Assembly: GCF_037042905.1 (NCBI RefSeq)
Contig: NC_087245.1
Coordinates: 34,038,001 to 34,102,000 of the forward strand
Direction of reading: 5' to 3'
DNA length: 64,000 nucleotides
DNA from: Lytechinus pictus
Taxonomy: Eukaryota
Part shown: positions 1-64,000 of the stretch, in pieces
Numbering within the stretch: position 1 is the stretch's first letter
Layout: the number at the start of each line of letters is the position of its first letter
Program-made: the position numbers and the translations under genes
Notes under the pieces: generated by a model
Database searches by the model: none
What the model was told of the DNA's origin: nothing
Seen by the model: the letters and a program-made list of their open reading frames with translations, nothing else

Positions 1-252
1 AGATAAAGAAAGGAAATTAACTTTCCGACGTTGTAACACATAGGAGGAAAGTGGAATTTCTTTTCGGTATCCAACGCAAGGTGTTCCTTTTGTGTTTCTT
101 ACGTAACTGCGTATTTCGAGTTTTCTCGTTGCGCTAACAAGCATATCTTTTCCATTCTCGGCTCAGCATTATTAGCTCGCGCACGTTTGGAAACCAGCTC
201 CAGATTTTCTCTACGAGCCCTGCTACCGTATTTTTTCCGTCAAGATAGCGGC

Positions 253-1038
253 ATGGACGTGGACGAGACCACGCCCGGCCCAGCCACGTCTCACAACATT
301 TTACAAGCCATCCAGGCTCTTCAACGAAAGGTGGACTCTGCCTCCCGGAAATCTGCCAAGCCCGAAAGCTCCCCCTCCTTCAAGAGTGAGGGAAACAAGC
401 AGCAATACGACCACGCCCAGAAAATTTTTCAGTGCATTGACGACGCTCTACATTCGCTGCAGGATATCGATATCGAGGCCGCAAAGGAGCGTCTACTCGA
501 GGCATCCGCCCTCCTTACTCAGAGGCAGAAACTGATTCGCCTGGCAGACCGCTCCCCTTTGGGCTGGGCCACAGTCAAAGAGTATATCGCAGACGACCTC
601 GCGGAGAATTCCGATGACGAAAAACGTCTCAGAAAGGTAATATGTTTTTAATTCCAGAATATTTTATTTTTAACAAAATATATCAAATTTTTCATACGAA
701 TTTTAGCAATACTTGACTGCGTTTTATACCACTGTGCATTTCTTCATGCATTGTTAATTTTTTCATATGCGATTTATTTTCAGGCGGAGAAGGCTGCAGC
801 CACCAAAAGGGCCGAAACAGCCAAAAAGTCGAAGATTCAGCCCCCCTTCCGGGCCCCCCGCTCTTCTGTACCTCCTCGCATTATGCCTGGGACTTTTCGT
901 CGCTTCAACCCCTACCGTTCTGAAACCCGCATCTGCTTCCAGTGTGGCATCTCCGGTCACGTCCGCCCCAACTGCCCCGCTCTGCGAGCCGCTAGAAGTG
1001 CCGTCAACCAGCAACAGCCATCCAAGGCCCCCTTCTAG
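253..1038 (+). CDS. gag: Gag-like protein, spliced join(253..636,784..1038), 212 aa
   Basis: Exon 1 ends ...LAENSDDEKRLRK at AAG|GTAAT (637); AT-rich intron ends TTTATTTTCAG (783); exon 2 continues in phase 0 with AEKAAA... and holds C-x2-C-x4-H-x4-C (CFQCGISGHVRPNC). Confidence 0.85.
637..783 (+). other. 147-nt GT-AG spliceosomal intron in gag
   Basis: GTAATA donor, pyrimidine-rich TTTTCAG acceptor, sharp drop in GC relative to both flanks, in-frame stop at 649-651 if retained, removal restores one continuous gag frame. Confidence 0.85.
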
Positions 1039-3040
1039 TGCCCCACCCGCCTCATCTCTCGACCCGCCTTCAGGCGTGCAAGGTAAATTGAGAAAATGTT
1101 TATCATTCTGGAAAAGTGAATTAAAAGCTTCCAAGTTTGTTTGCGATATTATCGAGTACGGTTATAAAATCCCTTTTGATAAAGTACCTCCCCCATTTTA
1201 TAGCAAGAATAACAAGTCCAGTTTGGATCACCCAGATTTTGTTGAAAGTGCCATCTCTGAATTGATACAAAACAGATGTGCAGTAGAAGTAAAGCAACGC
1301 CCTTATTGCTGTAACCCTCTAACCGTTGCCGAAGGCAAAAAATTACGCCTAGTTTTGGATTTACGTCACACAAATCAGTTCGTTGCACAATCTAAATTTA
1401 AATACGAAGATCTCACTCATATTGCGCAAGTGCTTGGTTCCGAGCAATTTTATTTCTCATTTGATTTAAAGTCCGGCTATCACCATGTCGACATATTTCC
1501 CCCCCACCAGCAATTTTTAGGGTTTTCTTGGACCCATTCTGATTCCGTAGTACGTTATTATGTATTCACTGTACTGCCTTTTGGGCTCAACAGCGCATGT
1601 TATTTGTTCACTAAATTGACAAGGCCACTAGTGTACCACTGGCGTTCACATGGTATAATTGCTTACATGTATATTGATGACGGCCTCATCATTTCACCGT
1701 CTTATGAATCCGCTTTAGCAAATTTGGCAGTAGTAAGGGAAACTATCCGGCGCAGCGGTTTCGTTCCCAATGAAGCAAAGTGTGCTTGGAACCCATCTAG
1801 TAGAATTCTTTACTTAGGATTCCTCATCGATTCACCATCACGCTCGATTTTTGTACCTCAGTCGAAACTAATAAACTTAGTTCAGAGCACTGACGAGCTT
1901 GTGTCATTTTCTAAGGCTGCTGCTCCTGTCCCAGTGAGAAAATTGGCCTCATTCGCCGGACACGTCATTTCAATGAATCTCGCTCTCGGTCCGGTGGCGA
2001 GATTGATGACGCGCGCAACTTATCGCGCAATCGAATCTCGGTCTTCATGGTCCGATTTGATTTTTATTTCCGAATCTGTGCTCAATGAACTGGCTTTTTG
2101 GTCTGCCAACATTTTTTCGCTTAATGGATTTGCATTTTCATATCGCCTTGTACCGACCATGCAAATATTTTCTGACGCCAGCGATCTTGGTTTTGGTGCT
2201 CATGTCCAAGATCATTCACACCTGCGCGTCCACAGTTTGTGGTCACCTTCTGAGAAACTTCAGAGTTCCACTTGGCGCGAATTGACCGCTGTTTATCGCT
2301 CACTCAAAGCATTTTCCAGCCATTGCTTTAACCAAAAAATCAAGTGGTTCTCTGATAATTCCAACGTGCCTCGAATCATTAACCATGGTAGTGTTAAGTC
2401 CGATCTTCATCGTATCGCGCTTGATATTTTCTCTTACTGTCAGTTGCACGATATTGTTATTTCACCGGAATGGTTACCCAGGAGAGAAAATATTTTAGCA
2501 GACAAGATCAGTAAATATCGCGATTATGACGACTGGTCTATCGACGATCATTCTTTCTCACAAGTAGACAACTTGTGGGGGCCACATACAGTCGATAGGT
2601 TTGCCTCCCCCCACAATGCCAAACTTCCCAATTTTAACGCAAGATTTTTTTGCCGGGGCGTTTCCGCCGTGGACGCATTTTGTCAAAATTGGGAATTTGA
2701 AAACAATTACCTCTGCCCGCCAGTATCGTTCATTATTCAAGTAATAAAGCGCATGGCTGCTTGTAGCGCTGTCGGCACGCTGATAGTTCCCCGTTGGCCT
2801 ACCTCCCATTTCTGGCCTTTCATTTGCCCCGACGGCATCCATTTTGATGCGCACATTCACGATTGGAGGATATTAAATGCTTCATTTACTCCCTCCTCCT
2901 TGCACAAAGACAAAGATGTGTTTTGCGAGCAACCGTCATTTTTTACCCTAGCATTACGATACGATTTTAAGCGCTCGCCTAGAACTTCAAACACCGGTTT
3001 TTGTTCTGCTGACTTGGGTTATTGCCCAAATTGTATTTGA
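767..3040 (+). CDS. pol: Pol: reverse transcriptase + RNase H + DNA N6-adenine methyltransferase-like domain (757 aa)
   Basis: RT motifs LRLVLDLR, FDLKSGYHH, VLPFGL, YIDD, YLGF; RNase H FSDAS, WRELTA, FSDN, NILADKIS; MT-like VDRFAS...NAKLPNFN...VDAFCQNW...NYLCPP; uninterrupted. Confidence 0.93.
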   Translation: MRFIFRRRRLQPPKGPKQPKSRRFSPPSGPPALLYLLALCLGLFVASTPTVLKPASASSVASPVTSAPTAPLCEPLEVPSTSNSHPRPPSSAPPASSLDPPSGVQGKLRKCLSFWKSELKASKFVCDIIEYGYKIPFDKVPPPFYSKNNKSSLDHPDFVESAISELIQNRCAVEVKQRPYCCNPLTVAEGKKLRLVLDLRHTNQFVAQSKFKYEDLTHIAQVLGSEQFYFSFDLKSGYHHVDIFPPHQQFLGFSWTHSDSVVRYYVFTVLPFGLNSACYLFTKLTRPLVYHWRSHGIIAYMYIDDGLIISPSYESALANLAVVRETIRRSGFVPNEAKCAWNPSSRILYLGFLIDSPSRSIFVPQSKLINLVQSTDELVSFSKAAAPVPVRKLASFAGHVISMNLALGPVARLMTRATYRAIESRSSWSDLIFISESVLNELAFWSANIFSLNGFAFSYRLVPTMQIFSDASDLGFGAHVQDHSHLRVHSLWSPSEKLQSSTWRELTAVYRSLKAFSSHCFNQKIKWFSDNSNVPRIINHGSVKSDLHRIALDIFSYCQLHDIVISPEWLPRRENILADKISKYRDYDDWSIDDHSFSQVDNLWGPHTVDRFASPHNAKLPNFNARFFCRGVSAVDAFCQNWEFENNYLCPPVSFIIQVIKRMAACSAVGTLIVPRWPTSHFWPFICPDGIHFDAHIHDWRILNASFTPSSLHKDKDVFCEQPSFFTLALRYDFKRSPRTSNTGFCSADLGYCPNCI

Positions 3041-3098
3041 AGCAAACGAGTCCTTATCATGATCAAGTACTCATATTACGATATTAGCTTTTTGCATT

Positions 3099-3293
3099 AT
3101 ACAGGCCGATTTGTGCGCCCTTCGTTCCTTTTGTACGATACAGGCCGATTTGCGGGCCAATAATATTATTTTGTTCTATCGAGGCTGATTTGCGTACCTA
3201 TCATTATCTCTATTTATTCTATCCAGGCCAATTTGCGTGCCTAGTCACCCCCCCCCCCCCCCGTTTTGTGATATACAGGCAGATTTGCATGCC
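3099..3293 (+). repeat. Array of five 21-bp motifs (consensus ATACAGGCCGATTTGCGTGCC) separated by dissimilar 18-31 bp spacers
   Basis: Units start at 3099, 3138, 3178, 3221, 3273. Confidence 0.85.
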
Positions 3294-3400
3294 TAGGTGA
3301 TGTGCAGCCCTTGCTTGCATTGTAATCACACCTTGCTTAGGTCAATTTAAGTTCCTGGCAACTTTTTACCCTGTTATGCCTTCTTTTGCGTTTCTCGATA

Positions 3401-3662
3401 GCTAATAATCATTGCCCAGCTCTGACCAAACATGTTCAATCTTTTGTCATTGTTGTTATTTTTCAGTATTTGTCACCTGAGGTAGATAAAGAAAGGAAAT
3501 TAACTTTCCGACGTTGTAACACATAGGAGGAAAGTGGAATTTCTTTTCGGTATCCAACGCAAGGTGTTCCTTTTGTGTTTCTTACGTAACTGCGTATTTC
3601 GAGTTTTCTCGTTGCGCTAACAAGCATATCTTTTCCATTCTCGGCTCAGCATTATTAGCTCG
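3401..3662 (+). repeat. Internal B-A split direct repeat of the YR element
   Basis: 3401-3533 recurs at the right end (5265-5401, differing in one T-run length); 3484-3662 recurs at 1-179. Confidence 0.95.
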
Positions 3663-4123
3663 ACTTCCCACCCCCCCCCCCTTTTTTTGTTCTTACGGCT
3701 TTTCCCTCACCCCCCCCCCCCCCCGCCCCTGGTCAAACTTGCATTACTTAGTATTCAGGAGCAAGGAGCAAGGGAGTGCGCCCTCGCTCGGTACCCTGGG
3801 ACGCAACCACGTTTCCTCCATGAACTAATATGGGGGTTTTTCGTGGCCTCCGAGTACTAGTGTCTCGTACACTAGTCAGGTACTGGGCGCCTTGCATCCT
3901 CCTTATTCGTTTCCTGTCGCATTGTTATTCTTTTGATTAAATCTAGGTCTTTTGGATACCTACTTTTGAAAAAGTACGTATTAAGCAGCTTTTGGTTCTA
4001 CTCATTACTTTGTTTCTTGAAATTTCTCACTCTGCTTACTGTACAGTATGTATGTCAGTCTTTCGACTGATTTCTTTTTATTAATTTTGTCTAATTTTCT
4101 TGCTCTCATGAGCTAACTTTCAG

Positions 4124-5115
4124 AAACATGGTCCGCCAAGCAAGACTCCATCTCCGATCCGCATCTACGCAGCCTAGCCGCTGATGTTCTTCCATCCCTA
4201 CTCATGTCTGCCAAAGCTTCATCTACCACATCAAAATACAAATCCCGTTGGGACAAATGGGTCCAGTGGGCGAGCTCCAAATCTCTACCCACATTTCCAG
4301 TCCAAGCGTACCACCTCTGTCTATACCTTTCCCATCTGTCTTCCGTTAGCGGGGCCAAGACTCTAGCAGATTCCCTCGTCGCGTCAGTGAAATGGGCGCA
4401 CAGTCTCGCAGGCCTTCCTTCACCCACAGATGACCCTATGGTAAAAACAGCAGTGCAGGGGTATAACCGGACTCACTCTTCCCCTGTTTGTCGTAAGGAG
4501 CCTGTTACACCAGAAATCCTGTCCCATCTTCGCGCATCACACGGTCAGCTCAATGCATCTTTAGCTGATCTACGCATTTTGTTTATATGCTTCATTTCTT
4601 ATGCTGGATTCCTACGCTTCGACGACCTTAGCAGGATAAGAAGGAAGGACTGCACTCTTCATCATGACAGGCTAGTCCTACACTTACCCTCTTCTAAAAC
4701 CGATCAATTCCGCCAAGGCAGAGATGTTACCATTGCTAGGACATCCAACCCGACCTGTCCCGTCATTATAGCCGAGCGATATTTCGCAGCTTTAGGCGAT
4801 CCTCCTCATTCTCACCTACCAGTGATTCGCAGGCTTGCTCGTTCCAAACGCGGTCTAGTCGCCACTTCTCACGGCCTAAGTTACACCAGAACTCGCGAGA
4901 TTGTCCTGGAGGCGTTGAAGCCCCTTGTTCCCGACGTCTCTAAGTTCGGTTTGCACAGTCTCCGGTCGGGTGGAGCTTCATCCGCTAGTAACAATCGAGT
5001 TTCTCCCTTTCTGATTTCACAACATGGTCGTTGGAAGTCAGACAAAGCCAGGGACACATACATAAAATCGGACGCAACGTCAAATCTTCTTCCTTCACAA
5101 TCCCTCGGGATTTAA
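4124..5115 (+). CDS. Tyrosine recombinase (first in-frame Met 4204; frame open from 4117, probable splice acceptor at 4123)
   Basis: Catalytic set R (FLRFDDL), K (SKTDQ), HxxR (HSLRSGG), H (HGRW), Y (RDTYIK); N-terminal core-binding region STTSKYKSRWDKW. Confidence 0.93.
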
Positions 5116-5240
5116 GCTTCAAATCCCAATCCTTTATCATTGTTGTCGAGTTAATTTTCTTGGCTGTGTTTTTGCTTATGCATACTTTGCAATGTTCATA
5201 TCATTCTGAACAAATATGAGTCTATTGAATAAACAGCGAG

Positions 5241-5401
5241 CTAATAATCATTGCCCAGCTCTGACTAATAATCATTGCCCAGCTCTGACCAAACATGTTC
5301 AATCTTTTGTCATTGTTGTTATTTTTTTTTTCAGTATTTGTCACCTGAGGTAGATAAAGAAAGGAAATTAACTTTCCGACGTTGTAACACATAGGAGGAA
5401 A
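5241..5401 (+). repeat. Right-terminal B repeat with a 24-bp tandem duplication at its start
   Basis: CTAATAATCATTGCCCAGCTCTGA at 5241-5264 and 5265-5288; identity to the internal repeat ends at ...ATAGGAGGAAA (5401). Confidence 0.92.
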
Positions 5402-5752
5402 ATAATATTGAAAAGGGTGAAAATAAACTCTTCCGATAATGTAACCAACATATAATATATAAATCGTTCAATAACGGAAGAGACGACTGATTTACGAGGC
5501 TATTACTTTTTGGAATTTACAAAGGGTTTTTTTACGTTGCTAAATTCCAAAATTATTCTAATGAACCATAACTGTGAAAAAACATTTGTTCGTTCGCTCG
5601 AAATGAGGTATTAGTGTTGGGAGTTGATATTACTTGTCCCATAATTCGGAGGAGAAGAATATTTATAACAATCTAACCCAGTGTAATTATCAAGCTTCTA
5701 ATTATTTGAATCCAGACTAATAGGCCTTCGTTTGAATTAAGCTGGAGTTCAG

Positions 5753-6032
5753 GGCCCGTCTCACAAAGAGTTACGATTGATCTGATCAACCTCAAGTCTA
5801 TATATGCAAATCCATCAATGTCATAATTTTTCCTCAGGAAATTTGAACAATGTCCTTTGTAAACAAAGATAAGCACACTGAATATCCAAAACAACTTTTT
5901 AATTCATGAATGGACATCATAATTTTTATCTAGAAAATGTGTTGAACAAACATGCTTTTAAGATGATGACATTGATGACTTTCCATAGTTATGGTTGATT
6001 GGAACAATCGTAAATCATTGTAAGACGGGGCC
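5753..6032. mobile_element. PIF/Harbinger-type MITE
   Basis: TIRs GGCCCGTCTCACAAAGAGTTACGATTG / AATCGTAAATCATTGTAAGACGGGGCC, CAG on both sides; second family copy at 60987-61258. Confidence 0.7.
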
Positions 6033-6073
6033 CAGAATTCGGACACATGTCTAGTTAAGGGGTTGGTACTCAC

Positions 6074-9000
6074 TATGGCTCATCGTCCTCATTAAGTGTA
6101 CCTCGTGCTTTCCAGGTATCATAAACAGTTTGACGACTGCCATCAGGATCAGGTATCTAGACACAATTAAATATAAGAACGGCCCAAGTCCGTCTCTTGG
6201 CTAAATCGAGTTTAATTCGGGAAATTGTTGCTTAATACCCTTTAAATGCAAAAGAGCTATTCTGGACATCACTAAAACTTCTCTTAGACCAAGAGCATTA
6301 GTTTTGACTTGATGTCTGGTAACAAGCTGATTTTTTTTCAACTACAGGAATATGTCGAGGATAACATTCTAAAAGTCCTTATATGACCATATAGTGGATT
6401 TACCTCCTTTTTGGAATAATACTTTTTGGATTTAGCTCCTTTTGGAGATAAAACTCGAATTTGCCAAAAAAAATTGCCAACCTTCTCCCAAATATTTTAA
6501 AATGCGATATGGTGCATTAAGATTCNNNNNNNNNNNNNNNNNNNNNNNNNNNNNNNNNNNNNNNNNNNNNNNNNNNNNNNNNNNNNNNNNNNNNNNNNNN
6601 NNNNNNNNNNNNNNNNNNNNNNNNNNNNNNNNNNNNNNNNNNNNNNNNNNNNNNNNNNNNNNNNNNNNNNNNNNNNNNNCATGCTCTTCTTGTGATTTTT
6701 TAATACAAACTCGAAGCGTTTCCTGAAAAAAAGATGTTATACCACTTTAGATGCTTCTCGTATCAGACGGGCAAGATTGGGCGTAGCAACAATGTCAGGT
6801 ACCCAGGTCCCTATGATCAGAAGAATGTGAGAATGAGGGTGGGAAAGAATATGGTAAGATCATAATTAGAAGATATTCCTCTAGATAAATATTTCTACGC
6901 ATCCCACGAAAATTGATCATCCAATATTATTATTAATATTCAGATACCCCCACAAAGCTAAACATAAATCAATAAAGCAAAAAAAATGTTTTACTCAGTA
7001 TTTTATGTCAATCTTGTGAATCATGAGCATGGCGACTGAATATTGTCATTTTTTTTAAAGAAATTTGTGTAAAGATGCGCTAGCGTATAGTGCATGCGCA
7101 TTTGAATTTTGTAGGCGGGGCGAAATATTTGTTTCATCCAATATTTTCCATATTGCATGGTTTTCATAGGCATGCACGTTAAAAATCAGTTTTAATATTT
7201 TGTCTCTTTGAAACATCCTCGCAAGACGTCAAAAAATATCTGCGCCTCTAAAACCCTACATCTGAATAATAATATACAATAATCTAAGACTGGGAGCATA
7301 TCGAGGGCAATTGAATAATACCCTACTATGAATGTCGCCAGTGTACATATATCACTCTTAAAATAGATCAGTCAAAAATGACTAGTTAATCGAGTCAGCT
7401 GAGTGCAACTGCTATTCTAGTCATATTTCACTAATTTCTAGATGTATTTTACACAAAAAAAGGTTTTTTGACTAGAATATACGTCAGAAATGTGACTAGA
7501 CATATCAGTTACACCCAGTGGATGCACTGATCTAGTCAATTTGACTGATTTGTTTTAATACATCTAGAAGGTTGAAATTAAAACCACTCCTCTTTAACCA
7601 ACCAATGGTTGTTTTGCATATTATGGCTATCATATAAATATATATTATTTCGAATGTCTGTCGCTTATAATGACTTCAGTGCGTTGACTTCATTAACAAC
7701 TAGTACCTCCTGAATGTATACTACATTGTATCATGGAGCCTTTAGAATAAAAATAAATGCATTACTTCTCAATCACATAATACATCATTGCAATCAGTCT
7801 TTAACAACTCACCATACAAAGATACATCCACGTTAATGTAAGCAACAACTCGTATACCAAGTGTCTTGGTAAACTCCTGAAAAGATGACAATATAAAAAC
7901 ATAGAGCCACGGGGCTGTTATTTATATGTATATAATTGTATATATATATATATATAGTTGAGGCCAGAAGATTACATACACCCAGGAAATTCAAACAAAA
8001 GTTGACAATTGCCAAACAACATAAAATGTACTGTATCTTATGAAATATTTGTGCTATTATGACGAATTTGATACCAAACAAATGAGTAGGTCATGCCTCT
8101 TCATCACTTTGCTTTGTCATCAGGAGCTGAAAAATATTTAGGTGTCATTTTTTCCCCAAGAATCTTCATATTTTAGACAAATTAAAAATAAAAACCTGAC
8201 AAAAACGTTTCATATTTCGTATTGGTTGAATTATACAATTCCACCTCAACTCATCGTCTATCTCTCAGTCAATCATCCTTTATTAATTTATTCAAATTCA
8301 TTTATGGATTGTAGTTAACTCAAATGCTATATTTTTTAGACTATATACGTAGCTTTTGCATAGTGATGGTCCGTTTGCTTCCAGAAATACTATTTTCTAA
8401 GATCATGATGGTGATCATACCTCAACCCATTCATGAGATCCAATCAATCCTTGTTCCTCAGCACCCCAGCTACAAAACATGATACTACGACGAGGCTTCC
8501 ATCCTACCAAACATTCACATGAATAAAAATGAATAATTTGAATAATGTCACATCATTATGAAGTTTCACGTCATATAACACTGCGGAGTGCGAGTGAATT
8601 TACTGTTCAATTTCATACTTTTCCTTCCTTTTTTTCTTATTTTCGTTTTTCTTTATCATTTCTCCATTCATTCCTATTAATTTTGGAAAATAAATTTTCC
8701 CCTTTTCTCACAATGTGTATTTTTCTTTCGTTCCCCCTCTTCTCTTTTTTTCCCTATGTTTCCCACCAGCCGATGGAGGCGTGTGCTCCCTGTGACCCCC
8801 CCCCTCCTGTAGTTATGCCATTCATCATTATTATCATAAAACAAGAGTTTAAAAGTGAATACGCATTCAAGTAATCTCACCGTTGTTGACGAGGACGCCA
8901 ACAGCTCTACTAAGTTCTAGCATGCAAGCGGTACCGCTAGACGGATCTAGGGCACCGAACGCCCATGCATCACGATGGTTACCAACCAACACGTAACGAT

Positions 9001-9474
9001 CTACAACGAAAGAATCATTCATGATAAATTCAGGTATACACTCTAAATTTCAAGGGTATGTAATATTTGATTTATTTTTAATCTTAATGATTAACTGATA
9101 AATTTTTAAATTTCGAGAGATTTTCTTTCAAATCTTATAGCTTTTTATTTAGAATCCACAAGTTTTTAATCTAAATCTCATTCTACTTGTCACTATTCAC
9201 AGTCAATATTTATTTCTTTCAAATCGTTTGAATTTAGAATGCATATTATATTGGGGGAATTGACAATTATCACGGGACCCAAACTTCTTTGATAAGTGGG
9301 ATGGATATATATATATCCAACGTATCAAAGAAGTTATATATATATATATATATATATAATAATCAAACTAAATGAAGAATAGTCAAAGAATGCTCAAATA
9401 TTCCTTGACTATTCTTCATTTAGTTTGATTATTATTTTCTTTCCGTGACGGGGGACATACTCCGTTATTTCATC

Positions 9475-9527
<53 letters not shown>

Positions 9528-10414
9528 ACTAATCAAAAAAGTTTGGGTCCTTGATAATTGTAATTTCCCCACAATATAATATGCATTCTAAATTCAAACG
9601 ATTTGAATGAAATAAAAAATGACTGTGTATATATATATATATATATATATATTCGTGACCAAGCATGCACACGTACTATTTCCAATACTGTTCTTTCTTC
9701 TTCACCCTTTCTCTCCTTCTGTTTATCTCTATTCGTAATTTGTTCTAAAGAAAACGGCATGGCCCTGGAAAGCAGGGGTGCTGAAGCATCCACCAAGGCT
9801 TTTCGGGGGTGCTGCGTGCTGGTGGTGTTTACACATCCCTATTCTAAGCCTAAACCTAACCATAACATAAAACCCTATTGCCACCATAACCCAAACCCTG
9901 TATATAAAAAAAACAAATAAAGCCCGAATCAATTGTCGCCGGAGCAAATGTCGCGTCATCGTGGGAAAAGCATGGACTGCATAAAATTAAAATACACTCA
10001 AATAGGTCGAAAATTACTTACCCGGTTCGATACTGCCGGGAATAACACCGATAACGTTCCATGCATAACCTTGAACATTCTTTGTGAACACAGACATTTT
10101 AACAGACCTATATCAGAAAAAAAAACAGACATTGAAATATGATGCATGCAAGCATTTTTTAATGAAAGTTGTTAAGTTTTGATATCCTTGGTTTTGATAT
10201 GCTGAAAAGCACTGGTTTCCGGCTGTTACTATGTTAACTGTAGAAGAATGACAACTACTTAATGGTGACAATCTTCATGGGACAGCGCCCCGACCCCGAC
10301 CATCCCATTCCCCTTCCCAATACATGTATATTCAACTTCCTGACTGGCACACACGTATTCAACAAAGATTGTTTTCCCCCTTTGTATTTGTAATTACATG
10401 TATCTATTTATTTA

Positions 10415-10451
<37 letters not shown>

Positions 10452-13400
10452 CATCATCTATCTCAAATAAACCAACACTCACACGCTTATAAATGCTTCA
10501 ATTCTGTTTTATTTCTGTTCTATGAAAACAACAACAGCTTATTAACTTCTTAAAAGAAAACCATTCTTACATGTTAGAATACTGATCAGCAAATCCAGGT
10601 CCGTATCGATAACCATTCTCCAGAGGTAGACTCCCTGCCCAGTCACTATCTACCTCCTCTCCTCCCATACGTCTTTAAAAAAATATATAGTTGCTGTTAC
10701 CATATAAGTGTAGTAAATAAAAAAAAGGGTGATACAAAAGATACAACTAACATTCAACCAATAGAGTGTATGGGATCATGGCAAAATCGTACTTTCCTGC
10801 AGTGCGCAAAGCGTTAACTTTATTTTTATATCTATTAATTTAATATTTATCCATTCATTCATTTATCCATTCATTCATTCATTATTTCTCCGCTAAAGAG
10901 TAGTCTGGCCAGCTAAAAAAATAATCGAACACATAAAAAAATGCATAATAAAAAGTCATAACGAGCTCAAATAGCATAGCCCAATATGATAACGGAAAAT
11001 TACAGGACACGAATGGCAAGATATATATGAAACACCTGAAATTAAAAGAAATTATTCTACGTTAGGGCTCACTCTGTAATTGAAATAAATGTATTGTATC
11101 AAATACAATGAAGATTAGTGAGTTACATCTACAAATACGGCGTTTTAAATACACTGTCGGCTGCGCTAGATGTATGAAATCTACCGAAGATGTGAAGATG
11201 CACGGGCGCGCGGTTCTACAGGGAGATATGGATGACTGCCCCCCCCATCCCTGTGATAATTTAGTGTTTTTTTAAAGATCACTTATTGAATTAAAAGGTG
11301 AAGAAAAAGAAAAGGGAACAATATCAAATAGAAAGAAATTGCTAGGTCGTGCAACTCTATTATTACCCGTTATCCATTAAGAAGGATGACGTCACCTTAG
11401 TATTGCCTTGTAAATATATCCTGGCTTTCGCCAGGAATCTTCAACCCTTGTTTGTTATGTTGATATGCAAATGATACCACTCATCCATTGGAGGCGATCT
11501 CTGGGTATGGGGGACGTGTAAACCCCCCCTCCGATTTTCAAATTTTGAACAGCAGCCAATGGCAGAGGGGCGTCTCCCCCCCCCCCCCCCCATGAATTTA
11601 CAATTGTGTAAAAGGTTAAACAACTTGTTAGAGTGACTGCTTTAAACAGCGTGGTATTTTTTACTGTGTAGTCTGCCTATTTAAAACAACGACAATAAGC
11701 CCTTTGATAGTCTAAAATGTTAAAAAATCGTCACCTGTGCACTTACCTGAGGAGCTGTGAAGCGTCATCGTAACCGATTGGATGTATTGGAATAGATGGA
11801 AGAATATCTACAGTCTTGCTCACGTCTATGCGATATGCAGCCTCTGAACGGATGTTGCGCAGAGGTTAATTGGGAGAGAAATGCAATGTTAAATGCTAGT
11901 AGGCTATATTTAGGAGATATACACTTGACGATGGTATGTATTCTATTTTGAGTAGTAGCCGGATATCCCTTTCATTAACCCAATAAAACCTATCCTCCAA
12001 TTAGCCGCCTAAGAGTAATGCGGATAATTCAATAAAAATTGCGTTCACAAACTCCGAAAATTATCCGCATTATTTTTACGAGCGCCCGTCCTGAAAAAGG
12101 CGGATAATCGTCATGACAACTGGACACGCCCCCTCCGATGCGGTTGTGTTGGAAAAGGGTGACCTTGTGACCGCACCATGGCAATTATCCGCATTATTTG
12201 GAAATACGTTCATAAACTCAAAATCTTGTCCCGATGCCGCTATTATGCGGATAATAGCAGCATCAGAATAATGCGGATAACTCTTGTCCTCCTCTGATTT
12301 TACGACCAAATTATGCTGCTATTAGCCGCATAATTGGGTTTTATTGGGTTTATGAAAGGGGTATTAACTGTTTAATAAACAACTTTCACAATTAGTGTAC
12401 TTTTAAGTCATTGTGTCGCGATGCTCTGCACTGATTGTATTAGGTAATGTATACATTTTCACGTTCTTTTTTCTAGTCTAAGATTCATCACTAAATAATG
12501 AATATTTGTTAGAATGCTCGGTTGTACTTCGGACATGCCTAAGATTATCCATGTCGTATTTTTGTATGTGATTAATAAAGGAGAATGAAACTCTTGGAGC
12601 AAGTTAGCTTTTGTGAAAGCAGAAGAATCAAAGAATAAGATCAACAAACGTTTGAGTAAAACAGGACTAGCAATAGAAGACATATGAGCATTTGAATGTC
12701 GAGATCACTCATGCTATGGAGATCCTCCTATTGGCAATGCGACCAAGATCTATGATGTCACAGATGAACAACTCTCCCCTTTTGGACGCTGAAAATATAC
12801 CCCAAAACATCTCTTTTTGCTCATTCTAATCATATGACAAACGATTCATCAATGATATAATGTTGTGAAACCTCTGTACTTGTCCTCTCATAAAGAGAAC
12901 ACCTCACCTTGTGATAGACTCTATAAAAGTGAGAATATAAGTGAAATAAGTACTAAAGTAATGAGGGAGTTGTACGTGTGTGACATTACAGATCTTGGTC
13001 GCATTGCCAATGGGAGGATCTACATGGCATTAGTGATCTCAATATTCAAATGCTCATAACTTTCTTATTATTCATTCAATCTTCCTCAAACTTTCAACAA
13101 TATGTTTCTTTGATTTTTCTCTTTGATATGGATTCAGCTGGTTTCAAGGGTTTCATTCTCCTTTAAGTTGCCAAGTCATTATACAATAACATTAAGGTAT
13201 AAGTGATTCGGCTTGTACCGAAGTGATAGGGGACGGTACGTCGCATCGTGTTAAAGAGAACCCCATCCTTTTTCCAAACCCCAACGGTCCCTGGTTTGCT
13301 GGAAGGATGCTTGGGATTTTGTTTTTACAATCCGCCAGCTATTCTGAGTAGTTACACCGAGTTTCAATTTGTATTTAACCTTCAAACAGTTATCTTAAAC

Positions 13401-16400
13401 AGGCTATCGTCCGAATGAGTTTATGATCCCTTGGTGTACAGCCAGTTGGTCCAATATACAATCAGTCCAACATCATTCAGTCTAATAACCGTTGGTTTAA
13501 TAACCAGTTGTGAAAGTGATAGCTAAATCTTAAACAAAACTAAACTAAACAGTTAACGTACCTCAAATTTAAATTAAAAACTCGGTGAAGCTTAAAAAGG
13601 GGGTGGGGCGTATTTTACATATAAAGTCCCAGTGCATCCTTTCGGCCAAACCATGGGAGGGGGCATTGGACAAACGGTGGTGTTCTAGTCAACGCGACGT
13701 GAACTGACGCTCCAAACGCACCCTTTCGGCAAATTCAGGGGGGCTTTGTACGAAGGGAGGGCAGTGGCGTAACAGGCGGGGGGGCAGGGGGGGGGCAAGT
13801 TGCCCCCCCTGGCGGATTTCACCGGGAAAAAAAAAGAAAAACGGGAAAAAGAAAAAAAAAAGGGAGAAAGCAAGGGAAAGGGGAAGGAAAGGGGAAAAGG
13901 AAAGGAGGAAAAGGAAAGGGAAAAGTAAAAAGAAAACGAAGAAAAAACTTTTTTTAAATGGAAAAGGAAGAAAAGCGAGAAAATGTACGAAAGAAGAACA
14001 TCTGAGAAAGAGCAAATCATTCCGAAATAGGCCTATGTAATGCAATAGCACAGTGGGAAATAAATCAAAAGATGACAAAATGGCAAACAATTGCGGGAAA
14101 CAAAGGTAGAATGTAATTAGTCAAAAGCTAATGGACTGCATACAACATTGTGCTTCAAGCTTGCTAAATGCGGGGCTAAATTTTATGCAAATAATCTACC
14201 GGGGCTTTACCCCACACCCCACGCAGTAGGGGCTTTTCATTTATATCCTTCAAATGGCTCTATAACGCCCCCCCCCCCCCCCCCCCATTCAATCACTGGT
14301 AGACAGGCGGGGGGGAGGTCTTGGTTCCACACCCAAGAGGAAATAAAATAAATTATATGAGACAACGTATAATGAAATGAATGGAAACAATAAAAGGTGT
14401 TATTTGCTGAATATAATGGAAAAATATATCACATAATTAGAATTTAATTTCAATAGGCATTTTTTTTCCCAGCTCGCTTTGCACGCTGGCGACTTTTTAC
14501 AAATTTTTCCCACATTGCAATGTTTTGCTCCCTCAAAATATATGGGTCATTACGCAACTGGGTTGAATAAATGTGTTGTGTAAAATTAAGCTATATTCTG
14601 TATATGCCCGCGATTTGATTAAAATAGCGGCAATCTGCGAGGTTTGAATGGCTTTGATATCAAAAAGTTCCGGGGGCTCCGCCCCGGACCCCAGCCGCAC
14701 AGCACAGCGTATGGAAGGGTTGGGCCATGGCTTCAAAAAGTCCTACAAACAAGAACAACAAAAAAGGGGGAAAGAAAAGCAAAGGAAACTATGAAAGTGT
14801 AGGATATGATTTTATTTACTGAATAAAAAATAGCTCAAAGTTAGATTCTCAGGAAAAGGTGATTTTTTTCTCGCTCGCTTCGCCCGCTCGGGACTTATAT
14901 AAAGCAGCTTTTTAGCACATGTGCTATAATGCGCCCTTCGGTTTTTTTTTTTTTACTCTTCACGCTACTGCCGCACAGAATCCTGTTCACAGTGGCGTAC
15001 AGACCACAAAAAGGGAATCTAAAGAGAGAAGAGTGAAATATATTATTCTCTGGATATCATGTCAAAATCTATCACAAAATTGGAGTTTTTTATTAAAAAG
15101 GTCAAAATTTTTGCTCGCTCGCTTCGCTCGCTCGCAACTTTTTTTTTATAGATAAATTCTGCCTGATACGCAATATCTGGCCTTCTCAAAATAGTCGCCT
15201 CGTTACACCATTACCCCTGTTCATACCATGATATGACCGGGAAATTTTTGGCTCTTGCCCCCCCTGGCCACTGACCCCTGTTACGCCGCTGAGGGAGGGG
15301 TCCCCTTACTGCGACGCGATGCGCCGTCACCCACCCTTGAAGTACAAGCCGAACGTACTTGGGCCATTATTCAACTCCCGAAAATGTTTTGTAATCTGAT
15401 TGGTCCAAATCGCATCACATGATATTCAGCGAATTGCTCTATGTCTATAGCACCCAAAATGCTCTATCCTGCACTATGATGTCATACTAAATAAAAATAT
15501 CCTGCACTCTGACGTCATGCCTAGTGCACTAGCCTGCACCCTGACGTCAGAGTGCAGGATAGTGCGAGGTCTGGAATTATCTGGAACTATCCGTATAGAA
15601 TGTAGATTCAATACAGCATTCGGGGCAACTCAGTAACATTAGGGAGAGGGCTGTATACAACAAACAATGCACGCATTCGTGTGCATAGAGGACCTAAATA
15701 ATGAACTCTGTGCTTGACTCGCCAAATGCATATTCCGCACTCGGTCCTGCGGACCTCGGTGCTCTTCTCGCACATCGTTCATTATGTGGCCTTGCATGCA
15801 CGCGCCGACGTGCATTATTTGTACATTACTAAACGGGCAATAATCTTAAAAGACACATTCATATTTATACGTTACGTTCATTTTCAAGGCTCAGCCCTCA
15901 AAATCTTTGTTGTTATTTGGTTAACTAGCGGAAATTTATCATGGAAATTTGTTCGATTTTTCACAATACAAGATCCCTAAAATCCACCCCGGTTCTCTTT
16001 CTGCAAACGTGTTATCTCCTTGGAACGATCAAAGCCATTGGTGTCTGTTTACCAGACATGGAACGGAATTTAAAAATGAATCCAACCAGCGCTGGTCTAT
16101 CACTTGGTATATTCGATGCCTTTGCATTTGGCCCCGGTAAGCATAATATACATGTATACGGTATATAATCCTAAATTGTTAATTCCTGTGGGGGGGGGGG
16201 ATCAGCAGAGTACCGGCAGCAAGATAAAGTTCTGGGTCTGGTTTCATAGAGACTTACATCTATTAACGTTGCCATCTAATTATAACTGCCATCGAAACCT
16301 GGATTGTGATTGGCTGCTGAGCCTTGCCACCATCCATGGTAGTTGCCATTCTTGTTATTATTATTATTAATTCTTTAAAATTGTTTTAACAGTCTTCCAA

Positions 16401-19400
16401 TTCATGTCCAAACTTGCCTCACATTTCAATCTTTTAAAAGACAATGCATACCCACACATTTTAATACCCTTTTAAACAAGTAATTTTCAAACTTCAAACA
16501 GCCAAAATTTCCACAATGGTGGTGGGGGGGGGGTCTGTGCAATTAGAGAATTGTCTTGTTTTTATTTTAATTGTTATTTTATCTGTACTAATAAATTGTA
16601 GTATTATTTGATTGTTTTTTTTTCTTCATTTTTTATACTCTTTAATTTTCATGCCAGTAGCATTGTGTGCCAGTGATCATTATCGCCTATCTTATATAGT
16701 TTGCCATTTTATTGTTACATTTCGATCACTCTATGTATAAACTATGTATTGTTAATTTGATATGTATGCTTCTGAATTTCATTTCTTTTATATTGCATGT
16801 AGTTTTTCTTTTTAATTAATTCTGTAATTGTTCGCCACCTTATTATAATTGTTATATGTATTTTTATATGTACAGTTTTTATGTACTGAAGAGACCACCC
16901 TATCTAAAGAAAACAGAAATGAATAAATAAATAAATAAACAAATAAGTAAATCAATAAATCAATAATGTCCAAGGTATCATAGCTTTAACTCTTAATGTA
17001 ACTGGGCCCTGGTCATCATACTTATAACTCATATAAATCAAGAAAAACCTTTCACTGACTCTGCTTCTGCTCTTCTTTCTTCCCTTTCCTTCTCTTGTTT
17101 TTCTCCTCTTTATTTTCTTACAACACAATTTTAATTCATCTGCTATAATCAAACCATCAGGACCACATTCATATAGGCGTTGTTGTCATTGCACATGAGG
17201 TGTATATTAATTCCAAGTACATATTAAATTTTAATAGAAATTACTGTACATACCTTATTTTCAGACACGTTCCACGTCAATGTATCAATTTTCATCGGTG
17301 TTTAGTGAAAAAAGTTTAGTGAAAAATCAATGTTTAGTGAAAAAATGATAAATATGTCTATTGAGATAGTTGGTATTCCGGGTTGACTGGTAGTCGTTCT
17401 CTCTTTTTATTTAAATTTACTGTATATAATTTCTATGTTTTTTCATGTTTTAAATTCAAAATTCAAAATCACAAAGCTGATTATTATATGATTATAATTC
17501 ACAAGGACACCAATAATCCTTTTTTACATGTTTGTATAACTTTGATATCTGTAATTATTGTTTATTATTTTATCATGTCTTGTTTAGTACATGCACAGCA
17601 AAAACTGTGGTCTTAACCGGTGTACATAGAGGACCACACCAGTTATGTTACACCGGTGTTAAATTGGTGGTGTTAGTTTTACACCTATATTATTACAACA
17701 CCTATGGTTGTTACATTTACACTCTTTGGTGTTATGTTCAATCTCTAGGTTGTTATTTTGACACCTCAGGGTGTGGTCCTCTATTAACACCAATTGGTGT
17801 CAGTTTTAACACCACAGTTTTTACAGTGTGCCTATTGCTTTTGAAAGAACACCAAGTTGGTGATATAGGCCACCCTGTATAAATATCAGAANNNNNNNNN
17901 NNNNNNNNNNNNNNNNNNNNNNNNNNNNNNNNNNNNNNNNNNNNNNNNNNNNNNNNNNNNNNNNNNNNNNNNNNNNNNNNNNNNNNNNNNNNNNNNNNNN
18001 NNNNNNNNNNNNNNNNNNNNNNNNNNNNNNNNNNNNNNNNNNNNNNNNNNNNNNNNNNNNNNNNNNNNNNNNNNNNNNNNNNNNNNNNNNNNNNNNNNNN
18101 NNNNNNNNNNNNNNNNNNNNNNNNNNNNNNNNNNNNNNNNNNNNNNNNNNNNNNNNNNNNNNNAGCGGGTCGTTTCTGCAGCCAAATGATCTCCTAAATA
18201 TTAGATTGGCAAACTTCACCTCCGAATCAAAGAGGCATACAAAACCATTGAAGGGGCGCAGCATAATTTTTTGATCTCGTGAATTATGTATTGTCAAAAG
18301 TCTTATTCAATGCTCACCGTTGTTATGATTCGCATTCCAATGCGTTCATGCGACATGATATGTATTGCCTATTATATTATATTTCTAAACATGTTCAATT
18401 AACGTTGATTTCACAGAGCCACTGATGCACCTCGGCCGCGGGATGCGATTTACATTTGTTTGGGTGCATGATAATTGGCAAATACACGGCGTGAATAACT
18501 TGGGTGTCTAATATCGGACTGCGAAATCATGCATCATATAGCCTCAGGCCGGGTGCTTTGTTAACGTAAAGTTAACATTCATCTTGGGAAAACATATCTA
18601 GATCAATTGAACACTGCAGGAGCGGCGATCCTGGGGGGCACAGTGCCCCTCCCCCCCCCCCCCCACTTTTTGAAGCACTGAAAAAGTGCCCTTTTTACCT
18701 GAGGAGGACCCGTTTTAAGTGTTACCAAGTGTCCTTTCTCGCATTAGTGCCAATTTTTGTTAAGAAAAAATTTCACCCTCGATCGTGTTCTGTGCCCCTC
18801 TCACATGAGAAGGACCCGTTCTATGTGTAAGCAAGTGCCCCCTTCCCTTTTGTATGTGCTCTTTCTCGAATCAGTGCCCCTTTTTACCCAATAAAGGCAC
18901 CCCTAATAATTATTACTGATTACCGTTATGTCCATGTTTTATGCCAGGGATCCCTTTACTTTCAAAGTTATTATACCATTTCAACACTTAAGAATGATGA
19001 AGATTTCACTGTTGATACTACAACATAGTCTGTTATTTGACACTAAAATGATCTATGACATTGATCATAATGGCCAGAAACTCATGCAAGGCGATCATTG
19101 ATACTTGGTTACTCTATATGTCCAAGTTTCATGAATTAGATCCATAAACTTTTAGAGTCATGATGACATTTCAAAAAAACTTAATCTTGGGTAAGAATGT
19201 CGCCCACGACGCCGCAGCAACAATAGAAGAAGCGGCGCCTATACAGTGCGTATCAAAAAAAGTTTACACTTAGAAAATATCCTGTAAAATTATACATTTG
19301 TAATATCCTGAAGTTTTTTCACATTCTAACATTGTACAGATCCATTTAAGCAAATGACGATATAACTGTCGAAAAATATTTCCGCTTGAGTGAGCACCAC

Positions 19401-22400
19401 TTACTTTTGAAAAGTTAGTGAAAAAAAATTTGCGCAGAACTTTGAAATAGTTATGCGAATAAAAGTAGACCTTAATCATGAAGAACACGTGGAATTTAGC
19501 TATTAACATTGATTTGAAGATATCTTTTACCTTTTTAACTTGTTTCTTTGTCCAAAACACTTCGAAGAGTGCGTTGCGCCCCACCCCACTTCCCCACACA
19601 CCGAGGCCATCGTGACGATATTTGCTTTACTGAGTGGAACAAGATATGTATGAGGAAGGTTAGAAAATATTGAATTACACTAATCTAGGTGACAGGAAAC
19701 GAATGCATGTGTTACCCCCTGTTCAGACTGTCCCCCGTCACCCGGGAAAAACCCCGGGGAATCCCCCGGTACCCGGGACATCCCCGGAAAATCAACAGTC
19801 TGGACGGTCTGGAGGATTGTCCCCCGTCTCCCGGTTCTATCCCCCGGGTTTTTCGAAGGAAGAGCCAAGGATTACCTTGGCTCGTAATCCGAGATCGCGC
19901 ACCTGTTTTAATCATAAGTGCGCATGCGCGAAATGCGGTGTAAAGAGAACTGCTTCCGCTCAGTACTGTGCTAGTGCCATAGAGATATTAGTATACATCT
20001 ATATGGCTAGTGCTCGGCCAGCTGCAAGTAATTGCATTTCCCGCGCTATCATGTGCGGGCGCGCCTTACGTAACCATGCCGATGACCTAGCCCACTCATC
20101 CCCCGGTGCAAATCTCCCGGGCACCGGGGGATGTATGGACGGTCGGTCGTCTCCCCCTTCCCCCGGGTGACGGTCTGAACAGTCTGAACGGCCTGCTACT
20201 TTGGCAGTTGTGGGTCGGTCAAGTAGTTTCCTAATCCTTCCAATTTTAAAAATACCATATGTCGTAGACCTGCAAATTTGCTTGATATAATCTTGAAGTG
20301 TAAGATTGTTGTCAATCATTACAACAAGGTCACGTTCACACTCACTGCCTTTCAGGGAAACATTATCAGTAGATAAGTCAGGGAATGGAGTAGTGAATTT
20401 TGAGGATATGTGTATAATCTCAGATTTCGTTCATTAAGGCAGAGTTTGTTATTCTCAGACCAAATTTTAATGTCTTCAAGGCAGCTATGGAGTTTTGGGG
20501 CTGCTTCAGCCTTCACATTGGGTTTTAGAGCAACATAAATTTGTGTGTCGTCAGCGTACATTACATGCTAAACACCTTGGTGAGAATCTATGAGTTTGGA
20601 CAGTCGACTGGTATAAAGAATAAAAAGGAGTGGGCCGACTACGGAACCATGCGGAACGCCGCAAGGGGAATGATTCAGAAAGCGTATCATTAATAATGAC
20701 TTGTTGGGACTGACAATGAAGATATAAGTGGATCCATTCCAAGACAGTTCCAGTGATGGAGAATTCGCCTTCTGAAGGCGATTGAGTAGCAGACTGTGAT
20801 CAATAGTAATAATAATAATTTATAATAGCTGGATTTATAAAGTGCTTTTTGCCTGAGGATACAAAGCGCTGCTATTATTACCCCGGCTTTAGCTCGAGCT
20901 ACCATCACCGGCGCTCAGTGCATGCAAGGAATTACTCCTGCCGGGTACCAATTTACCTCACCTGGGTCGAGTGCAGCACAGTGTGGATAAATTTCTTGCT
21001 GAAGGAAAACACGCCATGGCTAGGATTCTAACTCACGACCCTCTGTTTCAAAGGCGAGAGTCAGAACCACTAGACCACGACGACCCCACAAGACCACGAC
21101 GCCCCCTTAGTGTTAAAAGCGGCTGTGTAGTCAAAAAGGACCAATGTTATTTCGTCGCCCTTGTCCACAGTCAGCAGAAAATCGTTGAAAAGTTTGACCA
21201 ACGCAGTCTCTGTCGCATCTGCTGGGAGTTTTGGCGCTTGCTAAAAAAAATAGGAACTGTTTCACAAATTTCAATGTCTTCAAACAGTGCTTGGAATCAC
21301 AATTCAGTTCAAAAATTGTCCTAGTAGTATTACGGTAATGTTTTTCTTGCAATGATGTTGGAGTAGAAAGAGAAAGGTCTTCAGGTAAGACTTAAAGGTA
21401 GATAGTTGGCTTCTGCTGAGATAAGAGCTATGTAGGTTAGAGATTTATCGTTCAGTGCGTTAAATACGAGAACGCCAAGTTTATAGGCAATTCTCCATTG
21501 CCTTTGATCTGTCTTAAACTGACCTCAGTTTGAGATGAGTTGGCGGTAGATCTGTGTATCATATCTGTGTATCATATCATATCAATGGTACTGGGTTCCA
21601 TGACTCTCGATGATGTGAGATATTGGTGAAGTGTACATATAAATGCAGAACAACTGCGGGCCGAAGACAGAGCCTTGAGGAACACCATACTTCGGCGTTG
21701 ATCTGGCACGTCAACAGAAACATAGCACATCCTTTCTGTCAGGTATGATCGGAACCACTGTGGTGCAACTCCTCTGATTCCATATTGGTCACTAAGTCGA
21801 TAGTGAAGAAAGTCAGGGTCCGCAGTGTCGAAGGCTGCTGAATGATCCAATAGGACTAGGAGAGATATCTTAGTTTGATCCATGACAGACAGGAGATCAC
21901 TATGGACAGCTGTCTCGACACTATGTTTGGCACGATAGGCGGACTGAAATGTATCATGAAGAGAATTATCTGTGATGTAGGAACTCAGCTGGTTCATCAC
22001 GACGCGTTCGAGTGTCTTGCTCAAGAAGTTGAGGGTGGAGATCGGACGATCGTTGCTCATGGATCAAGTTTCGACATCTTCAGCACTGGATGAACTTGAG
22101 CAACTTTCAAAACTTCTGAGACTTCTCCAGATTGTAGAGAGTGTAATGATTGATGTCACAAAAGTGATCAAAGGTTGAAGAAGAACAGGATTTGGGGATT
22201 ACAGTAGGGACCGGATCAAGATCACATGATTTGGGTGTTGAAGACTCTACAATGAGTCGTATCTCATCCTCTTTAAAAACCGACAAGTTACTAGGAGGTG
22301 ACGGTGCTCCAACAGAGGGAAGGCTTAGGCCGGGGGGCTGAAGTCATCAGCATTCTGGCATCTTTGGCGGATCTTCGAAATCTTTTCATCAAAGAATTTA

Positions 22401-25400
22401 CAATTTTTTTTGGATAGCTGTTCCTATGACTATTGCTGTTTGAGAGGAGACTAATTGCTCTTGGGGTGAAGGACTTTATCAGCAGTACTGAAGAACCATC
22501 TCTGGTCTTTTTCATGTTCAGTGAAGAGGTAATTGTAGAATGACCTAATTGACGAACGAATCAATTGAACTTCTGCTTCTGAGATGGATACATCTGCCAA
22601 TGAATCTCAAGTTCAGCGTTTCTCCACAAGCGACGTCTTTTCTGCATTGCAATATGAATGCTGCTCTTAAACCACGAGGTATGGAGTCTCAGTACCACTG
22701 TAGGTATCTTCGTTGGGGCGTGATTATTGAAATATTTTCAATGATGGTGTCAGGGGGCCAGACATTGGGCTATATTTTTGACAAGTTGCGAGCGAGGGAA
22801 GCAAGCATGAAAATATATTTTCTTATACGAAAATCTGAAATTTCTGATCGATTGCCTTATTTCACCCTCTCCCATTTCCTGTTCTTTCTTCTTCTTTTCT
22901 TTGTAATTTTTTGGGGGGTGGGGGCATAGCCCCCAAGGCCGCTCCCCCCCCCCCCCCCTCTGCATCTAGTGTTTGATGGAGACCCATTGAAACCATATGC
23001 TGATTTTGGTGCTCACAGCTTTTTGAAACATTACTTCCTGCCGCCCAGTACACATTTCTTCTGTTTCAAAGGCCGGTAAGCCACTAGACTACATTATGCA
23101 CCAACCTGCCCCATGAGATGTTGAAACAGTATTATTTTCGATGGGCAGCGACGGAATGCATTGGACAAGATCATATGTATGGACAGTACACACTTTCGTA
23201 CTGTTGTCAATTACAATGAGGTCAACGCCGTGCTATGCCATCCGGAGAAGCTACACCAGATGCCTTCATTCTGCCAACCCATGTGTCATGATCTTCCTGG
23301 GGCCCGTTGCAGAAAGAGTTGCAATCAATCGCAACTATAAAAATCATGCGAACTTGACACACCCATGATAATTTTTTTCTGGGGTGGGGGAAAAAGTTAA
23401 TGCTATACGAAAGTAGTTTTCAAGGCAATTCTTAATTTTCCTTCAATTTACAGGCCCAGCTGTGACGTACCTATATCAGCGACTCCATGGGACCAAACGA
23501 AGATATCTTGTGGTGGCAGGTGCATTGTTCGCAACGGGAGGACTCCTTCTCGTATCAACAGTTAATAATGCTTTTCAGTTAGCTCTCTGCCTTTCGGCTG
23601 CCGGTATGTTTACTATGCTTAATAAAATGGTGTATAATTTACCACAATCTAATCCGCGCTATCAATGTCTAGAAGCATGGGAATAATATTTATAAGATAA
23701 TAATATTTTAAGACTACACCTTTGAATGTCTCACGGCGGGCGAGCGCGGTATTTACACCCTTTCAGAATTTGCTTCTTTGGTGTTAGGTCAAAGTATTTT
23801 TCATCTGTTTTTCTCTTCTTTTTTTGCGCCCCGAAGTTGTGACCCATATCACGTGATCAATTATAAACAATGCCATACGATGCGAACCATAGAGCGCAAT
23901 GATAATAAATGGCGTAACTCAAACTTCTATGATCAAATTGATCTTCTGAAGCGAGGCTATGTAAACTGACTGTGGCAAGAGACATAACTTGTTCAATCAT
24001 TTTGGGGGCGGATAATAATAATTATATTGGATATCTTTATTTCGTGGAAAACCAGACATATTCCACTCGATAGGACTTTGATTCGTAAAATATTAACTCT
24101 CGCTTTCTAAATATCTCTGGTATTCTATTCTGAGTTTAGGCTAGTTGTCTCATTGTGTGTGTATTTTTTGGCAGGTCTAGGTTCCAACATCCTGTCAATT
24201 TCTATGGTAATAAACCTGAGCAACCAGTCTGGCGATGACTTTGGAATCTTCTACGGCATTGGTACATCAGGATATGCCTTCGGCATGGCCCTTGTGCCAC
24301 TGCTGGCTGATTACCTGAGGGACATCTATGGTTGGAGGGGTTCCTTGATGATCATTGGAGGTATCATGGTGCATCTGATACCACTGACCTTGATAGTGGA
24401 CTTCAAGGAAGTGAACGACGGAATGATTGATCATGAAATCCCACATAGCCATGATCGGAGGACGGACGAGCTCTTGGATACAAACGGCGAAGAAGCGACG
24501 TGTGGAGATTCGAGATATCAGACAGCATCGCGTCGTCAATTGGATAGGGAGCCAGCAAACAACGTTTGTAACAACGTTCGGCCAATAAGTGATAAAAGTC
24601 GAGATGGAAGCACGAGCTACAAGCAGGAAGACATCAACGAAGAGGCACACGAGGAAACATCTATGATGCTGGAATCCACTTCTGTACAGCAGATTATTTC
24701 AATAGGTGATAAGTCGGGGGCCGGTCTCCACGTCATTGGTCGAATAGATTGTTCCAAATTGTACGTTGCCGGATGCCAAATCTTTACCGACTCTATTTAC
24801 AATCAGGATCGTTGGATGATCCTTCTAATGCTAGTTGCCATGGTGTACGCCATAATGAACGGTGGCTGGTACTCCTTTCTCATCCCACGCGCGGTGGCAC
24901 TAGGTATTCCTACCTCAAAGGCATTGTGTATAGCTTACTCGGCGGCCACCGCAGCCTTTATAGGACGCTGCTTCAGCGGATTACTTTTGACAAATAAACG
25001 ATTATCAGGGCAATTCTTGTTTCTTTTCCTGACTTTTCTCAACATAACGTCACTTCTTGTGGATATCTGTGTCCCTAGTTTTGCGATAAAGATCGTGACT
25101 TCTTTTACAACGTCACTCACGATTGCCGAGAGGAACATTCTGGTATTGTTCATTTGCAAGGATCGGGCTCCCCACTCCCAGTTTCCGGTCATACTTGCTT
25201 CTTATGAGATTGTGTATGGGGTAGGAACTTTCCTCGGATCTTACTTATGTGGTAAGATATCCCTCTCGTATTCTTTACATCGATATTTAAGAAATGAATG
25301 GATATCGTCGTATGCTTTCGCATACATTAGATACAGGAAAAGAACTCCATGACACAAATAACAATATATGGGGCCATACCAAAACGTAAGAAACAACACG

Positions 25401-25747
25401 CACCAAGTACACGCACGAGCAAAAAAGTATGGAACTTTGTGCACGCTTGACCTTTTGGGTACTTTTATTGTTTCTTGTGGCCTCAAAAGAGTTCGTTGTA
25501 GCTCTATCCATTTGTTTCATATCGATGGTTTTATACAACAGACACACGCGATCAGGGGCGTCGATCCATTTTTCAGATTGGGGGGGGGGGGCAAATCATG
25601 AATCAACGTTCCAAAGGCGTACAAAACACCCACCCACATAGGCATATATATTTATATATATCTTAAACATCTTAAAGTTTCACGTATTGGCTTCTGTAAG
25701 GTAACAAAATAATGCTGAAGATAATGCTTTCATTGCCAATAAAGTTT

Positions 25748-25796
<49 letters not shown>

Positions 25797-28700
25797 CTGT
25801 ATATGGATATATATGACTCATGAGATACAGACACGTATGTCACCACAAATTAATGCGAGCGCGAAGCGCGAGCTGAAATTTTTTAGTATACCGACCTTAA
25901 AACAGGAAAAGTGCAACTGTTTAGGACTGTTTTCTTAGTAACTCATGAGGAGGATACATATCTCACTAAACAGATAATGCGTGTACCGAGAGCGTGAGCT
26001 TAAATTCCTTCATATTCTGACCTGAAAGGTTGATATTGTAAGCATTTTTGGTACCAATGATTTAAATTAGTATCTAAAAGAACAATAGATGCGAGCGCGA
26101 AGCGCGAGCTCCAAATTTTGATATTTCGATCTGGAAAAAAATGCCAGTTTACAACATTACAATCTTATTTTATTTTTGCACATCCGGAATTATTGGGGGG
26201 GGGGCAAAACGATATGTTTGCCCCACCAATATTTTCATTGGTGGGGCGATCGCCCCCTGGGTCGACGCCTCTGCACACGATATACATCCCCTTCAGACTA
26301 TAAGATAACCTATTAACGAAATTCATGTCTATCAAACTTATTTAGCGGAGCCTTTCCTTTACTTATTAAAACAATTCGTAAAAAGTTAATTGATCAGTCA
26401 TATGCATGATTTAAGATATTCTTTGTTTTTTTATTCAGGTTACGTGGCAGACGTGACGGGGTCCTTCAACTCTTCATTTATGTTCATCGCGGCGGTCGAT
26501 GCGATTGTATTTTTCCTCATGATCCCTCCCATAATTGGAGAGCAGTGTAACCGAAATTAGATATGTGATCAATTGTATTTTGTCAAACATTCCTGGTGGG
26601 TGTTTCATAAAGCTGTTCGCAAGATACGACTGACTTTACGCGCGATTGGTGACGCCTTCTTGTGCTAAATGATACATCCCTATGCCATTCGTTTATGACC
26701 TAAGAACATGTTCCAGTCGTTCGTAATTAAAGTTGTGCCCAACTCTATGAGCAGCTTTATGAAACACCCACCTGGGGCCGTTTGAAAAGTTGTTCGTAAG
26801 TAAAGAGCGACTTTAAAACGGCTGGTGAACCTTTCTTACACTATAAATAATGACCAATGAACAATGGTGAACCATGAGAAAGGATCACATGTCGTTCTTA
26901 AAGTCGCTCTTAACTTACCAACTACTTCAAACATCGACCTGTATTAAAAGGGGCGAAGACAGGGTATCTGTCCCCCCCCCCCCCTTAAAAAGTTGCTCGT
27001 CTATCCTAAATTGAAATAAATGTTAATGATGTATGTATAAGCAAAATCTGGGGAGCGTTTCATGAAGGTACTTTGTCCGACAAGTTCTGTTTTATCCGAC
27101 AATGACCATAGTAACAGTACCTCTCAACCAATCAGAATCAAGGAAAGATGTCAGATCTAACAACTTGTCGGACAAAAATGTTGATTAAACGCTCCCCTGA
27201 AGTCTATTTTAACTCTAGGGAGAGTCTGTTCTGGGCTACCTGTGCTAAAATTATGGGAAGGCGAAAAATGTCAAAGGTTTGCTTATATTAAAAGTTTGTT
27301 GTTGTTTACATGCTCTTCCCCCATGTTTTAATGGTGGATCATAAAATTTTTCTAGTCATTATTATATTATTTTATGGATTGCCAGTTTATTTAATTCAAT
27401 TTAATTTCATTTCAGTTACATTTCATTTATTCTTAGTTCCTACAATATATTATCATCTGCAAATGTCACACAAGGCCTACATTTTTTCAAAGTGAATATT
27501 GTTCTGCATGGGGAATAAATAGCATAAACAGACATTCTATCAACTATTTGATCACAAATTCATTATTGTACATATATCAAAATTAACCATAACTCTGTTT
27601 TTACATCCATTATTATGTAGAACATCGTCTCGATCAAATAAAAACAAACAGCGGATTGATGCTTTCTATATTCATTTTATACATGAATTCTAAATTAAAA
27701 AGATTTAAATGATTTACGTGGAGCGCTGTGTCTGGTACAAGTTCTGACTCTCACCGCTGAAACAGAGGTTCATGCGTTTGTTTCCCAGCCATGGCGTTAT
27801 TTCCTTCAGCAAGAGATTTACCCACATTGTGCTGCACTCAACCCACGTGAGGTGATTGGGAAAGCGCCATTAGCAGCTGGGGCTATTGTCGCCATCGAAT
27901 AGCAACTAGATAATCGCGGCCTCATAATTGTATTATTACTAATAATGATTATCAAGTCTTTATGAACATCCTTGAGAGTTGTTAAGTTTCTTTTGGGGAC
28001 CCACCCCCATGTATTAACCATCCTTCAGATCAAAACGTGTGAATCGAATCATTAACTTTTTTAAACATTCAATTCTTTGTTCGACACTCGACGTGCCGAA
28101 AAGTGATACTTGTGACAATAAATTGAATATTCATAAGTTTAAAACAATGGATGGGATGACATAAAAGACACTTACCAACCGAGGGATAACCCGGTGTTTC
28201 AGGATCCCCATTAGCATACATACAGGTACCCCTCTGCACCCCAGTGCCCGGTAGAAAGTACCCATCGGGGTACGTTTGGCCCCCTGGTATTGCATAATCC
28301 TTTGGATCGGAATACAGAATCAGCCCCACAACGCCGGCTTGAACAGCAAATTTAGCCTGGTAAGAGTTAGAAATCACTTTTGTTAATTCACCTCGGGGGG
28401 GGGGGTTATTTTCTTAGCATTGTATATAGTCTTACTAGGAATGTTCGGTGAGCGCATAAAATACAGAAACAGTAGGCCTTCATCAAGAGAAAATATAAAT
28501 AATATTTTACGAAGACTAATGAAAGATATTGTGAAAAGGTGGTTCATGTCATTACTGTAATTGTAGTCCTAATATCATGATATCGTCATAATCATTATCA
28601 TCATTATTATTAATATCATTATTACTATTATTACTATTATCATCAGCATAATCATCATGTCAACATCATCATTTATCTACAAAATCATTATTATCGTCGT

Positions 28701-31700
28701 TGTGACGCCTTTGTTCCTTATAAGCTCGTCATCGCCACAATCAATATTTCGCATATACGTTTCCATAGCAACGATCACTATTTTCTTTTCCATTTCTCAT
28801 ATCTAAAATGGGGTCTTCCAGAGAGGTCGAGAATAATAAGATTGTCTTTTATCTCAATCTTACAAACCCCTCTTGAATTCCTGTTTTGTGATGTGTACGT
28901 AGAGAAACGTTCAACAAAGCTTTAAGTTTGCACCCAATAAAACACCAACAGCGCTGTTTACAGGTTTAGGGTGTAACATTGCACCCTACTTGGGAAAAGG
29001 CTTAGAAATGCACTTTTTTACTATAAATTATTTACACCCCAAAATGATTGTTTCCATCCTGAAACGTACAACTTTGCCCCTTTTAGGGTGCGTGATATTT
29101 TACGTTTAAAAAAGGTTTAAATTTGAACCTCCATTAAATGGTTCGTCTCTGCATCCTATAGCTAATTCACCCTTAATGAAAAATTACACTCATTGGCACC
29201 CCTTAAGGTGCTGCTATTGTACAAACCCATGGAGACTCATATTTGAACCCTTTAATTCTGGAGTTGGTTCCTTCTAAAATATTTCTGATCATCCTTACCT
29301 TATCCCCTCGGAAGATGACTCCATATCGTGCAATAGCTATTTTGCCAGTGAGGTTTATTCCTTTCTCTTCGAGAAATTGAAAGTCTTCTACCCTCGCGTA
29401 GTTAACGTACACCAAGTCGTTCTACAAAAAAATAATGAAATTGTAAAAGAAAAGTAATGTAATTATAAAACAGTTATAAACTTTCTTTGCAATTTTATTA
29501 ACTTCATCCTGTGGGCTTAAACACTGACGACAACCGCAGCGATTATTTTATTTATCTTTATAAATGAAGTACGAATTTCTTTATAACATTTTACATACTT
29601 TCAGATACCTCATCTAATCCTTGGTTAACTTTTATTGTTTTATTTTTTAAGACTCGCCCGAATGATGAGGTTTGTATTTTGGACGCCTTTATGCCCATTT
29701 CGGCACGTTCGAAGTCACCGCATATCTTTAGAAATGTTTTAATTTTTTATCCCTTATTAGTCGAAATATTTACACTGCTTAATATCCAACAGAGTTGTAT
29801 GCGAGTCATTTTCTTGCGAGTCCAAGTCATTTTTGCAAGTCCAAGTCAAGTGCCATTTGAGCATTTAGCAAGTCGAATCGCAACTAGAGCTCAGGTAGCA
29901 CACCTCAAGTCGACAACTCTGATATACAAAGCTTTCTACCAATGAAATTCCTTTTTCAGGTAGGAGTTGGGGAAAGCTAAATTATGATTATGATAGCACT
30001 TACTGTTATTACCCCCTGAGCGGAGTAGGCATTGAAGGGTGGTAGGACAAGGTCTTCTTTTTCCTTCGAGTGATCATCCAGAGGTTTTTCTTTTAGCCGA
30101 GACGTAAAATTTACTGAGCCATCGCCGTTCAGTATTTCCACCTGTTTTCATTCATAACAGGAAAATTCTGCATAAATTTGCATAGATTTGTGTAAATTTC
30201 AATGACGGAGACATAATAATAATAATATAGGGTATTTATATTGCGCACATATCCACCTTGTTAGGTGCTCAAGGCGCTCCTATATTACCCGGCTACGCTA
30301 GGCGTTCATAGCGCACACAGCTTTTTAAGGAATTACTTCCTACCGGTACCCATTTACCTCACCTGGGTTGAGTGCAGCACACTGTGGATCAGTTTCTTGC
30401 GGAAGGAAATTACGTAATGGCTGGGATTCGAACCCACGACCCTCTGTTTCAAAGTCCGAAGACTAATCCACTGGGCCACAACGCTCCACATAACAAAGGA
30501 ATAATGCAGGATACCGTCTCTCGTGTTTGACCTTTCGTATATTATGGCACAGTCACATTTCCCCTTCGGCGGCCGTACAGCGAGTCGAAAACGGCCGTTT
30601 TAGCATGTTTTTTTTAACCAGCTACAATTATAGGTGGTTTGAATAAATATTACTTCAAAAAAATGCTTACGACCGCCGCGCCGTACGGGAAATGTGACTG
30701 CAGCATAAAGGTTTCATCACAACTGTCTGTAAAGACACATTGCATTAAAATTTAGGTGTAAAATAGTAGTGATTATATCATCACCTTGTATTGTATTATA
30801 TCATATTCACAATTGTTTTTACATTTTTAGGTCTAGGTCTAGTTTATTGAAGGTTATTGCTCCAAATTTTCCGTCACTTGGGCATGGGCGGAAATCCCAG
30901 GGGGGACATGGGAAGCGTCCCCCTACCCAAAATAGTAGGGGACACAATATCAAATGTCCCCCTACTATTTTTGGTGGAAATAAATACACCATTCAAAATC
31001 GAAATAAAACGTATATTTTGGACCAGATTACGTTACTTTTTGGGTGATTACCTTTTCTTTTTTTTTTTTGCTTGTCAAATTTATTTTTGGTCGAAATGAC
31101 CTTAATTTTGGGGTGATTACCTTTTTCAGCCTCTGGTCCACCCTACCTTTGGGGAGAGATTTTCGCCCCTTGCATTTGGGAGGAATAACTCCTTTCTTTC
31201 TTTTTGCTTGTCAGTCCGGGGAGGGTTTCATGAAAAGACGGACGTTTTATCCGACAAGTCCTCTTTTATCCGACAGTTAACACAAGAACAGTGGCTCTCA
31301 GCCAATCAAAATACAGGAAACATGTCAGATCTGACAACTTTTCAGACAAAAATGTTGATGAACCAACACCCTTGTTTCACAGGGCCATGGATATATCCCA
31401 TTTAACACAATATAGATTTCTAGACGGACACAATGAAGAGATGATCTTATTGGTAGTCAACTGTGATATACCTTATTATCTTCTCCTGCTTCTTCAGATG
31501 GGAAGGACAGTAGTACTTTGTAGGAATGCATGGATGATTGGAAACCATATTCGGTCCAGTTGCCATGAATCTGATCTGCCAGATCCTTGTTCTGTTGTGT
31601 ACCAGCAACATGTGGGTTCTGGGTGAGTTCCCTGAAAAAAAGTGGGACGGGAGAATAATGAAAGAANNNNNNNNNNNNNNNNNNNNNNNNNNNNNNNNNN

Positions 31701-32113
31701 NNNNNNNNNNNNNNNNNNNNNNNNNNNNNNNNNNNNNNNNNNNNNNNNNNNNNNNNNNNNNNNNNNNNNNNNNNNNNNNNNNNNNNNNNNNNNNNNNNNN
31801 NNNNNNNNNNNNNNACAGTAACTACCACCACCACGTACCTTAATCACCAAAACCACCACCACTACTACTGCTACTATTACCAACACCTGCACCACCACGA
31901 ATAACCACTGTAACAATACTACTATTATAGCACCACCGTAGCCGTATACCACCACAGTAACAACACTACTACTATAGTACTTATGCTACTGCTACTATAC
32001 TACTAGTTCTGTTACTACTAGTACTACTTCTACTACTACTACTACTACTTCTTCTACTACTGCTGATATTACTATCATACTACTGCCACCACCACCAGCA
32101 ACAACAACACTAT

Positions 32114-32160
<47 letters not shown>

Positions 32161-33109
32161 TACTACTACCACCACGTACCTTAATCATCATCAATATCAC
32201 CAAAACCACCACCACTACTACTGCTACTATTACCACCACCTGCACCACCACGAATAACCACTGTAACAATATTACTATTATAGCACCATCGTAGCCGTAT
32301 ACCACCACAGTAACAATACTACTACTACTATAGTAATTATGCTACTGCTACTATACTACTAGTTCTGTTACTACTCGTACTACTTCTACTACTACTAATA
32401 CTACTACTACTTATACTGCTGCTATTACTATCATACTACTACTACTGCCACCACCACCACCACCAACAACAACACTATTACTACTACTACTACTATACTA
32501 CTACCACCACCACAACCATCACCACCACTGTTACTATCATTGTTACCACGACCACCACAACCACCTTCACCCCACNNNNNNNNNNNNNNNNNNNNNNNNN
32601 NNNNNNNNNNNNNNNNNNNNNNNNNNNNNNNNNNNNNNNNNNNNNNNNNNNNNNNNNNNNNNNNNNNNNNNNNNNNNNNNNNNNNNNNNNNNNNNNNNNN
32701 NNNNNNNNNNNNNNNNNNNNNNNNNNNNNNNNNNNNNNNNNNNNNNNNNNNNNNNNNNNNNNNNNNTACTACTATCACTACTTTTACTACAACAAAATTA
32801 TCATCATTATCCGTAAATATGGAAGCGATATATCAGAAAGGTGGTGGTGCTATTTTGGCCTACAAATTCTAGATATGTTCTGTCGATGCCAGGTAAAATG
32901 ATCCTCTCATACCACAGAAAATCTCGGACATTATCAGCTTTCATTTCATTTATCAGTTGGGTTGATACTCTGGAATCGGCTTCACGTCGGGCATTCTCGT
33001 AAACACCCGGAACTCTTTCGGGGCCCGAAAACCACCCGATCAGAACTCCAGTACCGATCCCGCAGGACAGTGCTATGCAAACGATTACGATCAGTTGAAA
33101 AGTTTCCAT
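6074..33109 (-). CDS. Glutamate carboxypeptidase II / NAALADase-like M28B peptidase (FOLH1/NAALAD family), 3' part outside window
   Basis: Phase-consistent GT-AG exons: 33109-32913, 31631-31472, 30141-30004, 29421-29299, 28356-28176, 11843-11747, 10672-10571, 10107-10022, 9000-8881, 8503-8421, 7876-7813, 6810-6743, 6156-6074 (about 500 aa). Motifs: N-terminal signal anchor, [94 protein letters not shown]. Confidence 0.93.
9198..9627. repeat. Foldback element: about 105-bp outer inverted arms enclosing (TA)n tracts and an inner hairpin
   Basis: 9198-9302 is the imperfect reverse complement of 9523-9627; inner arms about 9358-9391 / 9400-9433. Confidence 0.8.
11964..12363. mobile_element. Palindromic MITE
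   Basis: TIRs CCCTTTCATTAACCCAATAAAACC / GGTTTATTGGGTTTATGAAAGGG; internal ATGCGGATAAT motifs in both orientations. Confidence 0.7.
12579..13162. mobile_element. Kolobok-type non-autonomous element
   Basis: Ends AGGAGAATGAAAC / GTTTCATTCTCCT followed by TTAA; internal inverted segments. Confidence 0.6.
13762..15291. mobile_element. hAT-type non-autonomous element nested in an older TIR element (about 13207-15353)
   Basis: TIRs CAGTGGCGTAACAGG / CCTGTTACGCCGCTG, 8-bp TSD AGGGAGGG (13754-13761, 15292-15299); outer TIR TTCGGCTTGTAC / GTACAAGCCGAA. Confidence 0.8.
15941..26560 (+). CDS. SLC16 / monocarboxylate transporter-like MFS protein, join(15941..16136,23454..23603,24175..25251,26439..26560), 514 aa
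   Basis: Three phase-1 GT-AG introns giving one open frame; multiple TM segments, [12 protein letters not shown] motif, long central hydrophilic loop, [10 protein letters not shown] near the C-terminus. Confidence 0.85.
19720..20181. mobile_element. GC-rich MITE-like element
   Basis: TIR TGTTCAGACTGTC / GACGGTCTGAACA, repeated CCCCGGG motifs. Confidence 0.55.
20190..20800 (-). pseudogene. Degraded L2/CR1-group LINE RT fragment
   Basis: Frameshifted pieces [29 protein letters not shown]. Confidence 0.8.
20801..21087 (-). mobile_element. tRNA-derived SINE
   Basis: Head with A-box GTGGTCTAGTGG and B-box-like GAGTTAGAATCC; body shared with 27718-27950 and 30213-30489; (TTA)n tail. Confidence 0.8.
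21350..22620 (-). pseudogene. Second degraded L2/CR1-group LINE ORF2 fragment
   Basis: [51 protein letters not shown], then a frameshifted GVPQGSV-like segment; boundaries approximate. Confidence 0.8.
25553..26273. mobile_element. hAT-type MITE in SLC16 intron 3
   Basis: Ends CAGGGGCGTCGA / TCGACGCCTCTG; flanks CACGCGAT / CACACGAT (7 of 8 match). Confidence 0.65.
26596..26938. mobile_element. Two abutting Harbinger-type MITEs (26596-26771, 26775-26938)
   Basis: TIR GTGGGTGTTTCATAAAGCTG / CAGCTTTATGAAACACCCAC; CTG at 26593, 26772 and 26939. Confidence 0.7.
27051..27196. mobile_element. Harbinger-type MITE (related copy at about 31218-31372)
   Basis: TIR GGGAGCGTTT / AAACGCTCCC, CTG on both sides. 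Confidence 0.7.
27718..27950 (+). mobile_element. tRNA-derived SINE, diverged copy
   Basis: Shares CCATGGCG..TTTCCTTCAGCAAGA..CCACA.TGTGCTGCACTCAACCCA.GTGAGGT body with the other two copies; ATT-repeat tail. Confidence 0.7.
30213..30489 (-). mobile_element. tRNA-derived SINE
   Basis: Head TGTGGCCCAGTGG ... GGTTCGAATCCC, shared body, (TTA)n tail. Confidence 0.85.
31815..32790. repeat. (ACT/ACC)n low-complexity microsatellite block with higher-order duplication, gapped
   Basis: CACCACGTACCTTAATCA... unit seen near 31828 and 32170; N-gaps at 31667-31814 and 32576-32766. Confidence 0.85.
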
Positions 33110-34911
33110 TTTTGAAATTCTATGAAAATGAAAAAAAAAAAAATGTCATTCATCTATTGCTTCATTTACTTGTAAGAATAAGACATCCTGCCATATAGCT
33201 TTGTGCCCAGCATTTTAATTAGAGACATAACCTATTTGTTAAGCGTAGTAGCATAATTATTTAGGAGGGGCAGACATGGCGTATGGGGCAAACATTTCTG
33301 AAAATCAATGTTGGCCTTTTGTAATAGATATTGACAAAATAATATCATGTTTCATCCCTTTTGCCCCCCCCCCCTTTTTTTTCATGTTCTCTCTTTTTTT
33401 CCTTAGTCGTGATTTTTTTTAGGGGGATGGCCCAATCCCAAGGGCCCCCACCCATACGCCAGCGGTTAAGCCGTGCCCAATAGTATAGCAGTTCCATAAC
33501 ATGGTTCGCTACCCTGGGTAAAGTAACTTCGTGTTTGTTTGTTTTTAGTTGTTTTTTATCAGGAGTCATAAACACTTTGATCATTAGTGTTGTTATTACA
33601 ACTATTACGGTTACTGTGTTACCTTTTTATAAGTGCCAATATTTTTAGTACAAAATTTGCCCTTCCGAACTGAGGAGAGTCAGGAGATGCTATAAACCTT
33701 GTGGTTGGAAATATATAAACATAATTTATGATCGGTGTGAAGTACAGTGGGTGTCAAATGATATGGGCAGTAGGTAGGCCTATTTTACAATGATGTCGTT
33801 AAGTTGTTGATTTCCAAAATCTATTCTTCTGTGCCAATCATGCCAATATAGGCTTACGGCAATATTGGGCATCCCCTATTCTTGCCTACGTACATATCAT
33901 ACTTGTGCACATTTACAGGCCTATAAAATGTGTCATTTTGGCCTCAGTTTCCGATTTACCTTTCCGAGTAGAGTATACTCTAACCTGGACTCTAACCCTG
34001 GAAGAACATTATTATACAGGAATCATTGGAATAGAGCTGGTTTGATTTTGCTTGAATTGTCCAAAAATCAATGTATTAACCACAATGCAGCGGGAATATT
34101 TTTCTTATGACTATCCGTCCTCGTAATTCGTAATACTCTACACTGTTAGAAAAGAACAGAAGATTTTACAGAAGAAAAAAAACAGATTTTACAGAAAGAA
34201 TTGTTAAAACAGGAAAGATTTTATACAATTTTTATAGAATTTTACAGAACAGGTCTGTTTTAAAAAGGGGGAAACAGTTTTATTACAATAAATTTGTAAG
34301 ATTACGTACACCAAATATCTATTTTCTGTAATTTTGCACAAATGCATGTAAGATTACACAGTGCAGTAAGATTACAGGTGTTCTCGAGACTCTGCTGCAG
34401 GAATTTTTTTAAGTAGAAATTTTCTAACAGTGCATAAGTTTCCTGAATATTTAGTCTATTCTAATTTTACAATTTTCATCATTCTTATTCAAATTTTTAT
34501 TCTGAAAAGTCTATAGATTTTGTGTTTAGTTATTCTGTAAGATCATCGATATGGCGACATAGAAATTGGCAGGCATAGCTCAAATCAAAGTCCCTCACAG
34601 CTATCCCTTTCTCTCTTTCTCTTTTTCAACGGAGGAGACCTATGGGGAACTTTGATTTGGGCTATTGTTCTCTGTCCCCAACAAAGCTGCCGTACAGGTA
34701 TATTTTTCACATTTTCTTCAGGGAACTTGTGTACAATAAATACATTCATAATACATTACATTTCTAAAATTCTCATTGTATATACATTACAATCATACTT
34801 CAGCATAGCAAGAAATAAAACATAATTTGATTCTTACTAAATAATCGATCTGGAAAGAACACGCTAAACAAACTTTTCACTCAAAACAATTACAAATCTT
34901 AAATCTCTTAC

Positions 34912-34990
34912 CCGGGAGTCGAACATCAGCGTTATAAACAAGCAACTAAATTTAGAATAACCACGATATTAAGGCGAACTTCGAACGTGT
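34912..34990 (-). other. Probable non-coding first exon of the NAALADase-like gene
   Basis: Donor CGG|GTAAG at 34911 on minus strand, matching acceptor TTTTCATAG at 33120; upstream boundary unknown. Confidence 0.45.
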
Positions 34991-36390
34991 GTACAAAAAA
35001 GTTGGATGGGCGGGATCAGCGGTAGCACAAGATTGGATGGAGTTTAAAGGGGATGACGTTTTCTGGTTGAGGTTATAAGAATAATTATGGTTGGAACGTG
35101 GCCATGCTGTGATTATCACTCTTTCACTACTTTCTCCCATTTCATTAAAAATATCTTGCAAGTAGCTTTTAAGTTTTGACTCAGTGCTGTAATATGTTTT
35201 TTGATTATTTGCTTTGTAATTCATTAATTTGTAAAATGGCCCCTTGCTGCTGGTCAATTTTTATATGTTTATGTATATGCATATACCCATAAATAAATAA
35301 ATGAATAAATAAATGACTAGATAAATACATAAATAAATAAATTAATAAATTGATAAATTAATAAATAAATTAATTAATCAATTGAAAAATTAATAAATTA
35401 TACACAAACGCAGATGGGTGTGCAGTCGAAGGAGGATCTGTTTAGAAGATTTCCTCTGTGTCTCGGATGTGGAATTAAAAGGGCAAGTCCACCCCAACTA
35501 AAAGTTGATTTGAATAAAAAGAGAAAAATCGAACAAGCATAACACCAAAAATTTCATCAAAATAGGATGTAAAATAAGAAGGTTATGACGTTTTACTTTT
35601 GCTTAATTTCACACAACAGTTATATGTACATCCTGGTAGGTATGCAAATGAGGGGACTGATGACATCACTCACTCACTATTTCTTTTGTATTTTATTATA
35701 TGAAATATGAAATATTCTAATTTTTTCCTCATTGTCCAAAGTTTTATAGATTTTTCAGCAGAAATGCCATATTCGGGGGGAGGGGGCTTTCCTCTTCCCA
35801 ATATGAATGCTGGTTATCGCCATTGATAATGACCCAACACTTGCATAAAATAAGGTATGATCTATATCGAAGCAGTTGTATAGAATAATCTTACCTCCCC
35901 GAAACGCACACAAAAATATACCTTTTGGGGGAAACTGCCTCTCTTACTTCTAGTGACTATGATGCAGACTTGCTTGCTTAACTATCTCCCTATGAACTGC
36001 CCATTTTGATGATTTATTCATACGCGATGCGCGTTTTTTTTTTGTTGTTGTTCTTATATTCCTTCTTCTTTTCTCTTTATCTTCCCTGTTTAAAGAGTCG
36101 GGACTAAAGTGCCTTTTGCCCCTGCATTTTTTAGAAAGAGGTAACAGTCCCAGCCTCCCCCCCCCCCCCCCCCCCCGCTTCCGGCGACCCTACCTTCCTT
36201 TTCTACTCTGTTACAATCATTCATTCAATAAAAGAGGTCAATGTAGTCAAGCCGAGAGAGGGCATTCAACCCAGTATATGGTATGTGTACGTGAAGCAAC
36301 CACTTTTTTTCCCTTTCAAATAAGCAAACACATTATTACCAAGAAAGCGTATAGCATTTTTCATTTATTTGAATGTAGGATAAATGAGCA

Positions 36391-36474
36391 GAGGTGTCGA
36401 GGCCGGGGATCGAACCCCGACTAACATGATTGTGTATATTCAGGGCGCCTTAGACCACTCGGCCGCGGCACCTC
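36391..36474 (-). pseudogene. tRNA(Leu)-like sequence (tRNA pseudogene or SINE head)
   Basis: GGCCGAGTGGTCTAAGGCG D-arm/A-box, GGTTCGATCCC T-arm/B-box, closing stem GAGGTG/CACCTC; anticodon arm non-canonical. Confidence 0.55.
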
Positions 36475-36880
36475 CACTTGATGTACTCGGGCGATACACA
36501 CAGTAGGATTTTATTGAATCATAAAAGTTAAATTAATGACTGCATATCCAAGGGTCATTGTTCGGGTTGGTCAAGGGTCATTGTTCGCACGGGCGTAAAT
36601 CCCGGGGGAATGGGGGAGAAACACCCCCCCCCCCCCACTTTAAATATTGTTTTTAATCATCAATGGTCAATAATACTGTTAATGTGTAGCTTGCTATTTG
36701 ATTGCACTCAAAGTGCTTAAATTGGCCTACTTTTGCATTTTTTTAATGCAAAATTTCGCACGCGGTCGCTCCGTTCCCGCGCTATCTTACAGGAATTTGG
36801 CCTTGACAAATCCCTACGTTTAAGATTGTTGCAAAGGTTGTATCCCCTGCATTATGGGAGCTAGTTTAGTTATAATAAGT

Positions 36881-37237
36881 CAATTCGGTGCCCGGGCCCT
36901 ATGTCGGATATCAATTCGGCGCCCCCTATGATCGTACTTCATATCGGCACCCCTATGTCTAACTTTAATTCGGCGCGCCTAATTCGATCGAACATCAATT
37001 CAGTGCCCCCTATGTCAAACATCGATTCGGCGCCCCTAAATAAAACTTCAATTCGGCACCCCTATGTCGAACATCCATTCGGCGCCCCCTATGTCTAACA
37101 TCCATTCGTCGCTCCTTGGTAAAACATCAATTCGGCGCCCTCGACCCCCCCCCCCCCCGGTTGAACATAAATTTGGCGCTTCTATGTCGAACATCAATTC
37201 GGCGCCCCCTCAGTGTCAAACATGGATTCGGCGCTCC
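36881..37237. repeat. About 27-bp minisatellite (consensus CCTATGTCGAACATCAATTCGGCGCCC), about 13 degenerate units
   Basis: Recurrent TTCGGCGCCC core at about 27-bp spacing; lies inside a MITE-like unit at about 36587-37427. Confidence 0.85.
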
Positions 37238-37600
37238 CCCCCCCCCCTTCCCTCTTCTTTTTTAACCCTCCTCTTTTTCTTTCCCCCTTTTTTCCTCTTT
37301 CTCTTCTTTCCTTTCTTTTTTTTCTCCCCCTGTTCTTTCCCTCTCTTTTCTTCCTCTTTTGGCGCCCCCTTTTTTGCCTACCCGGGCCTGGGCCCCGACC
37401 CCCCCCCCCCCCAGAATACGCGCATGCTTCATATTATAGAAATATTCCTGAGTTCAAATTAAAAATCAAAATGAGTGTGATACAAAATGTGCCACTTTAG
37501 TTCATAACGAGGAAATGTAGTTTTTTTACGAGTGTACAGATGAGGACGGCATCTCGTAACTTTGTTCCTATTTTTAATGATAATAATAATAATAATAATA

Positions 37601-37950
37601 GAAGAAGGAGTAAAGAGGAAGAAAAGATACAGAAGTATATGGGAGCTGAGAAGGATATGGAAGGTGAAGATGAAGGTAGTACCAATAGTCATCGGAGCCT
37701 TAGGAACTGTGACAACAAGACACAGAAGCTTTCTGGCTGTTCTAGGTGTCCAATGAAACGATACAGAAGGCAAGCTTACTTGAAACAGCTCATATCTTAC
37801 GGAAGGTCTTGAATTAGAAAGAAAAGAGAACAATGAGAAGAGGACCCATTTGATAGAATATAGAACAATAACCCTAGATTTCTGGAAGAAATCCGCTTGC
37901 TGTAGTTATAATATACCAACAGAACATCAAGTTGTGGACAAGGGAAGGGA
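37601..37950 (+). mobile_element. 3' fragment of an RLE-type non-LTR retrotransposon (R4/Dong-like) within (TAA)n
   Basis: KEEEKIQKY then (frameshift) WELRRIWKVKMKVVPIVIGALGTV, typical of the restriction-like endonuclease C-terminus; TAA repeats on both sides. Confidence 0.65.
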
Positions 37951-38399
37951 AATAATGATAATAATAATATTAATAATAATGGTTATTTATATATGCGCTT
38001 TACACAAAAGTATCACATCGCTTACAATTGTCAGACATTGAATATAAATATAAATCTTAAGTAACAAAAAGATATATATAATGCAAAACCAAGAGAGCTC
38101 AGAGCTAGGGCGACCTGAGTGTCAGGCGCACACCATCCTTTTAAAAAGGGCGTGAAAAAACTGTTAAATTCCTTGATCATGATTTTGGTCACTTGGACCA
38201 AATTTAGGCTCGCTGTATTATTGTCCGATTTTTTTTTTTAACTCAAACTTGAAAAATCCAGGAAATGTATGAATATCGGAAAATTTGGGATTCAGTTTCG
38301 GGAAATTTGTATTGGATCTGTGACTTTATTTGGAGTGAGTTCTGTACGATTTTGGCCAAATCCTTACGCTACTAGAGCTCGAGAGGGAGACAATCTTTA

Positions 38400-38528
38400 A
38401 TCTGCGGAGGATTTCCGTGGACGTCGGATCGCGGACAGCGGTACGGTTGGATGATTAAAAACAAGTTTTCTTGGTCATGTTGGTTGTAAATCACCGATTG
38501 TCATTGATCAACACCTCCCTCCGTTTTC
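38400..38528 (+). other. Probable non-coding first exon of ABHD13-like gene
   Basis: CpG-richer segment ending in donor TTC|GTAAGT (38529); acceptor ATTACAG at 42547 upstream of the start codon; 5' boundary approximate. Confidence 0.45.
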
Positions 38529-41500
38529 GTAAGTAATTCAAATTTCCATTAAATAGCTCATACTGAAATATTATATCAAAATAACTTAGTATAATATAGG
38601 CCAAGATATATGCTTGTGATTATCATGATTATGTGGCGCTGTGCCAATGCACGTTGCCCCACATACTGTCATCTGTGTCGTGCTGGAAGAAAAAACGAGA
38701 AAGTTCAGAAACGTAAATGAAATTATTTTTAGAGACCCGCCCCATGGCAAATGACAATGTTAGAATTAGACATGAGAGTAAAGTGCATCAATGTCGGACG
38801 AAAATGACTTCAGCTCCCTCCCCACAGGAAAGGGTTTAAAAAGTCAGATATATCTGTCATGAAAAAGACAATTGAATAAGAGATATTTTATTTTAGGAAG
38901 GAAAGAATAAGTTAAGAGTACCGGTACTAAAAGTAAAGTCCATCGGACGGTTCTAGCCTTGAGGACTCTGTGATGATATTTTTTAATATTTTGACATATA
39001 GTTCTTCATCACGGAGCCTTGAAACTCTTCTCATAGACGCATAAGCGAGAACTACACACCCGGATGGATTTCCCTAGGAAATTCATATTTACTTTAGATC
39101 ACTCATTCAATGCACTGGTTCACCCCGACCATTCGCCATACAGAAAAATGTACGGGGTGGGACTGATCTGAGACCAGTGCCGCTAACACTGTCATTTCTA
39201 ATGTAGGAACGCGCGAAGTAAAAGAGTCTGACTTACCAATTCTTGTGTTGACCCAAATGCAGATTTTGGTTCTACTTAAACAGGATTCCAATGCCCAATG
39301 AGTCAAATATCGTCCTTCAATTGAAGATTTCTTTCTAAATCGGGTAAAATCATAAGGAAATTTTTCCTTATTCTCGTCTGGTCCATAGTCTCCTACGTAA
39401 GTATTTCAGCACGCCCTCTTGTGCTGAATAAAAGAAAGCTAGCCACTGAACAGTGGCGACCACAGAGCTGGTTACAATAAGCTCCTACCTGTTTCCGGTG
39501 AAGCATAATAATAGGAAGCTCCGTGATCCGGGGACTGTAGTCTTTTTCTCACCTGACACCACTAACGTACCTAAGGGGCAGGGAGGGCAGACTGCACCCC
39601 CTGACGAGTCACAACTCATGCAAGGGACGTACCCCTGCCCCCCTGACGAGTCACAACTGATCCCTGTGCAAGCCACAAGTGGCCCCCTCTTTTGAACTTG
39701 AAGACCTTTTTTTTTTTTTTTTTTTTTTTTTCAAATTTTTTGGCGGACGAATTGGCCCCCCCTTTGGAAAATCCTGGGTACGCCACTGCCTGACACTCAA
39801 TATTTTGTTCACTATTTTTTTTTTACACAACAATTATTGTTGTCACAGGCGGCGGAGGGGGGGGGTACACATTCAATACCCCTTAAATTTCAGGAGGAGG
39901 GGAGAGTTCCCCTTAATAGAAATAAAGAAAAAAAAAAAAAAAGAACAAAGACTGAGAAAAAAAGTAAGAAATAAAAAATCAAAAGAATTAATTTACGCTC
40001 AAAAGAAAAAAGAAAGAAAGGGTAAGGGAAGAGGAAAACAGACAAATGATGCTCTGGATACAGTACTAGAAATATTATAGATAAGCCTCCCAAAATAGCC
40101 ATTTGGAGTTTTTGGACTTTTTTATTCTTTAAACATGTTTATCTAGACGAAACAAAATTGCCAATCTGTCGAGGCTATCGAGACATGTTTACCAGAATGC
40201 ATCACGAGTAGTGTTTCATCCATCAGGGTGGATGAACCTCTATGGCTTCGTGATATTTTTTTCTTTTTCGATTTGTCACGATCAAACACCATTGAACGAA
40301 CCAAGAGTAGTGACGGTCACCAGAGGTGGAAAAATCGGTGAGTTTTTAGTCATTTTTCATATTATTTTCAGCAATTAGATGAAATTTGTTATATAAATTT
40401 ATGTCAAGTATCACACTTGATCTATTTCGATAAGGTCATGATGTTTGGGTGAGGGAAGGGGAGGAAAATAGTCGATGCTTTTTTTGGCCATGCTAGTGTA
40501 TACACACGAGAACGAGGTTATATTATAACCTCGTTCGTAGGATGAGTGATTCAATGAACAATGAACAGATGGTGAAATCGGTATGTATTAATTTTTTTAT
40601 TTATTTATGAAGCTTCATACGACTAATGCGTATGAAGAGATAAAAATTATTTCACTATGAATGTGAAAAATGAGAGGTTTCTTACCAGACCGATCTCGTG
40701 TAGATCCCTCGATCCATTTGTCAACAAAGCAAATACAATAGGCTTGACCCTTGAACCGCTTCGTTATGACGTACCTTCGATTAGCGATGTTACAAAATGC
40801 CGTTTTAAAGAACAATTTATAGATAAAAATTATTATTTAACAAAAATTAAAATTTGAAACTTGATTATGAATAATTATTATAATAATAATTATTATTTTT
40901 AATCACGTATTAAATTTTGATTTTAAAAAATCAAATTAAATTTTGATTTAAAAAAATCAAACACACTCACATAAAAAAGCTCCAAAAAGCAGTGGCAAAA
41001 ATAATAACTTCTTTACTGGTTGCCAGCCAAACAAGAAGACAAAGTTATAGGGCCGGTCTAATCACTGTGAAACCCTTGGCTTTCAAAGTTTCAGCAATTG
41101 CTAGTAGTAGCTCAGTGAGTTAGGCGACAGACTAGAGATACATTGGACTGTGATCAAGAGGTTCAAATCCAACTGGAAATAAGTAGAAGAAAACGAGAAC
41201 GAAAGAGCTAGAGGGGGGTTTTGTTTTTGTTTTTTTAATTAGTGGAAAGGACACTCAAAGAGATTCCAACCCCAAGCACCTTCTGATCTGGATATTCTCC
41301 CACCTGGATCCCCTAGCAAACTGGAGATTCCAACTTGATGTGTGCGAAACACATCACGAGTGCGAAGACCCTTGCAGCCAGGGCCCGCTTAATGGCACTG
41401 GAAGCTCTAGAGTTGTAGATGCTCTTGTCTTGTGCTATCTCAGTCTAATTTTTCAATGTATGATGGCACTAAGTAAATAACAATTCAGTGAATCAAATCA

Positions 41501-41815
41501 TACATTTTGGCTTTTAAAAATGAAACTTCTTTTCATATACCATTATTCATGAATGCATATGAAATTGATGAGCATCTACAAAACCATACATTTTTGCGAT
41601 ACCTTTTATTCGTATCAACCAATAAAGACATAAATACTACCTCACCTTAAAATTGACATTTCCATTTCCATCTTGCGTCATGTGCTACTTGATGATGATC
41701 TCTTGAGAAAGATTGTTCCAAGTTGGTTATAAGCAATTTAACTGCTTTCGCTAATTATTTCACGTAGTATTTCCAGTTTTTAAAACTTGTTTGGGAGGGA
41801 GAAAATACATCTTAA

Positions 41816-42211
41816 AGAGAAATTCCAGTAGTTGCAGTAAACACTGATTTCATGAGAAAGTCTGTAAAACCAGGCTTAATTGTCAGTATATCATTGAGGA
41901 TCTAGATCTGGTACAGTTACATTAAACTGAACTTTGTGAAATCTTGAAATCTACGCTGAATAATATTCAGACTGAACTTCCCCAACACAGATAAGCGCAC
42001 GTGGGACAGTGTATAATTATTGCTTTGAGCGTCGGGCCCGACGCTCTACCCGAATCCTGTGCTTATTTGCTGATTTCTCAGCAATTACACAATTTCTTCC
42101 AGAATCCTTTGGCACATGCGTTTTATTTATACAAACAGACACTTTGGTGGTCATTTCATTGGATTCTGTACGAACTCATTTTGATATCGTTACCAAAACT
42201 AGCATTTACCT
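41816..42211. mobile_element. Kolobok-type non-autonomous element
   Basis: TTAA on both sides, imperfect TIR AGAGAAATTCCAGT / ACTAGCATTTACCT. Confidence 0.55.
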
Positions 42212-42700
42212 TTAAGTGGGGGACACAGGGCCTGTGTGGGAGATATAAAATCTCACTCAAGCAGGAGAGTTGGAGTCTCTGGACATTGAATGTCTATAAT
42301 AGGAGACCTTACTCACATTGAAATAAAAAAGTTAAAAACTTAGCATGCTTAGCCACATCTGAATTGATCTTCGCTGTGAAAAAGAATAGCTGATACCTAC
42401 ATGTATGTAACATGGACATCTTGTAATTTTCGGACCCAACCTGATGGAATTACCGAAGACTGTTGTCTAGTTGGTAGATTTGTTTAGTGTTACAAAGAAA
42501 ATTACTCTCCCTTATTCACAAATTTACATATTTATTTTATATTACAGGTTTTGATATTTGTGCAGGAACACTTTCAATAGAATTGTACTTGAGCAAAGGC
42601 AATCACTGTGGATTTAACTGGCATCTTTCAACATCCCAGAGTTCAAATCTATTAAGAGAGGCCATGGTAAGTAAGAGACCACAGACCTTGGCTGTGCATT

Positions 42701-45700
42701 ATGACTGAGAATGATGGAGGCAGGTATGAAGAAGTAGAAATCAACGGTAGCGAGGATCCCACCAGTACTCTTCTGGAAGATACTCAGACCGAAGCCAACG
42801 GCAACACCTCCACGCATCAACCAGTGGCATCGTCAAGACGCTCTAGTGCAATGTCTAACGCGATTTCCATCCTGCGCTTTTTTATCCTGTTGCTGCTGAG
42901 AGTGTGTCTCCGTTTCTGGAAGGTGTGTGTCGCGGAACTCTTGATTGTAGTCTTGGTCTTCTGGATGTATGGAGGGGTCATTGTTTTCTTCCTCATGCTT
43001 GCAGCTCTTCTCAGTAAGTCTTCTTCCTTAATAATTACTTTAATTGGAAATTCTGGATTCCGACCAGAAATTGTCTTTGAAAAATGGAAAGAAAATAACT
43101 TTTGACCTGACAGTCTTCAGGAGTAGTGATTCTAAGCTAAAGAGGTAAAAATATCTCATAATCATATTTTGTCAATTCTGTGGCCCGTAACACAAAGCTT
43201 AGCAATGATCGTAGAACATTTTTCTACGATCGATTCCATTGGTTTCAATGTACAATCAATTGTAGAAATCAAGCGTACGATTAATTGCTAACCTTTGTGT
43301 TACAGGACCATCTCCTTTCAATGAAATTGTAAGTCCAGGGAACAGTTTCATGACGCCATTCATAAATTATGCATGACTTTACTTACGATTGATGACCCTT
43401 TAGGTATGGTGAAAGGGGTGCATCAAATTTCCTGTTTTAATATAATGAAAGTCAACTTTCTATAATTCTTGTCAAATATTGACAAATAAGAAACATTGCA
43501 ATCAAATCCTTAAAATAACAAAAAATGATCGCAAAAGGTCAGTATTGTTGAGAATTTGATCTAGTACAAAAAAAGAGTCACCAGTTATGCATACAGTTGT
43601 GCAGAACTTAGCCACTGTGACTGTTTTTAGGGTTATTTGTGTCCATCCTCATGACTGTAGATCTTCTCAGTAAAGTATCCTTCCTCAGCTCTCTCTTTAT
43701 TTTGCCCATTCCCAACATCCATTTATTTGAATGCTGGATTCCGATCGGCAAGATGCCATTAGAAAAGAGGAATAATCCTTTTCGACTTGATTCAGCCCTT
43801 GAAGTGAGTCTAAGATCATGAGACACAGAATTTAAATTACCTAGATTTATGTCAACAGACCAATGGGCACATTAATGCAGAAAAGGGTTATTGACTTTGT
43901 CAGTGCTCTGTTTTGTTCCAAAACAATTCATTTAATTGGTACAATCAAATTTTTTGGTAATCTTTTCATAAAATTCTATGAGATATTTGATTAAAAATCC
44001 TTTTTAAAATTCCCAAAGTTTATTGTTAATATCATTATTTACAGAGCAACCTTTTGATGATTTAATGGTTAGCTTTTCTCCTTTTTTTTGGGGGGGGTAA
44101 AAATTATGATAAACAGAAAACTCTGTAATTTCTCATTCCCTGGAATTGAGTTACTATTCAAAACACATTGATAGTGGCTCCCAAACTTCTCTCCCATTTA
44201 CAGCTGTGGTATATAATATGCAAGACTTCCTCCTGTACTTCCCTGACAACCCCAAGATGTCAACTGTCTTCGTCCCATCAGCAGCCATCTTGGAACTTCC
44301 GTACGAGAATCTAACTATAAAGACATCAGACTGGGTCAAAATTAGTGCAGTTTTATTCAAGCAGCCTCCGGACAGAGCGGCAAGATCACCTACAATTCTG
44401 TTTCTCCATGGCAACGCTGGAAACCTTGGACATAGGTAATGCTAGTAGTGGTACAAATGCTTGATAATTAGTCTCATGTTTTAGAGTCAAAAGGAAAGTT
44501 TGGTACATACCCAGACCTGGGGGTTATTTCTCAAATGCATAAACGCCAATGCGCACATGTTATTTAACACTTGATCTGATTGATTGATACACGGCAGTGA
44601 GATGATGCCTTGTGTGGAGCACGCAACTGAAATTATCTTTGTGAAACACCCCCTAGGTTGGTATTTCATAAAGCTGATCATATGTTTCAGGTACCTTAAT
44701 ATGCATAATTGGTGTCCCTTTCTTCTGCTAAACAATATACCCTGAATTATCATTTCTGTTGATTTAACTCCTAAGTAAGGGTGATGAGTCAATTTGTAAA
44801 ATCACCCTGAATTATGAACAGCTGTATGCAACACTCACCATGGGGATCAACATTGATTGATTGATTGATTGATTGATCGATCACTCGCTCGACTGACTGA
44901 CTGACTGATAGATATTAATATTGGCAAGATATTTGTCATTTATGATAGTTCTGTCATCACAAGTTATTAATTTTTGTTACATTTATTCATTCACATTTTT
45001 ATGGGAAATGAATTCCTCGTTACTTTCAAGTTCTGGATTGTATTGAAAATACGTGCATTGACAAAATCAATCATTCAATATCATTGTTACATTGTTACAG
45101 AACTTTCCTTATTTGATGATTCTAAGGAAAACTTCAAAATATTAATTGACTTTAAACTTTAATAAAAAATAATGCACATTTGACATTTATTTACATCAAT
45201 TTGGGCAGCTTGTTTGGAAATTTATAAGTGTCTTGTTAAGAAAAACATCACAATGCATTGTCTCAACTACATTTTTTTTGTCTAGGTATCTTGTACAGTG
45301 TTGTCAGAAGTTTGTTTGGACAATAAGACAGAGAATAATTTTGCTTTACAAATTTGAATAGCATTTTTGGTCATAATAGAAAAGCTCTCAACTATATACA
45401 GTCCTAGGTAAAATATGCTATATAAAAGACTTGATGCATAGCAGTCTTTCAAAAATGTGGAGCATATTGCGATGCGATACCAGGAAAATTATTCCCTGTA
45501 AGATATCATGAATGCACTGCATCTGTGCTTTGTGACAATCGATACTTTTGCTGGAATGAAAACACAAACATTTGACACACCAGAAAATAATTATATGTTT
45601 TAATAACATTTGTAAAGTATGCCAGGTAATATAGTGTGCTAGCATTGTAGCGGATCACACAAAGTCAAAAGAGCATCCATATTACCTCATGTGCACAATC

Positions 45701-48700
45701 ACTGATTTTAATTCTCTCATTTTTATTGACAGATTATTTAATGCTAAGATGCTTTATACAGTGTGCCATTGTAATATCCTATTACTTGACTACAGAGGGT
45801 ACGGTAGAAGTGAAGGAACTCCATCAGAATCAGGTATGGGAAAAAAAACTCATCAATACTTTCTATCTGCATGGGGTTTTTGTATTTAATATCAAGTGCC
45901 GATCCACCCTAATGTCCTCCTTTAATGTATGTGTATTAAATGGAAAAATCAAAACTGGGAATCCCTGATTACAGAATAGTGAAATTAAGCCCTCACTAAT
46001 TTTTCAAATGTTGCAAATACCCTTTACTTAAAATATGTAGCATACATAGTACTGTATGAAAGGCCTTTATAGAAAATGAATAATTTAGGGATCGTATGTA
46101 CTCTTTCATTCTACATGCTTTTTATTGTAGTTAAATATGTGTATTTTTGTTTTTACGATCTTTTTATTGATGGGCTATGAATTTATAACTGGAACTTTAA
46201 TCTCTTTTTATAGGTCTATACACAGACGCCCAATCCGCATTGGACTACCTTCACACGAGAAGAGACATTGACCCGACGCAACTCTTCATCTTTGGACGAT
46301 CACTAGGGGGCGCTGTTGCAATCCATATAGCATCACAGAAGATGAACACAGGGAGGTTAAAGGGGGTTATCATAGAAAACACCTTCACCTCAATACAAGA
46401 GATGGGTAGCCATTTATTTGCAGGAGCAGTCAGCTGGATCCCACTTTGTTTAGTCAAGAATAAGGTAGGGTTTGCAATGTTATTTATTTGGTCTTTATTC
46501 TATGCTCCTGCTGTCTTCTCTTTTGAACCAAGATTTCCTTTTTTTTCCTGTTACTGTACAAAATGATATCATAAGGATTTGAACTTACTTATTATGGTCA
46601 CCTGGACAATGCGCAAAGGTGATTGACTGAATTTTACTTAAATACTGCCTGCTCCTTGCCCCAATATTTTTACTTTCTCAGTTTTTTTTCCTATGGTCTG
46701 CACAACTATTTTTAAAATCTATAATTTACCAGGGTCCATTTATATGGAACTCCCTCCCTTCTGAAATCAAAAATTCTAAATCATGAATTTAAGGGGAATC
46801 TAACCCAAATCAAAAGTTGTTTTTTAGGAAAAAGATAAATGAGATAGCAGATAGCTGAAAGTGTGAACAATATTGAACAAACAATAAGAAACTTATGAAT
46901 ATTCTAAAGTTGTAAGAATTGGTAATCTACCTATGGAAACTTCAAAATTTGTCAAATTTGTGATGTCTATTTACTCCAATACAAAAATGGCTAACATAGA
47001 TTTTTCTCTTTTTTTTCAAAAGTTTTATTTCAAATTATATTTCTCTTTCATGAGGACATTAAACAATATATGTTTACTTATTTTTTCTTCTCTCTAACAC
47101 AATATTTTATGACCAAGGTTTGATTCCCTTTAAAATGCAATACAGTAAACTCTTCATAAGTTTGATTTTTGTGGCAATCAACAATTTATTTATGACCAGA
47201 ATATGCAAAATGTGTTTTCATCTTCTAAGTTGAATTTATCTTAGTCAAACATATTATTGTGGTCCCAAAGAGTGTTGGCTTGCAGAGTCACCTGTACTTT
47301 ATACCCAAACTTCAAACTACATGGCAAATGTCTGTTTCAGTGGGCCTGGAATAAAGTATTTACAAAGACTACAAGAAGGCTATATTTCTTTTACCAAAGT
47401 TGATATTTCAAATTAGTATCTTTATATCTCGATAGGTTGTATTTAAACAAAATTTGGTCTACATGATTGGCCTGTGTAGTATGAGGGCCTATTACGCCTA
47501 GCACCAAAAACAAATATCCCATAGTATTGTGTAATTGCCCGCAAATAAGATTTTTTCTTTTGTTTCAGTAAGATGGGTTTGTTTTTTTTCATTTTAAAAA
47601 ATTGGCAGGTATGCACTTGTAAGTCTGGGGGTGTTTCACAAAGATTTAAGTGTAATGTAAAGTCATGCTTAGTGCTGACATGCACGTGATATTCAACATG
47701 CAATCTCATTGATTAATATGCAAGAGTGTATTTCCCTCTGAGCATGATCNNNNNNNNNNNNNNNNNNNNNNNNNNNNNNNNNNNNNNNNNNNNNNNNNNN
47801 NNNNNNNNNNNNNNNNNNNNNNNNNNNNNNNNNNNNNNNNNNNNNNNNNNNNNNNNNNNNNNNNNNNNNNNNNNNNNNNNNNNNNNNNNNNNNNNNNNNN
47901 NNNNNNNNNNNNNNNNNNNNNNNNNNNNNNNNNNNNNNNNNNNNNNNNNNNNNNNNNNNNNNNNNNNNNNNNNNNNNNNNNNNNNNNNNNNNNNNNNNNN
48001 NNNNNNNNNNNNNNNNNNNNNNNNNNNNNNNNNNNNNNNNNNNNNNNNNNNNNNNNNNNNNNNNNNNNNNNNNNNNNNNNNNNNNNNNNNNNNNNNNNNN
48101 NNNNNNNNNNNNNNNNNNNNNNNNNNNNNNNNNNNNNNNNNNNNNNNNNNNNNNNNNNNNNNNNNNNNNNNNNNNNNNNNNNNNNNNNNNNNNNNNNNNN
48201 NNNNNNNNNNNNNNNNNNNNNNNNNNNNNNNNNNNNNNNNNNNNNNNNNNNNNNNNNNNNNNNNNNNNNNNNNNNNNNNNNNNNNNNNNNNNNNNNNNNN
48301 NNNNNNNNNNNNNNNNNNNATTTGGGCCGTGCCATAAATGACATACATGTATACAAAGAAAAAGGCACCCAACCTTAATACATTGATAACACATAAAACA
48401 TAATAATCGTAATTCTTACTAGGTAATAATACAAATGGGTAAGTTAATACAAATAATTAAAAATTCTAATTGAATGCTAAATAAAAATTTACAAAGTATC
48501 TTCAGTATGAGGGCATGATACAGAAAATAACATCATTATAGGGTAAGATATTACGCAGATACTTTTTTGTATTGATTAATTTGAATTACTGAGATAATCC
48601 CTGTATAACGATACTGCACACTTACACACTATCACACCCATACACACAAACACACACCACACCCCCTTCGCAACACCCGTCATCATTTTATACTGCACGC

Positions 48701-49424
48701 AACTGTGAAATTGAGTGTGACTCTAAGTCACACTTGAATCTTTGTGAAACATCCCCCCCTCCTGTTTGCTTTATTGTTGTGTACATGAACAGCTGTCTTG
48801 ACTGTCATTTCAAGTAAACTAATCTCAACCTATTTCCTTCCCAGTTTTTATCAAATAGGAAAGTATCATCTATACACACATCAACCATGTTCTTAGCCGG
48901 TACTGTAGATGAGCTAGTACCCCCTAAAATGATGAAAGAATTATTTATGGTAAGAAAATTATTGTGTATGATTTATATAGAAATTATTCTCAGTTTGCTG
49001 TTATCATGTTTGTCTAATCTAGACATGTAACCTGCCACCCTAAAACCAACAATTCGTCGCCAGGGAAGGTTATCTGTAGATAGCTAAAATAATAGCTTGG
49101 GTCCTTGTCCTTGGTTTTCAAGAACTAAAAATTAGAAAATTGAATTAATGTGAAAGACTAAATCTTCTTCATACCGTCAAAATTTGAAGATGCAAAGCTA
49201 TTATTCATTAGGCCATTCCTGTGGGCCACCATGAATCAATTCATGTAAAATTTGGTATATGGATTTTTCAGCTATTTTCAGGTTTTTTAGTACTTTGTAC
49301 ATAACTATAGCAGCTTTTGCTGTTTCAGTATATTGTGGTCACTCACAGTCTCAAACCCGCGATGGAGATTTTTTTATCGTGCTCTAACAAAATATGTCAG
49401 AAAAATGCTGAAATTCAGAAATTT

Positions 49425-49456
<32 letters not shown>

Positions 49457-52400
49457 TTAGAAAATATTTATTCAGGATAAAAAGATCAGCTAAATTGCTG
49501 TTTTACATCAATGTCCTGATTTAACAGGGATAAAAAACATATAAAGTTACAATAATATCATGATGCAAAATACATATAAATATTTAAACTTAGCTACTAA
49601 AATATGATTAAAAAATACTGTAAATAATTATGTTAAGACATTGAAAAAATGAGATTACATAGCTACTGAAATATGATAACAAAATACTGTAAATAATTAT
49701 ATTATGACATAAAAAAATGGAATTCAGTTCGAACTAGTTAAGTAATCACGGCAAGATAATCTGATAACATCACCCCAACCTTTCACAATGATGCTTCATA
49801 TGATAAGTATTAGAGGAGAATGAAACCCTTAGAACAAAAATAGCCCGTGTGAAATCAGAAAAATCAAAGAAACAGACCAACGAAAGCCCGAGAAAAATCG
49901 GACAAACAATGAGAAGGCCACGAGCACCCGAACAATGCGATCACCAACGCTACGGAGACCCCCACACCGGCAACGCAACAAAGATGTGCGATGCCACCTG
50001 CGAACAACTCTCCCCTGGGCCGGCATCTCACAGTCCATTAAAGGGAAAGCTGTTAACATGCGACACCACACATCCCCGTCGCACCGCCAATGGGAGGATC
50101 CCCACAGCAACAGTGATCGCAACATTCAAACGCCCACAACCGTCCCACCGCCCGTCCGACCCCTCCCAAACCCTCGCCGATCTGCCTCCTCGACCCCTCC
50201 GCCTCGACACCAGCCTACCTATTCCAAAGATTTCACTACCCTTTAACATTGGAAGAGCTTTTTATACATTCTCTTGAAGGAGTTAATTGAAGGTAGATTT
50301 TGAAGAAAATGTAAATTATTCCAGATTTTTTATCCTGAAAATAAAAAAGACCTCTTAAAACATTCCAAATTCGGTTTGGGTGGTAAAACATTGAGTGTAT
50401 CACAATTTCTAGTTCTTATGTCATGCCTATCAACTACCAACTCAATGTTATTACATAATCTGATAGGAGCCATTCCATGTATACACTTAAACATAATATT
50501 GGCTAAAAAATAATCACGTCTTTGCTCAATAGTAGGCCATTTGAGTTCCTTCATGAGATCTTCACCACGGCTGTTAACATAATCAAAATTACCTGTAACG
50601 TAGCGTGCTGCTCTTTTTTGTAATCGTGTTAAGTGATCTAGTTCCCTTTTACCAATATAATTTCCCCAAACAGAAATGGCATAATCTAAAGTTGGCAAAA
50701 CATTTGTCATATAAAGAGTGTTAAGGAGGGATTTATTCAAAAATTGTCTCAGTTTACCGAGTGAAAATATCTTGTAGGCTAATGTTTTGGATATATGATT
50801 AACGTGCGAACTCCAATTCAAATTTTCATCAATTTCAACACCGAGGTATCTAATAAATTTCACCTGTTCTACCAAATTATTATCAATAAAAATATTAATC
50901 TTATCGCATGAATAAGACCTATTTCTCAACAGCATTACCTTTGTCTTACTGACGTTTATACTTAAGTGGTTTTTATCATACCATTTTTTAACATTGTCGA
51001 TATTCTTTTGCATTTTTAAAGTAACTTCATTGACATCGGAACCATAATCATAAATTACCACGTCATCAGCAAAAATATTACATTCACCACTGTTGAGACA
51101 AGTAGAAATATCATTAATTATTAAGAGAAAAAGAGCCGGGCCAAGCCCACTCCCTTGCGGAATTCCGATATCTACATCTTTATATGATGACATTTCACCA
51201 TGGCAACAGACCATTTGCTTTCTGTTACTTAAATAACATTCAAACCATTTCAATGAAGTACGAGTAATGCCGTATTTTTCTAATTTGAATAGTAATAGCT
51301 TGTGATCGATTGAATCGAAGCATTTAGAAATGTCAAGGAAGCATGCCCCGACAACTTCACGTTCATTGAATGCCCCATACCAATCGTCAATAACTCTATG
51401 TAAGGAGGTGACAGTTGAGTGGTTAGGAATGAAAGCAAACTGATCAATATTGATAAGATCAAACTTTTGTAAATAAGCGAGAAGTTGTTTTTGAACAGTT
51501 TTTTCAATTAATTTGGAAATATGACAAACGACTGAAATTGGTCTATAGTTTGACTTATCTGATTTTGATCCTTTACCCTTATATATAGGTGTTGTTCTTG
51601 ACTTTTTCCAGTCGTCCGGGATTATACCTGACAATAAACTTAAATTGAAAATTTGACTTAGTGAATTATAAATAAGAGGTGCAGCTAAACGTAGAAGTTT
51701 AGAATCAAAATTCATAACATCTAGGTTACTTGTGGATGACAGACTCAGGAGCAGTTTTAACACTTCATCAGGTTTAGCATGCTCAAAATCAAATTCATAT
51801 ATACACTGTGGTTGGTTCCAGTTAATATCCTTTTCTTTGTAATTAAAATTTTTGCCTACATTAATAAAATAATCATTCATTGTGTTACAGTCTAATTCAG
51901 CTGGAACATCATTTTTGCTTTTTGTATTTCCAGTCATCAAAGTAAGTTCATTCCATAATTTCTTTGGATCATGTTTATATTTAGTGGAAATCTCGGAAAA
52001 GTATTGACGTTTAGATTTTCTTATTAATTTAGTAATTTGATTTCTTACAATACGATATTCTTTAATATGATGAAGATTATCTACCGCTTTGGATTTACAA
52101 TATTTTCTTTTCAAGAAATCACGCCGGTACATAAGATCAATAATTTCACCAGTTATCCACGGAGAGTAACGTTCTTTAACTCTGATAACTTTAAGGGGAG
52201 CATGTTTATGACATATATCAAGGAAAATATTTTTCCAACTCTTCCATACGGTATTTATGTCATCGTTGCACGAAAAATTATCATTGCATATTGAACTTTT
52301 GGATAAATCATCAAGAAATAACTTTTGGTCAAATTTTTTATAATTTCTGAAATGCACTGTTTTATGGCTAGTAGACTCATTACTAAAATTAAGACATGTA

Positions 52401-55400
52401 TAAGTCAAGTAGTGGTCGCTGAGAGAAATCGGTGCAACATTTGTTATTAAATGATCATTAGGATTAGTTGAAAAAATATGGTCAATACATTTGGATGTTG
52501 TCAGAGTTACCCTTGTGGGTTTATTTACCAGTTGAGTTAGAAGAAAAAGGTTCTCCATGTCATCAATATTTTTTTTCCCACTACATTTGGTATCAAAATA
52601 ATCAATATTAATATCACCAAGTATACACAATCTTTTATTGTCAATTGATGCCAATTCTAAGACATTGAATAAATGATCAAAGAATTCGGACTGAGAATTT
52701 GGAGGTCTACATGTATATAAGCAGCTTATAATCAAACTTTCGTGTTTTAATTTTAATTCTATCCATAATGCTTCTAGGGAATCATGCTCTAAATCATGCC
52801 GTCGACAGAAAGATAAAGTACTACGAATATACATACATACTCCACCTCCACGTTTACTACTTCTATCTAATCTTAATAAACTGTAATTATCGATATTAAT
52901 CATACCATCTTTTATTGCATTGCTCAACCACGTTTCGGATATACATAAGATATCAAGTTCTAGTTTTTTTAATAGAAAGCTAATTTCATCAAGTTTACCA
53001 AAAATACTTCGAACATTCATATGGGCAATTTTAAGACTATTATATTTCCGAAGAATATCAGCATGAATTTCATAAGCACAGTTATTTGATTGATAACTAT
53101 CAGTTGAAAAACTATCATCATGACGTGAAACATTGATGGCAACATACTTTGGTATAGGAAATCCACTTCCACAAACAAAATGTGGTACATGTATTTCATT
53201 TGGTACAACGGGCCACGAGTTGTACGTAAAGTGATCCATAACTGACAAAGTTCTTTATGAAACACGAACCAGGGAATATTTGAGATGGGCTGAAGCTATT
53301 TGAAATGACCGGCAGTTCGGTCCTGGGTCAAGTTGTGACTCAAATCATGATATTTCAGCATAACTCAATACTATGCATGGTTTCTAACTTTAATAGAAAA
53401 TTTTTATATTGGAACTGCAGTACTGGTGTCCACCAAACAGGGTTGGGCTCAATTACTTTCTTCAATTAGAATTACAATTATGTAATTGAAGAAATTTTCA
53501 ATTACAATTACTTTTCAATTTAAATTACATTTTTTTCAATGACAATTACCAATTACTTTTGTCAAAAATTTCAATTACTTTAGAAAGTCATAAATGAAAT
53601 CAATTTGTATTCTGTATATACTAGCACCACCTTTTTCAACATAATTCTAAGTTACATAGAAACTGACATAATGAAGGTTTATGTTAAAAGAGCACAGATT
53701 CTGCCTACAATCTTTGATGCTGAAGCAGTTGACATGAAAAAGTCATGAAATTTATAAATCATGAATCAGTTAAGTTTATTGTAAATGTAATTAATTACGT
53801 AATTGATCAATTACCTAGACTAGTAATCGAGCCCAACCCTGCCACCAAATGTCATTTAGCAGACCCCAGTAGCATAGTTGCAATATTCTAAATGACCTCT
53901 GACCTTGATCATCTGACCTGAAACTCTTCTTTTTTTTTGTTGTACAGAGATGTAGAGCTCCAAAGAAGTTCATGTATTGTTTTACCGGAGGGACACACAA
54001 CGAGACGTGGCATTGTGAGAACTACTTCCAAACAATCAGAGACTATATATGGAAAGTAAGTACATCACCATCATATCAATTGTCTTATTATGGTTTCATT
54101 GATGGTTTGCATAGTCTCTATTGCATCTTTGATATATGATTAAATTCAAGTTATTCCATATCCCTTTAAAATTGAAATTACATATCAAAATAGTATCAAT
54201 TATATTCAAGTCAATTACCATAATACCGGTATAAGTACTTGTTTTACAAAAACTAGTAATGATATGCCAAGGTGACCCATTAAATTTTATTTTTGAGATA
54301 ATTTTCTCATTACCTGCATCATATGATGAACATTGGGGGTTTTCATGCTGCTTTTTTTTTGTATTTTATGAGTTTATTGTAAGAATTATATTTTATTTGA
54401 ATCTATTTTAATTTCAAATCTGGGTATATGTTCACTAAAATGCTTTGGCTTGTATTCTGAATTCTTGTTTATCATACATTCATAGTTGTGGTTAAATTAT
54501 GGTAAGCCAAATGTGACACAAGGCTCCATTGTTGTAGTGCTGTAGCCGAACTGCCGAACCGAATGGAAGCTCGCCGAACTTGGCACTTCCGAACCGAACC
54601 GAACGCAAAGGCCTGGTTCGGTAGTTCGGTAAAAAAAAAAAGGCACAGTAATATAGCTAATTAAAATGCATAATAGCGGGGACACGTACGTGCAGTCGCC
54701 GCTGGCTAACGTCAGCTTAATGGACGACGCCATACTGCAAGATTTGGCCCGCGCCCTCACTGGCTAACGCTCGAACGCCATTCATCCATACACTAATTCC
54801 TCTTGATTACCGTTGATAAAAACCTCGTTCAAATCTTTTCCAGAATTCCTATGAATTAGCGATGGATGTTTTTCCGTTAATCAAATATCCTTTATTATAC
54901 CAATATTTTTTTTTTATTTATAACATTTTTATTTTAATCACAATTTCAGTCCGAACGCGGGTCTGTTTTTGTTAACCCACGTTGTTTGTGCATGCCCACG
55001 TATGGCCTTACGCGTATTGAAAGGAATGATGTTGGGTCGAAAAACAGAATTGTTGTTAATCAAACTTATTGTTTGTTCCGTGTTTGTTGGGGATGAAACT
55101 ATGATGGCGACCAGTCACGTTTGACTGTACCGCCAGATAGTTAAGATTAATTAATTAAGGTCAAGGTGAGATAAGAGAAATGAGCAAGGGGCTTTGTGGT
55201 GGGGGGGGGGAGGGAGAGAGAGAGAGAGAGAGGGGGGAGTTAAGAGGGCGAGTGGGGGGGGGGGGGAGTTAAGAGGGCCGAGTGGGGATACAGTTTCATC
55301 ATGCAGTACAGGGCGTCGATGAACACCTTATTTTTTTTCTCCAAAATATGGAAAGTGACAGAATAATCAGAAAAGGTTGATTGGTTCTGATTTTGAAAAA

Positions 55401-58400
55401 AAAAAAAAAATTCAAACAGAATTAATCAAGATTGCTGTTATTCTTCATGGTTGTAGAATTTAATTTAGTTTTTCTGATAAGTTCTTTCAAACAACTCAAA
55501 TTTTGATTAATCGTATTTGATTTATTTCACTCTTTTCTTTCGCCCCGTTTTTTTTTTCTTCCAAAAAATCAGGGAGCTGAAAAAGATGAGAGCTAGAACC
55601 TAAAGATATGGGGTAGCTATGACGTTGGAGAGGGCGCAGCCCCATGCACTTGCAGATCCAGATCGATTTTCATAGGGGACACTTAGAGTAGCCCCTATTT
55701 CTTCAATATTTTTTTACAAGCAAAAAAAAAGTCAATGAAGACATCATGCCACCGACAGCTGGCATGATGCCTCGTAAAAGGGGGGCGGTCGATTATTTTG
55801 AGCATTTTTTTCATTTTGTCCTCAATAGGGGAGCTAGGGGGGGGGTCAATTAATTCTATATACACTTCTCTTGTGTTTATATATGGGGGGGGGGTCTGCT
55901 ATTGAGCATGTTTTTAAAAGGGCTTAATATAACAGAAATTGTATGATTTTAACACAATAAAATGTATCATGGAGGTTAATACTAAATTAATACATAATTA
56001 ATGATAATTGTTTTAATTGAAAATGAAAATAATAAAGGCACCCATAGATCTTAACATCTCATAAATACAGACCTAAACCTAATTGGAAGTTGAACAGGCA
56101 TAAAGTATGTTTAGCTGTAGCTGATGCTTTGATCCCGCAACCAAATAATGTTAGCATAAAGACTAAAGTAGCTGTTATATCAGTGGCGTAACGAGCGAAA
56201 AAAATTGAGGGTTACCAATACCAGTATACGATATGGCATATCGGGCAAAATTTATAAAAGTATATAGTTGCAAGCAAGCGACATGAGCATAATTTCGACG
56301 TTTTTGTTACAAAAATCCAATTAAACAATTTCGCAAGATTCTCTTTCCTTTTCCTTTTCTTGTTCGTGAATTGGGGGCATGCAAGACCCCCCCCCCCCCC
56401 CTAACAGCTACAGCACCACTCTTTGTTATGTCACTGTCTAAAATTGGATTTCAACTTTGAGAATTTGAATTTCTAATCCAAAGGGATAAGACAAAAATAT
56501 TTGCAGATAACTTATTTCAAAGTATTTTTACCTAACTCCCCAACTCTGCTCTAGCTGCACTGCACGTTGCCCAACGGCCTTCCACCAAAGGGCCAGGCCG
56601 ACTCGCCCCGTGAGCAAGTGACCGCGTTCGCGTAAGTTCACCCGAAGCCAAGACTAAATTCTGACCATAAACATCACCTAACTAATCACTCTCTGACAAT
56701 ATTTCAAAGTATCTTTTATGACAGTCGATCCTTTGGGCCATTAAACGATAATATTTCCAATGTTATCATGACAAACAATTTTAATGAGATAGTGGCATTG
56801 TAGAAAAAACAAATTTATAAGCACGAAATGGCACCAGATATATCATCAAACATACAGCGCAGCATTCGGGACTGGTGAGTGGTACGGCTCGCTTGGAGTT
56901 TTCGCCCCGACGAATTCGGCGAAAACGTTACCATTGCGCCGTGCGAATGTTCAATCTACGGCTCTCAATCAGAGACTTGAATGTCTCTTTTCGTATTATC
57001 GAAAATGTATCATAGACTTTGTTTGGTTTGTTTACAAGTAAGTTGCATATCCGTCGTGATAATTAGGAAAATCCACAATGTCTTCTTCTAATTCTGTAAA
57101 AATTACGTCTTCAATGTACCTGTGTCAGAAAATTGCCGAAAATCGTAAAAACTTGCCTAAAATTTCTCTTTTTGAAAGTTCATCCATGGTCTGGAAAAAA
57201 ATGTTATAACTTATGTAGACATATACCGTGAACAAATGCATCCTCGATCACTAAAATGAAGTATTTACTAAGATTTTTTATCTCAGGCCGCGTTACCATG
57301 GCAACTTGGAAAAATCCTTATTTTTTAAGAATAAAATTCTGGTTTTAAGGGTCATTTTAGAGACATAAAACTTACCCTATTTTGAAGTATTGGGTTTAAA
57401 TTTCACATAAAACTGAATTATCTATGTTTATACTTTCGTATATGAATATTCATATTTCTTGTAGAATCTTAGTTTTTGATTGGTCAATGTTTCAGTCACG
57501 GCTAATGACTGAGTGTAAAAAAATCTGAAAATGCGCATTTTATCGGCAACCAACAAGCAAGATGGCGGAACACATTAAGTTGGCGCTATGCACGTACGTG
57601 GGGACTACATAGATTTAAGTGTAAAATAAAAATAAAATTATTGGTTAGTGATTGTGCACAATAAGAATTCCACCCAAAATATTTTTAAAATCCACTATGA
57701 AAGCTCCCATCTCGTCTTTAATTGGACTGTTATCAACTTAAAAATATTTTATTAACATGAATATATTTTTTCTTGATAAAATGAGGGGACATTTGAAGCT
57801 AAACTCGGTATAAAAGCGTGATTAATTACATATTGTCGTAATCGATCGTGATCGTAATCGGACCTAATTATTTTGTATTTAATAAAGAAAAGGACCAGAC
57901 ATTAATTCATTCCTCATAAATGACAAAGTATGACAGCTTCGGTCTCGTCTTTGATTGAATTTTTATCAGTTTCAATATTTTTATAAACATGAATTTATTT
58001 TTTTCTTCATAAAATGTGGGAACATTTTAAGCTAAACACAGTTCAAAAGTGTAGTTGAATTACGTATTGCTGTAATCGATCGTGATTGTAATCGGACGTA
58101 GATGTAATTGTTTTGTATTTTAAAAAAGAAAAAGACAATACATAAATTAATTCCTTGTGACAGACAAAGTAATGGTAAAGTATATTTCACCTTCTGAAAT
58201 TTTCATATTAAGATAAAAGATAAATAAAAAAGAGATGAAGGAATGAGGGTAGAAAAAACAGAAAAGATAAAAATTCAAACCAAATCAATGCATGTTCCCT
58301 GATCACGTTCCGGAAATGGTTGCAGGGGCCGCGGAACGGTTTTCAAATGGGGGGGGCTGAGCCAAAGTGGGGGGCTGACCATGCTAAAAATCACAATCAT

Positions 58401-59820
58401 ATGGTCATTTTTACATTTTTGTACACGGTTTTGGAAAAAAGTGGGGGGGGCTGAAGCCCCCCAGCCCCCCCCCCCCCCCCCCCCCCCGGTTCCGCGGCCC
58501 CTGGGTTTGTAAGGAAAGTTGAAACAGGAAGTCCAAACAACCTGCTCTCAGTTGCTATTATACAGGTAAAATTTGTATTCCGAATTCGAAAACGTTTTTC
58601 CATTGTCAATATTGTCTAAAAAGTGGTTTAATCTGGTCAATTACTGAAAATGAAATGATAAATTATCAGTTCCATCTTGGTTCTAAAGATCAACGCCGAG
58701 TGATTTCACAACACTAAAATACACAGTACAGTCCCATGTACTCATTTTCGTGTTGGAAATATGTTTGAAGTCACGTAGCGTCGATCTTTCTGGACCAAGA
58801 ATGGAGTGATATTTTATCTTTTTAAAGTAATTGATTGGCCAGATTTAACCACTTTTCAGAAAATAGGGACTTTCTAAAACATTTCATATTCTTTGGAATG
58901 TGAATTTTACCAGTATAACAGTTGAGTGGAGGTTGTTTGTCTACTGTTTCGACATTCTTGATCAACAATTTCCAATCGGAGAAGCTGCGTGCAGCGTTTG
59001 CAATGACATTGTAATCAATCATGATCATAGCTACATGAAATAATCATGAAAAAAAATGTGATCTTTGTAATTCCATTTCTGTCCTGATTCACTCATTATC
59101 AATATTTTTTCTTTGTTTTATTTCATTTTAAAAATGAAAGTAGAAATGACTCTTATTTTTGTTTAAAGATTAAAATAAATAAAAGAAAGTTATGCAACAA
59201 TTTTTATAACTATTGTTTTTAGAAACAAAATTTATTATAAATATATGACAGATCTTTGTCAAGAATAACTGTTCAAGGGTCGGCATTTCATTATTTATGT
59301 TAATAATTTAATTTTGGCATTAATAGCCGAACCCCGAACCGAACCAAAGTTCGGAAAAAAATTGCCGAACCCGAACATGCCGCCTGACTTGCAGCACTAC
59401 ATTGTTGACATTTTGATCTTTAAGCACATTTGAGTGGAGTGATATTAATTCAAAATCCCTATGAAAACTGACACACACCAGGGGCCCGTTTCATAAAGGA
59501 CTTACAACTGTTTTAACTTTGTCATAATGGCAACTACCGTGGTAACAGGACTCAGCAGTCAATGATAATCAAGGTTTCCATGGTAGTTGGCGTAATGGCA
59601 AAGTTACAACAGTTGCAAGTCCTTTATTATGAACGGGGCCCTCATCCTTAATATCAAAATCTCTGTTTCTCTCATTTTCCAGGTCCCTGGCAGTAGAAGA
59701 GGAGATAGCAGCTACAACCCTCCACACTCTAACCACCCACATCATCATCATCATCAACACCATCATCCACTCTCAGGAAGTGCAGTCCCTTCCAATGCAT
59801 CCGTAGCCTTCAATGCATAA
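42701..59820 (+). CDS. ABHD13: ABHD13-like alpha/beta hydrolase, join(42701..43013,44204..44435,45733..45833,46214..46464,48845..48949,53948..54055,59683..59820), 415 aa
   Basis: Phase-consistent GT-AG exons; QDFLLYFP, FLHGNAGNLGHR, DYRGYGRSEGTPSESGLY, nucleophile GRSLGG, IENTFTSI, acid DELVPP, His GGTHNETW; N-terminal TM region. Confidence 0.92.
46792..47129. mobile_element. Kolobok-type MITE (shorter relative of 63194-63781)
   Basis: GGGGAATCTAACC / GGTTTGATTCCCT ends, TTAA flanks, internal similarity to the 63-kb copy. Confidence 0.65.
49421..53255 (-). mobile_element. CR1/L2-group LINE, 5'-truncated (no ORF1), antisense in ABHD13 intron
   Basis: ORF2 plus about 800-bp 3' UTR ending in a stem-loop and (TAAA)n tail at about 49421-49458. 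Confidence 0.9.
50330..53248 (-). CDS. LINE ORF2: APE endonuclease + reverse transcriptase (972 aa; premature stop 29 codons before probable natural stop at 50243)
   Basis: APE: HMNVRS, ISETWL, GGGV, LGDIN, PTR, IDHI, SDH; RT: NYRPIS, FLDISKCFDSIDH, GIPQGSGLGP, FADD, YLGV. Confidence 0.92.
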   Translation of the reverse strand: MSVMDHFTYNSWPVVPNEIHVPHFVCGSGFPIPKYVAINVSRHDDSFSTDSYQSNNCAYEIHADILRKYNSLKIAHMNVRSIFGKLDEISFLLKKLELDILCISETWLSNAIKDGMINIDNYSLLRLDRSSKRGGGVCMYIRSTLSFCRRHDLEHDSLEALWIELKLKHESLIISCLYTCRPPNSQSEFFDHLFNVLELASIDNKRLCILGDINIDYFDTKCSGKKNIDDMENLFLLTQLVNKPTRVTLTTSKCIDHIFSTNPNDHLITNVAPISLSDHYLTYTCLNFSNESTSHKTVHFRNYKKFDQKLFLDDLSKSSICNDNFSCNDDINTVWKSWKNIFLDICHKHAPLKVIRVKERYSPWITGEIIDLMYRRDFLKRKYCKSKAVDNLHHIKEYRIVRNQITKLIRKSKRQYFSEISTKYKHDPKKLWNELTLMTGNTKSKNDVPAELDCNTMNDYFINVGKNFNYKEKDINWNQPQCIYEFDFEHAKPDEVLKLLLSLSSTSNLDVMNFDSKLLRLAAPLIYNSLSQIFNLSLLSGIIPDDWKKSRTTPIYKGKGSKSDKSNYRPISVVCHISKLIEKTVQKQLLAYLQKFDLINIDQFAFIPNHSTVTSLHRVIDDWYGAFNEREVVGACFLDISKCFDSIDHKLLLFKLEKYGITRTSLKWFECYLSNRKQMVCCHGEMSSYKDVDIGIPQGSGLGPALFLLIINDISTCLNSGECNIFADDVVIYDYGSDVNEVTLKMQKNIDNVKKWYDKNHLSINVSKTKVMLLRNRSYSCDKINIFIDNNLVEQVKFIRYLGVEIDENLNWSSHVNHISKTLAYKIFSLGKLRQFLNKSLLNTLYMTNVLPTLDYAISVWGNYIGKRELDHLTRLQKRAARYVTGNFDYVNSRGEDLMKELKWPTIEQRRDYFLANIMFKCIHGMAPIRLCNNIELVVDRHDIRTRNCDTLNVLPPKPNLECFKRSFLFSG
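53438..53841. mobile_element. hAT-type MITE
   Basis: TIR CAGGGTTGGGCTC / GAGCCCAACCCTG, perfect 8-bp TSD CCACCAAA, subterminal AATTAC repeats. Confidence 0.88.
54535..59399. mobile_element. 4.9-kb non-autonomous hAT-type element
   Basis: TIR TAGTGCTG / CAGCACTA, perfect 8-bp TSD CATTGTTG (54527-54534, 59400-59407), subterminal CCGAAC arrays at both ends, no transposase ORF. Confidence 0.85.
58323..58503. mobile_element. Short MITE nested in the hAT element
   Basis: TIR CAGGGGCCGCGGAAC / GTTCCGCGGCCCCTG. Confidence 0.75.
59482..59640. mobile_element. Harbinger-type palindromic MITE
   Basis: GGGCCCGTTTCATAAAGGACTTACAACTG / CAGTTGCAAGTCCTTTATTATGAACGGGGCC. Confidence 0.7.
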
Positions 59821-60986
59821 TGATACTCAAACAGCTCTTAGTTCTCAGATCCATCTCACTCCGGTTGCATAGAAATCCTTCGCCATCCAGTGTAAATTAC
59901 TTCCATGATATCCTTTGGTTTGGTATGGCTGTTGCGTGTCGTTGGTCGTGACCACTCTATGGCAAAGTTACTGTGATGGTTGGTAAGTTTCACGCCAAAG
60001 GCCCTGGTTCAAAACGGTATCGATGAAATGGAATGTCTCAGGCTCGGTTCAGTGTCATTTTCCTGAGCGGGTCCGATCCTTGAAAGATCAGGATGGATGG
60101 GTGAGGGAGGGGGGGGCAGCCCAGTGGATTTGTGAATGGCTTGAGCGATCTAATCGAGAAGACAACCCTAGGGTCATCTAGATTGCTTTGACTTACAGAA
60201 TGGTGTGGGCAATCCAGTATGACTGAAGCAATCAAGGATGTTAACCAGAAGACTGTATGTTGGGGTGTGTTTCCACAAGAGTTAAGTGTGACTTTAGGCC
60301 GTTTTCATACTGAAGGCGAAGTGGGGTTTCTCCGGAGTAACTCTCGATTGAGTTGATACACTTGTACTGTTGACTGACATTACACCCCCTTTCAAACTGG
60401 CAAGCTCCACAGCGGTGTATCCGCAGTCGTTTCCGTGGTTTCCAAGCGAGTTCGTGCCATATGTGTGGCACGCGGAATCTCCCCCATGCGGAAATTAATG
60501 AAGTTACGTGCAAGATAGGTGATACCGCACTTCCGATGTGGACTAACTCCGTTTGTAACCCTCTTCTTGAAGTGGGTCGAGTAATCTGCTTTGAATCCGG
60601 GTCAAAATAAACCGAGAATTTTTATACTGCCCTCCAAAGTGGAGTAACTCCTTCTTGACTCCGGAGTAACTCCACCTCGGCTGTCAGTATGAAAGTGGTA
60701 TTAGTGTCAAGCCTAAATTTTTGTCATGAACATTTTTGTGAATAGCACCAAGACCTTGGAGCTTTGCCAAACCAATGAGAGTAATCCAACTGGCTTTGGA
60801 CACGACTGTGAACACTCATAAATTTTACGTCTTGGCCAGTATAGTAGATAAGTATGAGGATAGGGAGGTGAATGTAAGCATGATAATGAAGATGTTTGGT
60901 TCAACCTTCATTAGTAGTACCATTTGATGTCAAATGAAATAGAAAATAGATGGGAGCATATGATCTAATTAGAGTGGAAAGATCTT

Positions 60987-61258
60987 GGCCCCATCTTACA
61001 AAGAGTTACGATTGATCCAATCAACCACAACTATGGAAAACCAGCAACTATCTAAAACACATGCTTGTTCAATATATTTTCTAGATATAATGTATATTCA
61101 TACACTGATAGTTTTCTTGAAACTTCAGTGTGCTTCTTTTTGTTCACAAAGGACATTGTGCAAATATCCTGTAGAAAAAATTATGACGTTGGTGGATTTC
61201 CATATACATGTAGTTGAGGATTGATCGGATCAATCGCATCTCTTTGTAAGACGGGGCT
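60987..61258. mobile_element. Harbinger-type MITE, same family as 5753-6032
   Basis: GGCCCCATCTTACAAAGAGTTACGATTGATC / GATCAATCGCATCTCTTTGTAAGACGGGGC. Confidence 0.7.
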
Positions 61259-63193
61259 ATTCAGTGAAGTATGTCCGCCCCCTCCCCTTTTGTATGTGGG
61301 TCTATCCCAAAATGATCCATTCCTAACTTAGTACTTTGTGTGATAAGGTGTAATGCTCTCAAACGATCATGGCTTGAGTATTTTGTGTAGTGAAGTAAAA
61401 ATTGAGGAAATAGTGAGTCAGACTTTGTTACAAAATGGTGGATTATTCTATGGAATTTGCTCGTTGATGGATCTGTTTGATCCATCAACGAGCAATATAG
61501 TGGCATAATCATCATTGGTCTCAGAAAAAGCTGTATTTCAGATATACATGTATGGTGGAAAGGTGGAAACATCCTATTGTCTGAAAAACAATCTTATTCC
61601 AGAATAGACCCATTTTTAGGCAAACAAATAATGCCACTTAAAACATGTATGTCATTCCTCTAAAGGCAACTTTTTCTCTGAACTGTTCTTGAAATTTTCA
61701 TACTTTGAGATACCAGTTTATTAGAGCCCAGTGATGATACAGGTCCTCTCCAATGTCTTGTGTACATACGATTTTAGATGACAGATTGTGCATTTCTGTA
61801 CCATAGATATCAAAGACATATTTTTGACAGTATCATTCATGTTCATCTATGATTTCTTAATACAAATTTGACAAAATTCACTCTTTTTTCTCTAAAATCT
61901 AAAAAAAAAAAAAACTCTAAAATTACTTTGATGGAAAGCTTGCAAATAATGTTCATGTTTGCAAGCATCTCATCAAGCTTTTTTTCCTATTTTTCCTGCT
62001 ATGGTAACAATTTGATATCAGGGTAGACTTCACATCTTTTGTAAGTATTTATGTTTCTACTTCAGTAACTAGAAAAAAAATCTATATTAAAATATTTTAA
62101 AAAATATCTCCAAGTACTTCATGTTGATATGAGGGTATGGAATTTGAGATAATGTTGCTGCAAATAGCAACAATAACATGATAAACTAATTGGCCTACCC
62201 TATTGAGGCTATTATTAAGTTTACCACTCCTACATGTATACTAACTATTTCATATGTTTGTTTCTTATACATATATGAACATGTATTGAGTGGGGTCCTA
62301 TTTCATAAAGACTTATTATAATATAAAAATATATCAGGCTTTGAGAAAGTATAGCGGGAATTATTTATCCGAGGTTGGACTGGCAATCACTATTTTCTCC
62401 AAGGGGCGAAGCCCCAAGGAAAAATAGTTATTATTGCTAGTCCAACCAAGGATTAATAATTCCCACTATGCTTTCGAAGGAAACGCCTGATATATTTGTT
62501 TTATATCCCTCTTTAACTTGTAGACCTAGCCCTTGCTGATGTGTAATCTAGACCAGTTTTCACGTTGCCGAACCTAGTCCTACAATGTAACTTTTAGGCC
62601 TCTCGAGCTAATGATAACCAGTTCCTGGGTAGGGTAGGCTGCGCACGGCCTCTACCCGACTGCAGTGAATGAGACCATGAGAGGTCCGCTGTGCTGCGTC
62701 GGTGTAGTTGCACTCAAGTTGTAAATGCGCAGGCTAAATATAATGGATCTTGACTCACCTTGTTATTTCAGATGAATGTAAATTTATTGTGACATTAGGA
62801 GAAACAAGATCATTGAAACTTTGTAGTTGAGCTATTCAAGATCAATATAAGATTATGTGGCTGAACTCATCTGAATTTGTACGTGTGTTAACTTTGTACT
62901 CAAGAAAAAGTAAGAAAGTGTATCCTCGGAACCAGTATTGGTTAGTTTAACTTTTTTCATATATGCTTTGTCCCCAATATTTATAATTGTTGGTGTACAT
63001 ATACTGTATGGGATTGAATTATTCTCGGTCTGGTCTAGGACTTTATTACATTATATACATCCAATTTTTTAATTACCTCTTGAGTTTGTGACAGTTTCCA
63101 CGAAAGGAAAATGATGATAAAGTATTTTGGTGCGTAATGCAGGCCACACATATACTGTACTTGTACCGAAAAAGCAAAGGTGATAGAAGTTAA

Positions 63194-63781
63194 AGGAGAA
63201 TCCAACCCAAAGAAAAACTTGTTTTTATACTTTAGGAAGAAGAAATGTCAGACAAGTTGATAGGTGAAAGTTTGAACGATATCAGACAAACAATAAGAAA
63301 GTTATGAATTTTTAAAAGTTATAAATATTGGTAATCACTATACCCATGGAGACTTCAAATTGGCCGCATATGTAATGACATAGTGATGTAAGGCAAGGAC
63401 TATTCCTTGTACTCCTATACATAATATGGCTAAAATGTCATTTTTCCCAAAAGTTTTATTTCAAATTATATTTTTCTTCCATGAGGACATAAACCAATAT
63501 ACTACCTGGGTTATATTTAGATTACTGCCCCAGGGGAATCGGAGAAAACCACAAATCCCTGATTATTAAGTACATGGCCTATGGAAAGTTGTCCTTGCCC
63601 CTTGTCATAATTTACTTACCCAGTTGCCAATTTGAAATCTACATAGTCTTAGTGATCTCAATTTTAAAGCAGCTATAACTTTCTTATTGCTTGTCCGATT
63701 TCTTTCAAACTTTAACCATTCTGTTTAATTTATTTTTCTCCTTTCCAACACAACATTTTATGACCAAGGCTGGATTCCCCT
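63194..63781. mobile_element. Kolobok-type non-autonomous element
   Basis: TTAA TSD (63190-63193, 63782-63785), TIR AGGAGAATCCA / TGGATTCCCCT. Confidence 0.75.
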
Positions 63782-64000
63782 TTAAAGAGGACTCAAAACT
63801 TGTGACCAGCCACCCTAAAATGAACAATGAGTCACCAAGGAAGGTTCTCAAATAGCCATAAGAGTCATTTGGTATTTTTTAAAGTAAAAATTAGAAAATT
63901 AGCTTACCTGAAAGAGTGAAATTGTCTTCATTACACTGACAAAATTTGTATAGTTGAAAACAAGAGTTTCTTTGACACCATTTTTTGCTGACTGCTTGAA

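Follow-up and report, generated by a model that had tools for sequence, protein, structure and literature searches.

A recently active Pat1-like tyrosine-recombinase retrotransposon in Lytechinus pictus, probably decoded through splicing

The left part of the window – the whole 64-kb stretch of Lytechinus pictus DNA that we analyzed, in which all features described here lie on the forward strand – holds a DIRS-order retrotransposon that is Pat1-like in its layout and protein domains. Our analyses make it likely that this family of tyrosine-recombinase (YR) elements was recently active, and that it makes a single transcript, from repeat A1, which is decoded via splicing. Two stretches, 637–783 and 1083–4112, are spliced out of its RNA.

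Classification and layout

The element runs from A1 (51–179) through gag, pol (RT/RH/MT), an internal repeat pair B1A2 (3400–3662) and YR to B2 (5239–5401). We observed the features by which Pat1-like elements of the PAT superfamily are recognized: split direct repeats in the order A1-B1-A2-B2, RT, RNase H and MT all on pol, YR on the same strand as gag and pol with no DDE integrase, and a CCHC zinc finger in Gag. The initial annotation had called the class PAT-type and had taken the MT as an argument against Ngaro; both calls stand.

According to the text of PMC4157794, the nematode form of Pat1 (PAT of Panagrellus redivivus, CbPat1) and Kangaroo carry their internal repeats between MT and YR, as the element does (pol end 3040, B1A2 3400–3662, YR from 4124). 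The two-cassette layout singled out earlier is thus real but already published. With the nematode form the element also shares A1-B1-A2-B2 repeats, an MT, a CCHC Gag and a same-strand YR, a likeness of layout rather than of tree position. The host here is an echinoderm, whereas that paper, in the parts we cite, found the form only in nematodes and does not mention splice-dependent expression; a ‘nematode-form’ layout would now extend to a sea urchin. SpPat1 of Strongylocentrotus purpuratus resembles the element in its sea-urchin host, MT, CCHC Gag and split direct repeats, but its internal repeats are described in the same text as placed differently from the nematode form, and the element does not have that placement. 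Kangaroo (Volvox carteri) differs in having its YR inverted and in lacking a zinc finger, and Ngaro, which shares split direct repeats and YR, in lacking MT and carrying its internal repeats 3′ of YR, as far as that text describes them. We also found relatives in Strongylocentrotus purpuratus (P0225, P0298).

We built two trees from database hits: a quick YR tree of 109 hits, the 120 retrieved less some that were short and unnamed, in which all 10 named echinoderm YRs fell within one 33-row clade (SH-aLRT 99), and a FastTree pol tree made from the window Pol and 116 of 120 hits.

Encoded proteins

Gag is encoded by exon 1 (253–636, from ATG 253) and exon 2 (784–1038, to the stop), and the spliced product is identical to RefSeq P0218 (212/212). 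Exon 2 carries a CCHC zinc knuckle whose zf-CCHC match (E 0.0017) is below the cut-off, with the motif visible in P0218. The second pol exon (784–3040), within a frame open from stop to stop (758–3040), encodes a Pro/Ser-rich leader, RT with YIDD (PF00078, E 6.9e-18), RNase H (Pfam, E 8e-4), a Dam-like MT and a Cys-rich tail; spliced Pol is 759 aa long. The MT match in the window Pol (E about 0.002–0.0027) is below the Pfam cut-off, and among 20 proteins aligned the Dam profile matched 15, the best with E 5.4e-8.

The YR exon (4124–5115, frame open 4117–5115) encodes a tyrosine recombinase with R-K-H-R-H-Y motifs, 437 aa long with its Pol leader. It is Cre-like by profile (Cre E 5e-19), and its predicted fold (pLDDT 94) resembles Tre/Cre (TM 0.71). 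No Pfam family, PF00589 included, matched the window YR, and PF00589 was found in 49 of 66 relatives. An ESM Atlas search returned broad taxa only.

Two introns and the probable joining of reading frames

Intron 1 (147 nt, GT..AG, 637–783) is removed by a 636–784 joint in run X1, a single run presumed to be RNA, at a contig depth of 28.1 against 12.9 for the unspliced form. Its removal completes both Gag from ATG 253 and a +1 frame from ATG 614; when it is retained, stop codons end Gag after 132 aa and the ATG-614 frame after only 8 aa. The conserved ATG 614, embedded in the Gag DDE codons, opens the part of this frame (614–636) that Pol and YR have in common and gives the N-terminus of the RefSeq 437-aa YR isoforms. 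Between 256 and 612 there is no ATG where 4.25 are expected (P 0.003); in eight of nine close Gag relatives no internal Met lies ahead of the DDE motif, and the Pol relatives P0007 and P0011 start at the equivalent embedded ATG.

Intron 2 (1083–4123) has its donor after 1082 and two acceptors, at 4112 and 4123 (3,030 or 3,041 nt), and contains RT/RH/MT, a repeat array, B1A2 and a hairpin. The 1082–4113 joint (GT..AG) skips pol and B1A2 and has a depth of 45.3 in run X1, against 15.9 over the pol intron, 17.5 over the A2–YR spacer and 59 over the YR exon, contig depth being a poor measure of expression. Gene models and conservation suggest that the acceptor at 4113 leaves YR out of frame and so yields a Gag message, and that the one at 4124, 11 nt further on, yields a YR fused behind the 107 N-terminal residues of Pol. 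RefSeq X1 isoforms use 4124 (437/437, 434/437 and 434/437 residues identical to the window exon model) and isoform X3 uses 4113 (127/128); the Gag models agree at 212/212, 211/212 and 211/212. These are automatic models whose RNA basis is not visible, and of the 17 joints in run X1, the 15 listed do not include the in-frame 1082–4124 joint.

That absence, together with annotated 303-aa forms (P0392, P0286), would be expected if the 4124 acceptor were noise and the working YR began at Met 4204, where ribosomes would re-initiate on the 4113-spliced Gag message, an abundant RNA. We consider this unlikely. Met 4204 is the first usable ATG of the YR frame, but it lies inside the conserved N-terminal helices and is itself not conserved (e.g., P0272, P0276, P0284); the 27 residues preceding it are conserved and form two confident helices in the predicted structure; and the conserved acceptor is the in-frame one.

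The initial annotation had proposed that A2 could act as a second promoter, with YR as a separate transcription unit. This now appears very improbable, although minor initiation in A2 may occur. A2 is identical to A1, a promoter inside A – which a transcript start at 51 would imply – could fire from A2 as well, and three models from Asterias carry other N-termini, some of them encoded immediately 5′ of YR. Against this, a 3-kb splice links the 5′ exons to YR; the joint from 1082 is deeper than the A2–YR spacer and pol; and a conserved acceptor signature stands ahead of YR. An unspliced RNA started in A2 would meet seven ATGs before Met 4204, and each of the three that share the YR frame runs into a stop first; such an RNA could yield only a YR without its first two helices. 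The same annotation had listed three open ORFs, which holds for the exons: gag is split by 637–783, ATG 614 is connected to pol only once this intron is out, and YR depends on a start from upstream exons unless Met 4204 is used. The RNA-level control layer that it suggested holds.

Other runs added little. In raw RNA runs X14 and X15, of each of which about 6% was read, depth on the element was near zero with no pile-ups of starts or ends, and apparent joints were artefacts between poly-C runs. DNA-like run X9 had patchy low depth on the element and zero joints.

The splice sites recur in relatives

In 13 of 20 echinoderm models with an N-terminal extension of more than 15 aa, from Lytechinus, two Asterias species and Amphiura (sea urchin, sea star and brittle star), YR is joined exactly behind the G-V-[KQ] of the Pol leader; the other seven have another join. 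Ahead of YR, the residue pair expected from a phase-1 YAG acceptor is present in all 12 close relatives and in 24 of the 27 distant ones (36 of the 39 usable among 106 ORF-called relatives, with offsets picked after viewing the sequences and relatives that are not independent). The read-through ahead of this acceptor is rich in F/L/C/Y/I (49%, against 25% in the core). Among 13 close Gag relatives, 4 are interrupted at the residue that corresponds to the intron 1 site and 9 read through it, at least one of the latter on an 18-kb contig.

Age of the family and identity of the window copy

RefSeq copies are near-identical rather than highly diverged (YR 434–437 of 437 residues, Gag 211–212 of 212); near-identical proteins are encoded by seven RefSeq locus ids on four chromosome-size contigs; and the element in run X1 differs from that of the window by 10 substitutions in 4,865 nt. 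The description ‘very young’ is therefore sound for the family and unprovable for the single copy, whose repeat identity may partly reflect assembly collapse.

The repeats match as first described: A2 (3534–3662) is identical to the 129-nt A1, 1–179 equals 3484–3662 (179/179), and 3402–3533 of the 134-nt B1 (3400–3533) equals 5265–5401 of B2 except for a T-run 5 nt longer in the latter. A perfect 24-bp duplication (units 5241–5264 and 5265–5288, within 5241–5289) makes up the start of B2. We found no further copy of A or B elsewhere in the 64-kb window.

The 5′ repeat is real, but it consists of two things. The first 50 nt (1–50) are the tail of B, identical to 3484–3533 and 5352–5401, and A begins at 51, so the window starts on a B-A junction and the true left flank lies outside view; the visible element–host junction is the right one (5401/5402). 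Position 51 is probably the 5′ end of both element and transcript: contig 1 of run X1 (51–637) starts exactly there, and RefSeq P0389 implies a different letter immediately 5′ of A at another locus. The B tail is not part of a normal left end and may reflect a tandem or self-inserted copy or an assembly collapse; we lean toward collapse. The scaffold carries five N gaps of 148–570 nt.

A wider reading makes the window copy an assembly composite (1–50, the perfect repeats and possibly the duplication) of a family that is mostly dead, its transcripts being spliced by the host only incidentally. The B-A start, the N gaps, a run X1 contig (contig 5) that lacks the duplication and a premature stop at 2937 in the pol contig of that run point this way, but we hold it to be highly unlikely given the many near-identical RefSeq loci, splice sites conserved across echinoderm classes and a sister family in which B2 starts with a separate duplication; collapse could explain 1–50 and not the gene structure.

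In that sister family B is kept behind YR (26 of 48 read-through residues, E 1e-12). Both P0426 and P0429 show an N-K read-through matching AATAAA ahead of B, and an 11-codon duplication occupies the equivalent place in P0429 and not in P0426. In the window, AATAAA (5228–5233), a candidate poly(A) signal, stands directly 5′ of B2 and not upstream of B1. One possible origin of the 24-bp duplication is a scar left by replication.

Structured and repeated segments

A bulged hairpin (3486–3550) spans the B-A junction, with the junction (3533/3534) in its 3′ arm; it is stable as RNA (–23.8 kcal/mol, z –5.8, 0/200 shuffles) and also folds as DNA. We rejected a loxP-like reading of this inverted repeat, as the junction lies within one arm, ~14 nt from the center. 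Intron 2 also contains a stable branched RNA structure (3752–3905; –65.5 kcal/mol, z –4.1, 0/200 shuffles), the lowest z among 214 segments scanned. Rfam gave three chance matches, none near threshold, with no family for 3752–3905 and no known ribozyme or structured RNA.

No long DIRS1-like inverted repeat was found within the element. The longest end-to-end complementarity is a 13-nt run between the inner end of A1 (168–180) and the start of B2 (5236–5248), a length reached by 0 of 300 shuffles.

A five-copy array (3090–3293) has a unit of ~21–30 nt spaced at 39–52 nt, and the unit is absent elsewhere in the window on both strands at up to five mismatches. Among 13 read-through tails of at least 15 aa, P0015 fits the array well (18/21 nt, 3/200 shuffles), P0012 is borderline (17/200 shuffles) and 11 do not fit. 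Judged from these translated tails, conservation of the array would be weak and is a lead only; the P0015 peptide also resembles an MT motif. Scans for related DNA gave one irrelevant weak locus from 31 metagenome candidates and 0 of 72 viral ones.

A proposed scheme of expression and replication

We propose that leaky scanning brings ribosomes to ATG 614, and that Pol is made from RNA with intron 1 out and intron 2 in. B1A2 would be the template that rebuilds the circle junction, present only on intron-2-retaining RNA. Spliced YR and Gag RNAs do not contain B1A2 and so would not be copied into new elements. The RNA would end ~20–30 nt into B2, behind AATAAA, with B restored from B1, and the Cre-like YR would integrate the copied product. 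Because the Pol mRNA, with intron 1 out and intron 2 in, keeps B1A2, the scheme does not account for the persistence of intron 1 in genomic copies.

More tentatively, and less likely than not, these features could be read jointly, with the PAT layout acting as a quality filter that works through splicing. With B1A2, the array and the hairpin all located in a 3-kb intron, only intron-retaining RNA would be packaged and circularized, and the choice between acceptors 11 nt apart would set the dose of recombinase relative to Gag. The scheme would be old and common to PAT-like elements across many marine invertebrates. A strand transfer to B1, from a B2 cut short at the poly(A) site, would have left the 24-nt duplication as its record, and the bulged B-A hairpin would be read as a folded single strand by reverse transcriptase or recombinase, much as integron integrases act on attC.

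Relation to other systems

The family bears on three little-tested questions about DIRS-order elements: how a start-less recombinase ORF is expressed, how reverse transcription is primed and how split repeats are rebuilt. Copia, Ogre and foamy-virus pol likewise separate RNA pools via splicing. BARE resembles the scheme proposed here, in that splicing separates messages from the copied RNA (PMC3735527). All of these LTR elements use a DDE integrase, whereas here the integrating enzyme would take the Pol N-terminus and all three proteins appear to need splicing. DIRS-1 of Dictyostelium is alike in having an internal copy of joined ends as circle-junction template (PMC7192593); its ICR is required for transposition, its primer is unknown and YR specificity is untested according to that paper. 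It differs in having inverted termini plus the ICR and not split direct repeats, where the element has end complementarity of 13 nt only. We rejected ‘SymbioDIRS’ as a precedent, as the elements described are intronless, and found no paper, among those consulted, describing a spliced Pol-leader/YR scheme.

In a laboratory sea urchin, the family offers exact coordinates that experiments can address: those of both introns, of the acceptor pair that would act as a switch, of the start codon embedded in gag, of the hairpin at the B-A junction, of a candidate poly(A) site and of the duplication, a possible scar with a counterpart in a sister family. In RefSeq, copies of the element are annotated as ‘uncharacterized’ or ‘xerD homolog’ host genes.

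Repeat layout and classification

Self-comparison of the window confirmed the repeats reported by the initial annotation. Positions 1-179 are identical to 3484-3662 (179/179), 3402-3533 matches 5265-5401 except for five additional T, and a perfect 24-nt duplication lies at 5241-5289. Because the B copies end at 3533 and 5401, positions 1-50 (+) represent the tail of B and repeat A (copy A1) occupies 51-179 (+), giving the order [B tail]-A1-gag-pol-B1A2-YR-B2, where YR is the tyrosine recombinase. One contig from sequencing run X1 starts exactly at 51 and P0389, a RefSeq model at another locus, implies a different letter immediately 5' of A, so 51 is likely the left end of the element. The B tail at 1-50 may belong to a neighbouring copy, arranged in tandem or self-inserted, or may result from assembly collapse.

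Split repeats, together with reverse transcriptase (RT), RNase H, methyltransferase (MT), and YR domains, fit a Pat1-like element, in agreement with the PAT-type class first assigned. According to PMC4157794, internal repeats lie between MT and YR in Kangaroo and nematode-form Pat1, are placed differently in SpPat1 (the echinoderm form), and Ngaro lacks an MT. By these criteria for repeat placement and MT, the element is Pat1-like with a nematode-form layout: it shares the internal-repeat position of Kangaroo and nematode-form Pat1 – though the host here is a sea urchin – and differs from SpPat1 in that position and from Ngaro in possessing an MT. The two-cassette layout noted initially is already published for nematode-form Pat1 and Kangaroo.

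Probable splicing of the recombinase to the Pol leader

With the superfamily and layout already known, the splicing scheme is the part that merits attention. X1 contigs contain two GT..AG joints, one (636-784) removing intron 1 at a depth of 28.1 versus 12.9 on the intron-retaining contig and the other (1082-4113) removing intron 2 at a depth of 45.3 versus 15.9 and 17.5 on retaining contigs. That X1 is an RNA run is a guess, and expression level is poorly gauged by contig depth. Intron 2 begins at 1083 and has two acceptors 11 nt apart. Use of the 4113 acceptor leaves YR out of frame and corresponds to RefSeq isoform X3 (127/128). Use of the 4124 acceptor yields a 437-aa protein in which YR follows the first 107 residues of Pol and which matches three RefSeq isoforms designated X1 at 437/437, 434/437, and 434/437; this joint was not seen among the 15 listed of 17 joints in the run data.

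The same arrangement recurs in relatives. Of 20 echinoderm YR gene models with an N-terminal extension of more than 15 aa, 13 (from Lytechinus, Asterias amurensis, A. rubens, and Amphiura) join YR directly after the Pol-leader G-V-[KQ] motif and seven do otherwise. Among plain-ORF proteins, 39 of 106 were usable (long enough and with the anchor tryptophan), and a residue pair compatible with a phase-1 YAG acceptor fits at the junction in 12/12 close and 24/27 distant contig-ORF relatives. In the close set the residue upstream of the junction is always S, T, or A (CAG), versus a 15% background; P values from this analysis overstate the case, since the offsets were chosen with the sequences already in view and the relatives are not independent. 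This conserved splicing scheme appears to produce a recombinase fused to the Pol leader and would strip the replication template from messages.

The shared Pol/YR leader contains a hydrophobic run in all three echinoderm classes (N-termini of the related proteins P0269, P0278, and P0413; e.g., ~35-50 of P0269), which could be a membrane anchor or merely the +1 reading of gag.

Removal of intron 1 (637-783) completes Gag as well as the +1 frame from ATG 614; without it, Gag stops at 132 residues and the ATG-614 frame at 8. Of 13 close Gag relatives read from DNA, 4 are interrupted at the matching residue. The other nine continue through the site; three of these are gene models and at least one lies on an 18-kb contig, which makes intron 1 lineage-limited. 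Between 256 and 612 there are no ATGs versus 4.25 expected under synonymous recoding (P 0.003), and 8/9 close Gag relatives lack an internal Met before the DDE motif. Leaky scanning, which would bring ribosomes to ATG 614, fits this scarcity and the Met-free relatives.

The literature searched gave no account of YR expression that depends on splicing in PAT or DIRS elements; a prior description, for instance in the founding PAT, Kangaroo, and SpPat1 papers or the Repbase reports, is possible. In the passages covered, 'intron' is absent from PMC6681497, PMC9210276, PMC2685390, PMC3266345, and PMC3783388, 'splic' is absent from PMC8547959, and nothing on splice-dependent YR appears in PMC13465315, PMC9940879, PMC5890265, or bioRxiv 10.64898/2026.05.21.726589.

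The initial annotation had instead proposed that A2 could be a second promoter that makes YR its own transcription unit. This was not supported. Unspliced RNA started in A2 carries seven ATGs ahead of Met 4204, of which the three in the YR frame run into stops. A YR started at Met 4204, which is not conserved among relatives, would miss two confident helices of the structure model, and in X1 the contig covering the A2-YR spacer shows no greater depth than the one covering pol. Raw RNA reads (X14 and X15) cover the element scantly. A2 may have minor activity.

A possible role for the intronic repeat in replication

DIRS-1 requires an internal copy of its joined ends to complete transposition, with an unknown primer, according to PMC7192593. 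By analogy, B1A2 would play this role. Because B1A2 sits in intron 2, Gag and YR messages would be unable to complete the cycle. An AATAAA lies immediately 5' of B2 and none precedes B1, so element RNA probably ends a short way inside B2. The first 24-mer of the duplication ends 31 nt past AATAAA, and restoration of B from B1 with the overlap left untrimmed would produce the 24-nt duplication, which X1 lacks. A sister family keeps B behind YR (E 1e-12), and one of its two read-through proteins carries a duplication of 11 codons in the same position. The two duplication events are suggestive of a replication scar, not proof of one.

The inner end of A1 and the start of B2 share 13-nt complementarity (0/300 shuffles), and the B-A junction lies within a bulged hairpin (z -5.8). 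Intron 2 also contains a branched RNA structure at 3752-3905 (z -4.1) and, by repeat analysis, a five-unit array; both may serve as signals for packaging or export. An Rfam search matched neither, and conservation of the array in relatives is weak. Under the replication model Pol mRNA would still carry B1A2, so the model does not account for the presence of intron 1 in genomic copies.

Age and kinship

Spliced Gag and the YR fusion each have a fully identical counterpart among the RefSeq proteins of Lytechinus pictus. The two RefSeq clusters (Gag and YR fusion) span seven locus ids on four chromosome-size contigs, with 0-3 residue differences among the proteins compared. Of the 4,865 window positions covered by X1, 10 carry a different base, and one of these changes creates a premature stop close to the end of pol. 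These small differences bear out the description 'very young' for the family rather than activity of the window copy. The element has a CpG observed/expected ratio of 0.97, versus 0.74 for the remaining window.

A quick IQ-TREE analysis of 109 of the 120 YR hits places all 10 named echinoderm YRs (sea urchins, sea stars, brittle star) within one 33-row clade (SH-aLRT 99), and a FastTree pol tree groups the 15 closest rows together with support 100; both trees draw their relatives from database hits only.

Encoded proteins

In Pol, domain searches identified RT (E 6.9e-18) and RNase H, along with a Dam-like domain that is weak in the window protein but matched in 15/20 aligned proteins. A Pfam search of the window YR itself returned no match; PF00589 matched 49/66 aligned YR-related proteins, a YR profile search retrieved Cre (E 5e-19), and the structure model, with a pLDDT of 94, aligns with Tre/Cre at TM 0.71. 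Catalytic motifs are present in all four enzyme domains (RT, RNase H, MT, and YR), and Gag carries a CCHC knuckle.

After the MT domain, Pol ends in a Cys-rich tail (G-F-C...C-x-x-C; 2983-3037) common to many relatives, a possible metal-binding module. Of 195 relatives that reach the MT end (cluster members included), 97 have a C-x(1-8)-C-x-x-C pattern within their final 40 residues. Gag-pol coupling varies by lineage: 26/116 pol relatives, grouped in the tree, are single Gag-Pol fusions (P0028, P0029, P0057, and P0086 among them).

Neighbouring sequence

A MITE-like foldback with 40-nt and 39-nt inverted arms lies at 5752-6032, 350 nt past B2; sequencing runs cover it at very high depth and with numerous loose ends, which indicates a high-copy repeat. 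By eye, an open 974-aa frame at 50330-53254 (-) resembles a non-LTR endonuclease-reverse transcriptase, 19999-22063 (-) holds pieces of another non-LTR reverse transcriptase, and an open 413-aa frame at 24111-25352 (+) resembles a multi-pass transporter exon. An array of approximately nine 26-nt units occupies 36897-37140.

Follow-up and report, generated by a model that had tools for sequence, protein, structure and literature searches.

Organization of the element

The window, i.e. the whole stretch of 64,000 nucleotides that was analyzed, holds at positions 51–5401 a complete, young, PAT-like tyrosine-recombinase (YR) retrotransposon. The source species of the NCBI protein that is identical to its spliced Gag is the sea urchin Lytechinus pictus. 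The features are listed below; the basis for each is given in parentheses.

1–50, plus strand: end of a B repeat (from the partial upstream copy adjoining the element)
51–179, plus strand: repeat A1, left end of the element (copies start at 51; identical to 3534–3662)
253–1038, plus strand: gag, split by intron 1 (stop codon at 1036–1038)
253–636, plus strand: gag exon 1, 128 codons (ORF reading)
614–616, plus strand: ATG in the +1 frame, in the acidic gag motif; candidate Pol start
637–783, plus strand: intron 1, spliceosomal, 147 nt, phase 0 in gag (joint and exact losses)
767–769, plus strand: intronic pol-frame ATG of the original prediction (sequence)
784–1082, plus strand: exon 2, the 3' part of gag with the zinc knuckle, overlapped by the +1 pol leader
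785–3040, plus strand: pol frame (profile matches)
797–799, plus strand: alternative CAG of the original prediction (joint in none of five contig runs)
1083–4112, plus strand: intron 2, 3030 nt, GT..AG (joint in four of five contig runs)
about 1391–1822, plus strand: RT (RVT_1, E 7e-18)
about 2159–2431, plus strand: RNase H (RT_RNaseH, E 8e-4, below cutoff)
about 2522–2758, plus strand: methyltransferase-like region (Pfam Dam, E 0.0027, below cutoff; phrog_111, E 2.8e-4)
3402–3662, plus strand: internal repeats B1 (3402–3533) and A2 (3534–3662) (repeat comparison)
4117–5115, plus strand: YR frame, first Met at 4204 (Cre, E 1e-6; phrog_1 integrase, E 6e-4; no Pfam match)
5265–5401, plus strand: repeat B2, right end of the element (copies end there)

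RT and RNase H, a tyrosine recombinase instead of an integrase, and a Gag-like first ORF, for which 76 homologues were found, place the element in the order DIRS. The zinc knuckle of Gag, located in exon 2, matched Pfam zf-CCHC with an E of 0.0017, under the curated cutoff. The methyltransferase domain follows RNase H; its matches were weak but concordant (Pfam Dam, phrog_111 and, on several homologues of the element's proteins, PF05869). On the basis of this domain and of the split direct repeats (A1..B1A2..B2), the element is probably a PAT-like member of the order. Assignment to Ngaro was rejected because of the methyltransferase match, and a DIRS1-like assignment did not suit an element whose ends are direct repeats; among the 25 longest of 52 inverted pairs, none lay inside 51–5401. 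The YR is located between A2 and B2 in the window element (3402–5401) and before B1 in the five other elements of the genome with readable repeats (L125–L128 and L137). No target-site duplication was found at the element ends across the aligned copies. The left flanks mostly end in GAT or GAA and the right flanks mostly start with G, loosely like the B-A junction.

A partial copy (A, a deleted YR with its 3' part, and B; L014, 7120–8050) abuts the window element upstream, head to tail. Host-gene exons were located at 8415–30147 of the window on the minus strand, and the element may be antisense to this gene, which presumably resembles glutamate carboxypeptidase II/NAALADase; its position relative to the gene would be inside it or past its end.

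Intron 1 and its splicing

Intron 1 begins and ends with GTAATATG..TTTTCAG, i.e. GT..AG with a pyrimidine tract, and its GC content is 24%, compared to 55% and 62% in the flanking exons. It includes stop codons at 638–640 (+1 frame) and 649–651 (gag frame) and ATGs at 642, 746 and 767. The original prediction had described the removal of 637–783 as joining KRLRK to AEKAAA and adding the zinc knuckle, the stop of unspliced gag at 651, and a pol-frame ATG at 767 inside the intron with the next one 300 codons on; all three were confirmed, the next pol-frame ATG in the genomic sequence being at 1667.

The 636^784 joint that the prediction called for was present in all five contig runs, which derive from two studies, and a contig retaining intron 1 was found in three of the five. 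These runs are probably RNA. They were taken as such for two reasons: none of the 18 genomic loci retrieved contains a second GT..AG joint that the runs show (1082^4113, below), and pol assembles into a single haplotype of 2.2–2.5 kb despite many diverged genomic copies; flanking DNA also appears in the runs, so DNA content is possible. In its ends, its pyrimidine tract and its exact removal in these putative transcripts, intron 1 conforms to the U2 type. Position 831 in exon 2 is A in four of the five runs; both intron-less genomic copies have G. NCBI gene models likewise splice intron 1, reading KRLRK-AEK on contigs with only intron-bearing copies, and one such model (P0199) carries the L017 allele. 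In runs X2 and X4 intron 1 had no coverage; this does not prove full splicing, since contigs drop variants and X4 carries alleles of the intron-less copy L023. The raw-read runs X9–X11 (about 6% of each) gave almost no gag coverage, and most of the reads placed fitted partly, at poly-C tracts.

A second acceptor, the CAG at 797–799, had been proposed to join exon 1 directly to the pol frame, which would give a Gag-Pol fusion. On paper the frame is correct, and all 11 copies have the CAG, although copies 98–100% alike make this conservation say little. Counted from the branch region, its AG is the fourth, and the corresponding joint (636^800) was seen in none of the five contig runs, from which rare forms are dropped. 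We regard Pol synthesis by this route as very improbable.

Genomic copies and loss of intron 1

Introns are expected to vanish from elements that are copied through RNA; Goodwin and Poulter, writing in 2004, reportedly may mention introns in fungal YR elements. A search of the genome yielded at least 11 copies with gag at 98–100% identity and differing flanks. Nine of the 11 have kept intron 1, which is thus not a private insertion; the other two (L023 and L024, both full-length) lack exactly 637–783, so the search for intron-less copies was successful. The two exact deletions, together with the joint in every contig run, mean that intron 1 is real, beyond chance.

The window copy differs from L024 by no substitutions and from L023 by 10. 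Five alleles unite the window copy with L024, and none unites L023 and L024 against the window copy. A single shared loss was rejected (AU p=0.001 for a tree forcing L023 and L024 together), and two separate losses appear to be the simplest reading. Two independent exact losses imply that spliced RNA was copied at least twice. In the comparison of losses and motifs, locus L169 gave no motif match.

Some loci hold only parts of the element. Copies consisting of A, spacer, YR and B only (L026, 6179–8047; L027, 1846–3786) are those expected from A1 x A2 recombination, and solo A-B or B repeats occur at L028–L031.

Putative intron 1 in related families

ORF calls ending in KRLRK-VI.. or KRIKK-VR.. 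at the same place were found in five other families (P0124, P0139/P0204, the P0141 group, P0142 and P0252), and in a sixth a pol call (P0213) reads out of an intron-like stretch. These related families are 50–78% identical over the exon-1 core. In five of the six, other calls continue through the junction uninterrupted, on contigs of 16–121 kb (P0200; P0207; P0256/P0128/P0136/P0208; P0131/P0251; P0135/P0248/P0250). At the level of protein calls, therefore, the same intron site is indicated across six other families and intron-less copies in five of them; in the close relative L092, the absence of the intron was read in DNA. Intron 1 seems to have been inherited and often lost.

These results divide the proposal that the element copies unspliced RNA selectively. 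In its favor, the intron has mostly been kept through copying, and a second family (L128, below) has likewise kept a gag intron of its own in all aligned copies, but strict selectivity is contradicted by the copying of spliced RNA in this family and by the intron-less copies indicated in the five others. It may be that intron 1 has no regulatory role and persists through the capture of mostly unspliced RNA or through a few old masters, a reading that concerns persistence only and is compatible with any Pol start. The frames of the intron-less copies are uninterrupted, L092 does without the intron, and a decayed family (below), in which coding does not require it, keeps its own intron in all 16 copies. 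However, the site is shared by families of 50–78% identity despite frequent and effectively irreversible loss, under which a neutral intron should have been purged, and we find the reading doubtful.

The start of Pol

Removal of intron 1 brings the ATG at 614 into frame with pol; in L024, which lacks the intron naturally, this ATG opens a frame of 759 codons through RT. The claims that no early pol start exists outside the intron, and that spliced RNA is left without one, were thereby not upheld. With intron 1 retained, the same ATG heads an 8-codon uORF. All 11 copies carry this ATG. Among the 16 loci examined, an in-frame ATG at the acidic motif was found in six of the six elements whose +1 pol frame is unbroken from the motif; the fused gag-pol elements L125 and L126 have it as well, and there the frame soon closes. 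The presence of ATG 614 by itself is therefore weak evidence, being also likely from the D/E-rich composition. The open +1 overlap was likewise rejected as proof of translation, as it is not unusual (P 0.23–0.34).

The sequence upstream is more telling. The first AUG to follow that of gag is ATG 614, and none of the three frames has an ATG between 253 and 614; for the absence of ATG over 120 codons, P is 0.002, 0.02 or 0.08 depending on the null. In the aligned upstream core, Met accounts for 3 of 2187 residues in 21 close relatives versus 83 of 4214 in 34 distant ones; upstream Met is present in two of the 21 (the other 19 have none) versus 29 of the 34. The p of 6e-12 for this contrast is overstated, as the sequences are related and were chosen by identity to a Met-free query. 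L092 has one ATG in the matching region, and other elements with a +1 overlap (among the 16 loci) have 3–10 ATGs up to the acidic motif. The depletion is thus limited to the close clade. It fits leaky scanning and is not expected under frameshifting. Against leaky scanning, the context is strong at the gag ATG (G at -3 and +4) and weak at ATG 614. In the pol calls P0207, P0259 and P0011, which cross the junction, the start is an ATG located in this region of exon 1. Start sites taken from the ORF caller were judged unreliable for the relatives; the caller also writes GTG starts as M.

Frameshifting is the usual route to Pol in retroelements. A Gag-Pol fusion could be made by a +1 shift within the overlap (536–1038) of spliced RNA; long +1 overlaps are common among the relatives, and other families of the genome fuse gag and pol in one frame. 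Besides the upstream AUG and Met depletion, which frameshifting does not predict, no shift site was identified in a non-systematic look, and this route is considered unlikely.

The start codon originally proposed, ATG 767 on unspliced RNA, could be reached by, e.g., reinitiation after the 614 uORF, with spliced RNA making mainly Gag. This ATG is in frame and kept in eight of the nine intron-bearing copies (ACG in the ninth). An intronic M in the pol frame, 10 codons inside the intron, occurs in one related family (P0213, P0215 and P0222), its codon being equivocally ATG or GTG. Such a start would also explain why intron-less copies founded no lineages. Contig depth over retained intron 1 and over pol, respectively, was 12.9 and 15.9 in X1, 7.2 and 6.1 in X5, and 10 and 6.3 in X6; depths this similar would fit most pol-bearing RNA being unspliced, but abundance is poorly gauged from contig depth, and introns 1 and 2 cannot be phased from contigs. 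On the other side, ATG 767 is the fifth AUG and in poor context, such an ATG arises in 25% of shuffled introns, and spliced RNA has an in-frame ATG of its own. The +1 frame of the L128 family becomes open only past its gag intron. The pol calls beside other intron-bearing gags (P0001, P0006 and P0237) also start downstream of the intron, which argues weakly in the same direction. Initiation at ATG 767 is, in our estimation, quite unlikely.

Intron 2 and expression of the YR

The 1082^4113 joint was present in four of the five contig runs (probably RNA) and in none of the 18 genomic loci. Removal of intron 2 takes out all of pol (RT, RNase H and methyltransferase) and the internal B1-A2 repeats, and leaves full Gag. 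The internal region of DIRS-1 is described as essential in the available text of PMC7192593, and by analogy RNA lacking intron 2 likely cannot be copied. The prediction that splicing sets the Gag:Pol ratio is supported insofar as a Gag-favoring splice probably exists, but the intron with RNA support in this role is 1083–4112, not intron 1. Intron 2, whose joint was seen, would be the better candidate.

Two other families of the genome likewise have a donor shortly after the stop codon of gag, in phase 1 of the +1 frame, and its predicted acceptor would link the +1 leader in frame with pol; in one of these families, both predicted sites are present in six of seven loci. Splicing of donor 1082 to the CAG at 4121–4123, which would fuse the pol leader to the YR, was seen in none of the five contig runs. 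The acceptor observed (4112) leaves a stop at 4114–4116 ahead of the YR frame, and the leader ends at 4175–4177. Several out-of-frame ATGs lie between 4113 and the YR Met at 4204. Run X5 has an unspliced contig of 3744–5238, a hint of a separate transcript from A2. Raw reads on the YR were few and one-sided.

Other families of the genome

The gag intron of a second family (L128; 1844–2019) differs in site and phase, and its splicing is predicted only; another predicted intron of this family (2444–2601) joins the +1 leader to pol. All 17 aligned copies keep the gag intron, and 16 of these copies are decayed; L141–L143 were left out of the alignment because of insertions. In a decayed relative of L128 (L144–L159; about 30 copies), the ends of the gag intron are kept and the second acceptor AG is lost in 16 of 16 copies examined. 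A third family (L129, 2658–3015; also L161–L165) has a predicted 358-nt intron, in phase, between the +1 overlap and RT. In L125, L126 and L127, gag and pol are fused in one frame of about 910 codons, and an A-GTGA motif that may be a donor recurs just after the zinc knuckle. L131–L134 derive from the L126 family by deletions in gag and RT, and this shortened form has multiplied in its turn.

Discussion

The reading that we favor, and hold to be probable on balance, is that the gag intron is inherited, that its removal gives full Gag together with an RT frame likely opened at ATG 614, and that three classes of RNA result. RNA lacking only intron 1 would make both Gag and Pol, the latter probably by ribosomes that skip the gag start (leaky scanning). 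It would still be copyable and so give rise to the occasional intron-less copy; the two intron-less copies show that such copying took place, and translation of this class is inferred. RNA lacking both introns would make Gag without Pol and, without the internal repeats, would likely be uncopyable; it likely raises the Gag:Pol ratio. In unspliced RNA, both frames stop just inside intron 1, and it would be poorly translated. It is likely the main template for new copies, as suggested by the intron kept in nine of 11.

A more tentative proposal, possible rather than probable, is that intron 1 acts as a switch between messenger and genome. Its retention would close Gag and Pol within five codons, and spliced RNA would be translated, Gag from the first AUG and Pol from the second by leaky scanning. 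Only the untranslated, intron-retaining RNA would found lasting lineages, and spliced RNA would lead only to intron-less copies that are dead ends.

According to the available portions of PMC7192593 and PMC9210276, PAT-like elements have gag, RT/RNase H with a methyltransferase-like domain, a YR, split direct repeats and overlapping frames. All of these are shared by the window element, which differs in its two spliceosomal introns and in the location of the YR between A2 and B2. The same portions give the Ngaro repeats as A1-[ORFs]-B1-A2-B2 and call PAT-like repeats similar. The split direct repeats, three genes and solo repeats described for Ngaro in the accessible text of PMC8547959 also occur here; Ngaro is presented as having no methyltransferase domain in what is available of PMC9210276 and PMC3783388, whereas the window element has a weak match.

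In the Ty1/Copia elements EVD (Arabidopsis) and BARE1 (barley), splicing yields a Gag-only subgenomic RNA, and BARE keeps separate RNA pools for translation and copying, as far as the text available from PMC5580714 and PMC3735527 goes. Splicing of intron 2 would work in the same manner as this Gag-only RNA. Unspliced EVD/BARE1 RNA encodes everything, but that of the window element encodes no full Gag, because intron 1 interrupts the frame of Gag and likely that of Pol. Penelope-like elements also retain introns through retrotransposition, with a different enzyme set; the introns described in the accessible part of PMC8557442 are in the 5' UTR, whereas in the window element an intron interrupts gag and has been precisely deleted from some copies. 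No description of introns in gag of DIRS-order elements was found in the available text of the literature searched (including PMC5718144, PMC6681497, PMC12477816 and PMC13465315).

The expression of overlapping genes in DIRS-order elements has been little studied, and the start codon in exon 1 leads to the specific prediction that Pol can be made without being fused to Gag. A single animal shows the intron, the product of its splicing, its precise loss and its retention in families that have diverged. With sister copies that have the intron and others that lack it in the same genome, the question of why an intron persists in an element copied through RNA can be put to the test. If true, the switch would explain how one intron has been kept across deep divergence in a clade of PAT-like elements despite repeated loss.

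What the first reader, a model, noticed from the sequence alone, without database searches (positions are those of the whole stretch)
3099..3293. Repeat-spacer array between pol and the internal repeat
Seen: five 21-bp units (ATACAGGCCGATTTGTGCGCC, ATACAGGCCGATTTGCGGGCC, ATCGAGGCTGATTTGCGTACC, ATCCAGGCCAATTTGCGTGCC, ATACAGGCAGATTTGCATGCC) with spacers of 18, 19, 22 and 31 bp that share only pyrimidine richness. Most units can close a small GGC...GCC hairpin around a conserved ATTTG loop, and each follows a T-rich tract ending in AG|G, like a row of 3' splice sites. Conserved units with free spacers suggest selection on the unit rather than simple minisatellite slippage. Inference: iterated Gag or YR binding/packaging hairpins, methyltransferase sites, or decoy/alternative acceptors controlling splicing toward YR.
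Basis: partly seen in the sequence, partly recalled or inferred. Interest (0 to 1): 0.7.

Follow-up and report, generated by a model that had tools for sequence, protein, structure and literature searches.

The report
Hairpin array in a recombinase retrotransposon
A young jumping gene of the tyrosine-recombinase (PAT) type carries five to six tandem copies of a small hairpin with ATTTG in its loop just after its reverse-transcriptase gene; five distant relatives also have clustered small hairpins there, four of them with the same loop on different stems, so it is probably a working signal on the element's RNA and not a junk repeat.

Summary
Five units start at 3090, 3129, 3169, 3212 and 3264, and a sixth, decayed unit lies at 3339-3356. 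They sit between pol (767-3040) and the internal B1|A2 repeat (3400-3698) of an intact PAT-type tyrosine-recombinase retrotransposon. The conserved block is about 30 nt (TTTTGT, 9 nt, then the hairpin), not 21. All 13 genomic copies (92-100% identical) keep five units and differ only by slippage in the linkers.

Five relatives, mutually 56-67% identical in pol, were compared. Four carry 2-5 small hairpins with an N-ATTTG-NN loop in the same spacer, on stems that differ or change on both sides (AGGC/GCCT, ATGC/GCAT, TGCAT/ATGCA, CGTG/CACG, GTCTTA/TAAGAC). The fifth has TGCC-TTTCC-GGCA four times instead. ATTTG lies in a loop closed by at least 4 bp in 12 of 27 cases, against 7.5% for other positions (p about 2e-7). 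It is the top 5-mer of 798 tested. The count is 0 of 45 in more distant families.

Gag has a conserved CCHC knuckle, so my best reading is a multivalent Gag or RT binding signal on the full-length RNA. The binding partner, the strand and the role are inferred. The splice-acceptor and methyltransferase readings find no support. No RNA reads could be obtained. The scan had already reached the same hairpin reading on another copy of this family (s1-322089).

The parts
3090..3128 (+). Unit 1: TTTTGC, 9 nt, then a weak hairpin at 3104-3119 (GGC/GCC, 3 bp, loop cGATTTGTGc), then the linker CTTCGTTCC
   Evidence: a CTT indel in the linker varies among the 13 copies
3129..3168 (+). Unit 2: TTTTGT, 9 nt, then a hairpin at 3143-3158 (GGCC/GGCC, 4 bp, 8-nt loop GATTTGCG), then an AAT/TAT linker
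   Evidence: (-8.6 kcal/mol); the number of TAT repeats in the linker varies among copies
3169..3211 (+). Unit 3: TTTTGT plus a decayed hairpin (AGG/CCT with C.A and T.T mismatches, loop GATTTGCG)
3212..3263 (+). Unit 4: ATTTAT plus a hairpin at 3225-3242 (AGGC/GCCT, 4 bp, loop cAATTTGCGt), then a poly-C linker at 3248-3262
   Evidence: poly-C length is 10-30 among copies
3262..3299 (+). Unit 5, the best copy: CGTTTTGTG at 3262-3270, a 9-mer found once per spacer in four lineages, plus a hairpin at 3277-3294 (AGGCA/TGCCT, 5 bp, 8-nt loop GATTTGCA)
3339..3356 (+). A sixth, decayed unit, AGGTCAATTTAAGTTCCT, with 14 of 18 positions matching unit 4 and ATTTA in place of ATTTG
   Evidence: the match count was made by eye
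767..3040 (+). pol ORF (RT, RNase H, Dam-like methyltransferase); its stop lies 49 nt before unit 1
253..1038 (+). gag: exon 1 at 253-636, a GT..AG intron at 637-783, exon 2 at 784-1038 with the CCHC knuckle CFQCGISGHVRPNC at 934-975. This is the candidate reader of the loops
   Evidence: the relatives' Gag proteins are contiguous across the ...RLRK|AEKAAA... join
3400..3698 (+). Internal split direct repeat: B1 at 3400-3533 (same as B2 at 5265-5401) joined to A2 at 3534-3698 (same as A1 from 51). The array ends about 100 nt (unit 5) or 44 nt (unit 6) upstream of it
4204..5115 (+). Tyrosine recombinase ORF, the second cassette (A2-YR-B2), which lacks the hairpin array

Best explanation
The array is a tandemly duplicated cis-acting module of a PAT-type tyrosine-recombinase retrotransposon. 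Each module is a U-rich stretch (UUUUGU) followed by a small stem-loop of about 5 bp whose 8-nt loop reads N-AUUUG-NN. What is shown: the loop motif and the ability of its flanks to pair are kept in four of five relatives, the six lineages (window included) being mutually 56-67% identical in pol, where the rest of the spacer no longer aligns; the motif is always on the sense strand; each lineage has several copies, made by its own duplications. What is inferred: the hairpins form on the sense RNA and together make a multivalent binding platform for an element-encoded protein. The most likely partner is Gag, through its conserved single CCHC zinc knuckle. Retroviral knuckles favour unpaired G in loops (PMC4576207). 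Alternatively the partner is RT. What is a guess: because the array lies upstream of the internal A2 repeat, it is present only on RNA that carries gag-pol and absent from any A2-started recombinase transcript. It could therefore mark the full-length RNA for packaging or reverse transcription, as retroviral Psi marks unspliced RNA.
For: ATTTG lies in a loop of 7-10 nt closed by at least 4 Watson-Crick pairs in 12 of 27 occurrences in the six spacers, against 7.5% for all other positions there (p 1.8e-7); with at least 3 bp the count is 20 of 27 against 20% (p 2e-9). In relatives only it is 9 of 21 (p 1.6e-5). Among all 798 5-mers in the spacers, ATTTG ranks first (p 2.2e-7, in 5 lineages); the next ones overlap it. 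Negative controls: 0 of 45 ATTTG in the post-pol regions of ten families with 28-41% pol identity in the same genome; 0 of 11 for CAAAT in the element; about 3 of 47 outside the spacers. The stems differ: AGGC(A)/(T)GCCT and GGCC/GGCC in the window; AATGC/GCATT and CGTCA/TGACG in L169; AATGCC/GGCATT and TGCT/AGCA in L170; TGCAT/ATGCA in L171; CGTG/CACG and GTCTTA/TAAGAC in L048. Each of stem pairs 1-5 shows 2-4 Watson-Crick types. The six lineages are mutually 56-67% identical in pol. All 13 genomic copies keep five units. All three relative Gag ORFs that were translated (L048, L169, L171) and the window's gag carry CFQCGIxGHVRxxC.
Against: Each hairpin is weak and folds no better than shuffles. 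The plus and minus strands fold equally well (sums of -89.9 and -91.9 kcal/mol) and no G.U pairs mark a strand, so RNA as opposed to single-stranded cDNA is not shown. The scan parameters (loop 7-10 nt, stem of at least 4 bp) were set after seeing the data, although the all-5-mer ranking and the controls mitigate this. One relative (L045) has TGCC-TTTCC-GGCA four times instead of the ATTTG loop. The relatives are single contigs from metagenomes or sequencing runs of unknown organisms. Units 1 and 3 of the window have decayed stems. Copies holding only the A-YR-B cassette exist without the array.
Confidence: 0.45

Rival explanations
1. The array is a DNA-level regulatory element. The units are iterated binding sites for a host transcription factor (POU/octamer-like ATTTGCAT or CCAAT-like GCCAATTTG) and act as an enhancer for the A2 start downstream, like the tandem enhancer repeats in retroviral LTRs.
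For: Unit 5 and L169 carry the perfect octamer ATTTGCAT, and L169 and L171 carry ATGCAAAT in the spacer. Unit 4, L170 and L048 share GCCAATTTG. The array lies 100-440 nt upstream of A2, a copy of the element's 5' end.
Against: Only ATTTG is shared. The three bases that would complete an octamer vary freely (GTG, GCG, GGT, GTT, GAG). A double-stranded site does not explain why unrelated flanks remain complementary. The motif has a single orientation in all lineages.
Confidence: 0.13
2. The array is an RNA-processing signal and not a packaging signal. The hairpin-plus-UUUUGU modules control 3'-end formation or read-through at B1, or the stability of the gag-pol mRNA, so setting the ratio of the gag-pol message to full-length template.
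For: Each hairpin is followed 10-20 nt later by a U/GU-rich stretch. CGTTTTGTG is conserved once per spacer in four lineages. Both cassettes begin with A and end with B, which suggests that B carries 3'-end signals.
Against: There is no AATAAA or ATTAAA in 3000-3700. No transcript ends are known. The multiplicity of hairpins is not needed for a processing site.
Confidence: 0.12
3. The hairpins act on the single-stranded minus cDNA and not on RNA, for instance to prime or position second-strand synthesis or to be read by the recombinase or the Dam-like methyltransferase.
For: The minus strand folds as well as the plus strand. DIRS-1 makes mostly linear single-stranded cDNA intermediates, and how synthesis is primed is unknown (PMC7192593).
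Against: There is no positive evidence. The arms are too short and too variable for a sequence-specific recombinase core site. The units contain no GATC.
Confidence: 0.1
4. The array is a neutral, decayed 40-bp minisatellite in a variable spacer, and the resemblance to motifs in relatives is chance or mutational bias.
For: The units align over about 30 of 40 nt, and units 3-5 also share the start of the linker (TAgTCA). Several differences between units are CpG transitions. Among the 13 copies, the changes fall in the cores as often as in the linkers. Each lineage shows its own tandem duplications.
Against: The same loop motif with paired flanks recurs in four other lineages at 56-67% pol identity, with p from 1e-5 to 1e-7 and clean negative controls.
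Confidence: 0.12
5. The array is a row of decoy or alternative 3' splice sites that steer splicing toward the recombinase ORF.
For: Each unit in the window has a T-rich tract followed by AG|G. The element does contain one real spliceosomal intron, in gag.
Against: The AG is the outer part of the stem and is not kept in relatives. An acceptor here would leave a 900-1100-nt leader with 10 upstream ATGs before the YR start, and the YR frame is closed at 4114.
Confidence: 0.03

Closest known systems
Retroviral and LTR-retrotransposon packaging signals (Psi; Gag NC zinc knuckles reading unpaired G in stem-loops; PMC4576207, PMC7599994)
   Same: These are stem-loops on the genomic RNA that expose a G-containing loop, and the element encodes a Gag with a CCHC knuckle. 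The position would restrict the signal to the full-length RNA.
   Different: The array lies 3' of pol, not in the 5' leader. It consists of five to six near-identical tandem modules and not one composite structure. The element belongs to the DIRS order, for which I found no described packaging signal. Binding is not shown.
Multiple packaging-signal stem-loops with a shared loop motif and variable stems in ssRNA viruses and HBV pregenomic RNA (the RGAG loops; PMC6281560, PMC7612645)
   Same: There are several degenerate stem-loops whose only common feature is a short loop motif, and multivalency is the point.
   Different: Those signals are dispersed across the whole genome. Here they are clustered in one 200-270-nt spacer and arose by local tandem duplication.
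3' UTR stem-loop recognised by the reverse transcriptase of 'stringent' LINEs, and the 3' hairpin of DIRS-1 proposed by Poulter and Goodwin as a primer (cited in PMC7192593)
   Same: It is a small hairpin downstream of the RT gene in a retroelement whose priming is unknown.
   Different: It is not at the 3' end of the full-length RNA, because YR and B2 follow. It is iterated, and there is no evidence that it primes synthesis.
Tandem enhancer repeats in retroviral LTRs, and minisatellites in the non-coding parts of transposable elements
   Same: These are head-to-tail units of about 40 bp in a non-coding stretch, with slippage in the linkers between copies.
   Different: The unit core is conserved across lineages whose pol proteins are only 56-67% identical, and its flanks covary as a stem. 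Enhancer repeats and neutral minisatellites do not show this.

Membership tests
PAT-type (Pat1-like) tyrosine-recombinase retrotransposon, order DIRS (the host element) | RT plus RNase H plus a Dam-like methyltransferase in pol | tested here: met
   Pfam gives RVT_1 at 6.9e-18, with weaker RT_RNaseH and Dam hits in the expected order. Relatives carry PF05869.
PAT-type (Pat1-like) tyrosine-recombinase retrotransposon, order DIRS (the host element) | Split direct repeats A1 ... B1A2 ... B2, with the internal repeat between MT and YR (the nematode-form Pat1 or Kangaroo layout; PMC4157794) | tested here: met
   A1 from 51 matches A2 at 3534-3662 (100% identity), and B1 at 3400-3533 matches B2 at 5265-5401.
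PAT-type (Pat1-like) tyrosine-recombinase retrotransposon, order DIRS (the host element) | A separate tyrosine recombinase ORF with the HxxR and Y catalytic motifs | tested here: inconclusive
   The 303-aa ORF at 4204-5115 contains HSLRSGG and ...DTYIK but has no Pfam hit. The fold was not predicted.
PAT-type (Pat1-like) tyrosine-recombinase retrotransposon, order DIRS (the host element) | A zinc finger in Gag, which separates Pat1-like from Toc and Kangaroo (PMC4157794) | tested here: met
   A CCHC knuckle at 934-975 in gag exon 2 is conserved in L048, L169 and L171.
Neutral minisatellite or decayed tandem repeat | Units are not conserved in related families, and there is no constraint beyond common descent | tested here: not met
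   The ATTTG-loop hairpins are present in four other lineages with different stems.
Neutral minisatellite or decayed tandem repeat | Head-to-tail units that align along most of their length, with copy number or length varying between copies | tested here: met
   About 30 of 40 nt align. Linker lengths vary, but the unit number is fixed at five in 13 copies. The array arose by tandem duplication; the question is what maintains it.
Structured cis-acting RNA element (packaging or RT-recognition stem-loop) | A structure conserved with compensatory or replaced stem sequences | tested here: met
   Each of pairs 1-5 shows 2-4 Watson-Crick types. Enrichment has p about 2e-7.
Structured cis-acting RNA element (packaging or RT-recognition stem-loop) | Present on, and folded in, the sense transcript | not testable with these tools
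Strand energies are equal.
Structured cis-acting RNA element (packaging or RT-recognition stem-loop) | Specific binding by the element's Gag or RT, and a requirement for the element's propagation | not testable with these tools
   This needs binding assays.
Histone mRNA 3' stem-loop (considered because of GGCC...GGCC and of TTTCAGAGC in L170) | A 6-bp stem with a 4-nt UYUN loop | tested here: not met
   The stems are 3-6 bp with 7-10-nt loops. There is no Rfam hit in 1-5600 at E of 1 or better apart from one chance match elsewhere.
Spliceosomal 3' splice sites | A conserved polypyrimidine tract plus AG at the same place in relatives, and junction reads | tested here: not met
   The AG is not conserved. 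Reads were not available.

The most novel reading that the evidence does not exclude
The ATTTG-loop hairpin cluster is the packaging and reverse-transcription entry signal of Pat1-like elements, read by the single CCHC knuckle of Gag. It would be the first defined cis-acting RNA signal of this kind in the DIRS order, whose RNA selection and priming are still unknown. Its position just upstream of the internal A2 repeat would be the device that separates the full-length template from a recombinase-only transcript.
Probability: 0.3. Interest if true: 0.7.

Novelty: new variant of a known kind. Interest (0 to 1): 0.55.

Why it matters
Tyrosine-recombinase retrotransposons are the least understood order of retroelements. 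How their RNA is chosen, packaged and primed is not known (PMC7192593 states that no primer has been determined). A short, conserved, iterated stem-loop with a defined loop motif, sitting next to a Gag with a conserved zinc knuckle, gives a concrete and cheap handle on that question: a 20-nt RNA and a small protein domain for binding and structure work. It also gives a sequence signature for annotating this clade. As method, it shows that a repeat that looks like a minisatellite inside a mobile element can be told from junk by comparing lineages.

Tried and rejected
2. Thermodynamic support: single units and the whole spacer fold no better than shuffles.
3. Strand assignment by energy or wobble pairs: no difference between strands.
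4. Families in the same genome at 28-41% pol identity: no array and no ATTTG hairpins. These served as negative controls.
5. Genome-wide search for pairs of the motif: only the 13 copies of this family, plus one unrelated satellite on C19.
6. JGI metagenome scan with the two-unit pattern: at least 120 loci, all unrelated tandem repeats; none matches the element. A pol-based scan of metagenome and viral contigs found nothing.
7. The closest relatives (61-77% pol; P0001, P0004, P0006, P0008, P0012, P0014, P0016) are on record, but their DNA could not be delivered.
8. MAFFT shifted some short hairpin rows, so pair counts were made on gapless ATTTG-anchored segments in a script. One row there (L170 2783) is out of register by one base and counts as mismatches.
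9. Rfam: no family matches.
10. Literature: no description of such hairpins in PAT or DIRS elements was found.
11. Readings rejected: histone stem-loop, NFI or AP-2 palindromes, recombinase core sites (arms too short and too variable), Dam sites (no GATC).

Full report
**What is there**

The repeat finder groups them as one family of five 36-nt copies. They start at 3090, 3129, 3169, 3212 and 3264, with spacings of 39, 40, 43 and 52, and are 67-75% identical to the reference. The degenerate core occurs five times in the 64-kb window against 0.05 expected.

Three corrections apply:
- The conserved block is about 30 nt, not 21. Only 8-21 nt of low-complexity linker is free, made of CTT, TAT repeats or a 15-C run.
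- A sixth, decayed unit lies at 3339-3356.
- The hairpins are individually weak and fold no better than shuffles, with z from -1.45 to +1.13. The whole spacer has z 0.14.

**Context**

The host is an intact PAT-type tyrosine-recombinase retrotransposon.
- pol (767-3040) has RT, RNase H and a Dam-like methyltransferase.
- The recombinase ORF is 4204-5115.
- The repeats are split direct repeats. A1 runs from 51 and matches A2 at 3534-3698. B1 at 3400-3533 matches B2 at 5265-5401. The internal B1A2 therefore lies between MT and YR, as in nematode-form Pat1 and Kangaroo (PMC4157794).
- Just upstream of the window start lies a deleted partner element in tandem.
- gag is split by a GT..AG intron (637-783). 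Its second exon carries the CCHC knuckle CFQCGISGHVRPNC (934-975). The Gag proteins of three relatives are contiguous across the same join and keep the knuckle.
- The array thus sits in the 360-nt spacer between the pol stop and B1.

**Copies in this genome**

The 812-Mb assembly holds 13 copies of the spacer, 92-100% identical. All have five units. They differ by indels only in the linkers (CTT, TAT repeats, poly-C of 10-30) and by about ten substitutions spread over cores and linkers alike. These copies are too young to show selection. Pairs of the motif occur nowhere else in the genome except in one unrelated satellite.

**Relatives decide the question**

A word-based protein search found pol relatives at 52-77% identity. 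DNA could be fetched for five lineages:
- L045/L046/L047 (64%)
- L169 (65%)
- L171 (65%)
- L170 (59%)
- L048 (57%)

The six lineages are mutually 56-67% identical in pol, so they are roughly equidistant and their non-coding DNA does not align. An exception is the conserved block around the B|A junction.

In the spacer after pol, four of the five relatives carry the same loop motif with paired flanks:
- L169: AATGC-cGATTTGTGt-GCATT, GCC-GATTTGTG-GGC, CGTCA-CATTTGTGA-TGACG and two 3-bp ones.
- L170: AATGCC-AATTTGTA-GGCATT, TAATGC-cGAATTTGCGa-GCATTA, ATGC-cGATTTCAGa-GCAT and TGCT-TTATTTGGT-AGCA.
- L171: TGCAT-CATTTGGT-ATGCA, twice.
- L048: CGTG-TATTTGTT-CACG, GTCTTA-GATTTGG-TAAGAC, GCC-AATTTGA-GGC and TAC-CATTTGA-GTA.

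The window's arms AGGC/GCCT correspond to ATGC/GCAT and TGCAT/ATGCA in relatives. These are changes on both sides that keep the pairing. Other hairpins have unrelated stems under the same loop. The fifth relative, L045, has four copies of TGCC-TTTCC-GGCA in the same place: the same stem with a different, shorter loop.

**Statistics**

- In the six spacers, 12 of 27 ATTTG lie in a 7-10-nt loop closed by at least 4 Watson-Crick pairs. The rate is 7.5% for all other positions in the same spacers (p 1.8e-7).
- With at least 3 bp the count is 20 of 27 against 20% (p 2e-9).
- Relatives alone give 9 of 21 (p 1.6e-5).
- The parameters were chosen after seeing the data, so I ranked all 798 5-mers present in the spacers by the same test. 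ATTTG is first (p 2.2e-7, in five lineages). The next ones (GATTT, TTTGG, TTTGC) overlap it.
- Controls: 0 of 45 ATTTG in the post-pol regions of ten families with 28-41% pol identity in the same genome; 0 of 11 for the reverse-complement word in the element; about 3 of 47 ATTTG outside the spacers.
- On gapless, ATTTG-anchored segments, stem pairs 1-5 are Watson-Crick in 8-12 of 13 rows with 2-4 pair types each, and pairs 6-7 are not paired. Loop positions 2-6 are A-T-T-T-G in 12 of 13 rows. The exception is a row out of register.
- An unbiased count of shared 8-mers also returns GCCGATTT and GCCAATTTG. It further returns a second element, CGTTTTGTG, present exactly once per spacer in the window (3262, the head of unit 5), L169, L170 and L045, and nowhere else in those elements.

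**Interpretation**

It is half met: the array did arise by tandem duplication. On the decisive half it fails, because the unit is conserved.

A loop that is conserved while unrelated flanks stay complementary points to a hairpin on a single strand, not to a double-stranded protein site. The single orientation points to the sense strand. Each lineage made its own duplications (a 79-nt repeat in L169, 27-nt repeats in L171, 40-nt repeats here), which suggests that multiplicity is favoured.

The element encodes a Gag with a conserved CCHC knuckle. In retroviruses such knuckles favour unpaired guanosines exposed in packaging structures (PMC4576207). Sets of stem-loops that share only a loop motif are how several RNA viruses and HBV mark their genomes for assembly (PMC6281560, PMC7612645).

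My best reading, at 0.45, is a multivalent Gag or RT binding signal on the gag-pol-containing RNA. Its position upstream of A2 would exclude any A2-started recombinase transcript. The binding partner, the strand (RNA or minus cDNA; the energies are equal) and the role are inferences.

**Readings not supported**

- Splice acceptors. The AG|G is part of the stem and is not kept in relatives. An acceptor here would leave 10 upstream ATGs before the YR start. Reads could not be obtained.
- Methyltransferase sites. There is no GATC in the units, and nothing is known of the enzyme's target.
- Recombinase core sites. The arms are 3-6 bp long and differ within one element.
- Octamer-like transcription-factor sites. 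These remain a minor rival: a few perfect ATTTGCAT/ATGCAAAT occur, but the bases after ATTTG vary freely.

**Novelty**

Full-text searches found no description of such hairpins in PAT or DIRS elements. The DIRS-1 study states that priming is unknown and mentions only a proposed 3' hairpin (PMC7192593).

Within this scan, another agent reached the same hairpin reading on another copy of this family (s1-322089). I saw that note after my. It agrees with my reading but is not independent evidence. It also names the host as a sea urchin, which I did not verify.

**Limits**

- The relatives are single contigs from unknown organisms.
- The closest relatives (61-77%) could not be fetched.
- There are no expression, structure or binding data.

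Noticed in passing
window 637-783 (gag), with the CCHC knuckle at 934-975: gag is interrupted by a 147-nt GT..AG intron. Joining 636 to 784 restores ...RLRK|AEKAAA..., which is contiguous in the Gag proteins of L048, L169 and L171. The pol ATG at 767 lies inside this intron, and exon 2 carries a CCHC zinc knuckle conserved in those three relatives.
   Followed up: partly
window 3495-3509 (again in B2 near 5363-5377); L045 near 2835-2850; L170 3262-3278: A second small hairpin lies in the conserved block just before the B|A junction, with changes on both sides between lineages: GGAAA-ttaac-TTTCC in the window, AGAAA-ttagc-TTTCT in L045, and AAGAA-atttggt-TTCTT in L170.
   Followed up: partly
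window 3262-3270; L169 2824; L170 2652; L045 2488: The 9-mer CGTTTTGTG occurs exactly once in the pol-B1 spacer of four lineages and nowhere else in those elements. Its role is unknown. In the window it heads the best-preserved unit.
   Followed up: partly
L044 3121-4050 (that is, 880 nt upstream of the window start to window base 50): Directly upstream, in tandem, lies a partner element that lacks gag-pol-array-B1 and has a further deletion equivalent to 3699-4608. It is an A-(deleted YR)-B unit abutting the full element.
   Followed up: partly
G000:C5:41189678-41191550 and G000:C4:13507542-13509485; also C10:16088322-16088586: A-YR-B cassettes without gag, pol or the hairpin array lie at other chromosomal sites (95-98% identical), and there is an A-B 'solo'. 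It is undecided whether they were mobilised on their own or arose by A1/A2 recombination in place. This bears on whether the array is needed in cis.
   Followed up: no
L045 2545-2706 (also L046): The 64% relative has four copies of TGCC-TTTCC-GGCA (one with ACC/GGT, a change on both sides) in place of ATTTG-loop hairpins. This may be a switch of loop specificity in that lineage.
   Followed up: partly
window 3248-3262, 3671-3682, 3710-3729: Long poly-C runs occur. The one inside the array varies from 10 to 30 C among the 13 copies.
   Followed up: partly
window 3820-4203: Seven ATGs with short ORFs lie between A2 and the recombinase start, and the YR frame is closed at 4114. The recombinase probably needs a spliced or otherwise special leader. 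L048 has a 3'-splice-site-like ttttgcag about 170 nt before its YR ORF.
   Followed up: no
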